Shown piece by piece: positions 1 to 64,000 of a DNA stretch of 64,000 bases. The notes beneath the pieces were generated by a model. It was not told the origin of the DNA, made no database searches, and saw only the letters and a program-made list of their open reading frames with translations. The stretch lies in assembly GCA_963674785.1 (NCBI GenBank), contig OY771555.1, positions 192,001 to 256,000 of the forward strand, in the 5' to 3' direction. Made by a program: the position numbers and the translations under genes. Each line of letters starts with the position of its first letter. The first letter of the stretch is position 1. The stretch is from Caldisericia bacterium. Its GTDB lineage: Bacteria; Caldisericota; Caldisericia; JAAYUI01.

Positions 1-1634
1 CAGAGCCAGACGATATTTCAAATAAAATGAATACGGCGTCTATTGCTGCTGTTGTTTCCTGGGAACCGCCAACTATCTTCGTATCCAAAAAAGATGGAGA
101 AGAGTACGTAACTCGAGCTGAAAAATGGGTTGAAAAAACTGGTGGAGAGGTTGTAATTGATGATTTTACAGAACTGCCTTTTAAAAAGCCTATTCTTCTC
201 GTCGGACCATCAGCAATTATCGAGTTTGCAGCCGAAGAGTACAAAAATCTCCGAATCAAAGACACAGAAGATGGATTAAATTGGCTTGGAAAAAAATTTG
301 AAGGCCGCTTTAGTACAATTGTTGTCACATATGACAAGGATGATATTGAGAGACCAATTATAATCGATACTGGTGTTGGAGAAATCCCAGAAAACCTTTC
401 ATATACAGGGTTATACACAACACAAGACAACCGAATAGTGATGGGATATAACTACCTGGATCCTGAAACGGAAGAAATCCCGGGGCCAGATGCACTTTGT
501 CAGCTTCCATGGGAAAAAATTGATTCACAGGTTGACAAATCAGCGTTCTACGTTTCTTTTACAAACCCGAGACCTTTTGAAATCTCCTACAATGGTTTCT
601 CATTCGAAGACTTTGAGTTTAAGGATATTGAACAGAAGTTTGAGCCAGAGACACTTTCCTCTGAGGTGCTGCTTGATCTCTCAGGCGGAAAAACTCAAAA
701 TGTCAAAATATCACACTCGGATAGATTTGTAACTGAGGAATGGGATTTCAATATCAGTCTTGATCCCAATATAGATGAGTTTAATGGACTAAAAAAGATA
801 ATTATTCCAGAAATAGTCAAAGGTGAATCCATTGAGATAAAATGGATTGAACAAATGGAGTACATATACGCTATTGACGATTTTAAAATGACTGACTGGA
901 AGATGGGCTCAAGATTAACGCTAACCGATCTAGCAAAGGGAAGACATACACTCAAAATGCTCTTCAACGATAACGGTTTACTTAGCCCTCTAATCGAAAA
1001 AGAATTTGTGTCAGGTGTGAGTGAACCAGAGCTTCAACTGGACAAAACATTCGCCCTGTGGAAAAATGGAGAAATCAGAATTACAGGCAAGGCAACCCCT
1101 GGGGTTGAATTGATTCCACCAGGTGAAATCGATGAGGAAGGGAACTTTGAAATAATTGTTTCTACCAATGAAATCCCTCAAATCATATCCATTACTGCAA
1201 AAAACGAATATGGTCTGGAGACATCAAAAAGCATAAGCATCATCAAGTTCATCAAACTTGACATGTTCCTGGGAAAGGAAAATGTAACATCTGATATTGG
1301 AGAGACCTGGACTCTTGATGTTCCACCCCAGCTTGTAAATGGGTCAACATATGTTCCGATGAGATTCATTGGTGAAAGACTGGGTGCTGATGTCTCCTGG
1401 GTTGCTGATGAAAAGAAAGTTATCTACAGCCTTAGGAACACCCAAATCGAGATATGGATCGGTAATGACATCTCAAAAGTCAACGGTATCGAAACAAAGA
1501 TGCCCGGAGAGCCAGTGATCATATCCGGAAGAACGCTTGTACCGGTAAGATTTGTATCTGAAGCGTTGGGTGCAAAAGTCACCTGGTGTGGTGAAGAGAA
1601 GAAGATAACTATAGAGTATCCGAATTTGGAGTAG
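1..1634 (+). CDS. Stalk-domain (copper amine oxidase N-terminal-like) surface protein, probably 5'-partial
   Basis: Frame is open from the window edge (EPDDISNKM...). The C-terminus has two stalk repeats (PPQLVNGSTYVPMRFIGERLGADVSW; PVIISGRTLVPVRFVSEALGAKVTW) preceded by Ig-like segments. Confidence 0.8.
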   Translation, partial: EPDDISNKMNTASIAAVVSWEPPTIFVSKKDGEEYVTRAEKWVEKTGGEVVIDDFTELPFKKPILLVGPSAIIEFAAEEYKNLRIKDTEDGLNWLGKKFEGRFSTIVVTYDKDDIERPIIIDTGVGEIPENLSYTGLYTTQDNRIVMGYNYLDPETEEIPGPDALCQLPWEKIDSQVDKSAFYVSFTNPRPFEISYNGFSFEDFEFKDIEQKFEPETLSSEVLLDLSGGKTQNVKISHSDRFVTEEWDFNISLDPNIDEFNGLKKIIIPEIVKGESIEIKWIEQMEYIYAIDDFKMTDWKMGSRLTLTDLAKGRHTLKMLFNDNGLLSPLIEKEFVSGVSEPELQLDKTFALWKNGEIRITGKATPGVELIPPGEIDEEGNFEIIVSTNEIPQIISITAKNEYGLETSKSISIIKFIKLDMFLGKENVTSDIGETWTLDVPPQLVNGSTYVPMRFIGERLGADVSWVADEKKVIYSLRNTQIEIWIGNDISKVNGIETKMPGEPVIISGRTLVPVRFVSEALGAKVTWCGEEKKITIEYPNLE

Positions 1635-1638
1635 GATA

Positions 1639-3186
1639 CTACTTTTTATAGGTAAGGCGGATCTCTTTGGTTTCTGCAATCCAATCAACATTGCAGCCAT
1701 GAGATTCGCCGAGAAATCTGAATGGAACCATTGTTCTACCATTGATGATGCTCGGAACAACTCCCGGGTTTGGGTCAATCTCTACAATCTTTCCATCAAC
1801 TCTCGCCTGGTTTTTCCCAATCCAAAACTCAACAATTTCGCCTGCAAAATAGCTTGTAACTTTTCGTTCAGCAGCATCCCATCTGACCCATCCACCAAGG
1901 GGCTCAATTACGTATCTTGCGGGGATGAGTGTCCTGTCGTGAGCAATAACAGGTTCAGAGTCTATTGAGATATTCGTACTGTCAATCGTTAGCGATGATT
2001 GACCAAGCTGGAAACCAAGATATTTGGCACCAGCACCAAAGGAACAGATTTTACCCAACTCATCACCAATAAATATTGAACCATCTGAAATGGCTGGAGC
2101 TGATGTAAACCCTCTAGTATGCTCTATCTGCCAAAGAGTCTTCCCACTCTTTGAGTCAATACAGTAGATGACCCCCTGAGTATCAGAAGAGCCGCTTACC
2201 TTAGTCGCAAAGTATGTTTTGCTTGATGAGATCGGTGCTGAGACAATCTCCTCGCCAACCTTCAAACTCTTAATCCATTTCGATGAACCATCAGAAGTCT
2301 TGATGGCCTTCAGGAAGTTTTTCGAACCTATCTTTACACCAACTATAAGTGAATCATCATATATTGAAGGAAGAGTTTCGATTGAATCACCCACATCAAT
2401 GTTCCATTTTTCTGAACCATTTGAGGAGCTTAAACAAAACATCTCACCACTTTCAAAAGACACAAAACAATTGTCTCCTGAGACCGTAACACTCTGCTCA
2501 AAAAGCCCTTTACTGAGAGTTTTTTTCCATATCTTTGAACCTGTTCTATAATTAAAACAATGAACACTTTTTTCTGAAGCTACATAAACTCTACCGGCAG
2601 AGTATGAAGGTATCCCAGCAGTTTCTCCAGAAAGCTGTTCTGTCCAGTCCTTCTTTTGTTGAAGAGGGTTTTTTAGATAGGTTATATTAGTAATTCCATT
2701 TTGGGTACTCGTATAGAAAAGACCCCTTTCAGGTACAACAAGCACAGAATCAACTTTTGTATTTGTTTCAATAGAAAATCGTTCTCGACCATTTTTAAGA
2801 TAAAAAACATCAATCGATCTCCACCCAGGAACAAAAATCAAGTCGTTCCATATGGCCGGGATTGTATCAGAGTCAACCGAACCGAGAGTCTTTGACCATT
2901 CTTTTCGGCCGTTGCTGCTTATACAATTCAACCTGCCACCATCTGAAATATATACAATTTTATCACCATAAACGATAGGCGGAGAAAGGGTTGCAGCATT
3001 TGTGTCATACTCCCAATATTTTGCGAATCGATTCAATGACAGCCCACAGGAGTCATCAAATGCACCTGTCCTTGCAGGGTTGCCTCGGTGCATCTCCCAA
3101 TTGCAGCCGATAGCAAAAGTACAGACAGGATTGATTGTCAATACTGCCAGCAAAAATAGTATTATCGCGACTCTTTGAACGTTCAT
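1639..3186 (-). CDS. Secreted PQQ-like beta-propeller protein with C-terminal stalk domain
   Basis: Signal peptide; WEMHRGNPARTG motif; repeated C/A-x(4)-G-x(3)-W blades; C-terminal GRTMVPFRFLGESHGCNVDW. Confidence 0.85.
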   Translation of the reverse strand: MNVQRVAIILFLLAVLTINPVCTFAIGCNWEMHRGNPARTGAFDDSCGLSLNRFAKYWEYDTNAATLSPPIVYGDKIVYISDGGRLNCISSNGRKEWSKTLGSVDSDTIPAIWNDLIFVPGWRSIDVFYLKNGRERFSIETNTKVDSVLVVPERGLFYTSTQNGITNITYLKNPLQQKKDWTEQLSGETAGIPSYSAGRVYVASEKSVHCFNYRTGSKIWKKTLSKGLFEQSVTVSGDNCFVSFESGEMFCLSSSNGSEKWNIDVGDSIETLPSIYDDSLIVGVKIGSKNFLKAIKTSDGSSKWIKSLKVGEEIVSAPISSSKTYFATKVSGSSDTQGVIYCIDSKSGKTLWQIEHTRGFTSAPAISDGSIFIGDELGKICSFGAGAKYLGFQLGQSSLTIDSTNISIDSEPVIAHDRTLIPARYVIEPLGGWVRWDAAERKVTSYFAGEIVEFWIGKNQARVDGKIVEIDPNPGVVPSIINGRTMVPFRFLGESHGCNVDWIAETKEIRLTYKK

Positions 3187-3256
3187 TTTCCTTTAGTGTT
3201 TATCTTAGCAACGATTCACTCAGTTTCAATACAAAATTTCAAACTGATGGTTCAAA

Positions 3257-3859
3257 TTAAGCAATTTCTTCAAATCCAAGCTCAGTTAAAGCAATCCTTT
3301 TCATAAACGGGTACGCAAATATCTCCCCTGTTTGTTCGACCTTTAAAAGACCTTCGGTTTTGAGTTTTTTTGCCATTTTTGCAATCTCATCAACACCTGC
3401 AGAGCTAAAGATTTTTAGATATTCCTCTGGCACAACATATTTATCATCAAAAAATCCATACTCCATAAAAACATCAACTTCTGAAAGTTTTACAATAGTT
3501 CGAAGCAAATTTTTTACACTTAGTGTTAACTCATCAAGCTGTATTTTGGGCTTTTCCTGGGGAGGAGGTTCTGGTAGCTCAGATATTTCTTGAGCATCCA
3601 CTTCATCCACAACTTCAGGTATAATTAGGTTTTCAGTTTCTTTGTCATCTATCCAATCTGGTAAAACATCAGCTTCAAGAACTTCTTTTTCTGCCGAGAC
3701 CGGTGGAAAAACTTCGTCTTTTGCAAACTCATTAATGATTTCATCAAGAGCATCAACAGTAGACTCCCCAGAAAACTCAGCTCTAACATCTGATTTTAAA
3801 TCATCCTCATCAACCTTCAATCTATAGCTTCTTTTGGTAATCCTTGGTTTATCAGCCAT
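3257..3859 (-). CDS. Acidic hypothetical protein, possible C-terminal winged helix
   Basis: ATG at 3859 preceded by SD GGAGGGGTGA; long open frame with no recognised family motif. Confidence 0.65.
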   Translation of the reverse strand: MADKPRITKRSYRLKVDEDDLKSDVRAEFSGESTVDALDEIINEFAKDEVFPPVSAEKEVLEADVLPDWIDDKETENLIIPEVVDEVDAQEISELPEPPPQEKPKIQLDELTLSVKNLLRTIVKLSEVDVFMEYGFFDDKYVVPEEYLKIFSSAGVDEIAKMAKKLKTEGLLKVEQTGEIFAYPFMKRIALTELGFEEIA

Positions 3860-4072
3860 CTCACCCCTCCAAATCACTTTTGATACAAACTTATTGTACA
3901 GCATATTGAATAATTTTTCATCTAATCCTTTTGACACCCAAAAATCGATTAAGATTATTCAGAAACAAAAAATATAAAACACATAAGAAAGTCTTTTGTG
4001 AAGCGAGTTTGATTAACAATTAGTTTACATTTCGCCCTTGTATTGGAATTCCAATTCCTTACTATTCCCTTC

Positions 4073-4762
4073 ATGAGTTCGGGGAAATTAGCAATTGTCG
4101 ATTTTGGTACAAGGCATATCAATTCGTTGATATCGCTTGTTCATCAATATCTCTCTGATGATGAGATAAGGCTTATAAGGGTTACATGGCCTGGAGCAGA
4201 AATCAGGACTTTGAAGTTTGATATCCCTGATGTTGATTATGTAAGAAATACATTTGAGCTTTCTCATTTAAGAGATTCGGATGTTGGCTTGGTACTAACT
4301 GGAAGCCCGGACACAGTAGGTTCTAATAAGGGATTTCGATCAATGTCTGATGATATTTATTATGAATTTGAAAAACCAATGCTCTGTATCTCATACGCTC
4401 ACCACCTGATCAGCACACTTGTAGATCCAAACTGCCACATGATCCCCAGAGGTGAGAGAGGAAGAACAATGCTCCTACCGCATCCAGATGCCATGAAGGA
4501 TGATATCTTCAAAAACCTTCCACCTGGATTCCTCGTTTCAAATTACCACGATTGGGCAATTTCAAAGATACCAAGAGGATTTCATCTTCTCGGTGAGACT
4601 CGTGGTGCCCAGAGTGTCATATCAGCGATAAAACATGATTTCAAACCAATATACTCCTTCCAGTTCCATCCAGAGATTCCTGTCTCAGGGTATTGGTCTG
4701 GTCCAGATATTGTGAAGCATTTTGTAGAGCAAGCCATTCCTCAAAGAGTAACAGTCCAGTAG
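4073..4762 (+). CDS. Class I glutamine amidotransferase-like protein (GMP synthase GATase-like) with atypical nucleophile
   Basis: IVDFG, LVLTGSP and SFQFHPE motifs. The nucleophile elbow reads KPMLCISYAHH versus KPVLGLCYGMQ in GuaA. Confidence 0.8.
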   Translation: MSSGKLAIVDFGTRHINSLISLVHQYLSDDEIRLIRVTWPGAEIRTLKFDIPDVDYVRNTFELSHLRDSDVGLVLTGSPDTVGSNKGFRSMSDDIYYEFEKPMLCISYAHHLISTLVDPNCHMIPRGERGRTMLLPHPDAMKDDIFKNLPPGFLVSNYHDWAISKIPRGFHLLGETRGAQSVISAIKHDFKPIYSFQFHPEIPVSGYWSGPDIVKHFVEQAIPQRVTVQ

Positions 4763-4840
4763 ATTAAAGCTCACTCATACTCTGCTGCATATCAGCTAAA
4801 ATTTTGACTGTTTCTCTAAGTCTGCTATCATTCTAGGTGG

Positions 4841-6283
4841 ATGATGAAAATGAAAGAGACAATCAATTCAGTTGAAGAGTATCTTGGAACAATAAGAACT
4901 CTTACAAAAAATGTTGGGGATTTTATTTTTAGAGGTCAAGAGGATGCTGGTTGGCCAGTTGAATGCAGTGCCTCAAGACGGCTTCGTGTCTTTTTAAAAG
5001 ACGACTTAGTCCCAGAGTTTCTAATCCACTACCATTCAGCTATTCTGACAAATATTAAAACAAAACGTTTTCCCGAATATCAAAAACAGGACATACACGA
5101 AATAGATATAATCGCAGACCAACAACATATGGGAGCAGCCACAATGCTAATCGATTTTACAAGAAACTCCCTTGTTGCACTCTATTTTGCATGCCTCTCA
5201 TCACAAATCAAACCAATCAGGGGTGCGGTTTTTGTCGTAAACTGTAATGATTTAAAGCGATTCAATTACGATGAGAACAGGAATTATTTTGACCCAGATA
5301 CTCACCAAATAACTGGAGATCTTATAAAAAAGGATATTTTTTTCTGGGAGCCCAGTTTTATAAACCAAAGAATACAAGCTCAGGATTCTGTTTTTGTGTT
5401 TGGTATACCAATCCTTAATATTTCTGATGAAAATGTCATTCTGATTGACGAGAATGCAAAAGAAACAATCCTGAAAGAGTTGGATGACTTCTTTAACATA
5501 AATAGTTCAACCCTTTTCAATGATTCCTTCGGATTCGCAAAAGCCAACAGCGTCGAATCTCCAATGAGTTACAGAGATCAATACAGCGAGCGAGCCATAA
5601 TTCTGTCTTTCATAAAGAATAAAGAATTCGAAAAAGCAGCAACTAAACTCGATATATACATAGAAAAATATCCGAATGATGATTTCGGATATTACCAAAG
5701 GGGCTTATCTAGATTTCGACTCGGGAAAATAAGAGAATCGATAGTGGATTTTAGCGATGCCTTAAAGATAAAACCCAATGATTATAAGATTCATAATGCT
5801 AGTGGGATTGGAAAGTCTAAAATTGGAGATCTAGATTCTGCCATAATGGACTTTGATAGAGCAATTCAACTTCATCATGATTCAGCGGAAGTTTTTTACA
5901 ACCGTGGAAATGCCAAAAGGAAAAAGGGTGATTTTGAAGGGGCGCTTGCTGACTACAACAATGCGATTCTTTTGAAACCAACCATCGCTGGCTTCTATGT
6001 AAACAGAAGCATCATAAAATCAAATCTCAACGATGTCAGAGGAGCGATTTCTGACCTCGACGAAGCCATCAGACTCAACCCCAATGTTCCTGAAGCGTTC
6101 TATAACCGTGGCTGTGAATATGAAACCCTCAGCAAACAAGAGAATGAAGAGGAAAACACCAGAAAGAAGCTTGAGAATTTCAGAAAAGCACGAGAGATTG
6201 CAGAAGAACAAGGCAATGAGCTTATTATAAAAAAGATTCAGGAATCTCAGAATCAGAACTGTTCAAAGATTACAGATCAGTAA
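4841..6283 (+). CDS. FRG domain protein with C-terminal TPR repeats
   Basis: FIFRGQ, QHMGAATMLIDFTRNSLVALYFAC and NQRIQAQDSVF FRG motifs, followed by about 5-6 TPRs (YYQRG, FYNRGNAK, FYNRG). Confidence 0.9.
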   Translation: MMKMKETINSVEEYLGTIRTLTKNVGDFIFRGQEDAGWPVECSASRRLRVFLKDDLVPEFLIHYHSAILTNIKTKRFPEYQKQDIHEIDIIADQQHMGAATMLIDFTRNSLVALYFACLSSQIKPIRGAVFVVNCNDLKRFNYDENRNYFDPDTHQITGDLIKKDIFFWEPSFINQRIQAQDSVFVFGIPILNISDENVILIDENAKETILKELDDFFNINSSTLFNDSFGFAKANSVESPMSYRDQYSERAIILSFIKNKEFEKAATKLDIYIEKYPNDDFGYYQRGLSRFRLGKIRESIVDFSDALKIKPNDYKIHNASGIGKSKIGDLDSAIMDFDRAIQLHHDSAEVFYNRGNAKRKKGDFEGALADYNNAILLKPTIAGFYVNRSIIKSNLNDVRGAISDLDEAIRLNPNVPEAFYNRGCEYETLSKQENEEENTRKKLENFRKAREIAEEQGNELIIKKIQESQNQNCSKITDQ

Positions 6284-7527
6284 ACCCCTTCGGGCAGATT
6301 CTCGGCTCTTGAAAGCAGGAACTGGAATGAGAGAAGATTAAAATCTGGGTCTCTTTCATCTACCAAGATGCTGACTGCTCCATCGGTTGGAAGATTAACA
6401 TCTCTTCTTACTTTCAAGATCACGTATGAGTTCGGATCTTTATCGTAGAGCTTTCTTTCAAGCATCCATCTTTGATTAATATCCTCGGTGTCAAGTCTCA
6501 CAATCTGGTCGCCAACCATAAGCCCCGAGATTTCAGCAGGAGTCTCTTTTACAAAGCCAGAGATTATAAGATTTTCGCTCTCATCATCAATTACAATTCC
6601 TATTCTTGCAGGATCAACCAATCTCACAAGCAATCTCTCATATATTGGATTTGAAGCATCTTCAATTCCATATGGCACAAGTTCTTTTAGGGACATATCC
6701 TTAAACTGCATGAAGTTACCAGCCCAATGCGAAAGCTGTGCTGAAAAGATGTGATTAAACTTAACCGAGGAATAGACTAGATAGGTCATCATATCAGGAT
6801 CAAGTTCAGCACCACACCAAAGCTGCAATGCATAAGCAAAATCAGAAAGGAATTGTTCCCAACCACTTAATGCAGTTCCATATTGTTTGGTCAATTTCTC
6901 AATCTGTGTGAGATCAAAATCCTCTTTTTTCGATTCACGCATAAGCAAAGCTGCAATATACCCTTGCTCAACATACTCATATGTAACCTCTGTATGGATA
7001 AAAATTTCGGCTGAATTCCCATCAACTGAAACTCTTGTTAATCCAGGTGCAAGCGATGGATCAATTTGGATATTGATTCTCTCAAAGTTATTCTTTACAC
7101 GGAGTTTATCGTTCAACTTTGTAATTCTTGTTTTGATATTATCTGCATCCAAAAGCTCCAAAGAATGTTGTGAAGTTGCAATCGCCTTATCTCTAAACAT
7201 ATCCAGAGTCTCATCTGTGAGATTCAAAAGACTTTCAAATCTACTATCTGGAACCGGATTTCCAACAATATCAATTGAATTGGTAAGATCAGATCTGTCA
7301 GTTGAATAAAGAACCTGATTCGTGATAACCCCAAGATTCCTCACATAGTACTCAAAGCTTTCAAGTCTACCTGTATCCCACCCGCCATATGAGGCAAGCA
7401 ACAACCCAACCTTTAAATCGTTCCAATCGGGATCCAACGTAACCTCAGTATCTATGGGTCTAGTAGCCCCGCTACAACCAGCAAATAAAAAAACCATAAT
7501 CAAAAATGAAGCTAGTAAGTTCCTCAT
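6277..7527 (-). CDS. Lipoprotein with C-terminal PDZ domain
   Basis: Lipobox FAGC; RIGIVI...TPAEISGLMVGDQIVRLD PDZ pattern. Confidence 0.75.
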   Translation of the reverse strand: MRNLLASFLIMVFLFAGCSGATRPIDTEVTLDPDWNDLKVGLLLASYGGWDTGRLESFEYYVRNLGVITNQVLYSTDRSDLTNSIDIVGNPVPDSRFESLLNLTDETLDMFRDKAIATSQHSLELLDADNIKTRITKLNDKLRVKNNFERINIQIDPSLAPGLTRVSVDGNSAEIFIHTEVTYEYVEQGYIAALLMRESKKEDFDLTQIEKLTKQYGTALSGWEQFLSDFAYALQLWCGAELDPDMMTYLVYSSVKFNHIFSAQLSHWAGNFMQFKDMSLKELVPYGIEDASNPIYERLLVRLVDPARIGIVIDDESENLIISGFVKETPAEISGLMVGDQIVRLDTEDINQRWMLERKLYDKDPNSYVILKVRRDVNLPTDGAVSILVDERDPDFNLLSFQFLLSRAENLPEGVY

Positions 7528-8417
7528 TTTATCTCCTTGAGTACTTCTTCTATATTGGGTGGGTTAGGAAAGTTATAGATCACACCACCCGGTTTCTCAT
7601 TATAATACGGTCTATTGCAACCAGGACAACCAGGAGTTTGAAAGTCAGCGGCAACTGTATCGGATGCAAAAGCTTCCACACTTATAAGCATATCATTCTC
7701 ATCAAACTCAAATCTACTTTTCGGATTCTTCCTCAAGGTTGCAACTGCAACCTGAATTTTTCTATATCTTTCGACTGATGGCTGGGATTCATTTTTAAGT
7801 CTTGTTCCCGGAATAGGAGTAAATGCAAAAAGCGAAACATTCACATTTCCAACAATCAGTTCTCTTGATAGCTCAACAAGTTCTCTATCAGTTTCTCCGA
7901 GCCCAGCAATAAGATGGGTTGTTATTTTCCTTGGGTATTTTGCAGCTAGTTTCAAAATCAAATCTTTTGTTTTTGGAAATGAAATCGACTTAATACTACT
8001 AGAAAGTTTTTCTGAAGCACAATCTAGAGCAATCGAAACGATATCCGCACCGGCATCAAATAGTTTTTTTACATCATCCTCTGATTCTATACTCATTGAG
8101 ATTGAAATCGGAATATCAGTAACACTCTTAATTCGATTCAGAACATCAAAAACCTCAGCTGAGGCTTGTTTGTTTTTGACTGCCTGAAGACAGATTCTAT
8201 CGGCTTTTGATTCAGGAATCTTTTTCAAAATCTCTGAAAGTTGAACTTCAGGCCATGTGACCCTGGAAAGCAAGGCATTATTCCCCGACGACTGTGGACA
8301 GAATGCACATCCACCAAGGCAGTTTTCCCCAATCAACAAAAAGATAGTCTTTGGTGAAAAAGGGAATCCTCCTGGCTTTAAGCCAAGTAATTGTAACGTT
8401 CCATATGACGCTCTCAT
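7524..8417 (-). CDS. lipS2: Radical SAM protein, LipS2-type lipoyl synthase component (biotin synthase-related)
   Basis: CLGGCAFC (CxxxCxxC) plus C-terminal TPGCPGCNRP, matching the TxGCPxC(N/D)RP motif of LipS2. Confidence 0.7.
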   Translation of the reverse strand: MRASYGTLQLLGLKPGGFPFSPKTIFLLIGENCLGGCAFCPQSSGNNALLSRVTWPEVQLSEILKKIPESKADRICLQAVKNKQASAEVFDVLNRIKSVTDIPISISMSIESEDDVKKLFDAGADIVSIALDCASEKLSSSIKSISFPKTKDLILKLAAKYPRKITTHLIAGLGETDRELVELSRELIVGNVNVSLFAFTPIPGTRLKNESQPSVERYRKIQVAVATLRKNPKSRFEFDENDMLISVEAFASDTVAADFQTPGCPGCNRPYYNEKPGGVIYNFPNPPNIEEVLKEIK

Positions 8418-8421
8418 TGAG

Positions 8422-10128
8422 TTAATTTATATCATATGTGACTGTAATATCAATTCTTTTTTCGTCACCATCCCACCCAATTTCACCATTTAAGGTGTCC
8501 TGGGCAATAAATCTGAGTGGAACAAGTGTCGTACTATTTTGAATAAATGGTGCTGCATCAAGTTTTAGAAGCTGCCCATCAAGAAATGCTGTTGTTGAAT
8601 CAATCATAACAATACAAGTATGCTCTGGACCGACTACCGTTACTGATCTTGTATCACCGTCCCATTTTACCTCAGACCTCAATGACTCCGAGACAAACCT
8701 GACGGGAAGAAATGTTCTTCCATTTTTAATGGTTGGTGGAACCTGAAGATAAACCCTTACTCCATCAACATAGGCTTCAGGTTGACCAATCCACATAGAG
8801 ACTTTAATCGTTTCCTGAAGAACAAGTTCAACTTCTTTAGTCCAGGTGGTTTCATTCCCTGCAGTATCAACTGCAACCAAAGAAAGTGTGTTTGTCCCAG
8901 ATTTTAAAGGAAAACTCACTGAGAACTTTCCATCATCCACAGCCTTAACGGGTTTTGAACCATATTTAATTGTTGCACCAGGCTCAGTAATTCCATTTAC
9001 TACAAGTGGATTTTTGTGAACAACGTCACCGGGATCTGTTACAGAAAGAACCGGTTTTACAGTGTCTAATGTGACTTGAACAGTTTTTTCTGTCACTCCA
9101 CCCTTATCATTTTTTGCATAAAACTCAATCTTATTGAGTCCTTCATTGAGCATCAATTCATGCTCGAACGAACCATCAACGGCGATCTCTCTTGGCATCC
9201 TGTTGATTTTTAAGCTTACACCAGGGTTTGTTCTACCCTTAATAGTAATGGTACTCTGGTTGGTAATCATGCCTTCTTTTGGTTCATCAATTGTTATATC
9301 AGGTGGAATTACCTCTTCTACAGCTTTTTCCATAAGGTAGAAAGTACACAAAACTTCAGCAGTACCACCATTTGAATATATTTCACATCTGCTTTTATAA
9401 TTCTTATTCACCCTCAATCCTTCAGTTGGTGGATTAACAGTCAGTGAAATCTCTTTCTCATCTGCTGTAAAATTCACAGGATCAACTGAAAGCCAAGAGC
9501 TATTGCATTCGGCAGTCGCCTTCAGACCTTCTTTGCCAATGTTTTTTACCTTCGCTGTAAGAGTCTTTGAATCTCCAGGATACATCGAACCAAAATCAAG
9601 TGTTTCTGGGCTTACTGTTATTTTTGGTTTTGTTGGAGAAGAGACAACTTCAACATAAGAATCTTTTGTTGTAAGTTCGACACTTTCAAACCCTTTTGTT
9701 TTAGCGATAACCTTTTCTATCTTAATATCTGATTTTTCAGATGGTGTGAGTCCAACAAAATTAAGCATACAAATAGTTTTCAATTCAGATGGAAGGGTTG
9801 TTTTTTTATCGATATGAGAAACTGTCACCGTAACTGTACCAGATTTTGCATTATTAATCTCAGCAACAGGTTCCACTTCACCCTCGATAAAGCTTCCCCA
9901 CTCATAATCGTTGAACTTTAAAACTTTTGCCTCATAAACAATTTCAAAAGATAAGGCATAAACATCCTTGAGGTCTCTTGATCTGATGTCAACACGAAGT
10001 GTGTCATTCTTCATGATTTTCTTTAAAACTGGTTCAACCGTAAGCTCACCCTCAGATGAACTCACATATCCAGCAGAAATTATCATCATCGAACAGACAA
10101 TCACTGATAAAATTTTATTTCTCATCAT
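8422..10128 (-). CDS. Secreted cohesin-like + BACON/Ig-like + stalk domain protein
   Basis: Signal peptide; cohesin-like VYALSFEIVYEAKVLKF; ETLDFG...SWLSVDP; Ig repeats; GRTFLPVRFVSE stalk. Confidence 0.8.
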   Translation of the reverse strand: MMRNKILSVIVCSMMIISAGYVSSSEGELTVEPVLKKIMKNDTLRVDIRSRDLKDVYALSFEIVYEAKVLKFNDYEWGSFIEGEVEPVAEINNAKSGTVTVTVSHIDKKTTLPSELKTICMLNFVGLTPSEKSDIKIEKVIAKTKGFESVELTTKDSYVEVVSSPTKPKITVSPETLDFGSMYPGDSKTLTAKVKNIGKEGLKATAECNSSWLSVDPVNFTADEKEISLTVNPPTEGLRVNKNYKSRCEIYSNGGTAEVLCTFYLMEKAVEEVIPPDITIDEPKEGMITNQSTITIKGRTNPGVSLKINRMPREIAVDGSFEHELMLNEGLNKIEFYAKNDKGGVTEKTVQVTLDTVKPVLSVTDPGDVVHKNPLVVNGITEPGATIKYGSKPVKAVDDGKFSVSFPLKSGTNTLSLVAVDTAGNETTWTKEVELVLQETIKVSMWIGQPEAYVDGVRVYLQVPPTIKNGRTFLPVRFVSESLRSEVKWDGDTRSVTVVGPEHTCIVMIDSTTAFLDGQLLKLDAAPFIQNSTTLVPLRFIAQDTLNGEIGWDGDEKRIDITVTYDIN

Positions 10129-10925
10129 CTCATCAACCTCTCAAGAATAACTGCAACACCATCTTCTTCATTACTTGGCGCTACAAAATCCGCTTTTTCT
10201 TTTACTGTTTCTGTTGCATTCTTCATCGCGTAAGACATTCCACACACTTCAAATGCTGGAATATCATTATCCTGGTCTCCAAATGCAACAGCATTCATCA
10301 AATTCCATCCGTTTTTTTTGGCAAGCAGCCTTAAGGCATTCCCTTTTGAAACACCAAGCGCTCCTGCCTCAAGAAATGAAGACCAAGAGCTTACGAAATC
10401 GAGTTTTCCAGAAAACTTCTCACTCAATTCATAATACAGCCCATTTTCACCCAAGGTTTCAGATAGAATAAAAACTCTTGTAGGATCTTCTTTTTTATTC
10501 CTCAAAAACCCTGAAAGATTTGGGACAACAATTGACTTCATACTGGTTCGGTACTCATACATATGAGATCTTTCATTTTCCTCTTGTATGTGAAATCTAT
10601 CTTCCAGATAAAAACCAATGAGGTCAACCCGGTCAATCATCATATCGATTAACTCAACTGTATATTCCCACGGCATCTTCTTATGAAAAATAGGGGTATC
10701 TATATCGGAATATCTTATATACGATCCCGAATAAGCAATTATCGGGCAATCGAATCCAATAATCTTAGTGTATGGGAATATCGAGGCATACCTTCTACCA
10801 GAGGCAAGCACAACCTCAATACCTTTTTCTCTTGCACATCTTAAGGCTTCAATGTTTCTTTTTGAAATATCCTTCTCATTCGAAAGCAGAGTGCCATCAA
10901 GGTCAACACAAATTAACTCGATCAT
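10125..10925 (-). CDS. Cof-type HAD-IIB family hydrolase
   Basis: DLDGTLL, LASGR, VSKGNAL and AFGDQDND motifs. Confidence 0.93.
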   Translation of the reverse strand: MIELICVDLDGTLLSNEKDISKRNIEALRCAREKGIEVVLASGRRYASIFPYTKIIGFDCPIIAYSGSYIRYSDIDTPIFHKKMPWEYTVELIDMMIDRVDLIGFYLEDRFHIQEENERSHMYEYRTSMKSIVVPNLSGFLRNKKEDPTRVFILSETLGENGLYYELSEKFSGKLDFVSSWSSFLEAGALGVSKGNALRLLAKKNGWNLMNAVAFGDQDNDIPAFEVCGMSYAMKNATETVKEKADFVAPSNEEDGVAVILERLMR

Positions 10926-12313
10926 TTTTTCTTTAATCTTGAAAATGGTTTTCGGAGCTTTTTCAACAGGGCGCTCTCAGAAAGTGAAGGAACTTTTGAT
11001 TCATATGGTTCAACTGCGATACCAAATTTTGCAAAGACATCTGTATTTTGCCTGAAGTATTCAAAAATAGCTTTAACAAAAACCAAAAATGGGATTGCAA
11101 GGAGAATAGCAAATGGTCCAAAAAGTGTCGAGAAAGCAAACATCACAAACACAATCAAAAGTGGATGTGTTTGCGTAACCTTTGCAAAAAGAGGTTTTGA
11201 AATCAGGAGATCTATTGTTTGTTCAATGATAATAAACCCAATTGAATAGTAGAGGATTATGCTCCAATTTCCCGTCGGAATTGCAGAGGCAAACGCAAGC
11301 AAAAGTCCAAGCGTAAACGATAGAATCGGGCCAACATATGGAACCATCTCACCAAACGCCACTATCACCCCTATTATAAATGCCGAGGGTAGACCCAAAA
11401 TCGCACACATTAATCCTACCAATATACCCGTTGTCGCTGAAAGAAGTGACTGCGCCCTTACATACGTCCAGATTTTCTCATAAACATTTGCAAGCACACC
11501 TTTTACAACATTTCCAGTTTTATTTGGGAAAATCGAGAATAACACAGCATTGGCCAAATCCCAGTCAAGTAGCAAAAATATTGTAATTATAAGGATTATT
11601 AGCCCATTGAAGATTCCATTTGCGATCTTGCCAACAAGATTCACAGTTCCGGAAATAATTGAAGTCGCAAGTGATGAAAGCCAACTTGAAAGGTTTTGAA
11701 GTGCAGTATCAATTGTTTCAGATATCGAAGCAGATGGTGAGATAACCAAAATCTGGTATTGCAAATCATTTATTATTCCATCTAGCTCCTCAATCTCATC
11801 AGCATTTTCTACCGGATCAAGAACCGAGATTCTATTTTCGATTGAATCAATTGCGGTACCGTATGAAAGAGTTAAGGCGTTTGAAACATGTCTACCTTCA
11901 CCATTCAAGGTAAGGTTTACGATCCAACCCTCAACGGAATTTTTTATCTCATTTACATCCAACTGTTGAAAAGTATCAGCAAGCTCTGTTACCTGAGTTC
12001 CAATAACCTTTGATGCAGGAATAATAATCCAAACCATAATCGTTATGATCACAAGGAAGCTTATAACAATTGACAAAACACGAGGTAATTTCAGTTGGAC
12101 TTTTTTCTTTTTCGCGACCTTAAAACTTCCCCTGGACAAAAAGTCGACCATCGGTCGAACCAGGAAAACAAATACAAGCGAAATCAAAAATAGAAGTAGC
12201 AATGACCTTAGAAGCCAAAGACCATAAAACAACAAACAAATAAGGAGAACTACAGCGATTGCCAAAAGAACTTTTAGGAAACCGTTGAGTTCTCCTCTTG
12301 TAATTTGAATCAT
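10922..12313 (-). CDS. AI-2E family (PerM) transporter
   Basis: Multiple TM segments; VPYVGP and HPLLIVF...FGPFAILLAIP patterns. Confidence 0.88.
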   Translation of the reverse strand: MIQITRGELNGFLKVLLAIAVVLLICLLFYGLWLLRSLLLLFLISLVFVFLVRPMVDFLSRGSFKVAKKKKVQLKLPRVLSIVISFLVIITIMVWIIIPASKVIGTQVTELADTFQQLDVNEIKNSVEGWIVNLTLNGEGRHVSNALTLSYGTAIDSIENRISVLDPVENADEIEELDGIINDLQYQILVISPSASISETIDTALQNLSSWLSSLATSIISGTVNLVGKIANGIFNGLIILIITIFLLLDWDLANAVLFSIFPNKTGNVVKGVLANVYEKIWTYVRAQSLLSATTGILVGLMCAILGLPSAFIIGVIVAFGEMVPYVGPILSFTLGLLLAFASAIPTGNWSIILYYSIGFIIIEQTIDLLISKPLFAKVTQTHPLLIVFVMFAFSTLFGPFAILLAIPFLVFVKAIFEYFRQNTDVFAKFGIAVEPYESKVPSLSESALLKKLRKPFSRLKKK

Positions 12314-12330
12314 TTTTTACCTGGAATTAT

Positions 12331-12579
12331 TTAGTGAAGTTCAGAATCAAATTCTTCTGTTGCTTTTTGTGGAACTCTTTTGTCAATTTCTTCTTTGACT
12401 TTTGAAGCTATTTGACCAGCAATCTTTCTGGCTTCTTTTGAGTATTCCATTCCCTTTTCATAAACGAGTTTTTGTGTGTCCTCACCTTTGGCTGGGGCAA
12501 ACATTATTCCAAGGATAAAACCAATTGCTGAACCGATAACAACACCTGCTACAAATCCGCTTCCATCTCTGTCTGACAT
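12331..12579 (-). CDS. YtxH domain-containing protein
   Basis: GFVAGVVIGSAIGFILGIMFAPAKGEDTQ; SD AGGAGG upstream of ATG 12579. Confidence 0.85.
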   Translation of the reverse strand: MSDRDGSGFVAGVVIGSAIGFILGIMFAPAKGEDTQKLVYEKGMEYSKEARKIAGQIASKVKEEIDKRVPQKATEEFDSELH

Positions 12580-12583
12580 ATTT

Positions 12584-12934
12584 TTAATCCTCCTTTTTAT
12601 TTCTTTTTCTTCTACCAAGCATGCTTCCCACAAATCTCATGCCATCAACGATTGACCCGAGACTTGAGATAACCGTACCAATCAATAGTACAGACTTATT
12701 AACCACAGGTTCAGCCTCAGTAACAATTGAATTAACTTTTGGCATGATCTCCGTGTTTACCGTTTTTGTCATTTTTTCGGCCTCGGATAGCGTTCTTTTT
12801 ACTTGAAGTAACATTGGTACAAGGTAAAGAACAACAACCAATGCACAAACTCCCAGAAGACCGATAAGAATCCACATCGCCGTTATTTGAACGTTCAATC
12901 TTTCAATAAGCGTCGAAACTTGCCCTTGAGTCAT
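12584..12934 (-). CDS. DUF948/YoxC (YtxG)-like membrane protein
   Basis: Single TM helix followed by a coiled segment; lies directly upstream of YtxH as in ytxGH; SD GAGGTG. Confidence 0.7.
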   Translation of the reverse strand: MTQGQVSTLIERLNVQITAMWILIGLLGVCALVVVLYLVPMLLQVKRTLSEAEKMTKTVNTEIMPKVNSIVTEAEPVVNKSVLLIGTVISSLGSIVDGMRFVGSMLGRRKRNKKED

Positions 12935-12956
12935 TTTTACCCACCTCACATTTCAT

Positions 12957-13128
12957 TGCCCCACAAATGCCGTGATAGCCGGGGGTTTCTGCACCCCTCA
13001 TCAAGTGGGTCGCAACTTTCATAAGGCTTATGAACCAGATCTTTACAGGCACAGTCGCCTCAAGGCTTCGCAACCCTTCCATTTACGTTAGGCAGAAAAC
13101 GTAGCGTATGCACGAACACAGCAGGGCA
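12957..13128 (-). ncRNA. ssrS: 6S RNA
   Basis: On the minus strand, 5' TGCCCTGCTGTGTTCGTG pairs with 3' CACGGCATTTGTGGGGCA. Internal GGGTTGCG/CGACCCAC pairing and a length of about 172 nt give the long rod with central bubble typical of 6S. Confidence 0.8.
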
Positions 13129-13177
13129 TATGAATATTCTAGCACAAACCCCAGTAAGTTCAAGCTTGATGAGCTAG

Positions 13178-13708
13178 TTATGAGAAAAATATGTTGATGA
13201 TAAATCTTATAAGACCGAGAGCAAACATCGTAAGTAGTATTGCCATCAACCATTCTGAGATTTTCCCCCATGGGAGAATTCTTGTCTGCCCGGTTGCTGC
13301 AGGGAGTCTTTTTGGTAAGTCAATTGTCAAACTTTCGCCATTTTCTATTCTTTCGATTGGAAAAGAGATCGATGGTGAATTGCCCCATTTTGTGTATAGG
13401 TTTATCTCCCAACCTGAAAGCTTTCCACAATCAACAAGTTCGAGAAGGGTGACCTCATTGCTATTAATATTTCCATTGCTTGAAACAATCTCAGTATCAG
13501 AAAAAACCGAAAAAATATGCGGTCGGGGTAGCAGTGTGGTTAAAGGATATATCACTGAGATAGACACAATCAAAAGGGCAGCCAACAGGGTGCTGTTTAT
13601 TGTTCCTAGTGGTAACCAAAGAAGAACAATTGATGGAGAGAGGGTTAGAAACCACACCCAAAAAGATGACATTCCAGACTTCGTTTTTATTGCTTTCATA
13701 ACATCCAC
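13178..13708 (-). CDS. Hypothetical membrane protein
   Basis: Two N-terminal TM helices and one C-terminal TM helix; follows the upstream gene by 3 nt and has a similar topology. Confidence 0.65.
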   Translation of the reverse strand: MDVMKAIKTKSGMSSFWVWFLTLSPSIVLLWLPLGTINSTLLAALLIVSISVIYPLTTLLPRPHIFSVFSDTEIVSSNGNINSNEVTLLELVDCGKLSGWEINLYTKWGNSPSISFPIERIENGESLTIDLPKRLPAATGQTRILPWGKISEWLMAILLTMFALGLIRFIINIFFS

Positions 13709-13711
13709 CTA

Positions 13712-14245
13712 CTAAAACAACTTCCAAAAAAACAAAACTGCGAGAGCAACAACCGATACAATCAGCCCCCAATCAACCATGTGATAACCAGCATATTGCT
13801 CAGTAAAAGTCGCATTTGGAATCGCAACTTTTATATCTTCGATCAATTCATCAGGTTTTTGAAGCTCATCCAGGGCGATAGATCCAAACAACCTGAGATC
13901 TGAACCAGTAAATATTTGAAGCTCTCTTCCAAACTTGCTTGACCTTTTGACAAGCACAATTCGAACAACATCTTCAAGCTGGACTACTTTCGCAGTAACC
14001 TGCAGAAACGTGTCGGAAAGGTAAACCCTTACGATCCCAGTTCTGAAGAAAAGCCTGGAAAGCCATGCCACAAAAATTGCCAGTCCAATAGTCCCGATTA
14101 CGTATACCCATCCAATATTCAATTTATAAAACTCCACAGGCAACAACATAGAAAACACTGCCGCATAGACAATAACTGAATAATAAAAATTGATCGGATG
14201 ACCTGAACTCAACGTATAATACTTTTTTATCTTCTCTTCTTCCAC
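13712..14245 (-). CDS. Hypothetical membrane protein (PH-like soluble domain between TMs)
   Basis: Likely GTG start at 14245, 7 nt after TATAAT; two TMs, a soluble domain and a C-terminal TM. Confidence 0.65.
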   Translation of the reverse strand: MEEEKIKKYYTLSSGHPINFYYSVIVYAAVFSMLLPVEFYKLNIGWVYVIGTIGLAIFVAWLSRLFFRTGIVRVYLSDTFLQVTAKVVQLEDVVRIVLVKRSSKFGRELQIFTGSDLRLFGSIALDELQKPDELIEDIKVAIPNATFTEQYAGYHMVDWGLIVSVVALAVLFFWKLF

Positions 14246-14252
14246 GCTCTGG

Positions 14253-14292
14253 ATTATATGACTTGACCAAGCATAAGACAAGTTAGTAAAAT
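14253..14292. promoter_or_regulatory. Overlapping divergent sigma70-type promoters
   Basis: Minus strand: TTGTCT(14281-14276)-17-TATAAT(14258-14253). Plus strand: TTGACC(14263)-18-TAAAAT(14287). Confidence 0.55.
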
Positions 14293-16519
14293 GAAGCAAG
14301 TGCAATACTCGCTGTATGAAAAGAAGAGAACCAAGATTCCGTCACCGAGAAATGACGAAAAACTCAAAGCGCTAAGGAAATACTTTTTTGTTTCATTCTC
14401 TATTCTAATCCTCATTGTATCGGTGTTTTTAATAATTCAAATATGGCCAAAAAAACCAGAAATAAAACTGATACTTGGTACAGAAGGCGAGGTAGTTTTT
14501 GATGGGAAAAGCATCGGAATTGGAACAGAATTCACCCTCAGAAAACTCGAAAAAGGACTTCACACGATTGTTGCAAAGTCAACAGAAAAAATTCCTTTTT
14601 TACTTGAAGAAGTCGAAGAAATAAATATCCAACCTGGGGTTAAGACTGAACTTAAGATGCTTTCTGTTTGTGAACTGAGCATCAACAGCAATCCTCCAGG
14701 CGCAAGGGTAATGATCAGCTCAATAGATGGTGAATTGAATCTTGGAAAAACTCCGATCGACACAAAAATCCAATCCGGTCATTTTGAAGTTACTGTCAGG
14801 CTTCCTGGTTATCCAGAGTACAGAAAATCCATATTGACCGTTGATCTTGAACCTATCGACTTGAATATTGACTTAGAGCAACAAGCACTTTCAGAACCAG
14901 GTGCAAAAAGACTCATCAACAATCTTACAATCAAATCGATGATGCATGGGTCAAGCTTCATAATCAATGGAAAAAATTATACTTCACCTGGATCATTTGC
15001 AATTGACCCTGGAATTCATGAAACCACCTTGATATATGGGAAAAATGAGATATTCAAAACTGAAGTGGTATTCCCATCCGTAGGGAAACCAGTAGTTTTG
15101 TCTTGTCCAGCAAATATAACAAATCCATCCATCCATTTCTCAGGTAATCTTCATGTCATCCCTCAGGATGCAAGAGACATATCGATATCAAATGATGATA
15201 AATTTCTTTTTTACTCAACACCAACAAGATATATCTACGAGACGGTTAAATCAGTTGATCTTGAAACTGGAGAAACAAGATGGGTCGTTGATGTTGATTC
15301 CGCATGGGAAAACCGACCAATCATAATTGGTGGATGCAGCAACACCAGCGTATACGGGATGGCTGGAGTCCCTCCAAAATTCTCGGCCTCTCCATTTGCA
15401 ATCGACATAAGACACGGAGTTGAAAATCAGAGATTCTACAGTGAAAACTCTGCTCTTCCATTATCAGAAAAACCTATTGACCATTTGTCAACACCCACTT
15501 ATGCAGGAGTTTGGAGTGGTTATTACAAAACCAGCAAAGAGGTTACAGGGTTAGAGGTTCTAATTAAGTCTCAAAACGAGGACGAGAGATTTTTGAAAAT
15601 ACTTGATAAAGGATGGGATGCAAAATATCTGGGGTACTCAGAATCCGCAAAGGATAACTCAAAACCAATTTTCATATTTCACGTGTGGAAGGGAAACATA
15701 AACAGGCTCCTGATACTTGACCCCGAAAAAAAATTGTCGGACATCGAATTGGATAAGAACCCTAAGGAGAAAAATCCTGAATGGGTAACAATTGGTATAT
15801 CAATCCAACCTGACTTCCTCGTTTCAGATTCGCACAAAATCCCTGCGAAACATTTTCTGATATGTGATAGCAAAAACACATATGCAATCACTTATCCAAG
15901 TGGAAAGGTAAAATGGAAAAGATATTTCAATATCCCAACAACAGAAAAACCGGAATTTAAGATTATCAAGGACAAACCGGTAGTTCTATACACATTCGAT
16001 GTAAACCCATTTGAAGTCCAGCTTGACGTGAAAACTGGAAAAGAGGTAGATCGAAGAGAAAACCCAATCACTCCTCAAGAGTTTTTCAATCCAGATTCTA
16101 ATATGATGGGCATTTTTCTTAAGGAAGATAAATTATTTTCAGGGGTTTACGAAGACCCTCAGGGTGGTTTTAGCTATAGATGGGAAAAAAAGGTCGAAAA
16201 TGGACTAGCATTTTTAACTGAATGTGGTGGCATAACAATTTCTAGAGGCACCTTCACAGTTCTTGCGAGCCATGGGTTAGAAGAGATTTTATCTTTTAAT
16301 GTCCCAGGATTTGATCCAACCCTCCCATTTGACTATATCTCAACTCCAAACCATATTGCTCTACATAGTAACAATAAATGCTGGGTCATTAACCAAGATG
16401 GTCTAATTGTTGGATTTTATCAAGACATTTCAAAAATTGAGAAAGCTAATGACTCGTCAACTTATGCATTTTTAGCGGTTTCTAAAAATCAAAAACTCAT
16501 AATCCCCTGGTCGAACTAG
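14291..16519 (+). CDS. Membrane-anchored PEGA domain protein with propeller-like C-terminus
   Basis: N-terminal TM; LSINSNPPGARVMI...LGKTPI...GHFEVTVRLPGY PEGA motif. The true start may be GTG 14300. Confidence 0.8.
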   Translation: MKQVQYSLYEKKRTKIPSPRNDEKLKALRKYFFVSFSILILIVSVFLIIQIWPKKPEIKLILGTEGEVVFDGKSIGIGTEFTLRKLEKGLHTIVAKSTEKIPFLLEEVEEINIQPGVKTELKMLSVCELSINSNPPGARVMISSIDGELNLGKTPIDTKIQSGHFEVTVRLPGYPEYRKSILTVDLEPIDLNIDLEQQALSEPGAKRLINNLTIKSMMHGSSFIINGKNYTSPGSFAIDPGIHETTLIYGKNEIFKTEVVFPSVGKPVVLSCPANITNPSIHFSGNLHVIPQDARDISISNDDKFLFYSTPTRYIYETVKSVDLETGETRWVVDVDSAWENRPIIIGGCSNTSVYGMAGVPPKFSASPFAIDIRHGVENQRFYSENSALPLSEKPIDHLSTPTYAGVWSGYYKTSKEVTGLEVLIKSQNEDERFLKILDKGWDAKYLGYSESAKDNSKPIFIFHVWKGNINRLLILDPEKKLSDIELDKNPKEKNPEWVTIGISIQPDFLVSDSHKIPAKHFLICDSKNTYAITYPSGKVKWKRYFNIPTTEKPEFKIIKDKPVVLYTFDVNPFEVQLDVKTGKEVDRRENPITPQEFFNPDSNMMGIFLKEDKLFSGVYEDPQGGFSYRWEKKVENGLAFLTECGGITISRGTFTVLASHGLEEILSFNVPGFDPTLPFDYISTPNHIALHSNNKCWVINQDGLIVGFYQDISKIEKANDSSTYAFLAVSKNQKLIIPWSN

Positions 16520-16589
16520 AAACAACTCAAAGAAGCAACATCTGAAAAGGGTTTACCAACCAATGAACACTACAACAAAACACTGTGAA

Positions 16590-16766
16590 AACAAGTTCAG
16601 CCGGGCGTGGGAGGGTCACCCGGCTGGGAGCATCCCCCTTTCAGGGGATTTTGGGAGGTGGGATCTGGGGTAGATCCCTTCACGGACCTGGGGAAATCCG
16701 CGTAGCACCAAGCTACCACACCACTGTATGTTTTCGATTAAAAAAAAGTTGTATCTCGTGTGTATA
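16590..16766 (-). ncRNA. Putative novel structured small RNA with C-rich loops
   Basis: GC-rich island between convergent genes with five hairpins; G-U wobbles and a GAAA tetraloop are valid only on the minus strand; a promoter lies upstream. Confidence 0.7.
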
Positions 16767-16772
16767 TAACTG

Positions 16773-16801
16773 ATTATTCCATTGTTTCTCAAAACCTGCA
16801 A
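16773..16801 (-). promoter_or_regulatory. Putative sigma70 promoter of the sRNA
   Basis: TTGCAG-17 nt-AATAAT with a TG extended -10. Confidence 0.45.
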
Positions 16802-16819
16802 TGGTAATTTTGATTAAGA

Positions 16820-18091
16820 TTACTTGTTCAGAAATAACTCGGGCATTAACCCTTTTAAAAATAACTCAGACAACTTATCAGCTGCTCGTATGTTACTGGC
16901 CCCAAGTGGATCATTGGGGTTGTTATTCAATTCAGTTTTTACAATTTGGCATTCAATAAGTCCAACATTCTGATACACCGAGAATCTTTTCATATCGATT
17001 TTTATCAAATCAGCCTGGATCTCTTCACCTTTATTTATCCGAGATAAATTATTCTCGTGAATATATTTCAAAACCTTCATATCAGTTTCTGCAACTTGAT
17101 TTGACTTATATCTCAGAATGATTCGAATCGGGAGCTCTTCATCTGGATGATGAGAAAATGCAATCCAGTCTAGTCCAATATGTCTACCACAACCTTTCAA
17201 ATTCTCCAAAATTTTCAATCGATCTTCGCTCATAACTGAGCCAATCCCAAGATTTGAAGTTGAATTCTCGAGTGTCAGTTTTGACTTTATCAAAACTGCA
17301 TTTTCCGCATCACCAATAAAAGGGATCATGTCGGCAATTTCTTTTTCAGAAGCCAGGCCAACTTCTTTTTGTCTTATCAAAACAGCAGTTTCATCTGCTT
17401 GTTCAACGTTGTTCTTCTCATAATTAAAATATCCAAACTCGGGGCTATATGGGGCAACCTGTCTTCCATAAATGGGAGATTTATTTGACCAAGGAGCAAG
17501 GAATGATGTCATAGAAGAGTTGATCAGAGGTTCAGTAGAATAACCATCCTCACTCATCGCAGGCAGAAGCTTATCACCCATCGATAGATTTCCCGCAAAC
17601 CATGTTCCACCAGAAATTGTATCATGAACCATCCAATTCCAGTTTTCAGGATCATCTATTGGTTGTTTTTGTTGATATATTCTGCTTAAAAGAAAATCTG
17701 GAGAATACATCGATGCAAGAATCAAATCAAAGTCAGATGGAGAACTTGAATAATATCCAAGTCTCTCCAGACCATGCTTTATGTTGGTAAAAGAAATAAG
17801 GTTAAAGCCAAATTTGGAAATGTCATCATTGAGGCTTGAAGGAATATATCCAAGGGCGAGTTCGGCTGTTGTTCCCGTAACTTTTGGAAGTTGAAACTCA
17901 TCAAGTTCAGGTAATTCACTCAGATTTATTGGTGACACATAATCATCAGCATTATCAACTCTTTCGCTAATATTTTGATCAACTAAGTCATCTTCTGGTT
18001 CAATTCCAGCATTACCACAAGATACGAGAGAGAGAAATGCAACAAACACAAAAACCGAAACTGCAATTTTCAAAAATCTACTAATCTTCAC
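16820..18091 (-). CDS. Hypothetical lipoprotein
   Basis: Lipobox LVSC after a hydrophobic leader; 423-aa ORF overlapping the upstream stop. Confidence 0.7.
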   Translation of the reverse strand: MKISRFLKIAVSVFVFVAFLSLVSCGNAGIEPEDDLVDQNISERVDNADDYVSPINLSELPELDEFQLPKVTGTTAELALGYIPSSLNDDISKFGFNLISFTNIKHGLERLGYYSSSPSDFDLILASMYSPDFLLSRIYQQKQPIDDPENWNWMVHDTISGGTWFAGNLSMGDKLLPAMSEDGYSTEPLINSSMTSFLAPWSNKSPIYGRQVAPYSPEFGYFNYEKNNVEQADETAVLIRQKEVGLASEKEIADMIPFIGDAENAVLIKSKLTLENSTSNLGIGSVMSEDRLKILENLKGCGRHIGLDWIAFSHHPDEELPIRIILRYKSNQVAETDMKVLKYIHENNLSRINKGEEIQADLIKIDMKRFSVYQNVGLIECQIVKTELNNNPNDPLGASNIRAADKLSELFLKGLMPELFLNK

Positions 18092-19124
18092 TTGTCACAA
18101 GCTCCATAAAATCATTTACCATAATATCTATCGTTATATGATTGAGTTCCCCAGAGGGTTCAATTCCAAGAATGTTTTGATAATCCGTAACTGCTTGTTC
18201 CATCTGCTCATCAAAAACATCAGAATTCAATAGCGGATAACCAAGCCTTGTAAGAATAGTCCTAAAACTTCTTATCTTCTCACCGGTATCGCCAACCACA
18301 AACTTCTCAATTCCAAACTTCAAATTAGTTTTAAGATAGATTGTTAGGATTTTTCCAAGGTCAGTATCTTCTTCAACCAGTATCCGAGGGGCTCTATGGA
18401 CAATCTGTCCATTCATGTATCCTCTATCTGAAGTTACACAGCCATTTAAACCATATCTGCTTATTTCGATAATAACATCAGTTGTGTAGGCACCTTTTGG
18501 AATAGAAAATGTTCGTACTTCTTTACCGATATTATCCTCAACATCCTTAATCGATTGAGAGATTTCGTAATCAGCTCTTGATGCACTTGCCGCTGAAAGG
18601 TCAATATGATTAACTGTATGAGAACCAATCTCAAAACCTTGATCAGATATCTTTTTTAAATCTTCCCACCCTAGATAAAAAAGTGACTGATTTGGATAAT
18701 GTTTTCCCACCTTACCAGTGATAACAAAAAAGGTTGCATTAAAATCAATTGATTTCAGATCATATGAAGCCTGAAGATTGTCATCATGTCCATCATCAAA
18801 CGTGAGCACAACATGACTCAGATCGAAATCACCGGTTCCAAGTTCATCAATTGATTCAGCAAAAGATATACCCTTCATACCCATATTCTTTAAAATCATC
18901 ATCTGTTTATCAAAGGTCTCAGGTTTAATGTACATCCCCGGATGTTTTGACCCTTCAGGAGCATTGGAAACACAATGATATTCAAGAATCAACACACCAA
19001 CATCACTTGTTGGAATCTTTGGCCATAATGCTCTTGCATCGAGATCATATAGAGCATCTACACTTCCAACTGATAGAAAAACTAATCCCAAACATATTAT
19101 CAATTGTAGAATCTTCCTGCTCAT
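18081..19124 (-). CDS. Polysaccharide deacetylase (NodB/CE4) with C-terminal peptidoglycan-binding domain
   Basis: ILEYH, LTFDDG and EIGSHTVNH motifs; C-terminal LTRLGY...AVTDYQNILGIEPSG (PG_binding_1-like). Confidence 0.88.
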   Translation of the reverse strand: MSRKILQLIICLGLVFLSVGSVDALYDLDARALWPKIPTSDVGVLILEYHCVSNAPEGSKHPGMYIKPETFDKQMMILKNMGMKGISFAESIDELGTGDFDLSHVVLTFDDGHDDNLQASYDLKSIDFNATFFVITGKVGKHYPNQSLFYLGWEDLKKISDQGFEIGSHTVNHIDLSAASASRADYEISQSIKDVEDNIGKEVRTFSIPKGAYTTDVIIEISRYGLNGCVTSDRGYMNGQIVHRAPRILVEEDTDLGKILTIYLKTNLKFGIEKFVVGDTGEKIRSFRTILTRLGYPLLNSDVFDEQMEQAVTDYQNILGIEPSGELNHITIDIMVNDFMELVTSED

Positions 19125-19155
19125 ATGACTATTTTATATCGAGATTTTTCTCGAT

Positions 19156-20667
19156 TCAATGAACACTTACCATGAGTGCATCAAAATTTCCTGAAAAATC
19201 AGGGATACCCCAACAATGCAAAAGAGTTCCGACTTCTATTGTCTCAGGGTCAATAAACCCAAATCCACCCTCAATTACTTTACATCCTTTTCTGCAGTCA
19301 ACATCCAGTTTTTTTCCCTGAAGGTCATAGTTCATTGATCCGAGGCAATCTAGTTTTATTATTCCATTTTCATAACCTGTAAACCAGCCAGTTAATCTAA
19401 CACCCATTATCCCAAACTCAGGAACATACACTCCAACAGCTTTTCCATCTGTTAACCAGCTCAACAAAATTGTGTTTTCTTCAATTGCACCACCCGGTGA
19501 ATATATCCATGAGTAATCATCAATAAGTGATTTATGCTCATCTCCGAAGTAATCAGTTATGCTTTCTGTCTCTTCATTCCACACACCAAACACAAAATCC
19601 GAAGATTTCTTTGGGTCTGTTGTAATAACATCCACGTTTAGCTCATTTGAGTATTCACCAAAGATTCCAATCACTTCAACGGGATAATCAATTGGAATCT
19701 TTAAAAGCTCCTTGTAGTTAAGAATCAGACCATCATGGATAATCAGAGTGTTCTGGGAAAAGGTAGTCTTCAGTTCACATTCAACAAACTGGTTTACAAC
19801 ACATGAGATTTTAAGTGTTTCACCATTATTCTCTTTTACGACTCCAAGAATTCGTCCCCCATCTGTTGCCTGGCTAATATTGCACACGAGTGAATTAACA
19901 AGGATTGAATTTGAATCATTATCAATCAAACCGTTGCAAAGTGAGACTCTACCAGGGATTATCTGTGAGATGTTTATTCGATTTCGTCCCTCAAATATTT
20001 GACTTTCATCATCAAAAAACAATTCATACTCGCTACTTGTAATCTTTCTTCCATTCTTTTCGCTTTTGACAAAGAAGAATTCATTAAGATCATTTTTTCG
20101 AATCTGACCAGTAAACGTTGTTGGAGTTTCGATTCTTTCAGCAACAGCATAAACAATAATCATTTGATCTATCCTGACACCGAAAAGGTCGACTTTACCT
20201 ACAATACGACCCATTGAATCCCAAAGAAAATCTCCTGAGAAAACAGAGTTCGATGAAAAGATTGGAAAATATTTCTTTCCCAATGAATAAAAAAATCCAT
20301 CCTTAAATTCACCAGTAAAATGATCGCACCCTTCTCTACAAACCAGGGAATCTACACAACCTGATTCAAAATCCCAGTGTCCTGCAACAAATACATTTTT
20401 TGAGACTTTCGAGTCAAAAGATTTCTTTTCAAGCTCGAGCCGAATTGCCGCAAGATTCTCGTTAACCTCAGAATTTAGATAGTCCTCTGAGTTTATATAT
20501 TCTGGAATCAAGTAATAATCGAAATCATCTAGTCTTAAGACATTTCCAAAAAAAATTGAAATTGGGCCGTCATTTTGCTCAACCGAAAAAACGTTGTTTG
20601 CAGCAAAAGAAGGGAGTATCAAGCAAAAGGACACAAAAAAGAGGAGGATTTTCTTTGAAGAAATCAC
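19156..20667 (-). CDS. Secreted hypothetical protein with OB-fold-like (DUF5666-like) repeats
   Basis: Signal peptide; beta-rich repeats such as IEVGTLLHCWG and IIPGRVSLCNG. Confidence 0.6.
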   Translation of the reverse strand: MISSKKILLFFVSFCLILPSFAANNVFSVEQNDGPISIFFGNVLRLDDFDYYLIPEYINSEDYLNSEVNENLAAIRLELEKKSFDSKVSKNVFVAGHWDFESGCVDSLVCREGCDHFTGEFKDGFFYSLGKKYFPIFSSNSVFSGDFLWDSMGRIVGKVDLFGVRIDQMIIVYAVAERIETPTTFTGQIRKNDLNEFFFVKSEKNGRKITSSEYELFFDDESQIFEGRNRINISQIIPGRVSLCNGLIDNDSNSILVNSLVCNISQATDGGRILGVVKENNGETLKISCVVNQFVECELKTTFSQNTLIIHDGLILNYKELLKIPIDYPVEVIGIFGEYSNELNVDVITTDPKKSSDFVFGVWNEETESITDYFGDEHKSLIDDYSWIYSPGGAIEENTILLSWLTDGKAVGVYVPEFGIMGVRLTGWFTGYENGIIKLDCLGSMNYDLQGKKLDVDCRKGCKVIEGGFGFIDPETIEVGTLLHCWGIPDFSGNFDALMVSVH

Positions 20668-21461
20668 TTGAATGCAATTCCAGCATAGGTGACAACATTG
20701 CTGAAATCATGACTCATTTCGCCAGAGTTTGAGTACGCAAGGAGTTTTCCAGATGTAGCTCCTCTTCTTTTTGAAAGCTCCGTAACAATTGAGATAGGAA
20801 TAACGCCACATATAGACATCTCTTTATCCACGGATATCTGAATAAACTTCTCCCAATCAAGCTCTTTTATAGAGTTGATTGCAACCTTATCTCTTGCCTT
20901 TGCTGTATACTCTGGTTCATAATGAGTAAAATCAGACGATGCAACAAAAAGGATATCCTTTCCATTGACACTCTTATCAATTGCATCAGCTATATCAATA
21001 ACAACATCAATATTGCTTGTTCCAATAGCTATCGGAACAATCCTCATGTTTTTATTCTTAATCTGGAAAAAAGGAAGCAACACCTCAATACTGTGTTCTG
21101 ACATGTGAGCCTTTTCATCTAGCTCAGCATATTCGGAATTCTTCGCAATTTCTTTTGCAAGCGAAGAGTCAACCTCAACATCACCAAGCGGAGTTTCCCA
21201 TTTTCCTTCTGGATACACAGAGACTGCAGTTCCTAATCCCGTATGGTTGGGTCCAAAGATTATCACTGTATCAGGCACCTTGATCTTTCCTACAACAGCA
21301 CCTGCGGTTTTTCCAGAATACATTATACCAGCATGAGGAACAACTATCCCAGGGATACTGACCTCTTTTCCAGACTCACCAAGAAAACCTTCAATTGCTT
21401 TTCTTAATTCTTCCGGATCTGAAGGATAAAATCTTCCTGATACACATGAAACTCTTTCCAT
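20664..21461 (-). CDS. amrB: AmmeMemoRadiSam system protein B (Memo-like)
   Basis: GRFYP, VPHAGIMYSG, GPNHTG, EHSIEV, ASSDFTHY and SICG motifs. Confidence 0.93.
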   Translation of the reverse strand: MERVSCVSGRFYPSDPEELRKAIEGFLGESGKEVSIPGIVVPHAGIMYSGKTAGAVVGKIKVPDTVIIFGPNHTGLGTAVSVYPEGKWETPLGDVEVDSSLAKEIAKNSEYAELDEKAHMSEHSIEVLLPFFQIKNKNMRIVPIAIGTSNIDVVIDIADAIDKSVNGKDILFVASSDFTHYEPEYTAKARDKVAINSIKELDWEKFIQISVDKEMSICGVIPISIVTELSKRRGATSGKLLAYSNSGEMSHDFSNVVTYAGIAFK

Positions 21462-21469
21462 ATAGATTA

Positions 21470-21498
21470 ATGATATAAACTTGAAGTTACCGTGTCAA
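21470..21498 (-). promoter_or_regulatory. Sigma70 promoter of amrB (leaderless-type)
   Basis: TTGACA-17-TATCAT, then 8 nt to the ATG with no SD. Confidence 0.65.
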
Positions 21499-21538
21499 TC
21501 TTGAAAGCTTAGCTCTTATCAATAACATCAATGAGTGT

Positions 21539-22171
21539 ATGTGCATACCAATACTTGATTGCGATAACACACTATACAAGAGCGATACCTTATTCGAGGT
21601 CATCGGCGAGAGAATTATTGATTTCATGAAGGTTAAGTTGGGATATCCCGACAATGAAAGCGTTCATGAGGTCAGGAAGAGCTACTGGAAAGATTATGGA
21701 ACAACTCTTGCTGGACTCATAAGGCATAACGATGTTGATCCTTCAGATTACCTTGAATATATTCATGACCTCAATCTCAAAGATTTCGTAAAACCAAATC
21801 CAATAGTCAGGAAAAATCTAACAGCAATTCCAAGTAAAAAAGTAATCATGAGTAACGCCCCTCGAAAACACGTGCTTGAAGTATTGGAAATACTTGAAAT
21901 TCCTGATATCCCAGAAAGAGTATATGCGATTGAGGAATTCAATTACGATGGAAAACCTTTTAAATCAAGTTATCAATATGTTCTAAAAGAGTCGAACATC
22001 AAACCAGAGGATGGAATTATGTTTGATGATTTCGAGCAGAACCTCGATGGCGCTAAATCAGTCGGACTTAAAACATGTCTTGTTGGGAAAGCCAATTCAA
22101 ACGGATTTGACTTCCAGATTAATGACATATCCGAGATATTAAAAGTGTTTTTTGTAAACCCGGAGGAGTAG
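21539..22171 (+). CDS. HAD-IA hydrolase, pyrimidine 5'-nucleotidase-like
   Basis: DCDNTLY, YGTTLAGL, MSNAP, GKP and MFDDFEQNL motifs. Confidence 0.85.
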   Translation: MCIPILDCDNTLYKSDTLFEVIGERIIDFMKVKLGYPDNESVHEVRKSYWKDYGTTLAGLIRHNDVDPSDYLEYIHDLNLKDFVKPNPIVRKNLTAIPSKKVIMSNAPRKHVLEVLEILEIPDIPERVYAIEEFNYDGKPFKSSYQYVLKESNIKPEDGIMFDDFEQNLDGAKSVGLKTCLVGKANSNGFDFQINDISEILKVFFVNPEE

Positions 22172-22172
22172 T

Positions 22173-25100
22173 ATGTTTAAGAAAGTTCTATCAATTCTTC
22201 TTGTAGTCTTTATGATCCAGATTCCGCAAATATCATTTGCGGCTGACCCCTCAATAAACGCTGAGGGCTCAGATGGTGCGATAACCATCTCATGGGAAGC
22301 ACATCCCGATGCAAGTTACTACGATGTGGTAATGATAAGACCAGAGATGGAATCACTGTCAGGTATATTTAGTGGAACAGAATGGGTAGTAGGTGACGCT
22401 GAACCAGACACAAAATATAGTTTTTTTGTTACAGCCTATGATTCAAATCTTAATCAGATATACAGGTACGATGAGGTATCAGCTGAAACAGATGCAGCAA
22501 AATCAACTCTAACGGCACCGTGCAATAAAATCCTTGCATTTACAATCAATCAAAAGCAATACACAATCGATGGTGAAAAAAGTGAAATGTCAACTGCCCC
22601 CATCATCAAAGGTGGTAGAAGCTTCCTTGTAATAAGATATGTTGTCGAACCAATCATGGGTGAAATCGGTTGGGAAGGGTCAACAAAAAAAATTACAATT
22701 TCAGCCCTCGGGCATGAAATAGAGATGTGGATTGGAAAGCCAATTGCACTCGTTGATGGAGTTGAAAGACCAATTGATCCGAACAACGCTGAGATTACAC
22801 CATTTATTGAAAACGGAAGAACTCTTGTTCCCCTAAGATTCCCAGTTGAGGCTCTTGGTTCTGGAAGCATTTCCTGGTTTGGTGACACAAAAACCGCGGT
22901 TCTTACCTTCCCAATGGGATGTGAAAGTGGAATCATCGGGAGAATAACTAACTCAGGGGAAGGATTCCTAGAGGTTTCCTCAGACTCAGGTCAAAAGGTG
23001 AAGTTTGATATTGACGGTACCTCACCATTCATCAACGGCTCATGTGTCAACATAAAATATGAAAAAATCGGGGATAAAAACATCATAGGCAGCATCACAA
23101 AAGCACCTTGTGATATGACATGCACCGGTGAAAAGGTCGCTGGCGAGGTAAAGGTTATTACTGGTGACGAAATAACAATTGAAGGACTTGATGGAAAATG
23201 GAATACATACAAGTACTCCACAGGAATCCTTAAACCAAAAGTGGGTCAGAAAATCAGTGGATGTGTAGATGGTGAAACATTAACAAAAATCAGTATTGAT
23301 CTTCCATCAAAAAAAGATATTGAGGGAGAGGTTCTTAAAAAAGATTGTGATAATAACCAGGTGATGATCTCTTCGGGTGATAAAACACTCAGAGTAGAAC
23401 TACGAGACCAGCTATCATGTGATGATTTCCCAGAGGGTGATTGTGTAAGAATTTCTGCAGAATCTCATCCACTTTCTCCAGACGTTGTTTTTGCTGATTC
23501 GGTAAAAGTTGTCCCCTGTGGTGAAAGAATCGAAAAAACTCTTTATGTCCAAAATTTCTGTGAATCAAATGCGATTGAAGCAATGGATATTGAAGGTAAC
23601 TCTTATGCTATAGAGTTGCCAACGTCACAACTTTGTGCATCATTAAAACCTGGAAACTGTATTTTGGTAAACGGAACAATCTCGGGAACTTTTATCTTTG
23701 CAGAAGACTTAAAAATCACAGATGCACCAAAAGAAGATAACTATTTGAGAGGCGTTATCTCGTCCCTTTCACCATTAAAGGTTTCACTTCCAGCGGGAAG
23801 TGAGTTTTCATTTGATAAACCAAAATACTTTGGGGCAGATTTGACTATTGGTCTTGGTATTGAACTTTGGGGTTCGATCTCTGATGATTTTATCAGAAGC
23901 GTTAAAATCAATATCTTGTCAGGGTTTCCAAGCACAATAACCGGAAGGGTAATTGGTGCAGTTTGTCAAGCAAAAAAAATACTCATCATCAACTCCGATG
24001 GAAAATTCGAAATCAAACTTCCCGAAAATATCAAATGTGAAGATATTCAAACAGGTTCATGTATCAATGCATTTGGGGAATCCTCTGATGATTCTTCATT
24101 TGATTCTGCACTTGTTCAAATCGTTCCTTGTGAATCCGAGTGTTACGGTCAAACTTTTGAAGGAATAATAATATCAACAAACTGTGATTATGGTGAAGTA
24201 TCAATCATTTTTGAAGATACCGAATACACAGTAAAAGTTCCTACTGATACAAATTGCTCAGAACTCAGCATTGGATCATGTGTGAAAATCTGTGGCTCTT
24301 TGGATGGAAAAATCATAACATCTGACTCATTTGAGGTTTTTGAGTGTTTAGAACCTGATTGCGCATCCGATATGATATATGGAATTGTCAGCTCAATTGA
24401 CCATGATTCAAGAGAAATAATCATCGAGACAGAGGATGAAACAATAAGTTCAATTGTTCCTATTACAACAGACATTGATAGCTTGGTTGTTTCTGACTGC
24501 GTTGAGTTTTGCGGAAATAAAGAAAACCCTGAATTTATGAGTCGTATTTTCTGTGAAGCTATTGACGACGTAATCTCTGGAACAGTAAAAGAAGCTCAAG
24601 ATAATGGATATCTTATTACCACAAAGGACGAAGAGCTTCTTCTTGTAACAAACAAGGAATTGTCTGTTGGGATGTGCATCAAAGCAATTGGAACAAAGAA
24701 GCTTCCAACATTCACTGCAAAAATTGTTTCCGTTGTCCCATGCTCAGATTCACCCACCCTGCAAGGCGAAATTGTTGGGGTTGATTGCTGGTCAAAAACA
24801 ATCTCAATAAAAACCTCATCTGGGACAGATACAGTAACCCTTGGCGAAAAAACACAGTGCGAAGACATTAATCTCGGTGACTGCATAATCTACAAAACAA
24901 CTGATGATGGACCTGAGATCGAAATCACCGATTGCTCTGAAAACATTACTGACACAATCCAGATCGCTATTACTTCGGCTGATGATGGATGGATTTATGG
25001 AACGACCTTAGATACCAAAAAGGCAATCAAAGTCAGAACATCAGAAAACTTTGAAATAGGCGATCTCCTGCTGGTTGACGGACACAGAGTCAATAGTTCA

Positions 25101-28100
25101 ACATTTGATAATACAGAGATTAGTGAAATTGGTGAAAAGTTTATCTCAAAGAAATCTGGCATTCTTCTCTTTGAGGGTTGGGAACCAAATTCAAAGGTAT
25201 GCTTCCTATCTGATAATCTAGGAACAAAACACATCGCAATATCACCAGAAATAGATTTTTCAGAAATCAAAATTGGGTCATATGTTGGAATTGATATGCT
25301 TGAGATTGATGGTGGATATGGAATCGGTTCAAAGATAATAACAAACGTTGACACACTCTCAAAGGATGATTTTGAATTCACACAGGTTGTTGGAGTTATC
25401 TTTGGAATAGATACAGTCGACAGTGTTATTTTGCTTCACACATACGAGGGAGATAATGTTATAGTCTCACCTTCAGACAGTTCAGTTCTGAAGACTCTTA
25501 AAACCGGTGACTGTGCGATCGCAAAAGGAAACTTGAAACTAGATACAATGTGGATCACCGAGGCAGCAATCGAAGCATCAGACTGTATGGGTGGTGAAAT
25601 TGGAAGACAATTCACAGGTGTCGTTGTTGGAATCGATGCAGTAGCAGGAAGACTTCAAGTTGCAAGCGATAACGGAGAGATATTATACACAGTGTGGCTT
25701 GAGGCTGTCTCACAGCTTACAGGATTAACTCTTGGAGATTGCGTTTCCTGCTCAGGTGTTCTCATTAAAAAGGATGATGAAAGCAACCTACTTGGAAGAG
25801 AAGTCACAAGGATAGATTGTTTAGCTGAGGCGAATAAACCAATTCTGATTGAAGGTGAAGTTGACCAAATTGATGAAGATGCAGGATTTGTAAGGATCAT
25901 AACAATTGATAAAACTTCTTGGAAAGCATTTTTGGCTGAGGATGCAAAAAACCATGATGTCGAAAAGGGAGATTTTGTTAGATGCTCTGGAAGACTTCAG
26001 GCCAAAAAAGGGATTATCGCCAAAGCATTTATAACTCCAATTACACCTGCAACATTCTACTGGAGCGTTTCAGGAGAAGTCACAGCAACAGAAGATAAAT
26101 CATTTGTACTCAAAGATAGCGATGGCAGAGACTGGAAAATGAAAGGCAATAAGCTTCCAGAGGCTGGTGATAAGATATTTGCAGTTGGAATTTTGCCAAT
26201 CGATGGTTTCGCAAGTCTGGATGATGTTAATTGGATCAGCATGGAAAACTGGGAAGAACCAATTACTAAAATCTCTGGTGTCGTTTTCGGTCTTTCATGT
26301 GGAATGGACAACCTTCTTCTAAGAGACAAATTCGCAACAATGACTTCCATAAGACTACCTAAAACTGGTTTCTGCGGTTACTTTACCGTTGGTGAATGTA
26401 TTGATATGAAGGGTCGACTCATGGCAAACATTCACGGAATGGCAAAAGTTACAAGCGTAACCCAGTCGACCGAGAACTGCTTTGAAAGAGAAGTAGCTGG
26501 TCGAGTGGTTGCAAGATCACTTGTTGATAAAGTTGCAGTTCTTCTGACAAGCGACGGAACAAAGATAAGACTTGGATTTGAAACTGAGGCAAAATGTGTC
26601 AAAGCTGAGGTTGGCAAACTTTATTCTGCAACAGGAAGATTTATGCCATACGCCCCTGATATTTTGAAAGTTGATTCTCTCAGCAAAATCAACAGTGTTG
26701 GTTCGTACAGCGCCGAAGGTATTATTGTTGCAAAAGCTGATGAAGTCATATATCTAAAGAATAACTCTGGGAAAATAGTAAGAGTAACTCTTCCGGAAGA
26801 CTCAAAATCATTCGATGGAATGATTGGTTGCAGAGTTACTGTTGAGGGTGAAAAAGACACTGATTCAAGCGTTAACGCAAAAAGCATCTCAGTTGTCAAC
26901 GACGAAGACATCGCAATCGAACTGGTTGGCAAAGTTATCAAATCGGGAAACGGGTATGCACTTCTTTCTGAGGAGGAGACCGGAAAAATATGGAGAATCG
27001 AATCTGATGATGATATTGCACTTGGTAACTCATTTGTTGTAGGATGGCAGAAAACAAACAGACATTGCATCATCACTGGTGCCAAGGTTATTAAGATCGA
27101 TAACGAACCCACAACACAGGTTTTGATGTGGGGAGTGGTCAAAACAACTGATTGTGACAACAATATTGTAGATATTCAATTGGACGATGGAACAGTTTAC
27201 GAGGTACATTCTGGATACTACGGTCAATGTGAAACATTTACTCCTGGAGAACTTGTTCAGATTGTTGGACAGGTTCAGCCAAAATCAGGCAAAGTTATAA
27301 CTGGTGCGAGAATGCTTAGACCTGGGCTTGTTGGTGACAGAAAAGTTATTGTCGGGGTAGTTACAGAGGTTTCATGCACTTCAAGAATTGTCAAACTTCA
27401 AGAGGACGACAGAGGAGATATTTCCGGTAACAACTGGGTTATCAGGCTTTCTGATGATGTAGTTTGCGAAGATATTGAAGTTGGAGACAGAATAAAGGTT
27501 GAGGGTGACCCAGTCACATCTGAAAAATATGTTCTTGAGGATGCAACTATCTCCTCACTTACTCAGAAGATTCAGGATGCTAAAATCCAGGGGAAACTCG
27601 TAACATTTGACCGGGATGAGAATATTTTGATTCTTCTTTCCGAAGGAAGATACTACAGGATAGTCCCAAAAAATGGTGACGCATTTGAAAGCACTCTTTT
27701 TGTTGGGGATGAAATAATTGTTACAGCAAAGATTGCCTCAAACAGAAAAACAATTCTTAAAGAGGCTACCTGGGAAATTGTTCCAGATGAGAAGGCATAC
27801 ATTGTTCTACATGGTTGGGTGGATGTAGCATCATGCCCAAAAATCAGGTTTTATACAAATGACGAGGAATTCTGGAGAATAAACATTGAGGAAGGTGAAC
27901 CATGCGAGATGCTCAATAAAGGTTCTAGAATTTCAGTGAAGGGATTAAAAGACCTCTCCCAGGATCATCTAATGCACCACGCCATGATTCTAAATTACAT
28001 GAAGAAAACCGTTTTCATGGGAATTATTGATGAAATAAACTGCTCAACCGGAATCGCTATCGTTGACATGGACGGCGCAAAAATGCAGGTTCATTTGGAA

Positions 28101-28949
28101 ACAGGATTTGATGGATGTCTTCAAGACAAATTCTCAAAGGGTGATGCAATTCAGGTTACGGGATGGAAACATGATCTATATCAAGAAGCCCCTGTTTACT
28201 TTGCAGAGTTCGAGAGGTTTGGTAATTCTGCAGGAATGATTCCTGTAGACTTCACAGGAGAAGTCTTAATCAATCCAGATTGCAAGAAAAATGAAGTCCA
28301 AGTAGCATCAAGCCATGTCATTTGGAGAGTAAGGCTTCCTGACGGTTATGACTGCAACAGCATAACTCAGGGTGATTGGATACACATCAAAGGTGGGATT
28401 GAGGATTGGGACAACAAGATTATCCTCGGTGAATCAATCGAAAAGGGACAGGCATGCATTTTTGGTTCCATTGCAAGAGCAAATTACAGCAAAAATGAAC
28501 TATTTGTACAAGAACTAGAAAAAGATCAACAATGGACAGTCACACTCCAAGATACAAGCAAGACTTCACAGTTTAGAACCGGTGATTTTGCAATCTTCTA
28601 CGGTGAAAGTTCATCAAGTAACAGAATGTCTATCTCAAACGCAACAGGAACAAAGCTTCAAGAAATCGAAGGAGTCGTAGATGAAATTGACTTGGCAAGT
28701 CAGTCAATCACCGTAATAAATGGAAAAAAGAAATACAAGGTGATGGTTAAAACTGATTGGATAACTGTTTCAGATTTTGAAAAAAACAAGGGTGTTTTTG
28801 CTGCAGGAATAAAAACAGACAAAAAGGCTGAGGATGGATCAATAATCTATGAAAACTGCTATATCAAATATGATATGAAGCTTGATCCAAAAAGTACTGG
28901 AAGTTCATATCCAAAACTCCTTGACGTAAGCTCCTGTATCCCAGATTAG
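22173..28949 (+). CDS. Giant secreted protein: Fn3 + stalk + many Cys-containing OB-fold-like (DUF5666-like) repeats
   Basis: Signal peptide; Fn3-like segment (ITISW...YSFFVTAY); stalk repeats; then repeats of about 70 aa resembling G.V...C....I.I...V.LP...C..L..G.CV...G. Confidence 0.85.
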   Translation: MFKKVLSILLVVFMIQIPQISFAADPSINAEGSDGAITISWEAHPDASYYDVVMIRPEMESLSGIFSGTEWVVGDAEPDTKYSFFVTAYDSNLNQIYRYDEVSAETDAAKSTLTAPCNKILAFTINQKQYTIDGEKSEMSTAPIIKGGRSFLVIRYVVEPIMGEIGWEGSTKKITISALGHEIEMWIGKPIALVDGVERPIDPNNAEITPFIENGRTLVPLRFPVEALGSGSISWFGDTKTAVLTFPMGCESGIIGRITNSGEGFLEVSSDSGQKVKFDIDGTSPFINGSCVNIKYEKIGDKNIIGSITKAPCDMTCTGEKVAGEVKVITGDEITIEGLDGKWNTYKYSTGILKPKVGQKISGCVDGETLTKISIDLPSKKDIEGEVLKKDCDNNQVMISSGDKTLRVELRDQLSCDDFPEGDCVRISAESHPLSPDVVFADSVKVVPCGERIEKTLYVQNFCESNAIEAMDIEGNSYAIELPTSQLCASLKPGNCILVNGTISGTFIFAEDLKITDAPKEDNYLRGVISSLSPLKVSLPAGSEFSFDKPKYFGADLTIGLGIELWGSISDDFIRSVKINILSGFPSTITGRVIGAVCQAKKILIINSDGKFEIKLPENIKCEDIQTGSCINAFGESSDDSSFDSALVQIVPCESECYGQTFEGIIISTNCDYGEVSIIFEDTEYTVKVPTDTNCSELSIGSCVKICGSLDGKIITSDSFEVFECLEPDCASDMIYGIVSSIDHDSREIIIETEDETISSIVPITTDIDSLVVSDCVEFCGNKENPEFMSRIFCEAIDDVISGTVKEAQDNGYLITTKDEELLLVTNKELSVGMCIKAIGTKKLPTFTAKIVSVVPCSDSPTLQGEIVGVDCWSKTISIKTSSGTDTVTLGEKTQCEDINLGDCIIYKTTDDGPEIEITDCSENITDTIQIAITSADDGWIYGTTLDTKKAIKVRTSENFEIGDLLLVDGHRVNSSTFDNTEISEIGEKFISKKSGILLFEGWEPNSKVCFLSDNLGTKHIAISPEIDFSEIKIGSYVGIDMLEIDGGYGIGSKIITNVDTLSKDDFEFTQVVGVIFGIDTVDSVILLHTYEGDNVIVSPSDSSVLKTLKTGDCAIAKGNLKLDTMWITEAAIEASDCMGGEIGRQFTGVVVGIDAVAGRLQVASDNGEILYTVWLEAVSQLTGLTLGDCVSCSGVLIKKDDESNLLGREVTRIDCLAEANKPILIEGEVDQIDEDAGFVRIITIDKTSWKAFLAEDAKNHDVEKGDFVRCSGRLQAKKGIIAKAFITPITPATFYWSVSGEVTATEDKSFVLKDSDGRDWKMKGNKLPEAGDKIFAVGILPIDGFASLDDVNWISMENWEEPITKISGVVFGLSCGMDNLLLRDKFATMTSIRLPKTGFCGYFTVGECIDMKGRLMANIHGMAKVTSVTQSTENCFEREVAGRVVARSLVDKVAVLLTSDGTKIRLGFETEAKCVKAEVGKLYSATGRFMPYAPDILKVDSLSKINSVGSYSAEGIIVAKADEVIYLKNNSGKIVRVTLPEDSKSFDGMIGCRVTVEGEKDTDSSVNAKSISVVNDEDIAIELVGKVIKSGNGYALLSEEETGKIWRIESDDDIALGNSFVVGWQKTNRHCIITGAKVIKIDNEPTTQVLMWGVVKTTDCDNNIVDIQLDDGTVYEVHSGYYGQCETFTPGELVQIVGQVQPKSGKVITGARMLRPGLVGDRKVIVGVVTEVSCTSRIVKLQEDDRGDISGNNWVIRLSDDVVCEDIEVGDRIKVEGDPVTSEKYVLEDATISSLTQKIQDAKIQGKLVTFDRDENILILLSEGRYYRIVPKNGDAFESTLFVGDEIIVTAKIASNRKTILKEATWEIVPDEKAYIVLHGWVDVASCPKIRFYTNDEEFWRINIEEGEPCEMLNKGSRISVKGLKDLSQDHLMHHAMILNYMKKTVFMGIIDEINCSTGIAIVDMDGAKMQVHLETGFDGCLQDKFSKGDAIQVTGWKHDLYQEAPVYFAEFERFGNSAGMIPVDFTGEVLINPDCKKNEVQVASSHVIWRVRLPDGYDCNSITQGDWIHIKGGIEDWDNKIILGESIEKGQACIFGSIARANYSKNELFVQELEKDQQWTVTLQDTSKTSQFRTGDFAIFYGESSSSNRMSISNATGTKLQEIEGVVDEIDLASQSITVINGKKKYKVMVKTDWITVSDFEKNKGVFAAGIKTDKKAEDGSIIYENCYIKYDMKLDPKSTGSSYPKLLDVSSCIPD

Positions 28950-28977
28950 ATTTTTTTGTTTCAAAATTGTTAATTTT

Positions 28978-29012
28978 GCGCCGAGGGTTTTCATCCTCGG
29001 CGCTTGTTATTT
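28978..29012 (+). terminator. Rho-independent terminator (possibly bidirectional)
   Basis: GCGCCGAGG-8nt-CCTCGGCGC followed by TTGTTATTTT, between convergent genes. Confidence 0.75.
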
Positions 29013-29131
29013 TATAAGAGTTTTTTTGTATCGAATTGAAAAAATCATTTACAGAAACTCTTCTCACTTATTACAACTTAACTACCACATCAAAATACGC
29101 TAGGATTCTAGCTACGAACGAACTTTGAAGG

Positions 29132-29983
29132 CTATCCGTAGTTTGAAAGTTTTTCAAAAACTCTTTCTACCGAATCAATTGGAGTTGATGCACCAGAAAT
29201 CAACCCAATTGATTTGATTTGGGATGAAGAAACATAAACCGAGATTTCTTTCAGAAGTAACTCATCAAGATCATCGGAGCATTCAATCCAAATAGTTTTT
29301 GTGTTTTGTTTTTGGGAAATCTCAACAAGCCTTTTTGTATTCGCAGAATTTTTGCCACCAACAACAACCATTAGGGAAACTTTTTTTGCAAGCTCTGATG
29401 CATTTTTTTGTCTTGTCCTTGTTGAAGGGCAAATCGTATTTTCAATAAGTAATTGATTAGTTTTTTCAATAAGTGATGTAGATACATCCTTTAGGGTCTC
29501 TATATTCTGGGTTGTCTGACAAACAAGGGCAATCTTATCATAGCAAGCAACAAGGGAAGCCTCAACCGCGGAAGAAACGATGATTGGGTCTTTTGTATAA
29601 CTGCTTACTGATTTGATCTCCGGATGATTTTTATCTCCCAAAATAACAACTTTGTATCCTTGCTCACCAAGTCTTTCCACTTGTTTTTGAAACTTAACGA
29701 CAAAAGGACAGGTTGCATCGATAATTTTTTTATCAGAAAGAATACCTAAAATTCCCTTTGGTGCTCCATGGGCTGTGATAACTAAATTATCAGAGGTAGC
29801 ATCTGAGACTGATTCAACTGTTGATATTCCACGACTTTTAAGGTCTTCAACAACACTCGGATTGTGAACAAGCCATCCAAGAATCTGAACATCACCTTTC
29901 TTTGATGCAACCTCAACAATCTCTAGTGCCCTTTTTACGCCAAAACAAAAGCCCTGGGGATTTTCAGGTTTAATGACTTTCAT
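29132..29983 (-). CDS. ispH: 4-hydroxy-3-methylbut-2-enyl diphosphate reductase
   Basis: GFCFGVKRA, HNP, AHG, DATCPFV, HPE, QTT, TIC, SANT and GASTP motifs. Confidence 0.96.
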   Translation of the reverse strand: MKVIKPENPQGFCFGVKRALEIVEVASKKGDVQILGWLVHNPSVVEDLKSRGISTVESVSDATSDNLVITAHGAPKGILGILSDKKIIDATCPFVVKFQKQVERLGEQGYKVVILGDKNHPEIKSVSSYTKDPIIVSSAVEASLVACYDKIALVCQTTQNIETLKDVSTSLIEKTNQLLIENTICPSTRTRQKNASELAKKVSLMVVVGGKNSANTKRLVEISQKQNTKTIWIECSDDLDELLLKEISVYVSSSQIKSIGLISGASTPIDSVERVFEKLSNYG

Positions 29984-29987
29984 TTGA

Positions 29988-31022
29988 TCAGCTCGAACGA
30001 ATACTCAGATTATCGATTATTATCTTCAATCTTTCTTTGAGTTTCTCATCAATATCTATCAATTCAAGAGCAGAAAGTGCCTTTGAAGAATATTCCCTTA
30101 CCTGCGTGTTTGCATAATTATATGAGCCCGTCTGCATCAAGCAATCCAAAATAGTATTTGCTGACTCATCAGAAACATCACCTTTAAAGGAGTCGAGTAT
30201 AAGTTTTTTAGCTGACCTGCTTCCATTTTCAAGTGCATGTGCAATTGGCAAAGTTTTTTTGTGTTTTCTTAAGTCAGAGGCGATAGGTTTACCAGTTTTT
30301 CTTTTGTCTCCCCAGAGACCCAAAATGTCATCCTGAATCTGAAAGGCCATTCCGGCAGCCTCTCCAACCTGTTTCATCGGGCCAGAGAGTTTCCTGATCT
30401 CTTCTTTTGGATGAAGAGAGAAACTCTGTGCAAACGCCTGTCCAAGAAGAACAGATGTTTTTGACATTGCCATTCTTATATATTGGGCTGTAAAAACTTC
30501 TTTTTTTGATTCGAAACTAATATCGAGATGTTGACCCTCAAACACACGATTCGTAAGATGCAAAAACGAATTAAGCCAATCAGACATCTCCTTTGGTGGC
30601 AAATGTGAGCAGGCCTTCATTGCGGCTTCCTGAGACAGTGCCTGAAGAATCATCCCACCATTTAGAGCTTGTGGTATCCCAACCAGTTTCCAAAGGGTTG
30701 GTCTAGTTCTTCTAATCTCATCTCCATCCTGGATATCATCAACAACAAGTGTGAAATTATGGAAAAGCTCAAGAGACAAAGCTCCATATAGAGCATAGTC
30801 TTCATGACCAAGATATTTTGAAACAAGAAGAGGAATTGCAGACCTCAGCCTTTTCCCACCTTTAATGATCTTTACAGGCTCAAAGTCTTCCGAAACCAGA
30901 CCAAGTTGATATTTCACATATGAGTACAGGAGTTTTGGGTTTCTATCAGCCAGGAATTCATTAAGACCATCGTTTACTTTTCCAATATAGGTTCTAAGCT
31001 GGGTTCTGAGTTCTGTTGCCAC
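29988..31022 (-). CDS. Polyprenyl diphosphate synthase (type I GGPP synthase-like)
   Basis: GGKRLR, HNFTLVVDDIQD...RR, GQHLD and FQIQDDILG motifs. Confidence 0.92.
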   Translation of the reverse strand: MATELRTQLRTYIGKVNDGLNEFLADRNPKLLYSYVKYQLGLVSEDFEPVKIIKGGKRLRSAIPLLVSKYLGHEDYALYGALSLELFHNFTLVVDDIQDGDEIRRTRPTLWKLVGIPQALNGGMILQALSQEAAMKACSHLPPKEMSDWLNSFLHLTNRVFEGQHLDISFESKKEVFTAQYIRMAMSKTSVLLGQAFAQSFSLHPKEEIRKLSGPMKQVGEAAGMAFQIQDDILGLWGDKRKTGKPIASDLRKHKKTLPIAHALENGSRSAKKLILDSFKGDVSDESANTILDCLMQTGSYNYANTQVREYSSKALSALELIDIDEKLKERLKIIIDNLSIRSS

Positions 31023-31084
31023 TATTAATCCTTTCAGAAACCTTCAAATTTCATTCCGAGGAAACATTATGGACTATTTTTCGA

Positions 31085-31525
31085 TTATTGACAAGTCTTG
31101 ACATTTTCAAGTGCAACTGTTGCAACAATATCCTCGGTAACTTCACACACAAATACTTTGTCAGCATTTGAGACTGAAACATCCATTCCTGGTAAAAACT
31201 GCAGTTGAGGTATTTTTTGAAATTGAAGTTCACCTGAAAAACTGTAAAACTGACCTGGAATAAAGTCACTTGCACACTCACCACATGGGAGTTTTACAAT
31301 CGCTACAATTGGAGGATTTGTTTTCAGATCAAGAAGCGCCATCTCCCCATCCATTATTATTTTGCTGAATGTAGCATTTGTGTTTGTTTTATTTGGATCT
31401 GGAAGACCATTACTTATTTCTTGTAACAAAGAAGACTGATCAGAATCACTTTTATGATAATCAGTTTCTCTTACAAGCAGAACAAACTGCCCGGTCATCT
31501 CTGAGGAAAAATCAGTTCCAAACAT
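31085..31525 (-). CDS. Hypothetical protein
   Basis: Open frame between the polyprenyl synthase and priA; start uncertain (ATG 31525 chosen to avoid overlap with priA). Confidence 0.5.
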   Translation of the reverse strand: MFGTDFSSEMTGQFVLLVRETDYHKSDSDQSSLLQEISNGLPDPNKTNTNATFSKIIMDGEMALLDLKTNPPIVAIVKLPCGECASDFIPGQFYSFSGELQFQKIPQLQFLPGMDVSVSNADKVFVCEVTEDIVATVALENVKTCQ

Positions 31526-31651
31526 GGCTTGCCACGACGAGTATATAAAGCTTAACATACACGGAGCATACCAAAAAGTAATCACCCAAACCAGAAAAAT
31601 ATTTGCAGCTATGTTCTTGCATAGCTGAAATTGAATCTTATCTTTATAACC

Positions 31652-33853
31652 ATGAAGCATTGTAAGGTTCTCATGTTGGAAGGTTTCTCAGGAGAGCTGA
31701 GTTATTTGATACCTGAATCACTTCACATTGAAGTTGGATTCAAAGTGATTGTCCCACTGGGAGAAAGACTATCCCAAGGACTTGTGACAAGTATTGATGA
31801 CAATCCACCAACAGATTTTCAACTCAAAGAAATAGTTTCAATTTCATCATCTTTTCCACTTTTTGATGAGCAGGTTCTTGAAACGTCACTTCTTGCTGAC
31901 CTTGAGAGCTTCAATCAAACTGGATACCATCTGTCAAATTATCTATATCAACCCCCCTCACCAAAGATTCACAAACTTGTGAAGCTTACAGGAATTGATT
32001 CCAATCTCACCCCAAAAGAGCAAGAGATAATTGATGCCATAAAAAGCAACGACTCAAATATCAAACTGACTTCATTAAACATAAGACTTGGCAAGAAAAG
32101 GATAAGCTACTCCCTTAGGAAACTTCTGACACTAGGAGTAATTCAGATTGAGCAGGTCTTAGAAACCCCAAAATTTTCCTTTGAGACGGTTTGGAAATTT
32201 GATGGAGAACCCAAAGATGAAACTGAAGAGAAAATAAAAGAGATTATCCACCTGGCTACAAACAAGTCTGAGATTCATATTCTTTCAGGGGCATCAACAT
32301 ATAAAATAAACAAGCTCATAAAAGAAGGCAAGATAATATCTGCAACCAAAAAACCAACACCTGCAAAAAAAGGTCTTGAGAAATTTGGTTTTTCGGTAAA
32401 CTACATTTCACAGGCTTCACCATCAAAAAGAACCGAAGAGTATATAAGGATTTCAAATCAGCTTGTCGCGGAAAATAGATCGATCGTTATTATCTGTTCA
32501 AACATCCATGCTTGTAGAAAACTGTTCGAGGATTTAAAAGGAAAGGTTTCAAATCTTCATCTTGCAATCGGTGGACTTGGTATTCGTGAAGCTACAAAGC
32601 TTTCTGAATCAGTTAGAGCAAAAGAGCAGATGGTTATAATTGGCATGCAGACAGCACTTCTTTTGCCAGTTCCAAATCTCTCACAGATAATCGTTGATGA
32701 GCCTCTCTCACCATACATGGACATCACACAACCCCATACACTTCACCTCGGAAACCTTGCCAAAATCAGAGCCAAGATTTCAGAATGTCCCCTCTCATTC
32801 TACAGTTCACCAGTTATGCTCGAATCAAATATTGAAGGATCTCAAGAACTAGATGATCTTGATGTTGAACTTGTAAACATGGTCTATGAACCAACAGCGT
32901 TCGAGCAACCACTGCTATCTGGAGCATCAGCTTCAGCTGTAAAAAAAGAACTCGAGGGTGATGGACAAATCATCGTTTATCTCAACAGAAAAGGTTTTTC
33001 GAGTTTTGTTTTTTGCAGTGAATGCAATGAGGTTCTCAGATGTCCAAAGTGCAAAATCCCTCTTACGTATTCCAAAAACAACTATGAAGTCAGGTGTAGA
33101 TATTGCGGATTTCAATCAAAAGCACCTGACCTCTGTCCCTCTTGTGGAGGAGTTTCAATCAGGTACAAAGCAGGAGGGATTGAAAAACTACAGATTGAAC
33201 TTAGTAACCATTTTAAAAACATGAAGGTTTTGAGAGCAGACGGTGACACCAAAGAATCAGCAAAAAACATATCTGATTTCAACAATGGAGATTGCAGAAT
33301 CCTTATTGGGACATCAATGATTCTCGATAGAGTGGATTTTGAAAAGGCTGGTCTTGTGTTGGTTGCGTCTCTTGATGGCTTGCTTTCAATGCCTATCTAC
33401 TCAGCCTCCCATAAGGCATATTCGACCCTTGCAACCATAAGAGAAAAAACGGCCGGAAGGGTAATGTTTCAAACATATCTACCTCTGCATCCCTTGATAA
33501 AAGCAATCGCCACAAAGAAGCTTGGTGAGTTTCTTGAAAATGAAAAACAGGAGCGAGAAGATGCTCTCTATCCACCATTTTCGCAATTACTGTTTTTTCA
33601 CGTGATTTCAAAAAAAGAGACCACTGCAAAAAAGGATGCAGAAATGGTTACCTCAAAGCTACTTGAAATCCTTGATGAAGAAAGTGTTTCAAGTCCAAAC
33701 AAAGGCTATTTCCACAGGTTGAAAGGGGAATACAGGTGGGATATAATGGTCAAAACAAGTGAGCTTAACAAATATCTCGCATCTCTTCGAAAACTGTTTT
33801 TCGAACTTAAAGAAAGCGGGGTAAGAGTGGAGATAACAAACCCAAACCTATGA
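31652..33853 (+). CDS. priA: Primosomal protein N' (PriA) with degenerate helicase motifs
   Basis: LSY.IP...G.KV.VPLG 3'-binding domain; LNRKGF plus four CxxC pairs; G.EK; ILIGT; YPPF. Synteny with def. Confidence 0.9.
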   Translation: MKHCKVLMLEGFSGELSYLIPESLHIEVGFKVIVPLGERLSQGLVTSIDDNPPTDFQLKEIVSISSSFPLFDEQVLETSLLADLESFNQTGYHLSNYLYQPPSPKIHKLVKLTGIDSNLTPKEQEIIDAIKSNDSNIKLTSLNIRLGKKRISYSLRKLLTLGVIQIEQVLETPKFSFETVWKFDGEPKDETEEKIKEIIHLATNKSEIHILSGASTYKINKLIKEGKIISATKKPTPAKKGLEKFGFSVNYISQASPSKRTEEYIRISNQLVAENRSIVIICSNIHACRKLFEDLKGKVSNLHLAIGGLGIREATKLSESVRAKEQMVIIGMQTALLLPVPNLSQIIVDEPLSPYMDITQPHTLHLGNLAKIRAKISECPLSFYSSPVMLESNIEGSQELDDLDVELVNMVYEPTAFEQPLLSGASASAVKKELEGDGQIIVYLNRKGFSSFVFCSECNEVLRCPKCKIPLTYSKNNYEVRCRYCGFQSKAPDLCPSCGGVSIRYKAGGIEKLQIELSNHFKNMKVLRADGDTKESAKNISDFNNGDCRILIGTSMILDRVDFEKAGLVLVASLDGLLSMPIYSASHKAYSTLATIREKTAGRVMFQTYLPLHPLIKAIATKKLGEFLENEKQEREDALYPPFSQLLFFHVISKKETTAKKDAEMVTSKLLEILDEESVSSPNKGYFHRLKGEYRWDIMVKTSELNKYLASLRKLFFELKESGVRVEITNPNL

Positions 33854-34380
33854 GAGAAGTAATCAAAGAGCCTGATAAGAGGCTGAGAAAAAAATCGAAA
33901 AGAATAACAAAGATAACTCCTGAAATTAGAAAACTTGCAAAAGATATGATTGAGACAATGAGAAATCCTGAAAGACCTGGAATTGGTCTTGCAGCACCTC
34001 AAGTTGGAGTTCTCCTCAGGCTAGTCACCATTGGAATTGGTGATGAAAACTTTGTACTCATCAACCCAGAAATCACCGATGTTAAACAGCCTGTTGAGTT
34101 TCAGGAAGGTTGTCTTTCAGTTCCTGGAGTTTATTCAAATGTTTCAAGGCCCAAGATTGTTTCATACACATACACCAATCTCAAAGGGAAGAAGGTTTGC
34201 GGATCTGATGATGGCGTTTTTGCACGCGTCATCCAACACGAAATCGACCATCTCGATGGAAAGTTATTCATCGACTACCTAACAGAAGACTCAAACATAG
34301 AACTCGAAGAGGGAGCAGAAGTCCCTAAATCACTTATCGAACGGCTCAAAAAGGAGAACGAAAATGATTGCAATTCTTGA
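33850..34380 (+). CDS. def: Peptide deformylase
   Basis: GIGLAAPQVG, EGCLSVP and QHEIDHLDG motifs. Confidence 0.97.
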   Translation: MREVIKEPDKRLRKKSKRITKITPEIRKLAKDMIETMRNPERPGIGLAAPQVGVLLRLVTIGIGDENFVLINPEITDVKQPVEFQEGCLSVPGVYSNVSRPKIVSYTYTNLKGKKVCGSDDGVFARVIQHEIDHLDGKLFIDYLTEDSNIELEEGAEVPKSLIERLKKENENDCNS

Positions 34381-35878
34381 TTTTGGATCACAATACACAC
34401 AGCTTATCGCCCGAAGAGTTAGAGAAGCACATGTTTATTGCGAGGTTCTCCCATACTGGACAAAACCATCTGAGCTCGAATATACAGACGGAATAATCCT
34501 TTCTGGTTCTCCTCTCTCGCTTTCAAACAAATCAAGTGATCTTCCAGCTCCAAACCCAGAAATCTTTGAACTTGGAAAACCTGTTCTTGGGCTCTGTTAT
34601 GGAATGCAGCAGATTTCAAATATTTTTGGTGGAGAGGTCTCACGTGGAAAAGCCGCTGAATACGGCAGAACAGAAATCAAGCTGGATACAAACTCCCCAC
34701 TTTTTTCAGGTTTGACTGAAAACCTTGTTGTCTGGATGTCACATGGTGATTCCGTCTCAAAAACACCTGAAGGTTTTAAGGTTATCGCAGATACAGAAAG
34801 TTGCCCAATTGCAGCAGTTGAAAATGCTGATAAAAAAATCTATGGGCTTCAGTTTCATCCAGAGGTTTCACACACAGACAAAGGTTCAAGAATAATTGAG
34901 AACTTCTTGTTTGGAGTTTGCTCTTGTGAACAAACTTGGAAAATGAGTGCATTTGTCGATTCTAGTATCGAAAAAATCCGGGATCAAATCGGTAACGACG
35001 ACGTTATCGCCGGTGTTTCAGGTGGGGTTGACTCAGTTGTAACTGCCGTCCTTCTTCACAAAGCCATTGGCAAAAAACTCCATTCAATCTTCATCGACCA
35101 TGGTTTACTCCGAAGAAATGAACGTGAAGAGGTCGAAGCAGCCCTTACAAATCTTGGCCTTGAGCCACTTGTGGTTGATGCAAAGGACAGATTTTTACCC
35201 GCACTAAAAGGAATCACAGACCCCGAAGAAAAAAGGAAAATCATCGGAAAACTCTTCATTGAAGAGTTTGAAGCAGCAATCTCAAAATTCCCACAGTCAA
35301 AATGGCTTGCCCAGGGAACACTCTACCCAGACGTGATTGAATCATCTGGAGGAGTCTCAGGGCTTGCCGATAAAATCAAGAGCCACCACAATGTTGGTGG
35401 ACTTCCTGAAAAAATGAACCTGAAACTTCTCGAACCTATGAAAACGCTTTTCAAGGATGAGGTTCGCCATCTTGGTCGTGAGCTTGGAATCCCAAAATTC
35501 CTTGTAAACCGTCAGCCATTCCCAGGCCCTGGTCTTGCAATCAGAATTATTGGAGACATAACAGAAGAAAAACTCGACATTCTTGGCCGTGTTGACCTCA
35601 TTGTCCGAGAAGAAATCAACTCAGGGCAATCGAACCAGTTTTTTGCTGTTCTTCTGCCAGTCTTTAGCGTCGGTGTCAGAGGTGACGAGAGGGCTTATCA
35701 GATGGTTGCCGCCGTTCGAGCTGTTACAACCACAGACTTTATGACCGCTGAGTGGACAAAACTCCCATATGAAAAACTCGACCGCATCGCCACCCGCATC
35801 ACCGGAGAAGTTCCCGAGGTTGGCAGAGTTGTTTATGACATCAGCAACAAACCACCAGGGACTATTGAGTGGGAGTAA
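34364..35878 (+). CDS. guaA: GMP synthase (glutamine-hydrolysing)
   Basis: LDFGSQY, GLCYGMQ, QFHPEV, SGGVDS, IKSHHNVGG, PFPGPGL and KPPGTIEWE motifs. Confidence 0.98.
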   Translation: MIAILDFGSQYTQLIARRVREAHVYCEVLPYWTKPSELEYTDGIILSGSPLSLSNKSSDLPAPNPEIFELGKPVLGLCYGMQQISNIFGGEVSRGKAAEYGRTEIKLDTNSPLFSGLTENLVVWMSHGDSVSKTPEGFKVIADTESCPIAAVENADKKIYGLQFHPEVSHTDKGSRIIENFLFGVCSCEQTWKMSAFVDSSIEKIRDQIGNDDVIAGVSGGVDSVVTAVLLHKAIGKKLHSIFIDHGLLRRNEREEVEAALTNLGLEPLVVDAKDRFLPALKGITDPEEKRKIIGKLFIEEFEAAISKFPQSKWLAQGTLYPDVIESSGGVSGLADKIKSHHNVGGLPEKMNLKLLEPMKTLFKDEVRHLGRELGIPKFLVNRQPFPGPGLAIRIIGDITEEKLDILGRVDLIVREEINSGQSNQFFAVLLPVFSVGVRGDERAYQMVAAVRAVTTTDFMTAEWTKLPYEKLDRIATRITGEVPEVGRVVYDISNKPPGTIEWE

Positions 35879-35879
35879 A
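35864..35879 (+). repeat. Left direct repeat (attL-like) in the guaA 3' end
   Basis: ATTGAGTGGGAGTAAA; matches 38649-38664 at 15 of 16 positions. Confidence 0.6.
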
Positions 35880-35917
35880 GCAATAAGAAACAAAAATGAT
35901 TGATCTGAGGAGATATC

Positions 35918-37591
35918 ATGGGGGAAATCAAAAAAAGAGAGTATAAGTATCAGCTTCCCGCAGATAATGGTAAGCCTGGAGATAGTTTCATAACTAACAC
36001 AAACTCTGTCGTAATTATTGGTGCAAATGGTTCAGGAAAAAGTAGGCTGGGAGCATGGATGGAGATAACGTATCCCAAAAGTGTATACAGGATCGGAGCA
36101 CAGAGATCACTACAATTCAAAGGCGAAATAACAACAAAAAGCTATGAAAAGGAGAAAGACACACTCTTTTATGGAAGTGTAGGAAGCATAACAAAAGAAA
36201 AAAGAGAACGTTTTGACTTTGATGGAAAAGATAGAAATCCGACATATACATTATTTAAAGATTTTGAAAATATTCTTTCATTGTTTATTGCCAAAAAAAA
36301 TAACGAAAATGAAGATTATATTTCTGAATGTAAAAAAAGAGACAATAAAAATCAACCTCGAAACCCAATTCCTTCTTCAGTCACTGATAGATTTATTAGG
36401 ATATGGAATGAAGTTTTTTCACATAGAGTTGTTTCTTTCTTTGACTCAAAAGTAACAACTACCTTTAATAACTCAGAAATAGATCAAATCAAATATAACG
36501 GAAACCAAATGAGCGATGGTGAAAAAACAGTTCTCTATCTGATTACACAATGCTTAGTGTTGCCAAATAATATTACAATTGTTATTGATGAGCCAGGATT
36601 ACACTTACACAAATCAATAATGAATAAACTTTGGAGTGCTGTTGAAAAAGAACGTCCAGACTGTTTATTTATCTACATTACACATGACACAAGATTTGCC
36701 GCGAATCACAGCTTTAGTGATAAAATCTGGGTGAAATCATATGATGGTAGCAAATGGGATTATGCAAAAATTGATGGAAATGAGCTGCCTGATGAACTGC
36801 TTCTTGATATTTTAGGAAACAGAAAAAAAGTTTTGTTTGTAGAAGGAAAAAAAGGTAGCTTAGACTACAGATTATACTCAGAGATTTACAGAGATTATTA
36901 CATAATTCCATGCGGAAGTTGTGAAAATGTAATCAGATACACAAAAGCAATAAGAAAAAATAATGACCTTCTACAAGACTTCGAATGTCAGGGTATAATA
37001 GATAGAGATTTTAAATCTGAAGGCGTAATAGAAAAATATAAGAAAGATGGGATTTACACACTCGAAGTAGCAGAAGTCGAAAACCTATTTATTGTTAAAG
37101 AAGTGCTAGAGTATGTAAACAAACATGAAAATTTCGAATCGACAGAGAATATTGAGAAATCTAAACAACAACTACTAAGTATTTTTTCATACAGAATAAA
37201 TGAGCAAATTGCAAAAGCAATCGTATCTGAAATAAAATATCGGCTATCTTCAATACCAATTCCTGAGAAAGAAACTGAACTTGAAAGTCAATTGGATGAC
37301 ATCAAAAATGCAATAGATTACGAGAATACCAAGAACTCAATAACAAGGAAATTTAAAGATATTGAAAATCTCAGAAAATATGATGAAATGCTTAAAGCTT
37401 TCAACAATAAATCCCTAGCAAAACTGATTGGAAAAAACTTTGGGAAAGACAACAATGATTATTGTGAATTCATAATCAGATCACTCAATGGTGATGATAG
37501 ACAAGAAGTCATCAACGCCCTCAAACCATACCTACCAGCCGAAATCCCAACTGATCCAAACAAGGAAGAGAATCTAGAGAACAGAAACTAA
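35918..37591 (+). CDS. ABC-type AAA ATPase fused to a DUF4435/TOPRIM-like domain (PARIS AriA-AriB fusion-like / OLD-like)
   Basis: Walker A GANGSGKS, signature MSDGEK, Walker B IVIDEP, H-loop ITHD; then TOPRIM LFVEG...SLD, IIDRD and EVENL. Confidence 0.85.
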   Translation: MGEIKKREYKYQLPADNGKPGDSFITNTNSVVIIGANGSGKSRLGAWMEITYPKSVYRIGAQRSLQFKGEITTKSYEKEKDTLFYGSVGSITKEKRERFDFDGKDRNPTYTLFKDFENILSLFIAKKNNENEDYISECKKRDNKNQPRNPIPSSVTDRFIRIWNEVFSHRVVSFFDSKVTTTFNNSEIDQIKYNGNQMSDGEKTVLYLITQCLVLPNNITIVIDEPGLHLHKSIMNKLWSAVEKERPDCLFIYITHDTRFAANHSFSDKIWVKSYDGSKWDYAKIDGNELPDELLLDILGNRKKVLFVEGKKGSLDYRLYSEIYRDYYIIPCGSCENVIRYTKAIRKNNDLLQDFECQGIIDRDFKSEGVIEKYKKDGIYTLEVAEVENLFIVKEVLEYVNKHENFESTENIEKSKQQLLSIFSYRINEQIAKAIVSEIKYRLSSIPIPEKETELESQLDDIKNAIDYENTKNSITRKFKDIENLRKYDEMLKAFNNKSLAKLIGKNFGKDNNDYCEFIIRSLNGDDRQEVINALKPYLPAEIPTDPNKEENLENRN

Positions 37592-37692
37592 TGAAACTAG
37601 AAATCAACATGATCGTAAAAGACGCAAGAGAATCAGCTGATTTTAATGAAAACCTTTTGGAAGAGATTGAGGAATTTCAAAGCTTATCATAA
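37591..37692 (+). pseudogene. Truncated VOC/glyoxalase-like gene remnant
   Basis: 33-codon ORF MKLEINMIVKDARESADFNENLL... coupled to the upstream stop; resembles a VOC N-terminus (.L.VKD...S..FY..LL). Confidence 0.4.
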
Positions 37693-37736
37693 AAGTAGTC
37701 ATAATAGATGTTAACTTGATTGGAGACTGAGAAGAA

Positions 37737-38093
37737 GTGGGCATAGAAGAGATTGGTTGCTGTGGTGCTTATTGCGGAACATGTAAAGAGTTTATATCCA
37801 ATTTGTGTAAGGGTTGCAAGATTGGATATTCAAATGGTGAGCGTGATATAAACAGAGCAAAGTGTAAAATAAAAGTATGTTGTATCAAAAAAGGTTTTGC
37901 CAGTTGTGCGGATTGCAACGATTTAGAAACATGTGAGATTATCAACGACTTTTACAACAAAAAAAGTTACAAATACAAGAAGTATCATCAAGCGATTCAA
38001 TTCATTGTTGAAAATGGATATGAGGAATTCTTAAAAATATCTGATACATGGAAAAACGCTCATGGAAAATACCCTAAAAAGCAATCAAGCTGA
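37737..38093 (+). CDS. DUF3795 domain Cys-rich protein
   Basis: GCCGAYCGTC...CKGC...CKIKVCC...SCADC pattern. Confidence 0.85.
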   Translation: MGIEEIGCCGAYCGTCKEFISNLCKGCKIGYSNGERDINRAKCKIKVCCIKKGFASCADCNDLETCEIINDFYNKKSYKYKKYHQAIQFIVENGYEEFLKISDTWKNAHGKYPKKQSS

Positions 38094-38108
38094 AAGGAAG
38101 CAACTTAC

Positions 38109-38645
38109 ATGAAAATCGTAATCCTAAACGGTAGCCCAAGAAAAGGCAACACAAGAGACCTTTTGAAAGCATTTATGGATGGCGCAAAAGACGCTGAGAT
38201 AGATTATTACAATCTTCATGAAACAAAGGTTGCTCCTTGCGAGGCATGTAATTCCTGTACCGAATCAAAAGGCAAATGTAAACATAATGATGCTACTAAC
38301 GAGATTCTGAGCAATATTCACAATGCAAATGCGATCGTGTTTGGAAGTCCTGTTTATTGGTGGGGAGTGACGGCTCAACTTAAGGCTATGATTGACAAAA
38401 TGTACGCTTTCAACTATCAGAACTATCAGCTTCCACATAAAAGAGTTGGGCTAATCATGGTTGGAGGAATGGAAACGAATGCCGTCCAGTATCAATTGAT
38501 TTCTTCACAGTTCAAATGTATTTGTGAATTTTTGAACTGGGATTTCAGATTTAACGAGGCTTTTTGTGCGGATGTTGTAGGGGCAATCAAAAAAGATAAA
38601 GTTGCAACGGAAAAGGCAAAAGGCCTTTTTGAAAAATTACTGTAA
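38109..38645 (+). CDS. Flavodoxin family protein (iron-sulfur flavoprotein / NADPH-dependent FMN reductase)
   Basis: NGSPRKGNT, CEACNSC...C and GSPVYWWGVTAQLKAMID motifs. Confidence 0.9.
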   Translation: MKIVILNGSPRKGNTRDLLKAFMDGAKDAEIDYYNLHETKVAPCEACNSCTESKGKCKHNDATNEILSNIHNANAIVFGSPVYWWGVTAQLKAMIDKMYAFNYQNYQLPHKRVGLIMVGGMETNAVQYQLISSQFKCICEFLNWDFRFNEAFCADVVGAIKKDKVATEKAKGLFEKLL

Positions 38646-38648
38646 ATA

Positions 38649-38664
38649 ATTGAGTGGGAGAAAA
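38649..38664 (+). repeat. Right direct repeat (attR-like)
   Basis: ATTGAGTGGGAGAAAA, a copy of the guaA 3' end. Confidence 0.6.
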
Positions 38665-38674
38665 CTCCCACTCA
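38651..38674. terminator. Terminator-like hairpin between convergent genes
   Basis: Perfect 10-bp stem TGAGTGGGAG-AAAA-CTCCCACTCA. Confidence 0.65.
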
Positions 38675-38688
38675 CGAAATCCTATATC

Positions 38689-38832
38689 CTACCTCTCAAG
38701 CTCAATTGCTGGGCTTGCGGAGATTGATCCGCTATCAACACTCACCCTTGAAAGACCAATCATCCTGAAGATTGTCATCATAACAACTGCCACAAAGATT
38801 ATCAAAATTGGATACATTACTGATCTTTTCAT
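38689..38832 (-). CDS. Small (47 aa) membrane peptide not in the ORF track
   Basis: MKRSVMYPILIIFVAVVMMTIFRMIGLSR...; starts 2 nt after the stop of the 4Fe-4S membrane gene; one TM helix. Confidence 0.55.
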   Translation of the reverse strand: MKRSVMYPILIIFVAVVMMTIFRMIGLSRVSVDSGSISASPAIELER

Positions 38833-38834
38833 GA

Positions 38835-39698
38835 TTATTTCCAAGCCTTTCCTGCAAACTCGATATTGAGTGTGTTATCTACCGGGCAAACTGCAACACA
38901 CTTTCCACAAATGATACATCTATGAAGTTCGACCTTCCTTGAAGGTGTAAGGTTCATTGGGCAAACCTCATCACACTTTTTACAATCGATACACGATTTC
39001 TCGTTTCTTTTGACCTTTGTAAGAGATGCACAAGAAACAGCACCAATAGCACCACCAAGAGGACAAAGATAGTTGCAAAATGGTCTTTCAAAAAGAAGAG
39101 AGAGAACGAGAAGCGACATCATTATAATCCAAAGTGTGATTGTCCATTCGTGACCAAAATGAAGGAGTGCTCGATATGGGTCAACTTGAGTAAACACAAG
39201 GTAACCCTTTATTGTTGTCATCACAAGCAGGAATCCAAACACTAGGTATCTTCCCCAGGAAAGAATGGATGATAGCTTTTTTGATACTTTTATTTCTTTT
39301 TTAAAAACTAGTTTTCTGAGTTTGTAAATCCACTCTGATACAGAACCAAGAGGACAGAGATAGCTACAGAATCCACTTGAAAAAACAAGGATGATCATAA
39401 TTAAAACTCCAAGAAGGATGATGTCGTTGAAATCAACTCCGGCAACCAGTTTTCCTGAGGTCAAAAATGTAGGAAGTGTTTCAAGTCCACCGAAAGGACA
39501 ATAGCAATCAAGCGAGCCAGCCGAGTTTCCAGGCCATCCAAAACCTAGTCGACCATACATATGCGTCAAACTGACCATTGACATATATGCAAAAAACACG
39601 GCTTGGGTGATTGTTCTTGCAAGTTCGGAAACTCTGAGTTTACCAGCAAGAGTCTTTTTCTTTGATGAATCTTTGTTATATAGTTTTCTTTTTGCCAT
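38835..39698 (-). CDS. Membrane 4Fe-4S binding protein (NapH/MauN/RdxA-like)
   Basis: CPFGG, FCSYLCPLG and FCNYLCPLG motifs; CIDCKKCDEVCP and CIICGKCVAVCP ferredoxin motifs; several TMs. Confidence 0.9.
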   Translation of the reverse strand: MAKRKLYNKDSSKKKTLAGKLRVSELARTITQAVFFAYMSMVSLTHMYGRLGFGWPGNSAGSLDCYCPFGGLETLPTFLTSGKLVAGVDFNDIILLGVLIMIILVFSSGFCSYLCPLGSVSEWIYKLRKLVFKKEIKVSKKLSSILSWGRYLVFGFLLVMTTIKGYLVFTQVDPYRALLHFGHEWTITLWIIMMSLLVLSLLFERPFCNYLCPLGGAIGAVSCASLTKVKRNEKSCIDCKKCDEVCPMNLTPSRKVELHRCIICGKCVAVCPVDNTLNIEFAGKAWK

Positions 39699-39733
39699 GT
39701 AGGCAATTGTAGCATAAAAGTACAAAAGTAAAC

Positions 39734-39751
39734 AAACCCCCAGGGGGTATA
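39734..39751. promoter_or_regulatory. CsoR/RcnR-family-like operator
   Basis: AAACCCCCAGGGGGTATA: a C-tract/G-tract pseudo-palindrome with AT flanks, next to the promoter (TGcTACAAT at 39714-39706). Confidence 0.6.
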
Positions 39752-39780
39752 TTAGATCAGCGGGTTTAAAAGCTGCTGTA

Positions 39781-39814
39781 TAAATAAAAAGCGGGGAAGA
39801 AAACCTTCCCCACC
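39781..39814 (-). terminator. Rho-independent terminator
   Basis: Minus strand GTGGGGAAG-GTTTT-CTTCCCCGC followed by TTTTTATTT. Confidence 0.75.
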
Positions 39815-39826
39815 AGTAAAAACTAC

Positions 39827-42601
39827 TTACATCTCAATCATTTCAAGGATGAAATCAACCACCAAACTGTCAACTTCTCCCCTACCGATCGACATGTTAT
39901 CAATCCACACAGGTGGATTTTCTTCTGTGTAGGTTGTGTTTGCTGGATTTGAAAATTCACCTTCAGCAAAGTTTACTCTTGTAAAATTGCAACTTCCCTC
40001 TCCACCATATTCAGTTGATGTTGCATGATTAATCATTCTCAGTGCATGATCATTTGTTTTTTGGACATGATCCTTTTCATTTTGAATTCTCAGATAATTC
40101 CCGGGATAGTTTTCAATCTCGAGGTATGCTTCTCTGGTATCCCAAAAATCTTCATCTTTTGGTAAAGACTGTCCATGTTTTCCAGAATAATCACACAGGC
40201 TTCCGTCTGGTCCCTCCTTGTCGATAAAGAACTTCACAGGGGGATCATTTGGATATCTGCCGAGTGTACAAGCTGACATAATCAAACCAAACGACATTGA
40301 AAGAACACCAAGATTGTCAGGATCGACAAAAGGTAAATCTGAAACATATGACAATACTTCGTGCATACCATCTTGATGAATAAGTCCTGAGTAATTCTCC
40401 TCACCGCCTGTTTTACCTCTACCCTCAGGATCAAAAACAACTACAATCACTCCGCTTTTTACAATCTCAGAAATCAGTCTTGTGTCCTCCATCTGGGTTC
40501 CAAAACCATTTCCACCAGGAACAACCAAAACAGTCGGGTAGCCTGACTCAGGTTTATCAGACGTTGGCTTGATAATGTGAACACATAAATCAGTCCCCGA
40601 TGATGGATTAGTCACCCACTCCTCAATCACAGATGTTGATTTAGTTTCTCCATCAATAACAGTAAGAGAAATATCATCGAACCAGACGGTACCGGTTCCA
40701 AGCAGTGTGCATCCAATAGCAATTGCATCGGAACCTTCGGTTACCTCAAATATCCCTTCAACATATGTCCAATCGGATGTACCCATGACTGCTGGTTCAG
40801 TTGCTGGATATGGTGGTTTATTCTCTTTTTCTCCACCCAAACAATTCAAATCAATGAATGCTCTTCCTTTAGAACTTTCTGATTTGATATACCCACATAG
40901 TTTTACAAAAGCTGGGGATTCAATATCTGTAACAATCTGTGCCCAAATACTTACACCATCAGACTCGTTTGTTATTTTTGCAGAATTTTTCCCGCTCCTT
41001 GGTGATTCTACTATCTCAAGTTCTTTTCCGTCAGTTTCTCTTCCAACCCTTCTTGGACTCCAACCAATTTCACCATCTTCAAAACCTGGGTTTTTCAATA
41101 CATTTTCTAAGTCATCTGATTCCTGAGGTGCAATTTTTGTAAGATCAAGTTTTATACAATACCACTTTTGAGTAAGTCCAGATTCATCATTTTCTTCCGA
41201 TTCAACCCAAACATCCTCAACAATCCCTGGAATGCTCACATAATGACTCTTTTGGTGCTGAACTCTCCACTCATTTTCGACAAAATATGGAAACTTAACC
41301 ACAGGATGGGTTTCAGTTGCGTTTGCCAATTCAACTTCAAACCCTCGATAGTAGATTGAACTGACTCCGCCATCTGAACCGTTCATGTGAGCATCTGCAG
41401 GTCTGCTACCAACGTTTCCCTGTTTTGGGAGACTACCGATTATGGAAAAATTATCTAACTGCTTTGTCCATTCCTCTTGGTTTTCTTCCCATGTTCCCTC
41501 AAGCAGAAAACTACCACCATAATCTTCAAGCCAAAGACACTCTGCACCAAAATCCCACTTCATATGGATTGGAGCATTCTCATCTTGTGGAATGATTGCA
41601 ACTTTTGAGTCTTCTCTGCTTGGGAACCCAGCATCAAGATTACCTTTTTTCCACTCTGTTCTACCTTTTGATGTCTCCATGTTTGCCCAATAACCATCAG
41701 AATCTGCGTTTTCCTGTACCCAAAACTGGGTCACGGGGTGTGCTTTAAGTGGGGTCGACCTTGCTGGAACATCGAGGTATCTGAGGAGTGCAGTTGTCAA
41801 TCTTTCAAATTCAATGCAGATTGCCCTACCGTTTTCAATGACCTCTTCTGGTGTATAACACCAATCATCAAAATCAATTCCGAAACCACCGTAGGTTGTT
41901 TGGTAATTTCCACATGTGAGATCATCACGGTAAATAGAAACAAGGTCATATTCAATGTTTGATACTACCCAATCATAAACGGCTCTCGCTCTTTTCATGA
42001 GGTTATCTTGATCATCTGTTGGAATACCATCCAAAATTTCATCACCAATTTCTTTGACGGTGTCAGTGATTTCATATCCTTCACCCTCAACAAGATATGG
42101 CAAAACATCGCTTGGAAAGCTCTCAGAATCCAAAATCGCATACTCAGGAAGCTCTTCTGGTGGTGAAGACACCTTCTCACTGATGATATATCCACCAACA
42201 ATTCTTAACGTCTCCTCTTTATAGTATTTCTCAGGTGATTTTTCAGTCAAAACAAAGGTTAGACTATCGGAATCGACTCCAATCCTTCCTTGTGTTGATT
42301 TGTAGAATCCATCTGCCTCTGCTGAGACCATATACCTTGGAGAAGAAACTGGAATATCAGATAAAACAAACTCACCATCTTCATTAGTCTCAATCTCTCT
42401 TGTAATGACAGGTATCCTTGTCTGATTTCCGTTTTCAAGCCAAACAGAAGCAAATGGGATAGGATTCATATCTTCATCAACAACAACACCAGAAATATCA
42501 AAAGTCTCGGCATCAACTCCGATCGCAAACGTAGAGGTTCCAGGAACAACAACTATAACAAACAATGCCAATACAACAAAAAATGTAACAACTCTTTTCA
42601 T
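39827..42601 (-). CDS. Secreted multidomain protein: carboxypeptidase-regulatory-like + transglutaminase-like + CBM4/9-like + alpha/beta hydrolase
   Basis: ISGVVVDEDMNPIPFASV; RAICIEFERLTTALLRYLDVPAR...HPVTQFW; NVLKNPGFEDG...GTVWFDDISL; FDPEGRGKTGG...GVLSMSFG. Confidence 0.8.
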   Translation of the reverse strand: MKRVVTFFVVLALFVIVVVPGTSTFAIGVDAETFDISGVVVDEDMNPIPFASVWLENGNQTRIPVITREIETNEDGEFVLSDIPVSSPRYMVSAEADGFYKSTQGRIGVDSDSLTFVLTEKSPEKYYKEETLRIVGGYIISEKVSSPPEELPEYAILDSESFPSDVLPYLVEGEGYEITDTVKEIGDEILDGIPTDDQDNLMKRARAVYDWVVSNIEYDLVSIYRDDLTCGNYQTTYGGFGIDFDDWCYTPEEVIENGRAICIEFERLTTALLRYLDVPARSTPLKAHPVTQFWVQENADSDGYWANMETSKGRTEWKKGNLDAGFPSREDSKVAIIPQDENAPIHMKWDFGAECLWLEDYGGSFLLEGTWEENQEEWTKQLDNFSIIGSLPKQGNVGSRPADAHMNGSDGGVSSIYYRGFEVELANATETHPVVKFPYFVENEWRVQHQKSHYVSIPGIVEDVWVESEENDESGLTQKWYCIKLDLTKIAPQESDDLENVLKNPGFEDGEIGWSPRRVGRETDGKELEIVESPRSGKNSAKITNESDGVSIWAQIVTDIESPAFVKLCGYIKSESSKGRAFIDLNCLGGEKENKPPYPATEPAVMGTSDWTYVEGIFEVTEGSDAIAIGCTLLGTGTVWFDDISLTVIDGETKSTSVIEEWVTNPSSGTDLCVHIIKPTSDKPESGYPTVLVVPGGNGFGTQMEDTRLISEIVKSGVIVVVFDPEGRGKTGGEENYSGLIHQDGMHEVLSYVSDLPFVDPDNLGVLSMSFGLIMSACTLGRYPNDPPVKFFIDKEGPDGSLCDYSGKHGQSLPKDEDFWDTREAYLEIENYPGNYLRIQNEKDHVQKTNDHALRMINHATSTEYGGEGSCNFTRVNFAEGEFSNPANTTYTEENPPVWIDNMSIGRGEVDSLVVDFILEMIEM

Positions 42602-42788
42602 CTTCGAAACTCCTTCTCTTTTATTATTAAATACGAGTAAAAAGAGTGAAAAGTCTGCGATGCAAAAAAGCGTCAAAAAAGCGACATTCTTTTTAAAAAC
42701 AAAGCAATTCCATATCTCATCTGAGTCGAATTTAACTTGATCGATGTAGTACGTGTAACAATTGACGAATCAGGATTTCAGAAATTGC

Positions 42789-44339
42789 TCAATAGTCAGC
42801 ACTCTTAGAATCAAGATAATCATAATCAGGGAATGATATTCGAACAATTCCTTCTCTGCTTGTTGGCACTTCATCTTTTGGTGTCCATGATACCTTTGAA
42901 TCAAAGGCTTCAGAAACAAACCTGAGCGGAACAAAAAGTCTGTCTTCAATATTTTTTATGGTCACATTTGGATTTTCTGGGTCAATCAGGAAGGGCTTTC
43001 CATTAATCTTCGCAGTTGGGTTATCCTGCCAGAGCTCAATCACACGACTTTCAAAAACAAGTCTACTACCAAAATCAATCTTAGGCAGTGTTAGAGTTGC
43101 TTTTTTGGTGGTCTCATCCCACTGCACATCTCCTGCAAAAATTGGTAACACATCATCTTCCTCCTGAGTGTAAATATTTTCCATCAACCATCTTACAGGT
43201 ACCATTGTCCTATCATCAACAATTTGAGCTCTTGGGTCAATTGGTACTTTTTTGTTATTTATCTGTGTAAAAAACTTCATTATAGGTATCACGGCTTCTC
43301 TGATTTTTATTGATTTTTTGGAGAGAACATCTTCAATCATTCCAATCAGTTCAAGCGAATTTTCAGCATCTATGGAACTGAATTTATAGATGGACTGATT
43401 ACCTGAATCAGTAACCCAAATATCGCCTCTATTATCAACTGAAATCCCATTGATTCGTTCAAAAAGTGACTCATCGTCGTCACGAATGGGTTTGATTTCA
43501 TTGATGTATTTTCCATATTCATCTGTTATTACCACACGCTTATTTCCCTGGTCAACGATGTAGTATCTATTTGGTGAATCTTCATTCCAATCTGGAACCA
43601 AATCAACAGGATGATTCAACTAAAAGTCATCATCCGCTCCTCCAAATTCAATAACAAATTCACCATTTCTTCTGAACTTTTGGATTCTGTTGTTTCCGGT
43701 GTCTGCGACTAAAACATAACCTCTTCTATCGACCATCAACCCTTCTGGATTATTGAATTCACCTTCACCATCACCTACTGGTGCGGGGTTATTTTCATAC
43801 CCACTTGGCACAGAAAATCTAAGAATACAACAAAAATTGCATTCATTAGCATTTTTATCAAAATCAATTGATGGTGGATCATAACGCAATAGCTTGTTAC
43901 CAGCCCGGTCAACCGCATAGTTGCCTATATCATCATATATCTCGCATGCAGAAATATCCCAAGGTTCAAGTACTTCATTCCTGTATGATTCATATTGATT
44001 CCAGTATGACTCGCCCCTAAAGTCAACATGAAAAGCATGTTTTTTTTCAGTGTCTGTAACTATAACACAATTCAAAAGTCTATCGGTTGCAATACCAACT
44101 GGATTTCCAAGCTTCCAATCAGGACACTCATCACACTTATCAAAAAACACTCCGAGATAGTTCATATCATAATCATACATGATGACCCTGTCATTAATTG
44201 GGTCAGTCGCATAAAGATAAAAATCATTACCAAAAGCAGTTCCAATTTCTAGCTGGGTCTCATCACTCAAGATAATAGAGCTACCAAACACAAAAAAAGT
44301 TAATAACACTAAACTTAATATAAAAGATATTTTCCTCAT
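42789..44339 (-). pseudogene. Secreted NHL-repeat + stalk domain protein interrupted by one in-frame TAG (43620-43622)
   Basis: Two abutting in-frame ORFs; the stop falls inside an NHL repeat (FGGADDDF*LNHPVDL); signal peptide only in the 5' part, stalk domain only in the 3' part. Confidence 0.75.
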
Positions 44340-44514
44340 TTCTTCACCCCTTTCTTTCCCGTTATTAGTTTTTATTGTCCGAAAGCTGAATCTCAAAATA
44401 AGGTCATATTGCTTATAAATAGGTTAAAAGTTTAAGGATAATGTGTTACAAATACGACTGATTTTTGAGTTAAATCAAGCAATTTTCCTTTCTCATAAAC
44501 CAATTCAATACCCT

Positions 44515-44543
44515 TGACAACTATGATTTGAAAACCTATATTC
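44515..44543 (+). promoter_or_regulatory. Sigma70 promoter
   Basis: TTGACA-17-TATATT upstream of ATG 44554. Confidence 0.55.
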
Positions 44544-44553
44544 AATTTTTGTC

Positions 44554-45105
44554 ATGGCAAAATCTCTGAGCGGCTCAATAGAAGAATTTAACCTGATCGA
44601 TGTAGTATCTGTAATAATCAACGGATGCATGATGGGTATATTGCTTGTGGAAACTGATGATCAGGTAGCAGGAAAAATGGCTTTCTGGGACGGAAAGCTT
44701 GTCCATGCTGCATACGGAAACATAGCAGGAGATGAGGCCGTATCACATATATTAAGTTGGAAACATGGAAAGTTCACATTCAGCAGCACAAGGTGGAGTG
44801 GTGTCCCAACTGTCAAACAAAACTTCAATCAAATCTTGCTTGACCACTCTGTGATGATGGACGAAGCAACAGCACAGCTTGGTCAATCAATCACCGGAAC
44901 AACAAAAATCAAAGTAAAAATCTCACCACAAGACCTAAGTAGCTTTGAACTTTCTGCTGATGAATGGATGGTTATTTCACAAACCGAAGGTGAATCATCT
45001 GTTGCTCAGGTGATTGGAAATCTTGGGTTTTCAAGAGAAAAAATGAGAGAGATTTTGGGCAGACTGCTCAGACTTGGACTCATTGAAATAGTCGCAAACG
45101 TCTAG
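44554..45105 (+). CDS. DUF4388 (PATAN-like) domain protein with C-terminal winged helix
   Basis: LSGSIEEFNLIDVV...G.L....G...FWDGKLVHA..G...G.EAV..IL.W..GKFTF. Confidence 0.85.
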   Translation: MAKSLSGSIEEFNLIDVVSVIINGCMMGILLVETDDQVAGKMAFWDGKLVHAAYGNIAGDEAVSHILSWKHGKFTFSSTRWSGVPTVKQNFNQILLDHSVMMDEATAQLGQSITGTTKIKVKISPQDLSSFELSADEWMVISQTEGESSVAQVIGNLGFSREKMREILGRLLRLGLIEIVANV

Positions 45106-45133
45106 TTCGTCTACCCAATCAAACCAATAAAAA

Positions 45134-45466
45134 TTATTCTATCGAGACAAAAACTACTTCCCCATCATCTCCTGTGACTTCAATTACTTCTCCCCTGAAG
45201 TCTTCATCTTCAAGTGCCTCTTCAACTTTTGAGAAGTCAACCTGGTTTCTGATTTCCTCTTTGACTTCTTCACCCACCCAGTTTATTGCCCTTTTTATCA
45301 TTCCTGTGGGGACAACGATATTGACGTTCTTGCCGTCCTTGCTTCGAACCTTCACTCTGATTTTTCTGGGGCTTCTTCTCAAAATTGTTTTGATCAATTG
45401 CTTTGCTTCTACCTTTGAGATTTTTCCCTCAGCAAGATCTTCCAAAACCTGTTTAATATCATTCAT
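45134..45466 (-). CDS. DUF2089-like / SHOCT-like hypothetical protein
   Basis: VLEDLAEGKISKVEAKQLI followed by KIRVKV...VNIVVP...GEVIEV; overlaps the upstream stop. Confidence 0.65.
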   Translation of the reverse strand: MNDIKQVLEDLAEGKISKVEAKQLIKTILRRSPRKIRVKVRSKDGKNVNIVVPTGMIKRAINWVGEEVKEEIRNQVDFSKVEEALEDEDFRGEVIEVTGDDGEVVFVSIE

Positions 45467-45980
45467 TCCAGTCGAAGTTATTCCAGTCAAAGCAGATCCC
45501 TCCTTCATTTCTATTACGCATACTTTTTACAATAATTGCAATACCTGCTGCGATCAAACATGCTGGCCAGAACCATGCCCACCATGTATTCATGGCGATT
45601 AATCCTGTATTTACAATCATCCTTGTGGCTCCGAGTGCCAACAGGATTACCCCAAGAAACGAGAATTTTCCCTTTCTCCCAGCCTTAACAAGCTGCCCTA
45701 TTCCAATCACACCAATAATCACTGGCCACACAAGATTCCACCAACTTCCAGCTGCTGGAAACCATCCGAAAACTGCACTTCCCAAGATCACAAATCCTTG
45801 CAGGACAAGATATATTCCAAAGAACTGCGAGGATTTACCATTAGTATGAATTCCTCCGTGCACCTTTCCATGTCCACAGCAATGGCTGTGATTTCGATCT
45901 TCTTTTATTCTTCTTGCTCCATCCTCCGGAGACGTTTTCCCAGATTCAACATCATCTAAAATATCGTCAATTTTATCCAT
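45459..45980 (-). CDS. LiaF/LiaI-like membrane protein
   Basis: N-terminal ILDDVESGKTSPEDG; WP-containing TM repeats (LVWPVIIGVIG; WFWPACLIAAG). Confidence 0.65.
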   Translation of the reverse strand: MDKIDDILDDVESGKTSPEDGARRIKEDRNHSHCCGHGKVHGGIHTNGKSSQFFGIYLVLQGFVILGSAVFGWFPAAGSWWNLVWPVIIGVIGIGQLVKAGRKGKFSFLGVILLALGATRMIVNTGLIAMNTWWAWFWPACLIAAGIAIIVKSMRNRNEGGICFDWNNFDWNE

Positions 45981-46066
45981 TTCCTTCCTTCTCCTTTATC
46001 AATTACCATATATGACACAAGACCCAATGTTTTGATTTTTCGATAAAATTAAATCCGTAACTATTC

Positions 46067-46567
46067 ATGAAAGACGAAATCATAAGAACAATGGAAACAA
46101 TGTTTGGAATTGGATACGATATACACAAACTTGAACCAAATAGACCCCTGATTCTCGGGGGTGTTCATGTTCCTTTTGAAAAAGGATTGGATGGAGATTC
46201 AGATGCAGACGTTGTTTGCCACAGCATAATTGATGCTCTTCTTGGTGCCTCTGGAATGGGAGATATTGGATCATTTTTTGGCATTGGAACTCCTGAGATC
46301 ATGGATGCAAGGAGCCTTAATATGCTCTCAGAACTCAAAAAACATCTTGATGAAAACGATATCGCTATCGTAAACATTGACACAACAATAATCGCCCAAA
46401 CTCCAAAGCTTGGTGATTTCAGAACCGAAATGATTTCCAATATTTCAAAAACACTAGACATCAAACACGTTTCAGTGAAATTCACAACCCCAAAACATAT
46501 TGGGTCGCTGGGAAGATCAGAGGCAATTGCTTGTCTTGCAATCGCAAGCATAAAAAATAACATTTAG
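46067..46567 (+). CDS. ispF: 2-C-methyl-D-erythritol 2,4-cyclodiphosphate synthase
   Basis: GIGYDIH, LILGGV, SDADVVCHSIIDALLGA and GDIG motifs. Confidence 0.95.
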   Translation: MKDEIIRTMETMFGIGYDIHKLEPNRPLILGGVHVPFEKGLDGDSDADVVCHSIIDALLGASGMGDIGSFFGIGTPEIMDARSLNMLSELKKHLDENDIAIVNIDTTIIAQTPKLGDFRTEMISNISKTLDIKHVSVKFTTPKHIGSLGRSEAIACLAIASIKNNI

Positions 46568-46606
46568 ATTGTTAAAGAAATTGGCACTCAAAAAAGTGAG
46601 GATAAA

Positions 46607-47041
46607 ATGGATAAAAAGGTAAACATCGAAGAAAAAGTCAGAAATCTAGTATTACTCGCAAAAGAGCTCGGTCTCTCAAAGCTTTCTGTTGAAGATGAAG
46701 AGGCTGAAATCTATTTCGAGCTTGCTGGTGCAACAAAAATAGCCACTCAAGGTTCAACAAAAGAGACAAAGGTTATGGAAAGACCAAGTGAGGAAAAAGA
46801 TATTTCAGGAAAGTATGTCTATGCACCTTTCGATGGAATTTTCTACAGCTCCCCTTCACCCGAGTCACCATCTTTCGCTGTTGTAGGACAGAAGGTTGAT
46901 GCTGGTGAGACCCTCTGTATTATTGAGGCCATGAAGGTTATGAACGAAATTCAGGCAGAAAGCGGCGGAGTTGTAAAAGAGATACTCAAAGAAAATGGAG
47001 ACCAGGTTCTTAAAGGTGATCCATTATTCTTAATCGCTTAG
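46607..47041 (+). CDS. accB: Biotin carboxyl carrier protein
   Basis: G.FYSSPSP and [12 protein letters not shown] biotinylation motif. Confidence 0.9.
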
Positions 47042-47208
47042 CTTTCTGCCAAAATCCAAAAGCTGGTTATCAAATAAATCCTTTGTAAATTCGGTCGATG
47101 TTATTTGATTTCTATGTTTTTGTTTTTTACTTCGTGTTACCTCGTGTTTAGTCGAACTTTTCTGCTATCAGGAATATATTGCAAAAAAGAAAGGTTGGTA
47201 AAAACAAC

Positions 47209-48294
47209 ATGATAGACAAAAATGCTGTGATGAAGGCTCTTGCAAAGGTTGATGATCCTGAACTTGGTGTTGATCTTGTAACTTTGGGAATGATACAGGA
47301 CGTAAAAATTGATGGGGGCAGTGTTCATATTAATGTGCTCCTAACAATTCCCGGTTGCCCATTGAAAAACACCATTGGCAAAAGCATAGTTGCCGAGGTA
47401 TCAAAGGTTCCTGAGGTTCAAACGGTAACCTTTGATTTTGGAAGCATGACAGATGAACAAAAACAAAAAACCTTTGCGATCGCGCAAGCAAAAAGAAATG
47501 CCGACAAAGGACAGCAAGCTCCTCAGGAAGACCCACTTCAAAAGCTTTCCGGGAAGAATATAAAAAATATAATCGCAGTTGGTTCAGGTAAGGGCGGAGT
47601 TGGAAAATCGATGACAACAGCGATGATTGCTGTTGAAGCAAGAAGACAGGGATACAAAGTTGGTATCCTCGATGCAGATATTACTGGCCCATCAATCCCA
47701 ACTCTCTTTGGACAAAAGGGACTCCTTACAACAGCCAAAAAGGGTGTTTCACCAAGAGCAACAAAAACTGGAATTGAAATCGTTTCCATGAATCTTCTGA
47801 TGCAGGATCCAACACTGCCAGTTATATGGAGAGGGCCAATCTTATCGGGAGTACTAAAACAGTTCTATAACGATGTTTCATGGGGAGAGCTCGATTATCT
47901 ATTCCTCGACCTTCCACCTGGAACTGGTGATATGCCACTTACTGTTTTTCAAGTATTCCCGTTAAATGGTCTAGTTGTTGTAACCAATCCACAGGAACTT
48001 GCGAACATGGTTGTCACAAAATCGATAAGAATGGCAAGCGAAATGAAGATTCCGCTTATCGGAATAATTGAGAACATGACCCATCTTAAGTGCCCTGGAT
48101 GTGGTGAAATAATCGAAGTATTCGGGAAATCCAGAGTTTCTGAGAATTGTAAAAACCAAAGCGTCCCTTATCTCGGTGGAATCCCTATAAATCCTGATTT
48201 TGCTAGACTCTCAGATCAAGGAAATATTGAAGATGTTGAGATGCCTGTCGCAATTTCAGAAACTTTTGCTATAATTGACGGCAAGAAAAAGTAG
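47209..48294 (+). CDS. Mrp/NBP35 (ApbC) Fe-S cluster carrier ATPase
   Basis: N-terminal DUF59 (DPELGVDLVTLG...PGCP); SGKGGVGKS, DADITGPSIP, WRGP, DLPPGTGD and ENM..LKCPGC motifs. Confidence 0.93.
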   Translation: MIDKNAVMKALAKVDDPELGVDLVTLGMIQDVKIDGGSVHINVLLTIPGCPLKNTIGKSIVAEVSKVPEVQTVTFDFGSMTDEQKQKTFAIAQAKRNADKGQQAPQEDPLQKLSGKNIKNIIAVGSGKGGVGKSMTTAMIAVEARRQGYKVGILDADITGPSIPTLFGQKGLLTTAKKGVSPRATKTGIEIVSMNLLMQDPTLPVIWRGPILSGVLKQFYNDVSWGELDYLFLDLPPGTGDMPLTVFQVFPLNGLVVVTNPQELANMVVTKSIRMASEMKIPLIGIIENMTHLKCPGCGEIIEVFGKSRVSENCKNQSVPYLGGIPINPDFARLSDQGNIEDVEMPVAISETFAIIDGKKK

Positions 48295-48301
48295 GAGCTT
48301 G

Positions 48302-48523
48302 ATGATGAGTGACGAAAAAATTACAGGGGAAATGACCCTTGGTGATGTTATCAAGAAATGGCCTGAAACAGCCGAAGTATTCTTTCAGTTTGGGCTTCAC
48401 TGCATTGGATGTCACATAAGCGCATTCGAATCAGTAAAAGATGGCGCAGCAGCACACGGCGTAAATCCTGATGAACTCGTGAAAGCCTTGAATGAAAAGG
48501 TTTTTGGGAAGGGAACAGACTGA
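48302..48523 (+). CDS. DUF1858 domain protein
   Basis: ITGEMTLGDVIKKWPE...GLHCIGCH...ESVKDGAAAHG; SD AGGAG. Confidence 0.88.
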   Translation: MMSDEKITGEMTLGDVIKKWPETAEVFFQFGLHCIGCHISAFESVKDGAAAHGVNPDELVKALNEKVFGKGTD

Positions 48524-50751
48524 AAAGTATCTGGTTTTTTCTCAAGAAAAACCCTTTATTACTTGCAATTGTCTTTCTTCTCTTAACACAATCGCTATTT
48601 GTATTTGCTGGTACGGGTTCGAGTTGGAATAGCTACAGAAAAGATTGTGGGAATAGCGGAGTTGCCGATCCGCCAATTACTCCCCCATTGAAACTTTTCT
48701 GGAAGCAGAACGTTGGTACAAATTTCAAGAACGAGATAGTTGAACACAACGATCTAGTATTCGTTTGCTCCGACACACTAAAGGTTTACGAATCAGACGG
48801 GGACTTTTACTGGGAGTTCAAAACAGACACCCCTGTCACAACAACCGCGTTTGCAACAGATAATACGGTCATCATTGGTTGCGAAGACGGAAGGATTATA
48901 GGAGTAGATATTTCAACGCATTTGGCATCATGGGAGATTGAAAGCAATGGAAAAATTGCACAGGGAATTTGTGGTGCTGATGATTATTGTTACATTGCCA
49001 ACTCAGCTGGAACTCTATTGAAACTTGTCCCTGATACTGGAAAAAAAGTATTTCAGACAATGCTTGATGCTCCCTTATCGTTCGGACCTGTTTTGTCAGA
49101 ACATGGTCTCATTATTGGAGATGATGATGGGAACCTCTACGGTTTAAATTCTGAGGATGGGTCAAGTCGATGGAAAAGTCCCATCGCAGGATCGAGAATT
49201 GGGGGAATTTTACTTCATGAAAACAAGGTTTTTTTCGGAAGCTACGACAATAAGGTTTATTGTGTAGAAACCGAGAACGGTGAGAAACTCTGGGAAACTC
49301 GCGTCAATGGATGGATTGAAAAAACTCCAGTGGTAGTAAGAGACAAGCTCTTTGTGAAAATCAGAGAGACAATGCTAACTTCTTTTAATCCTGAAACTGG
49401 AGAAAATTTGTGGAGCAAAGAAACTCAACCAAGTAGCTCAGAACTTCTTGTTTGTGACGATATAATCTACTTTGGAGACAACAGGAGACTAAGCTCGATT
49501 TCTAGTTCATACATAATCCAACAGTATTTTGAGTTTTCTGAAGAGCAGATAACCTCAATATCTCTGATTGGCAACAAGATCTATCTTGGTCTATCTGTTG
49601 GCTTTTCTGATATTGGAAGAATTGCATGTATGATTCCAGACGGCTCGATAAGAGTAAATCCTCAGGTTGTTGAAGAAACAGTTAGCACAACAGATGAAAA
49701 CCCTGAGATCACGATAACTGTTACAAACACAAAAGATGATATTTGGGACAGAAAAGTCGAGATCGGCTTACTCACTGAACAAAAATGGCTTACAATTGAC
49801 AAACCAACATTCACACTCGAGGGCGGACAAAGTCAGACCATTAAGATTAGTATCAACCCTTTCTTCCCAGGCATAGTAGGAAAAAACAACGCAAAAATAT
49901 CAATAATACAGGTTTCAAAAAAACCAAGACATATAAGACCAGAGGATGAGACCTCAATTGATGACAATAAGGCAAATGAATATGTTATCGAATTACCCCT
50001 TGTAATCACAATTGATGACCCAATTGCACCAAAGCTTTGCATGGACATAAATGATGTTGATCTTGGATATGTCTCTACATACGGATATCAAAGAATACCA
50101 ATTCAACTCTCAAATTGTGGCGGAAGGACACTTGAGCTTACTCTTACGCCAATCGCTTACCCAAGATGGCTTACAGTTTCACACAGCAAAATAAGTATTG
50201 AGCCTGGAGAGACTGCCAAAGTGTACATTGGTGTGACTGGGTCAAAAACAGAACCCGAAGCCGGATACAAATGTGACTTCCAAGGTGCCTTAAAAGTTGA
50301 AACAAACACAGGTGAGGTAAACACAATTCTTTGTAAAACAAGGTGTCTTGGGATCCCACTCCCCACAACAATCTCGCTAAAAATTGGTTCAGCCGATGTC
50401 ATCATGAATAGCGTTTCGAAAACCTTTGAACCTCCATCATACATCAATGATGGAAGAACGATGGTACCATTACGACTTATAGCCGAGGCATTTTTCACAT
50501 CCGTTGACTGGGATGGAAACACAAAAACAATTACTATAAGAGGATGTGATACTGTTGTTAACTTCAAGGTTGGAGATGTTTCTGTGCATCTTTTGGATGA
50601 AAATGGTGAACAAACAATTCAGATTGACACACCACCTGAGATAAAAGATGGAAGAACATTCATTCCTATCAGAGCGGTATCAGACATTCTTGGTGGTAAT
50701 ATTTCTTGGGATGGTCCAACAAAAACCGTTGGGATAGTATACAATCCATAA
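48520..50751 (+). CDS. Secreted PQQ-like propeller + BACON/Ig + stalk protein (probable CTG start)
   Basis: The frame extends upstream of the tracked 48688 through WNSYRKDCGNSG and a signal peptide to CTG 48520, which overlaps the upstream TGA and follows GGAAGGGA. Confidence 0.8.
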   Translation: MKSIWFFLKKNPLLLAIVFLLLTQSLFVFAGTGSSWNSYRKDCGNSGVADPPITPPLKLFWKQNVGTNFKNEIVEHNDLVFVCSDTLKVYESDGDFYWEFKTDTPVTTTAFATDNTVIIGCEDGRIIGVDISTHLASWEIESNGKIAQGICGADDYCYIANSAGTLLKLVPDTGKKVFQTMLDAPLSFGPVLSEHGLIIGDDDGNLYGLNSEDGSSRWKSPIAGSRIGGILLHENKVFFGSYDNKVYCVETENGEKLWETRVNGWIEKTPVVVRDKLFVKIRETMLTSFNPETGENLWSKETQPSSSELLVCDDIIYFGDNRRLSSISSSYIIQQYFEFSEEQITSISLIGNKIYLGLSVGFSDIGRIACMIPDGSIRVNPQVVEETVSTTDENPEITITVTNTKDDIWDRKVEIGLLTEQKWLTIDKPTFTLEGGQSQTIKISINPFFPGIVGKNNAKISIIQVSKKPRHIRPEDETSIDDNKANEYVIELPLVITIDDPIAPKLCMDINDVDLGYVSTYGYQRIPIQLSNCGGRTLELTLTPIAYPRWLTVSHSKISIEPGETAKVYIGVTGSKTEPEAGYKCDFQGALKVETNTGEVNTILCKTRCLGIPLPTTISLKIGSADVIMNSVSKTFEPPSYINDGRTMVPLRLIAEAFFTSVDWDGNTKTITIRGCDTVVNFKVGDVSVHLLDENGEQTIQIDTPPEIKDGRTFIPIRAVSDILGGNISWDGPTKTVGIVYNP

Positions 50752-50754
50752 ATC

Positions 50755-52965
50755 ATGTCTGATTCAAAAAAACATCTAAAATTCATCGGGATAGTTCAAG
50801 GTGTTGGATTCAGACCTTTTGTCTATAGAATCGCCAAAGAAAACAATCTTTCAGGATGGGTTCGGAATATTGGAGATGGTGTTGAAGTTCTATTTTCCGG
50901 CGAACAAGGCAGAATCTCTAGAGCAATTCACCAAATAAAATTCGAAAACCCACCACTCGCAAGGGTTGATCAAGTCATTGAGCTAGATGAAGTTCCCACC
51001 GAAAACCCTATTGATTTCAATATCTTAAAATCGCCTGATGATACACCATCTGCCATCCTTGTTCCACCTGATATTGCTATCTGTGATGATTGTAAAAGGG
51101 AGCTTCTCGACCCAGAAAACCCAAGGTATAGGCATCCACTTATTTCCTGCACAAACTGCGGACCTCGAATGTCTATCCTTAAAGACCTTCCTTATGACAG
51201 GCACACTATAACACAAGGTGAATTTGAGCTTTGTGAATTCTGCAAAGATGAGTATTCAAACCCAGAAAACAGACGTTATCACGCCCAAACAATCGCCTGC
51301 AATGAATGCGGACCAAAATATTCTTTTGGTGACCTGAAGGATTATGATGCAATTGCTAAAATCAAGGAATTGATTCTAGCAGGAAGCATTGTAGCTATTA
51401 AAGGCATCGGAGGATACCACCTCGCTTGTCTTGCAAAAGATTTTGATGCAGTAGAAAAACTCAGGGAACTCAAAAAACGCGGGGACGAACCTCTTGCTGT
51501 AATGGTTGCAAGCATAGAGGCCGTAAAAAATATTGCAGAAATATCTGAGGTAGAGGAAAAACTTCTGGCCTCTTGGCAAGCACCAATTGTTCTTCTTAAA
51601 AAATCTAAGGATTACAATCTTTCTGAAAATATAGCACCTGACACAGACAAAATTGGAGTATTTCTCCCATATACCCCTCTTCATATGCTTCTTATGGAAA
51701 ACATGCCACCGATTGTCCTGACATCTGCCAACCTTCATGATGAACCAATTGCATCATCCAAAGAGAAGGTAGTTAAAGGAATTCCAATTCTCTCAAACAA
51801 CAGAGTCATTTCTCATCCAATCGATGATTCGGTTTGCGATGTGATATTTGATAAGGCGAGAGTTCTGAGACGTGCAAGGGGATTTGTCCCTGAAACAATT
51901 CCACTCAAAACAAAAAAACCGGTGCTTGCTCTCGGTCCTCAGATGAAATCAACTTTCTGTTTTGCTTGGAATGATCAAGCATTAGTTTCTCAACACATTG
52001 GGGAACTCAGCAACCCTCACACATTCGAAAGATATTCGGATACTCTTAAATCCTTCCGAAAACTCTTTGGTTTTAAAGAAGAAGTGGTTGCATACGACAT
52101 GCACCCCGGATACACAAATACAATCCACAAAAATGAATTAACAAATATAACTGATTTTATCCCCGTTCAACACCACCATGCACACATTGTCTCGGTTATG
52201 GCTGAGTATGACCTTCATGAACCAGTAATTGGAATCTCTGCAGATGGCATCGGATATGGCACAGACGGAACAATCTGGGGTTTTGAGTTCCTCGTATCAA
52301 GTCGATCAGAATTTGTAAGGGCAGGACACCTAAAGCCATTCAAGCTTCCGGGCGGAGATGCCGCAGTCAAGGATGCTGGAAGAATCGCTTATTCACTGCT
52401 TTCAGAGATCGGACTTCAAGACAAAGCTGGGATCGAAGATAACCTAGCCGGTACAATTCCAATAATGCTTGAAAAGAATATCAATTCCCCTACCACTTCA
52501 TCACTTGGCAGACTTTTTGATGCCTTCTCATACCTTGCAGGGCTCGGAAGATATTCATCATTTGAAGCACAACTTGCCATAAAACTTGAATCAAAATTTG
52601 ACAAATCACACCCAACATTACAATTCCCGTTAACAGACATGGGAGACCATTTTGAAGTTGACTGGCGACTTGCACTAACAAATGCATTGAGCTTCCCAGA
52701 AGGAATCCCTGGTGGATTCCACAAAGGAATTGTCATGGCAATAATAAATGGGGTAAGGATTCTTAGAGATAAAACTGGAATCAGGAAAGTTGCTCTTTCT
52801 GGCGGATGTTTTGCAAACAAAGTATTGACAAACATGGTTTTTTCGGCATTGACCAAGATGGGATTTATTGTATACATTAACCACAAATTTCCACCAGGAG
52901 ATGGAAATGTGAGCCTCGGACAAGCAGTCATTGCAACCGAGATTTTGAAAAAAAGAAGTAACTAG
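50755..52965 (+). CDS. hypF: Hydrogenase maturation carbamoyltransferase
   Basis: GIVQGVGFRPFVY, two Zn fingers, KGIGGYHLAC, QHHHAH, DGIGYG and GDGNVSLGQ motifs. Confidence 0.97.
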   Translation: MSDSKKHLKFIGIVQGVGFRPFVYRIAKENNLSGWVRNIGDGVEVLFSGEQGRISRAIHQIKFENPPLARVDQVIELDEVPTENPIDFNILKSPDDTPSAILVPPDIAICDDCKRELLDPENPRYRHPLISCTNCGPRMSILKDLPYDRHTITQGEFELCEFCKDEYSNPENRRYHAQTIACNECGPKYSFGDLKDYDAIAKIKELILAGSIVAIKGIGGYHLACLAKDFDAVEKLRELKKRGDEPLAVMVASIEAVKNIAEISEVEEKLLASWQAPIVLLKKSKDYNLSENIAPDTDKIGVFLPYTPLHMLLMENMPPIVLTSANLHDEPIASSKEKVVKGIPILSNNRVISHPIDDSVCDVIFDKARVLRRARGFVPETIPLKTKKPVLALGPQMKSTFCFAWNDQALVSQHIGELSNPHTFERYSDTLKSFRKLFGFKEEVVAYDMHPGYTNTIHKNELTNITDFIPVQHHHAHIVSVMAEYDLHEPVIGISADGIGYGTDGTIWGFEFLVSSRSEFVRAGHLKPFKLPGGDAAVKDAGRIAYSLLSEIGLQDKAGIEDNLAGTIPIMLEKNINSPTTSSLGRLFDAFSYLAGLGRYSSFEAQLAIKLESKFDKSHPTLQFPLTDMGDHFEVDWRLALTNALSFPEGIPGGFHKGIVMAIINGVRILRDKTGIRKVALSGGCFANKVLTNMVFSALTKMGFIVYINHKFPPGDGNVSLGQAVIATEILKKRSN

Positions 52966-52977
52966 GAGGAAATCAAG

Positions 52978-53214
52978 ATGTGTCTTGCAATTCCTGCAAA
53001 ACTTATAGAAATAAATGGAGCAAACGGTGTTGTTGATATGGGTGGCGTAAAGCGCGAAACCCGACTCGACATGGTACCAGATGCAAAACTTGGGGACTTT
53101 GTGCTTCTTCACACAGGGTTTGCAATCGAGATTGTTGAGGAGCAGACAGCAAAAGAGATGCTTGAGACAATCGCTAAGGCGTTTGGCACCGAAAGAGCGG
53201 AAGAACAAAGATAA
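52978..53214 (+). CDS. hypC: Hydrogenase assembly chaperone
   Basis: MCLAIP...GDFVLLHTGFAI. Confidence 0.97.
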   Translation: MCLAIPAKLIEINGANGVVDMGGVKRETRLDMVPDAKLGDFVLLHTGFAIEIVEEQTAKEMLETIAKAFGTERAEEQR

Positions 53215-53218
53215 AAAG

Positions 53219-54292
53219 ATGCCTGATCAAAACAAGCAAATAGCAAGGCAGCTAGCTGAAAAAATAAGGGCAAACGTTACACACCCCATGACAATCATGG
53301 AGGTTTGCGGCACACACACTCACGCACTTTTTGCCCACGGCATCCGCTCCATAATCCCACCAGAACTTAATCTTATCTCTGGCCCCGGTTGTCCTGTGTG
53401 TGTTACATCGCAACATGACATCGACATCATGATTAAACTCGCGTCAGTCCCTACTCTCACAATCTGCACATTTGGTGACATGATGCGTGTTCCTGGCACA
53501 AAAGGATCATTACTTACCGAACGAGCAAATGGTACAGATATACGTGTTATGTATTCACCATTTGATGTTATCTCCTGGGCTGAGGCAGATCCTTCAAGAG
53601 AGTTTGTTCTCATAGGAATTGGATTTGAAACCACAATCCCAAGTTTTGGGGCAACAATCAAAGCAGCGAAAGAAAAAGGTATTAAAAATCTTTCAATCCT
53701 CTCGCTTCACAAATCAGTTGTTGATGCCCTTGAGCCACTTGCAACAATTCCGGGAGTAAGTGTTGATGGACTCATTCTGCCTGGACATGTCGTCACAATT
53801 ACTGGAATCGAACCATTCAAAATCCTTGAGACAGAGTTTGGAACAGCATCAGTTGTCACAGGTTTTGAGGCAATTGACATGATTGCATCCATCGAGTACT
53901 TGACCAGAATGATCCACGATAAAACCCCAAAGGTACTCAATCAGTACACAAGGGTTGTCAAAAACGAGGGCAACAGGATTGCTCAAGAAATCATAAAAGA
54001 AGTCTTCACACCGTGTGACTCAAACTGGCGCGGGATGGGAAACCTCCCAGGAACAGGTCTCACCCTTAGCAAAGAGTATGAGGATTTTGATGTACTCAAA
54101 AGACACAAGGTTGAAATGGAAGAATCAAAGGAACCACCAGGGTGTATCTGCGGTCAAGTCATCACAGGTTCAGCAAAACCTACCGAATGTCCCCTCTTTG
54201 CTAAGGTTTGCACCCCAGCAAACCCAGTCGGCCCCTGCATGGTTTCGGGTGAAGGGTCGTGTAGTGCGTATTATAAATATAGCAGGATATAA
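53219..54292 (+). CDS. hypD: Hydrogenase formation protein
   Basis: MEVCGTHT, SGPGCPVCV, GFETT, PGHV and GPCMVSGEGSC motifs. Confidence 0.97.
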   Translation: MPDQNKQIARQLAEKIRANVTHPMTIMEVCGTHTHALFAHGIRSIIPPELNLISGPGCPVCVTSQHDIDIMIKLASVPTLTICTFGDMMRVPGTKGSLLTERANGTDIRVMYSPFDVISWAEADPSREFVLIGIGFETTIPSFGATIKAAKEKGIKNLSILSLHKSVVDALEPLATIPGVSVDGLILPGHVVTITGIEPFKILETEFGTASVVTGFEAIDMIASIEYLTRMIHDKTPKVLNQYTRVVKNEGNRIAQEIIKEVFTPCDSNWRGMGNLPGTGLTLSKEYEDFDVLKRHKVEMEESKEPPGCICGQVITGSAKPTECPLFAKVCTPANPVGPCMVSGEGSCSAYYKYSRI

Positions 54293-54300
54293 CTACTCTT

Positions 54301-54861
54301 TTATTTTTTGAACAATACAAAAGAATCCAGGAAATCTGTCACGATTTCGATATGCGAAGCATCATTTGCATTATACCCAATTTCTATCTCGACAACATCG
54401 CCATTACACAAAAAAACGATTTCATTAGAAATACGCTTCTTTGTTTTAACGGAAAAGGACTGAAACAGATATCCATCAACTTTTCCAAAACTAAATGGGC
54501 TGATTTCTCTTTCAATCCATTCATCAGAAACCAGATTGATTTCCTCCCACAAGTCAAAAGAAATATTTGAGACCTTAATATGAAAATCTGGATAACTATA
54601 AAAATATCCACCCCAGGCTGTCGGCTTGGAGATTCTAACCTTGCTTTCTGATACAATTGGCTCAGGATAAGTCAAAGGAAAATTAAAACCAAAATCCCCA
54701 TTAATAACCGCAACCCTTTTCCCAAAAAAGGAGAAGTCGTACATATAAAAAAATGGGGGATCGCTCGACTCATCGATTTGATTAGTACATCCAAAAATTC
54801 CAACAAACAAAGCGAAAGCCAGACTATAACTTAGGATCAGCAACCCCAGTCTTTTCATCAA
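54301..54861 (-). CDS. Hypothetical lipoprotein
   Basis: Lipobox IFGC after a hydrophobic leader. Confidence 0.6.
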   Translation of the reverse strand: MMKRLGLLILSYSLAFALFVGIFGCTNQIDESSDPPFFYMYDFSFFGKRVAVINGDFGFNFPLTYPEPIVSESKVRISKPTAWGGYFYSYPDFHIKVSNISFDLWEEINLVSDEWIEREISPFSFGKVDGYLFQSFSVKTKKRISNEIVFLCNGDVVEIEIGYNANDASHIEIVTDFLDSFVLFKK

Positions 54862-54862
54862 C

Positions 54863-55549
54863 TTACTCTTTCAACTCATTCCAAAGCTTTAAAAATTCTG
54901 CACTCTTTTGTTTTGCAAAAGCTGGATCCCTCAGAATTAACGAGAAACCTTCTCGCTCCTTCAGCCCTTCAAAACTAAAATCATGAGTACCAATAATCAC
55001 ATATTTATCATCGATAACAGTAAAGAAGTTTTTTACATCTCTACATTCTTTGTGTTCAATCCCGTTTAAAACACTTCTCACATCATAATCACAAAATAAA
55101 CTCTCAGAAATAACCTTCACATCGACATTGTTTTTCGTTGTATATCTGAATGCAACATCAAAATCACTTGTAAAATCATCAATATCCAAGGCTCTCTGTA
55201 AAATGTAAATGCTTTTGTCTGCACCCATAATCGCACTTACTAATTCATCTTCAAGTTCTTCGTTTCGGCAAACAATGGGATATTCGTCCCTATCCTCAAT
55301 ATGGACTGTTTTTGTTTCAGCGTTCCAATCCACATCATACCCAAACACTTCGGAGATAAACCTCACAGGAACCATTGTTCTTCCGTCAATAATGACTGGT
55401 GGTGAGTCAAGACCAATCTCCTCACCATTTACAAATGCTTTTGAACTCCCAATTGTAAGGTCAATCCCAGAATTTGAACCCATCACCAAAAATGGAAAAC
55501 ATAGAATTGATACAACAATTAAAGTTAGAACAGATTTTGACTTATACAT
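54863..55549 (-). CDS. Stalk domain + degenerate phospholipase D-like domain protein
   Basis: GRTMVPVRFISEVFGYDVDW; IMGADKSIYI...VDVKVI...FTVIDDKYVIIGTHDF. Confidence 0.75.
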   Translation of the reverse strand: MYKSKSVLTLIVVSILCFPFLVMGSNSGIDLTIGSSKAFVNGEEIGLDSPPVIIDGRTMVPVRFISEVFGYDVDWNAETKTVHIEDRDEYPIVCRNEELEDELVSAIMGADKSIYILQRALDIDDFTSDFDVAFRYTTKNNVDVKVISESLFCDYDVRSVLNGIEHKECRDVKNFFTVIDDKYVIIGTHDFSFEGLKEREGFSLILRDPAFAKQKSAEFLKLWNELKE

Positions 55550-55682
55550 ACACCCTCCTTCAAATTAAAGATCACACATCCCTTTTCCAACAACAAAAAC
55601 AATAAAAACTAATAATTATTATTCTCTAGGATGTGTTCTCTACAATTAATTTGCATTTAGAGATTGGGTTCGATATTTAACC

Positions 55683-57770
55683 TTATGGAGTATATGTAAG
55701 TATTATCTCCTTAGTTTCTGCTACCCACTCAACCTCACAACCAACGCTTTCTGCAAGGAATCTCATTGGAACCATTGTTCTATCATTGATTATTGTTGGT
55801 ACTACATCTGGGTTGTCTGGATCTATTTGTACTTCTTCCCCGTTTATCTTTGCTGTAGGTTTCCCAATCCAGAATTCGACAGTGGTTTCCCCAAGCGAAC
55901 AAACAACAGCTTTATCTGTTGCGTTCCAAGAGACATCACCACCAAGTGGTTCTGTTACAAATCTTGCGGGGAGGAGGGTGCGACCATTTTGGATTACTGG
56001 TGCAGCATCGATCAGTCTTTCGCTACCATCAATAATATATGACTTTCTGTCTATCTGGAATTCAAGTATCACAGGGTCTAGAACAACTGGTTCAAGGATT
56101 GGGGAAGGGTCTGGATCAGGTTCAGGTGTAGGTTCAGGTTTAGGCTCGGGAGTTGGCTCTGGTTCGGGGATGGGCTCAGGAACAGGCTCGGGTTCTGGAT
56201 CAGGGATGGGTTCAGGTTCTGGTTCATCAGGTACAATATTGTAACATCTAAATCTTGCAATTTTACTATCTTCTTCCAGAGTAATGTCTTCAAGAACAAG
56301 TACACCCCGCCAGTCGACAGCACACACTATAGCATTTTCTGGGTTGTCGTAGTCTGATTTGTTAATCTGCCATTTGATTGATAAGGATTCTGTATCTACT
56401 CCAAATATCTTGTCCTTTGTTTGGATGACAAGTTCATTATCAACAACTTGTACATGTGTTTGTTTTGTGTCAAAAAGTTCAGATGGGATTTCTATGAGTT
56501 CTTTTGGATCTAATCTATCAACTAAGAAGTTGTACTTTTCATTGATATAATCAGGAACTCTTTCTTTTGTATAGTATTCTTTATTTCCATAATCAGGAAA
56601 CTCTTCACAACCTGAACAAAATGTGACTACACGTTTGTCACCTACAAGCGCAATATTTGAGATTATGTATCCTTTGCCAAGAAGTTCTGGGTGGAGTTCA
56701 AATAAATTGACTGATAACCAATAACGGTCTCCCAGTAAACCATCCCACCAATGTTCAGAATTTAAATTCAACACATACCAAGATTCTCCATCCTCGACAT
56801 TTTTATATATCTCAATGTTTCTATCTTTATCAGACAACATCTTTGCACCACACGCAAGACCAAAATGGGTATACGACAAATATCTTGCATCTTTTTTCAG
56901 ATCAAAAAAAAGGAACTCAGTCCACACATTATCATATCCATCATCATCCCTATAGTAACTGTAAGGCCTATACATCCATATATGATATCTTGAGGTATTA
57001 ACTGGTGAATAGAACTCCTCTAAAGGCTTTTCTGCTTTATATGAATAAGACCAATCAACAGCTCCAATTCTTGGGTTTATACATGTTGCTCCATCAATCA
57101 GGTAATATAGCTTTCCATCTCTGAGATCAACTGGAAGATATGGTGCACAATCATGAGTGCCAACTCTACTGTCTTTTATGTGCCAGATAATCTCATCCTT
57201 TGATATGTCATAACATCTGATGTCTGTTTCATATTCATCATTACCATCAAGGTGTGATACTGGTGGGTTACATATTTTTGGCACAGTGTTCAAATAGCTA
57301 TACAATGAAAACTTTGGTGGTAATATTTTATCCCCACCATCTTCAGGGTTTAGAAGGTGATTAGTGTAATTTTCTCCTCTTACAACATCATCTTCATCTG
57401 GTTTTATATTGGGTTCAATGAATAACCATCCTTCTGGTGTGTTGTTAAAGAAAGTATTATTTTGTCTATATTTGTATGGAATGTCTGTTGTCCATTTTTC
57501 GTCTAGTTTTCCAGTAATGTCCAATCCTTCTGGAAACCATTCAACAATGTTTGGGTTTGATGAATCCCCAATTTTGACTAGTTTTGGGTATTCTGATGGT
57601 GGGGTATCGACAAAGACTTCGGTGTCTCCGATCATTCTCTCATAGAAAATGCGAGACTTGGGGCCAGTATTCGGTTGACACACTGAAGATGTCACAAACG
57701 AGTTCCCTGCAACATTTGACGATACTACAAAAACCAGCACAACAGACAACGCAACAAGCACTCTTTTCAT
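55683..57770 (-). CDS. Secreted propeller-like protein with Pro-Glu linker and stalk domain
   Basis: SD GGAGGG plus ATG 57770; signal peptide; (PE)n linker; C-terminal stalk. Confidence 0.8.
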   Translation of the reverse strand: MKRVLVALSVVLVFVVSSNVAGNSFVTSSVCQPNTGPKSRIFYERMIGDTEVFVDTPPSEYPKLVKIGDSSNPNIVEWFPEGLDITGKLDEKWTTDIPYKYRQNNTFFNNTPEGWLFIEPNIKPDEDDVVRGENYTNHLLNPEDGGDKILPPKFSLYSYLNTVPKICNPPVSHLDGNDEYETDIRCYDISKDEIIWHIKDSRVGTHDCAPYLPVDLRDGKLYYLIDGATCINPRIGAVDWSYSYKAEKPLEEFYSPVNTSRYHIWMYRPYSYYRDDDGYDNVWTEFLFFDLKKDARYLSYTHFGLACGAKMLSDKDRNIEIYKNVEDGESWYVLNLNSEHWWDGLLGDRYWLSVNLFELHPELLGKGYIISNIALVGDKRVVTFCSGCEEFPDYGNKEYYTKERVPDYINEKYNFLVDRLDPKELIEIPSELFDTKQTHVQVVDNELVIQTKDKIFGVDTESLSIKWQINKSDYDNPENAIVCAVDWRGVLVLEDITLEEDSKIARFRCYNIVPDEPEPEPIPDPEPEPVPEPIPEPEPTPEPKPEPTPEPDPDPSPILEPVVLDPVILEFQIDRKSYIIDGSERLIDAAPVIQNGRTLLPARFVTEPLGGDVSWNATDKAVVCSLGETTVEFWIGKPTAKINGEEVQIDPDNPDVVPTIINDRTMVPMRFLAESVGCEVEWVAETKEIILTYTP
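56101..56226 (-). repeat. Pro-Glu/Pro-Asp low-complexity linker
   Basis: Encodes EPEPEPIPDPEPEPVPEPIPEPEPTPEPKPEPTPEPDPDPSP. Confidence 0.85.
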
Positions 57771-57833
57771 TGTTCCCTCCACAGAGATTTTACCCACAAT
57801 AAAGGATAACACAAGTTAATTACTGGTGGAGGT

Positions 57834-60176
57834 CTAGTTGTATTTTAGAATAATCTCCTTAGTTTCGGATACCCACTCAACCTCACAGCCAAGGCTTTCT
57901 GCTAGGAATCTCATTGGTACCATAGTTCTGTCATTGATGATTGTCGGAACAACATCTTGATTGTCTGGATCGATTTGTACTTCAATACCATTGACTTTGG
58001 CAATTGGTTTTCCAATCCACATTTCAACTGTAGTTTCACCAAGAGTGCAGACTACCTTCTTTTCTGTGGATTCCCAACCTACATCTCCACCAAGCGGTTC
58101 TGTTACATATCTTGCGGGAAGGAGGGTTCTACCGTTTTGGATTATTGGTGATGAGTCAATCTCAACAGTTTCATCATTAAGGGTATATGACTTTTGATCA
58201 ATCTTGAATATTAGAGTTATAGTTTTTGATTCTTCTGGGTTGGGTTCTGGGTCAGGGTCGGGTGTTGGTTCTGGGTTTGGAGCAGGTTCAGGCTCGGGTT
58301 CTGGGATATTTATAAGACCAATTGTAATTGAGATCACTCTCTCATGTTTGTCCCAATAAACATAGATTTTTGAATGAAGTGTTTCATCTTCAACTAATGA
58401 GAAATCAACTTTACTTAAATCAAACTCGATATCTATGTCGATGCTTTGAGCAGGATAGATTCTTTTGTAGCCTTCTGGATAAAATACCCAATCATCTCTG
58501 CAATCTAGTCTTACATCGGTCAACATCTCGCCAACGTTTGAAAGTGTAACTTTTACACTTGGGTTATTTGCAGTTGGGTCAATATCTTCCAATACTATTT
58601 CAGTTGGGTCACACACAATCTCTGCAGGCTGAGGACTTCTGATTTGGAGTGTTGCTGTTCCTTCAATGCCAATGGTGTCTAGTCTTGCAGTAATGGTACC
58701 CAGACCTCCATTTCTTTGTGATGCTGTGAAGAATCCATTGTCATCAATTGTTCCAAGACTGGTTGGGGTGACACTCCAGACTATCTTCTCATCTAGGTCA
58801 TCTTCACTGATGATTCTTTCTAATTCTGGGTATTGGTCATGTATTGTTGCAATAAACTGTAATGATTCTCCTGGCTCAAGAAGGTGAGTTTTATCTGGAG
58901 TTACCTCTATACTTGTTGGTATTGGTGGGTCAGGATCAGAGAAGCAGTAGACGTAGCCGGCGTAAGGTTTGAAGAGTTTTCCATCTGCAACTACATATTC
59001 TCCTGAAGTGCTTCCTCCATTTGGATATGCAACATCTAAGTCCTTATATTCCCAAAGAATATCACCATTTAAAACAGAGAATGCTCTCAGACCAGTTGAA
59101 CTAAGATTTCCAGTGTATATCTTTCCTCCAGCAACGGTCACTTTCCCATTTGGACAACATTCCTCGGATTCAGGGATTTTCTTTTCCCAAGCAATTTTTC
59201 CTTTTGATAACCTTATACTTGTTAGATAGTCTGCTTCATCTTTTCTGTTAACAAAATAGAGGTATCCATTAGCATGTGCAACAGGTCCTCTGGAACTTAT
59301 CTCTGGGATATCCCATCGAACCTTTTTTGTTATTATATTATAGCACGTAATTCCATCTTTAGCCGATACAACCAGTGATGAACCTACAAGTGTGAGGTAA
59401 CTGGATTGTTGATCTTCAAGCTCCCATTCTACAAATCCAGATTTTTCTAAATCAAAGCATTTGATGACATTACCATAATCTTCACTTCTGATTCCGACAA
59501 CCATATAATCATCATAAAAGACTGGTTCAGTAAAACTCAGATAAGTCTCTGTAGGAAAATGTTTACTCCAGTTTATCGTACCTGACTTTGTGTCAATTGA
59601 ATAAACTCGATTTCCCGAACCCTCCAAGAAAACATAGATATTGTTTTTCCAATAACCAACAGAGATAGTGGTTGTTATATACGCAATATTTGGCAATTTG
59701 GTATCCCATAATACGTTGCCTGATTGTGCATCTAAACAAAAGACATTTCCGAACTCAGCATTTTCTTCATTTGAGGTCAGGCAATATAATCTAGCATTTT
59801 GTAGCGTTGGTGTTACATCAATATCTCGATACCCTCGATACTCCCACAACTCTGCCCCATCATTTGTATCCAGACAGTATACAGTGCCAATATGTGTACA
59901 AGCATACAATCTATCACCCTCAACCAAAACTCCTCCACCATTCCCAAAACGTTCCTTATGACTTAACTGCTTCTTCCACCTTAGCACTAAATCATCTGTT
60001 TCCGGAGAACATCTTTCGCCAAACTGGTGACTTGTCCTCCCTGCATCTTTTCCGTATGTTGTCCAGGAGCAGGGTTCAGATGCATCTGTAATCTCTGAAA
60101 TCGGGTGGATACTAAAGGCAAAAGACAGGATAAAAATTGATAGCAAAACAAGTTTTAGTAATTTTTTCCTCCACAT
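57834..60176 (-). CDS. Secreted PQQ-like propeller + Ig/BACON + Pro-Glu linker + stalk protein
   Basis: WTTYGKDAGRTS; YCLD...G..LW blades; PEPEPEPAPNPEPTPDP linker; stalk. Confidence 0.85.
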   Translation of the reverse strand: MWRKKLLKLVLLSIFILSFAFSIHPISEITDASEPCSWTTYGKDAGRTSHQFGERCSPETDDLVLRWKKQLSHKERFGNGGGVLVEGDRLYACTHIGTVYCLDTNDGAELWEYRGYRDIDVTPTLQNARLYCLTSNEENAEFGNVFCLDAQSGNVLWDTKLPNIAYITTTISVGYWKNNIYVFLEGSGNRVYSIDTKSGTINWSKHFPTETYLSFTEPVFYDDYMVVGIRSEDYGNVIKCFDLEKSGFVEWELEDQQSSYLTLVGSSLVVSAKDGITCYNIITKKVRWDIPEISSRGPVAHANGYLYFVNRKDEADYLTSIRLSKGKIAWEKKIPESEECCPNGKVTVAGGKIYTGNLSSTGLRAFSVLNGDILWEYKDLDVAYPNGGSTSGEYVVADGKLFKPYAGYVYCFSDPDPPIPTSIEVTPDKTHLLEPGESLQFIATIHDQYPELERIISEDDLDEKIVWSVTPTSLGTIDDNGFFTASQRNGGLGTITARLDTIGIEGTATLQIRSPQPAEIVCDPTEIVLEDIDPTANNPSVKVTLSNVGEMLTDVRLDCRDDWVFYPEGYKRIYPAQSIDIDIEFDLSKVDFSLVEDETLHSKIYVYWDKHERVISITIGLINIPEPEPEPAPNPEPTPDPDPEPNPEESKTITLIFKIDQKSYTLNDETVEIDSSPIIQNGRTLLPARYVTEPLGGDVGWESTEKKVVCTLGETTVEMWIGKPIAKVNGIEVQIDPDNQDVVPTIINDRTMVPMRFLAESLGCEVEWVSETKEIILKYN

Positions 60177-60224
60177 GAGAAAGAAGATAGCACAAACATA
60201 TAAAGATTACAAACGAATCAATTT

Positions 60225-60252
60225 GGGTCAGTAGATATTTCTCCACTGACCC
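60225..60252. terminator. Terminator-like hairpin downstream of the GyrI-like gene
   Basis: GGGTCAGT...ACTGACCC inverted repeat; weak U-tract. Confidence 0.5.
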
Positions 60253-60263
60253 TAAAAAATTTC

Positions 60264-60746
60264 TTACCTCAACATCACCCAAATCTCAAAAACAGATTTA
60301 TCCGAACCACTCGGGTCAAACCGTTTGTCATACATCTCAAGACACCACGGAGCAATCTTGTGGTTTGAGTTTGGAAGATAATCCCTGAAGATTTCATGAT
60401 AGGTTTCATCAAGCTTTGATAGATCACCTCTATGTTCAAATACAAGCCACTTTGACTTTGGAACAGTTTTCTTCACCATTCCTTCAGGTGGCTCTGTCCC
60501 ATCTTTTACCTCAACACAGGCGATGTATTCCATGTCACCATGGTAATTCTGCTCCTCGAAATCCCCTACATCCATCTCAGATACCCCCCAGCTTCTCTCA
60601 CACAAAAGTGCATCACTTGGGATTTCAGAGGCTCTTTTGAAAAACTCCTGCCAAAGAGCTGGAATCTCACAATTTTGATTCTTTCCTTTGTAATATAGCC
60701 CAATAACTTCAAATACATCTTGATCTTGAATTCTAACTTCTTTCAC
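60264..60746 (-). CDS. GyrI-like small-molecule binding protein
   Basis: EIPALWQEF...YIACVEV...PEGM...WLVFEHRG...FEIWV; GTG start at 60746. Confidence 0.88.
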   Translation of the reverse strand: MKEVRIQDQDVFEVIGLYYKGKNQNCEIPALWQEFFKRASEIPSDALLCERSWGVSEMDVGDFEEQNYHGDMEYIACVEVKDGTEPPEGMVKKTVPKSKWLVFEHRGDLSKLDETYHEIFRDYLPNSNHKIAPWCLEMYDKRFDPSGSDKSVFEIWVMLR

Positions 60747-60754
60747 TTTTTTCC

Positions 60755-61615
60755 CTACTTTACTTTGATCCAAATCTCAAACATCGAATCTTCAGAGTCC
60801 GGGATGAATCTCTGGTCATAGGCTTCAATGTCGATTCCATCAGGTTCATGTTCGCTTTCTGGGAAATACTGAGAATAGATGTAGTGAAAAGTGTTTTTAA
60901 GGGTATCGAGTTTTCCATGATGCTCAAACACAAGCCATTTACCAGCGGGAACAACCTTTGAGGTCATTCCTTTTGGAAGAGTATCAACCTTTGTTACTTC
61001 ATGACCAGCCATGTACGTCATTATGCCGACACTATCATTTTCTGCTTCGATCTCAAACTCGTCACAGATTCCATAACATGGTCCCTCGACCTTGTTGGGG
61101 ATTTCATCCCATCTTTTGTTGTATTCACCCCACATCTGAGGAATCTCTCCGTTTTCATTTCTTCCTTTATATGTCATTCCAACGACAGTAAATGCATCCT
61201 TTTTCATGAGTTTTGGTTCTTTCATCCAAAACCTCCTTCTTGAAATAATTGTCATGAGGTTCAGCCTATGTCTTTCGAGTGTCTCAACAGACTCACCATT
61301 TTTTCTGTATTTTGCAGGTGTTGTTTTAAAAACCTTCTTAAAAGCTCTTGTGAAGGCTTCTTGGGATTCATATCCACAATCAAAAGTAATGTCAATAATT
61401 GATTTATCTGTGCCTACCAATTCCCGGGAAGCTTTGGTAAGTTTTCTTTTTCTGACATACTCCATGAGGGGTTCACCCAAAATCTGATTGAAAAGTCTCG
61501 TCAGATAAAACATTGAAATTGAAGAATTATCTGCAATATCCTCAAGTGTGAGAGGGTTACATAGATTGTCTTCGATAAATTCAATTGCCTGCTCAATTCG
61601 ATATAGGTTCTTCAT
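60755..61615 (-). CDS. AraC family regulator with C-terminal GyrI-like effector domain
   Basis: AIEFIEDNL...GYESQEAFTRAFKKVFKTTPAKYR, followed by a GyrI-like domain. Confidence 0.93.
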   Translation of the reverse strand: MKNLYRIEQAIEFIEDNLCNPLTLEDIADNSSISMFYLTRLFNQILGEPLMEYVRKRKLTKASRELVGTDKSIIDITFDCGYESQEAFTRAFKKVFKTTPAKYRKNGESVETLERHRLNLMTIISRRRFWMKEPKLMKKDAFTVVGMTYKGRNENGEIPQMWGEYNKRWDEIPNKVEGPCYGICDEFEIEAENDSVGIMTYMAGHEVTKVDTLPKGMTSKVVPAGKWLVFEHHGKLDTLKNTFHYIYSQYFPESEHEPDGIDIEAYDQRFIPDSEDSMFEIWIKVK

Positions 61616-61689
61616 GACATAAAATAGGATAATAAAAAGTCGAAGTGATTCTTGATGGAAATTGCTATAAATTCAACCTGATTTGAAAT

Positions 61690-61764
61690 TGGAGCCGAAG
61701 AGAGGATTCGAACCCCCGCACCGCAGATAAAGGGTCTGCCGCTCTTCCGCTGAGCTACTCCGGC
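61690..61764 (-). tRNA. Atypical tRNA, anticodon CUU (Lys-like), with non-canonical C33/U37
   Basis: Cloverleaf GCCGGAG-TA-GCTC-AGCGGAA-GAGC-G-GCAGA-CCCTTTA-TCTGC-GGTGC-GGGGG-TTCGAAT-CCTCT-CTTCGGC-T-CCA. Confidence 0.85.
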
Positions 61765-61894
61765 TCTCAAGAACTAAGACACATTTTAGCAACATGTCAA
61801 GTCCAAAAAAGGGTGAATAGTTACACTTTCATTAAAAATTATTTAAAGAGTTGCTCGTATCTAGCCGGGAGAAAGTGTTAAACAAGTAGAAAAA

Positions 61895-62479
61895 CTAGCT
61901 CCCAAATATCGTCTTTTCATTTTCTTTGAACCACTGTGCAAATTTTCTGAGTGCTTGCCCTCTGTGTGAAATTTTGTTTTTTTCTTCTCTTGAGATTTCT
62001 GCTGTTGTGTGAACCCCATCAAAAAGAAAGATTGGATCATACCCAAAACCATTTTCCCCTTTTGGTTTATGGGCAATCTGTCCTTCAATTGTTCCCCTGA
62101 ATATCTTATCTCCTCCGCTCCAAGTAAAGGCAACAGTGCAAACAAATCTGGCTGATCTATTCTCAACGCCTTTCATTTCATCAAGAATTTTCTGATTTGC
62201 AAGCTCTGGTGTTTCTGCATATCTTGCAGAATAAATCCCTGGTCTCCCATCTAAAGCATCAACAACCAAACCGGAATCCTCAGCTATCGTTGGTAACCCG
62301 CTTTTTGCAAACATCACCTTTGATTTGATTTTCGCATTCTGATCGAAATTGATGCCATCTTCATCAGGCATCGAAAGATTGAACCAATCGGGAGTAATAA
62401 TCTCGTAACCACCAGGAAGAAGATTTTTTACCTCTTTAATTTTTCCGAGGTTACTGGTTGCCAAAAATATTTTTTTCAT
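61895..62479 (-). CDS. rdgB: Non-canonical purine NTP pyrophosphatase (RdgB/HAM1)
   Basis: LATSNLGKIKE, EDSGL.VDALDGRPGIYSAR, GFGYDPIF and KNKISHRGQA motifs. Confidence 0.96.
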   Translation of the reverse strand: MKKIFLATSNLGKIKEVKNLLPGGYEIITPDWFNLSMPDEDGINFDQNAKIKSKVMFAKSGLPTIAEDSGLVVDALDGRPGIYSARYAETPELANQKILDEMKGVENRSARFVCTVAFTWSGGDKIFRGTIEGQIAHKPKGENGFGYDPIFLFDGVHTTAEISREEKNKISHRGQALRKFAQWFKENEKTIFGS

Positions 62480-62603
62480 TTCACCAATTCTGATGTAGTA
62501 ATTCAAATTGTCAAAGTCTTTTTTAGTAATGTTTATTAAATACTTACAAACATTCACAAATTGCGTACAATAAAAAGATAGTTCCTTTAGTCTTGGAGGA
62601 GAA

Positions 62604-64000
62604 ATGAGAAAGATACTTGCATCCTTTTTGGCACTCGCTTTATTTGTAGTTTTGTTATTAAGCGGAATCCATGGAGACGAAATCATTTATTCATTAACAC
62701 TTTTCGAACATGGATTGTCGGCTCACAAAATCACTCATGATGGCACAGAGCGAAGTTTTGAGATTTTCATCCCAAACTCATATAATGGAATCAAAGAGCA
62801 TCCCATTGTTTTTGTACTCCATGGCGGTGGAGGAAATAGCGACAGCGCACAGAAGATGTCTAATTTCTCAGAGCTTGCCGAAAAGGAAGGATTTATCTGC
62901 GTTTTTCCGAATGGGTCAGGAAGGCTCCAAGACAAATTACTTACATGGAACAGCGGGAACTGTTGTAGCTTTGCGTATGAAAACAATATTGATGATGTTG
63001 GTTTCATTGACTCAATCATCGATTTTCTACGTGAAAGATTGGTAATCAAAGAAAACATGATTTTTGCTTGTGGACTCAGTAACGGTGGCATGATGAGCTT
63101 CAGACTTGCCTGTGAGCTTTCAGAAAAGATTGCAGCAGTTGGTGTAGTCGCCGGAGCATTAAACATTGACAGTGAACCAATCCTTCCTGTATCCGTGATC
63201 CAGCTTCACGGGACTGCCGACAATCATGTTTTATATGAGGGAGGTATCGGTTCAGAACAAGTCGGAAAAGGGGACAGAGTAGACAGGCCAGTTTCATTTG
63301 CGAAAGATTTTTGGGTTAATCAAAATGGTTGCTCGGAGACCGCATCCACTGAAATCATTAATGAGGTAACAATTGACTCGTATTACGGTGGCAGACTTGG
63401 AACCGAATATAAGCTTTACACTATTGATGGGTTTGGACATGCCTGGCCAGGAGGAGCAAAAAACCGTGACAGAGCAGACGGAACAGATTGCTCAATTTCG
63501 GCCACGGAAGAGATTTGGAATTTCTTTAAATCACATCCAAAAAAGGGAAATCCGTTGGAAGAAGTCAATAACTGGGCATATCAACTGCAAGACCTGTGGG
63601 ATGAGAAAATCGATGCACTAGCAGATTCACAGTATGACATGATTGTTGTTGATCGGAACGGCTCTATCGAAGGTGAGGACGAAGATTATAATGATAGAAA
63701 TGACATCGAAAGGATTCGAGCGAGTAAAGATGATCGTCTGGTAATTTGTTATATCGATGTTGGTGAGGCGGAAAGCTACAGAAAATACTGGCAGGATGAT
63801 TGGGAGATTGGAAATCCAAAATGGATTCTTACAGCAGACCCGGATGGATGGGATGAAAACTACCTCGTGAAATTCTGGGAAAAAGAATGGGTTGACATCA
63901 TGTTAGAACAGTTTGATGAATTAGTTTCTGCTGGTTACGATGGAGCATATCTCGATTGGCTCGAAATATATGATGATCCGACTGTTATCAACGCCGCAAA
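62604..64000 (+). CDS. Secreted LpqC/PHB-depolymerase-like esterase fused to a GH114/TM1410-like glycoside hydrolase (3'-partial; missing from the ORF track)
   Basis: SD GGAGGAG plus ATG 62604; LHGGGG, WNSGNCC, DDVGFI, GLSNGGMM, HAWPGG; then WAYQLQ, CYIDVGEAESYRKYW, GYDGAYLD. Confidence 0.88.
   Translation, partial: MRKILASFLALALFVVLLLSGIHGDEIIYSLTLFEHGLSAHKITHDGTERSFEIFIPNSYNGIKEHPIVFVLHGGGGNSDSAQKMSNFSELAEKEGFICVFPNGSGRLQDKLLTWNSGNCCSFAYENNIDDVGFIDSIIDFLRERLVIKENMIFACGLSNGGMMSFRLACELSEKIAAVGVVAGALNIDSEPILPVSVIQLHGTADNHVLYEGGIGSEQVGKGDRVDRPVSFAKDFWVNQNGCSETASTEIINEVTIDSYYGGRLGTEYKLYTIDGFGHAWPGGAKNRDRADGTDCSISATEEIWNFFKSHPKKGNPLEEVNNWAYQLQDLWDEKIDALADSQYDMIVVDRNGSIEGEDEDYNDRNDIERIRASKDDRLVICYIDVGEAESYRKYWQDDWEIGNPKWILTADPDGWDENYLVKFWEKEWVDIMLEQFDELVSAGYDGAYLDWLEIYDDPTVINAA

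Follow-up and report, generated by a model that had tools for sequence, protein, structure and literature searches.

Results

Genomic setting of the locus

The window, by which we mean the whole 64,000-nucleotide stretch analysed here (positions 192,001 to 256,000 of contig OY771555.1 of a Caldisericia bacterium, assembly GCA_963674785.1), contains two convergent open reading frames, 14291-16519(+) and 16820-18091(-), separated by a GC-rich island. This arrangement had been recorded in a preliminary description of the sequence and was recovered here, with a GC content of up to 0.65 in the island compared with 0.31–0.41 in the neighbouring 100-base intervals. The gene upstream of the island on the same strand (16820..18091, minus strand) encodes a lipoprotein of 423 aa and unknown family; it bears a signal peptide and a lipobox (LVSC) and has no match in Pfam or NCBIfam. 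It overlaps the end of a polysaccharide-deacetylase/peptidoglycan-binding gene, and an uncharacterized ORF of 503 aa and a Memo-like gene lie further upstream. Its orthologues are also lipoproteins, although only 21–54% identical. The structural model of the protein (mean pLDDT 75) gave a loose fold match to Treponema TP0453 (Foldseek E 5e-6, TM 0.32–0.54), which is uninformative on the RNA described below. On the other side of the island, the downstream convergent gene varies by lineage, encoding a PEGA-domain protein in the window and in the related genome G003 and a NIF3-like protein elsewhere.

A strand-specific fold of consecutive hairpins

Folding of the minus strand of 16590-16730 (141 nt) gave a minimum free energy (MFE) of −60.8 kcal/mol and a z-score of −3.50, with none of 200 shuffled sequences as stable, whereas the plus strand of the same interval gave a z-score of +0.15 and 111 of 200 shuffles folded equally well. 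Chance thus does not account for the fold, which is real and specific to one strand. The hairpins, the linker and the U-rich tail spelled out in the preliminary description were all found on the minus strand of the window, together with its five G-U wobbles, which both the sequence and the fold place in the second (three), fourth (one) and last (one) of the hairpins. Its assignment to the minus strand also holds, given the two z-scores and the G-U alternations among homologues, which fit the minus strand only. When the RNA was trimmed to its predicted length of ~116 nt and folded alone, the MFE was −52.2 kcal/mol, the MFE and centroid structures coincided and the z-score reached −4.79.

The count of five consecutive hairpins stood only in part. 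Four of them are conserved and are here called helices 1–4. The first, GUAGC[UUGGU]GCUAC, is present on the minus strand at 16716-16702 but is not conserved, and it overlaps the −10-like box and the predicted start site.

Helix 1 (16681..16702, minus strand; CGCGGAUUU[CCCC]AGGUCCGUG), supported by fold and covariation, carries CCCC in its loop, and the loop CCCCA is invariant across homologues. Helix 2 (16660..16678, minus strand; GGGAUCU[ACCCC]AGAUCCC) pairs in every cell of the alignment, with an invariant loop UACCCC and a CAA insertion in genus g3. The sequence and the folds place a single-stranded linker 1 (16650..16659, minus strand; ACCUCCCAAA) after it, the core of which, CCUCCCAA, is invariant and unpaired in nine of nine independent folds; in three members of genus g1 (the window, G003 and G001) linker 1 reads CACCUCC, identical to seven nucleotides of the 16S rRNA 3′ end of the window's genome, GGAUCACCUCCUUUCU. 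Helix 3 (16632..16649, minus strand; AUCCCCU[GAAA]GGGGGAU), seen in sequence and fold, combines a stem that is constant except for one U-A/U-G pair with a variable loop, recorded as GAAA, CUAAC, UUAG, UAAC, CCCAA or CCCCAA. A GNRA tetraloop, earlier listed among the structural features, is consequently not a family trait, GAAA being confined to the window and G003; the loop is C-rich in g2 and g3 only, which adds a sixth C-rich motif there. The alignment then defines the linker 2 motif GCUCCCAG (16624..16631, minus strand), which continues into the base of helix 4; in this region UGCUCCCAGCCGGG is invariant in all sequences, and UGCUCCCAG is identical in all sequences and unpaired in all folds. 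Helix 4 (16598..16626, minus strand; CAGCCGGGUG[ACCCUCCCA]CGCCCGGCUG), again supported by sequence and fold, is a terminator-like hairpin whose stem is constant except for one C-G/U-G pair and whose loop CCCUCCCAC is invariant and unpaired in all folds. It is followed by the U-rich tail AACUUGUUUU (16588-16597, minus strand).

Five unpaired C-rich motifs (CCCCA, ACCCC, CCUCCCAA, GCUCCCAG and CCCUCCCAC) are thus invariant: the loops of helices 1, 2 and 4 each present one, and the two linkers one each. The C-rich motifs are unpaired in nine homologues, whether judged by MFE or by centroid structure, and G is almost missing from the unpaired parts. The presentation of C-rich segments proposed in the preliminary description is borne out both by these nine folds and by the alignment.

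Predicted promoter and RNA ends

Upstream of the hairpins, the pattern TAAT[C/A/G]GA-N18-TAnnnT occurs in 12 of 12 loci (11 genomes plus L059, a variant from public collections), with a spacer of exactly 18 nt whose sequence has diverged. In the window, its upstream motif is TTTAATCGA (16734..16742, minus strand), conserved in all 12 loci and probably a −35 region (T[C/A/G]GAnn with a 16-nt spacer), and its downstream part is the −10-like box TAGCTT (16710..16715, minus strand), which represents the family pattern TAnnnT and keeps a fixed position in the same 12 loci, 5–7 nt ahead of helix 1. The box reads TATAAT in g2, TATCAT or TAGGAT in g3 and TAAAAT in L059. Judged from its sequence, T[C/A/G]GAnn-N16-TAnnnT is similar to a sigma-70 promoter whose −35 element is sub-optimal, the consensus T at position 2 being absent throughout; in the same arrangement, a tRNA gene of this genome has TTGACA and TAGAAT. 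A wider role of the upstream motif as a promoter or regulon signal was rejected, TTAATNGA-N18-TAnnnT occurring four times in the 2.23-Mb genome with no excess over other spacings (3–7 hits each). The promoter proposed previously, TTGCAG-17-TGgAATAAT, fared less well: it is not conserved, it was not called by the promoter scan and its position corresponds to coding sequence in g2 and g3.

The conserved promoter unit predicts a start near 16703 and, with the U-rich tail, an RNA of ~116 nt (16588..16703, minus strand; both ends predicted, the 5′ one by the −10 box and the 3′ one by the U-rich tail), in place of the transcript of about 180 nt suggested before. A simple consensus scan of the window called neither a promoter nor a terminator at this locus; in the context of that terminator scan, the loop measures 9 nt and the U-run begins 4 nt past the stem. 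A U-rich run follows helix 4 at once or after one base in g2, g3 (G009) and L059 (UUUUUUAUUU, AUUUUUGUUUU and UUUUUUUAUUUUU, respectively), the tail of G007 reads UAAUUAUUUUA, and in genus g1, including the window, the U-run is displaced or weak. The sequencing runs in which the locus was found are two runs of one study, available as contigs, and none is recorded as RNA. In its sequence features the locus behaves as a minus-strand non-coding RNA gene, with transcription and RNA ends that are predicted.

Structural conservation and covariation

Each of the nine distinct homologues, folded alone, adopts the same four hairpins, with coincident MFE and centroid structures and z-scores from −4.1 to −6.9. 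In the covariation alignment (17 sequences, nine distinct rows), standard pairs fill 98.4% of 252 pair cells. Both sides have changed at six pairs, a number reached by one of 500 shuffles, and the covariation score is 0.198 compared with 0.006–0.046 when partners are slid by 1–3 columns; 0–1 of 500 shuffles match the observed covariation values. Five of the six pairs lie in helix 1, where both-side changes affect five of the seven modelled pairs among the nine distinct sequences, and the remaining one lies in helix 2, where a G-C to A-U replacement is found in the window itself. Conservation and covariation in relatives, on which the preliminary description had made its case depend, are thus present across three genera. 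Helices 3 and 4 are near-invariant, so that covariation neither supports nor contradicts either of them, and the C-G/U-G and U-A/U-G alternations fit a minus-strand RNA only.

Loops and linkers differ between homologues by indels of 1–3 nt, which break every reading frame; a conserved reading frame is therefore ruled out. The RNA is 78–88% identical among homologues as against 21–54% for the upstream protein, and the flanks are unalignable. These comparisons suggest that selection acts on the RNA rather than on a protein.

Taxonomic range and relation to known RNA families

In the genome that contains the window (2.23 Mb, one contig), the element is single copy. A DNA search of 60 relatives retrieved homologues in nine of the ten genomes of the same family (E 1.6e-14 to 1.6e-47) and nothing better than E 0.02 in the 50 genomes of five other families. 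A covariance model built from nine sequences gave one match per genome, at 118–153 bits, in nine of the ten family genomes and in the window's own genome (16586-16711, 124.9 bits), and matched none of 73 genomes from five other families of the class. G005, the tenth genome of the family, retains the promoter and ~40 initial nucleotides before its contig C63 breaks off within the element, and the matching downstream gene begins a different contig. Counting this truncated copy, the 11 genomes of one Caldisericales family, distributed over three genera, all carry the element.

Pattern scans of public collections placed the relatives among metagenome-assembled genomes labelled Caldisericota, Caldisericia or Caldisericales and yielded one additional sequence variant, L059. 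The model was fitted by nine of 14 genome-contig hits and seven of ten metagenome hits; the other five genome-contig hits (Marinifilum, Rubrobacter, Verrucomicrobiales, Dehalococcoidia) and the other three metagenome hits gave no model match and were discarded as chance. A search for analogues with a three-fold CTCCCA pattern in 84 genomes of the class returned, outside the family, only AT-rich stretches unlike the RNA.

The lipoprotein gene follows the same range, its family profile matching ten of ten genomes of the family and none of 73 genomes of other families. It immediately precedes the RNA in every genome of the family other than G001, with its stop codon 2–3 nt ahead of the conserved upstream motif in g2 and g3, and no terminator was found between gene and RNA in the family genomes in which the two are adjacent. 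In G001, the RNA is on another contig than the lipoprotein gene, behind 743 nt without an ORF of at least 40 aa, and retains the promoter unit.

At the Rfam gathering score, a scan of the whole window returned no match at this locus and only tRNA-Lys elsewhere (also called by ARAGORN), in keeping with the earlier suggestion of a new family. The best sub-threshold match was ar14, at 15.7 bits for the window, 26.2 bits for a g2 homologue and 26.9 bits for a g3 homologue against a gathering score of 58.8, followed in the scan of the g2 homologue by weaker sub-threshold matches to other C-rich sRNAs (anti-hemB, mmgR). LhrC, RsaE/RoxS and the other named UCCC sRNA families were not listed at E up to 10 in three Rfam scans. 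A multicopy repeat or MITE, which the preliminary description had named among the findings that would speak against an sRNA, does not apply, as one copy per genome was found in each of the ten genomes with a match. A cis-regulatory 5′ leader or riboswitch was likewise rejected, the next downstream gene having a convergent orientation both in the window and in every relative with sufficient flanking sequence.

Shine-Dalgarno context and target searches

At its 3′ end, the 16S rRNA of this genome reads GGAUCACCUCCUUUCU, and a 5-mer Shine-Dalgarno (SD) core was found at −20..−4 in 563 of 1816 crude first-ATG starts compared with 39 of 1816 control windows; for GGGAG at the same positions, the counts were 53 of 1816 and 7. 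Genes for Hfq and CsrA were not found in the one-contig genome, which is 92% complete by marker genes. Complementarity between the RNA and SD sequences is expected for any C-rich RNA and hence constitutes weak evidence.

A search for exact complements in the window's own genome found two 12-nt perfect matches at start regions. One belongs to a DUF4435/AAA_21 gene at window position 36059; the other, in a BD-FAE esterase gene, was rejected as a conserved target because the match is lost in the orthologues of G002 and G003. Full-length duplex folding against the start regions of 1834 crude ORFs produced only long, loop-ridden artefacts. Across the family, TGGGAGGG-N2-12-ATG gave 84 hits versus 39 for the backward control, and CTGGGAGCA-N0-12-ATG gave 43 hits, mostly inside genes, versus four, an excess that we suspect to be a codon effect (CTG-GGA-GCA). 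The 30 loci listed for each of these two patterns included no orthologous start regions across genera, and neither the exact-complement search, in which the esterase match was followed into relatives, nor the family-wide pattern searches returned a target conserved across genera. The start regions of the lipoprotein genes showed no conserved G-rich pairing partner beyond a short SD.

Discussion

A candidate base-pairing sRNA

The locus very probably represents a real, previously undescribed sRNA gene of ~116 bases, belonging to one family of uncultured Caldisericota. Its product would be an RNA transcribed, probably from its own sigma-70-like promoter (TTTAATCGA ... TAGCTT), and ending at the terminator-like hairpin, in which four consecutive hairpins would hold five C-rich motifs, or six in some genera, in unpaired form. 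Where the RNA follows the lipoprotein gene with no terminator between them, part or all of it may be produced as the 3′ untranslated region (UTR) of the lipoprotein mRNA. The motifs CCCC, CCUCCC and CUCCC complement ribosome-binding sites rich in G (GGAGG, GGGAG, GGGG), and they are similar to the 3′ end of the 16S rRNA. Most likely, the RNA would pair directly, without a chaperone, with the SD region of a single mRNA or of several, and such pairing would block 30S binding in the manner of the redundant CU-rich sites of LhrC or the UCCC motifs of RNAIII, RsaE, SprD and FsrA. Because the design is of the UCCC type, SD-led starts are common and Hfq and CsrA were not found, we favour, at somewhat better than even confidence, a chaperone-independent base-pairing sRNA of the UCCC/C-rich type that regulates one or several G-rich ribosome-binding sites; the pairing with mRNAs and its effect on translation are inferred.

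Comparison with known C-rich sRNAs

LhrC1-5 of Listeria monocytogenes carry redundant CUCCC/UCCC sites in a hairpin loop, an inter-hairpin single strand and the terminator loop, and LhrC pairs with the SD region of lapB and blocks its translation without a need for Hfq; the same text names RNAIII, RsaE, SprD and FsrA as further users of UCCC motifs (PMC4132741). The Caldisericales RNA shares with LhrC, as described there, its short length, the redundant C-rich sites in loop, linker and terminator loop and the scarcity of unpaired G (PMC4132741). In the same description, however, LhrC is present in five copies per genome and has two hairpins, unlike the single-copy Caldisericales RNA with its four hairpins and five to six motifs. 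The two belong to different phyla and show no sequence or Rfam relationship in scans at E up to 10.

The cuckoo RNAs (alpha-r14, CcsR1-4 or RSs0680; Alphaproteobacteria, RF02344) are the subject of two reports (PMC4615179, PMC8034643), the first of which describes two to four adjacent hairpins, each with the anti-SD-like CCUCCUCCC in its loop, and co-transcription of some members with the preceding gene (PMC4615179). A row of adjacent hairpins displaying an anti-SD-like C-rich motif is common to these RNAs, as characterized there, and to the RNA studied here, and ar14 is its best, sub-threshold, Rfam hit. In contrast, CCUCCUCCC is absent from nine of nine distinct homologues, the Caldisericales RNA has CCCUCCC in the terminator loop only and two of its motifs in linkers, and it is a single-copy element of a Caldisericota host that scores 15.7–26.9 bits where the ar14 gathering score is 58.8.

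With RsaE/RoxS, RNAIII, SprD and FsrA of Bacillota, the RNA has in common unpaired C-rich regions, in their case thought or shown to bind the SD, and a low-GC genome (PMC2790875; PMC4132741). Their Hfq-independent action would be a further point of agreement. It differs from them in hairpin order and motif set and by the lack of an Rfam match at E up to 10. On sequence and predicted structure, it represents a new family within a known kind of RNA, similar in design to LhrC, RsaE/RoxS and the cuckoo RNAs and a member of none.

Alternative explanations

The motif set could also serve a protein. In a sponge or scaffold RNA, CUCCCA (three copies) and CCCCAG (two copies) would bind, for example, a KH-domain protein that is titrated or delivered, as CsrB and RsmZ titrate or deliver CsrA. 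Five to six near-identical short motifs in loops and linkers, invariant far beyond the 4–5 nt that an SD match needs, fit this reading, as do the lack of a conserved mRNA target in our searches and the two KH proteins of KhpA/B type that pass the Pfam cut-off in this genome. C-rich RNA is preferred by KH domains. However, the gene neighbourhood links no protein partner, its conserved member being an exported lipoprotein, and CsrA, Hfq and Jag_N were not found in the genome; redundant motifs are moreover equally typical of base-pairing sRNAs such as LhrC, as its report describes them (PMC4132741). We regard the protein-binding function as unlikely. A similarly small chance is given to a purely cis-acting role as the 3′ UTR of the deacetylase–lipoprotein operon, in which the element would terminate the mRNA and shield it from 3′ exonucleases, or its C-rich motifs would pair intramolecularly with G-rich segments of that mRNA, with no RNA acting in trans. 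In favour of this, the element sits right behind the lipoprotein gene everywhere in the family but in G001; in g2 and g3, where the stop codon nearly abuts the conserved motif, no other terminator-like hairpin comes between that gene and helix 4; and RNA and lipoprotein share one taxonomic range. Against this stand the promoter-like unit kept at a fixed distance from helix 1, its retention with the RNA away from the lipoprotein gene in G001, and start regions of the lipoprotein genes that offer no conserved G-rich partner beyond the short SD. The loops, too, are invariant while the preceding gene evolves fast, and a mere stabilizer would not need invariant loops.

Two further readings extend the pairing idea from particular mRNAs to whole classes. 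It is improbable, in our estimate, that the RNA acts as a multivalent mimic of the anti-SD tail, binding many G-rich ribosome-binding sites at once as a class-wide throttle towards weak-SD and leaderless mRNAs, and perhaps wired to the cell-envelope operon ahead of it. That it serves as a global anti-SD mimic, lowering translation of SD-led mRNAs as a class in favour of SD-less or leaderless ones, along the lines of the selective repression raised in the preliminary description, seems decidedly improbable: the five to six motifs per molecule, the seven-nucleotide identity that three g1 members share with the 16S 3′ end and the frequency of SD-led starts in the genome would suit it, but a single sRNA species would face competition from thousands of ribosomes, and the motif prefers GGGAG-type sites, a small subset of the crude starts (53/1816). 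A non-functional origin, as a repeat, a mobile-element remnant, a short coding gene or a chance GC-rich island, is scarcely credible. Short ORFs of 40–62 aa do overlap the region on both strands, yet homologues differ by frame-breaking indels, the element is single copy and conserved over three genera with compensatory changes, and no shuffled sequence folds as well.

Significance

The RNA would be the first candidate regulatory sRNA described for the phylum Caldisericota; a limited literature search on small RNAs of this phylum found nothing related. It would also show a C-rich design that mirrors ribosome-binding sites recurring in a lineage distant from both Bacillota and Alphaproteobacteria, with neither Hfq nor CsrA found in the genome, and such a recurrence supports the view that the design arises readily and works without those chaperones. 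The covariance model, together with the transcript prediction (ends and promoter), can be used for RNA family databases and for checks against metatranscriptomes of the habitats of these uncultured bacteria.

Surroundings of the RNA

The lipoprotein gene (window 16820–18091, minus strand) upstream of the predicted C-rich small RNA has orthologues at loci L003, L005 and L007–L011. These have diverged rapidly, sharing 21–54% identity, and the family is confined to the RNA's own family of Caldisericales, being present in all 10 of its genomes versus none of 73 others. Searches of Pfam and NCBIfam returned no match for the lipoprotein family, and Foldseek comparison of its predicted fold gave a loose likeness to the Treponema lipoprotein TP0453 (E 5e-6, TM 0.32–0.54). 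Near the operon whose end is formed by the RNA, the plus strand carries a very long ORF (window 22173–28949; 2258 aa).

At L004 of genome G001, where the RNA and the lipoprotein gene occupy different contigs, the 743 nt 5′ of the RNA (L004 1–743, on contig C45) contain no ORF of at least 40 aa, whatever the frame, and nothing in Rfam matches them. Such an ORF-free stretch is unusual given the compactness of these genomes, and may be what is left of a gene or a further non-coding region.

12-nt complements to the RNA near gene starts

Within the window, a plus-strand gene (36059–37591) encodes a 510-aa, defence-type, OLD/ABC-ATPase-like protein with DUF4435 and AAA_21 domains. Its start region, GGCUGGGAGCAU-gg-AUG, includes 12 nt perfectly complementary to AUGCUCCCAGCC of the RNA, which may be a chance match. 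Outside the window, two tandem genes (L085 and L096; G000:C1:1312006–1314341) encode BD-FAE-type secreted esterases 54% identical to each other, with additional paralogues spread over the family. One of the pair carries a 12-nt complement to linker 1, a single-stranded stretch of the RNA, immediately 5′ of its Shine–Dalgarno sequence; this complement is not kept in the G002 and G003 orthologues.

Other CTCCCA-bearing stretches

Six of the eight genomes of genus g9 (family f5) share a conserved stretch of ~68 nt with three CTCCCA words (L111–L116). It is AT-rich, resembles coding sequence and is not homologous to the RNA. The three-fold CTCCCA pattern, searched across 84 genomes of the class, also recovered a C-rich tandem repeat outside the window (G000:C1:813995–814042; unit ~21 nt, CTCCCACCCCGTCATCCCGCA). 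Nearby GC-rich stretches at ~805–809 kb also headed the crude duplex list.
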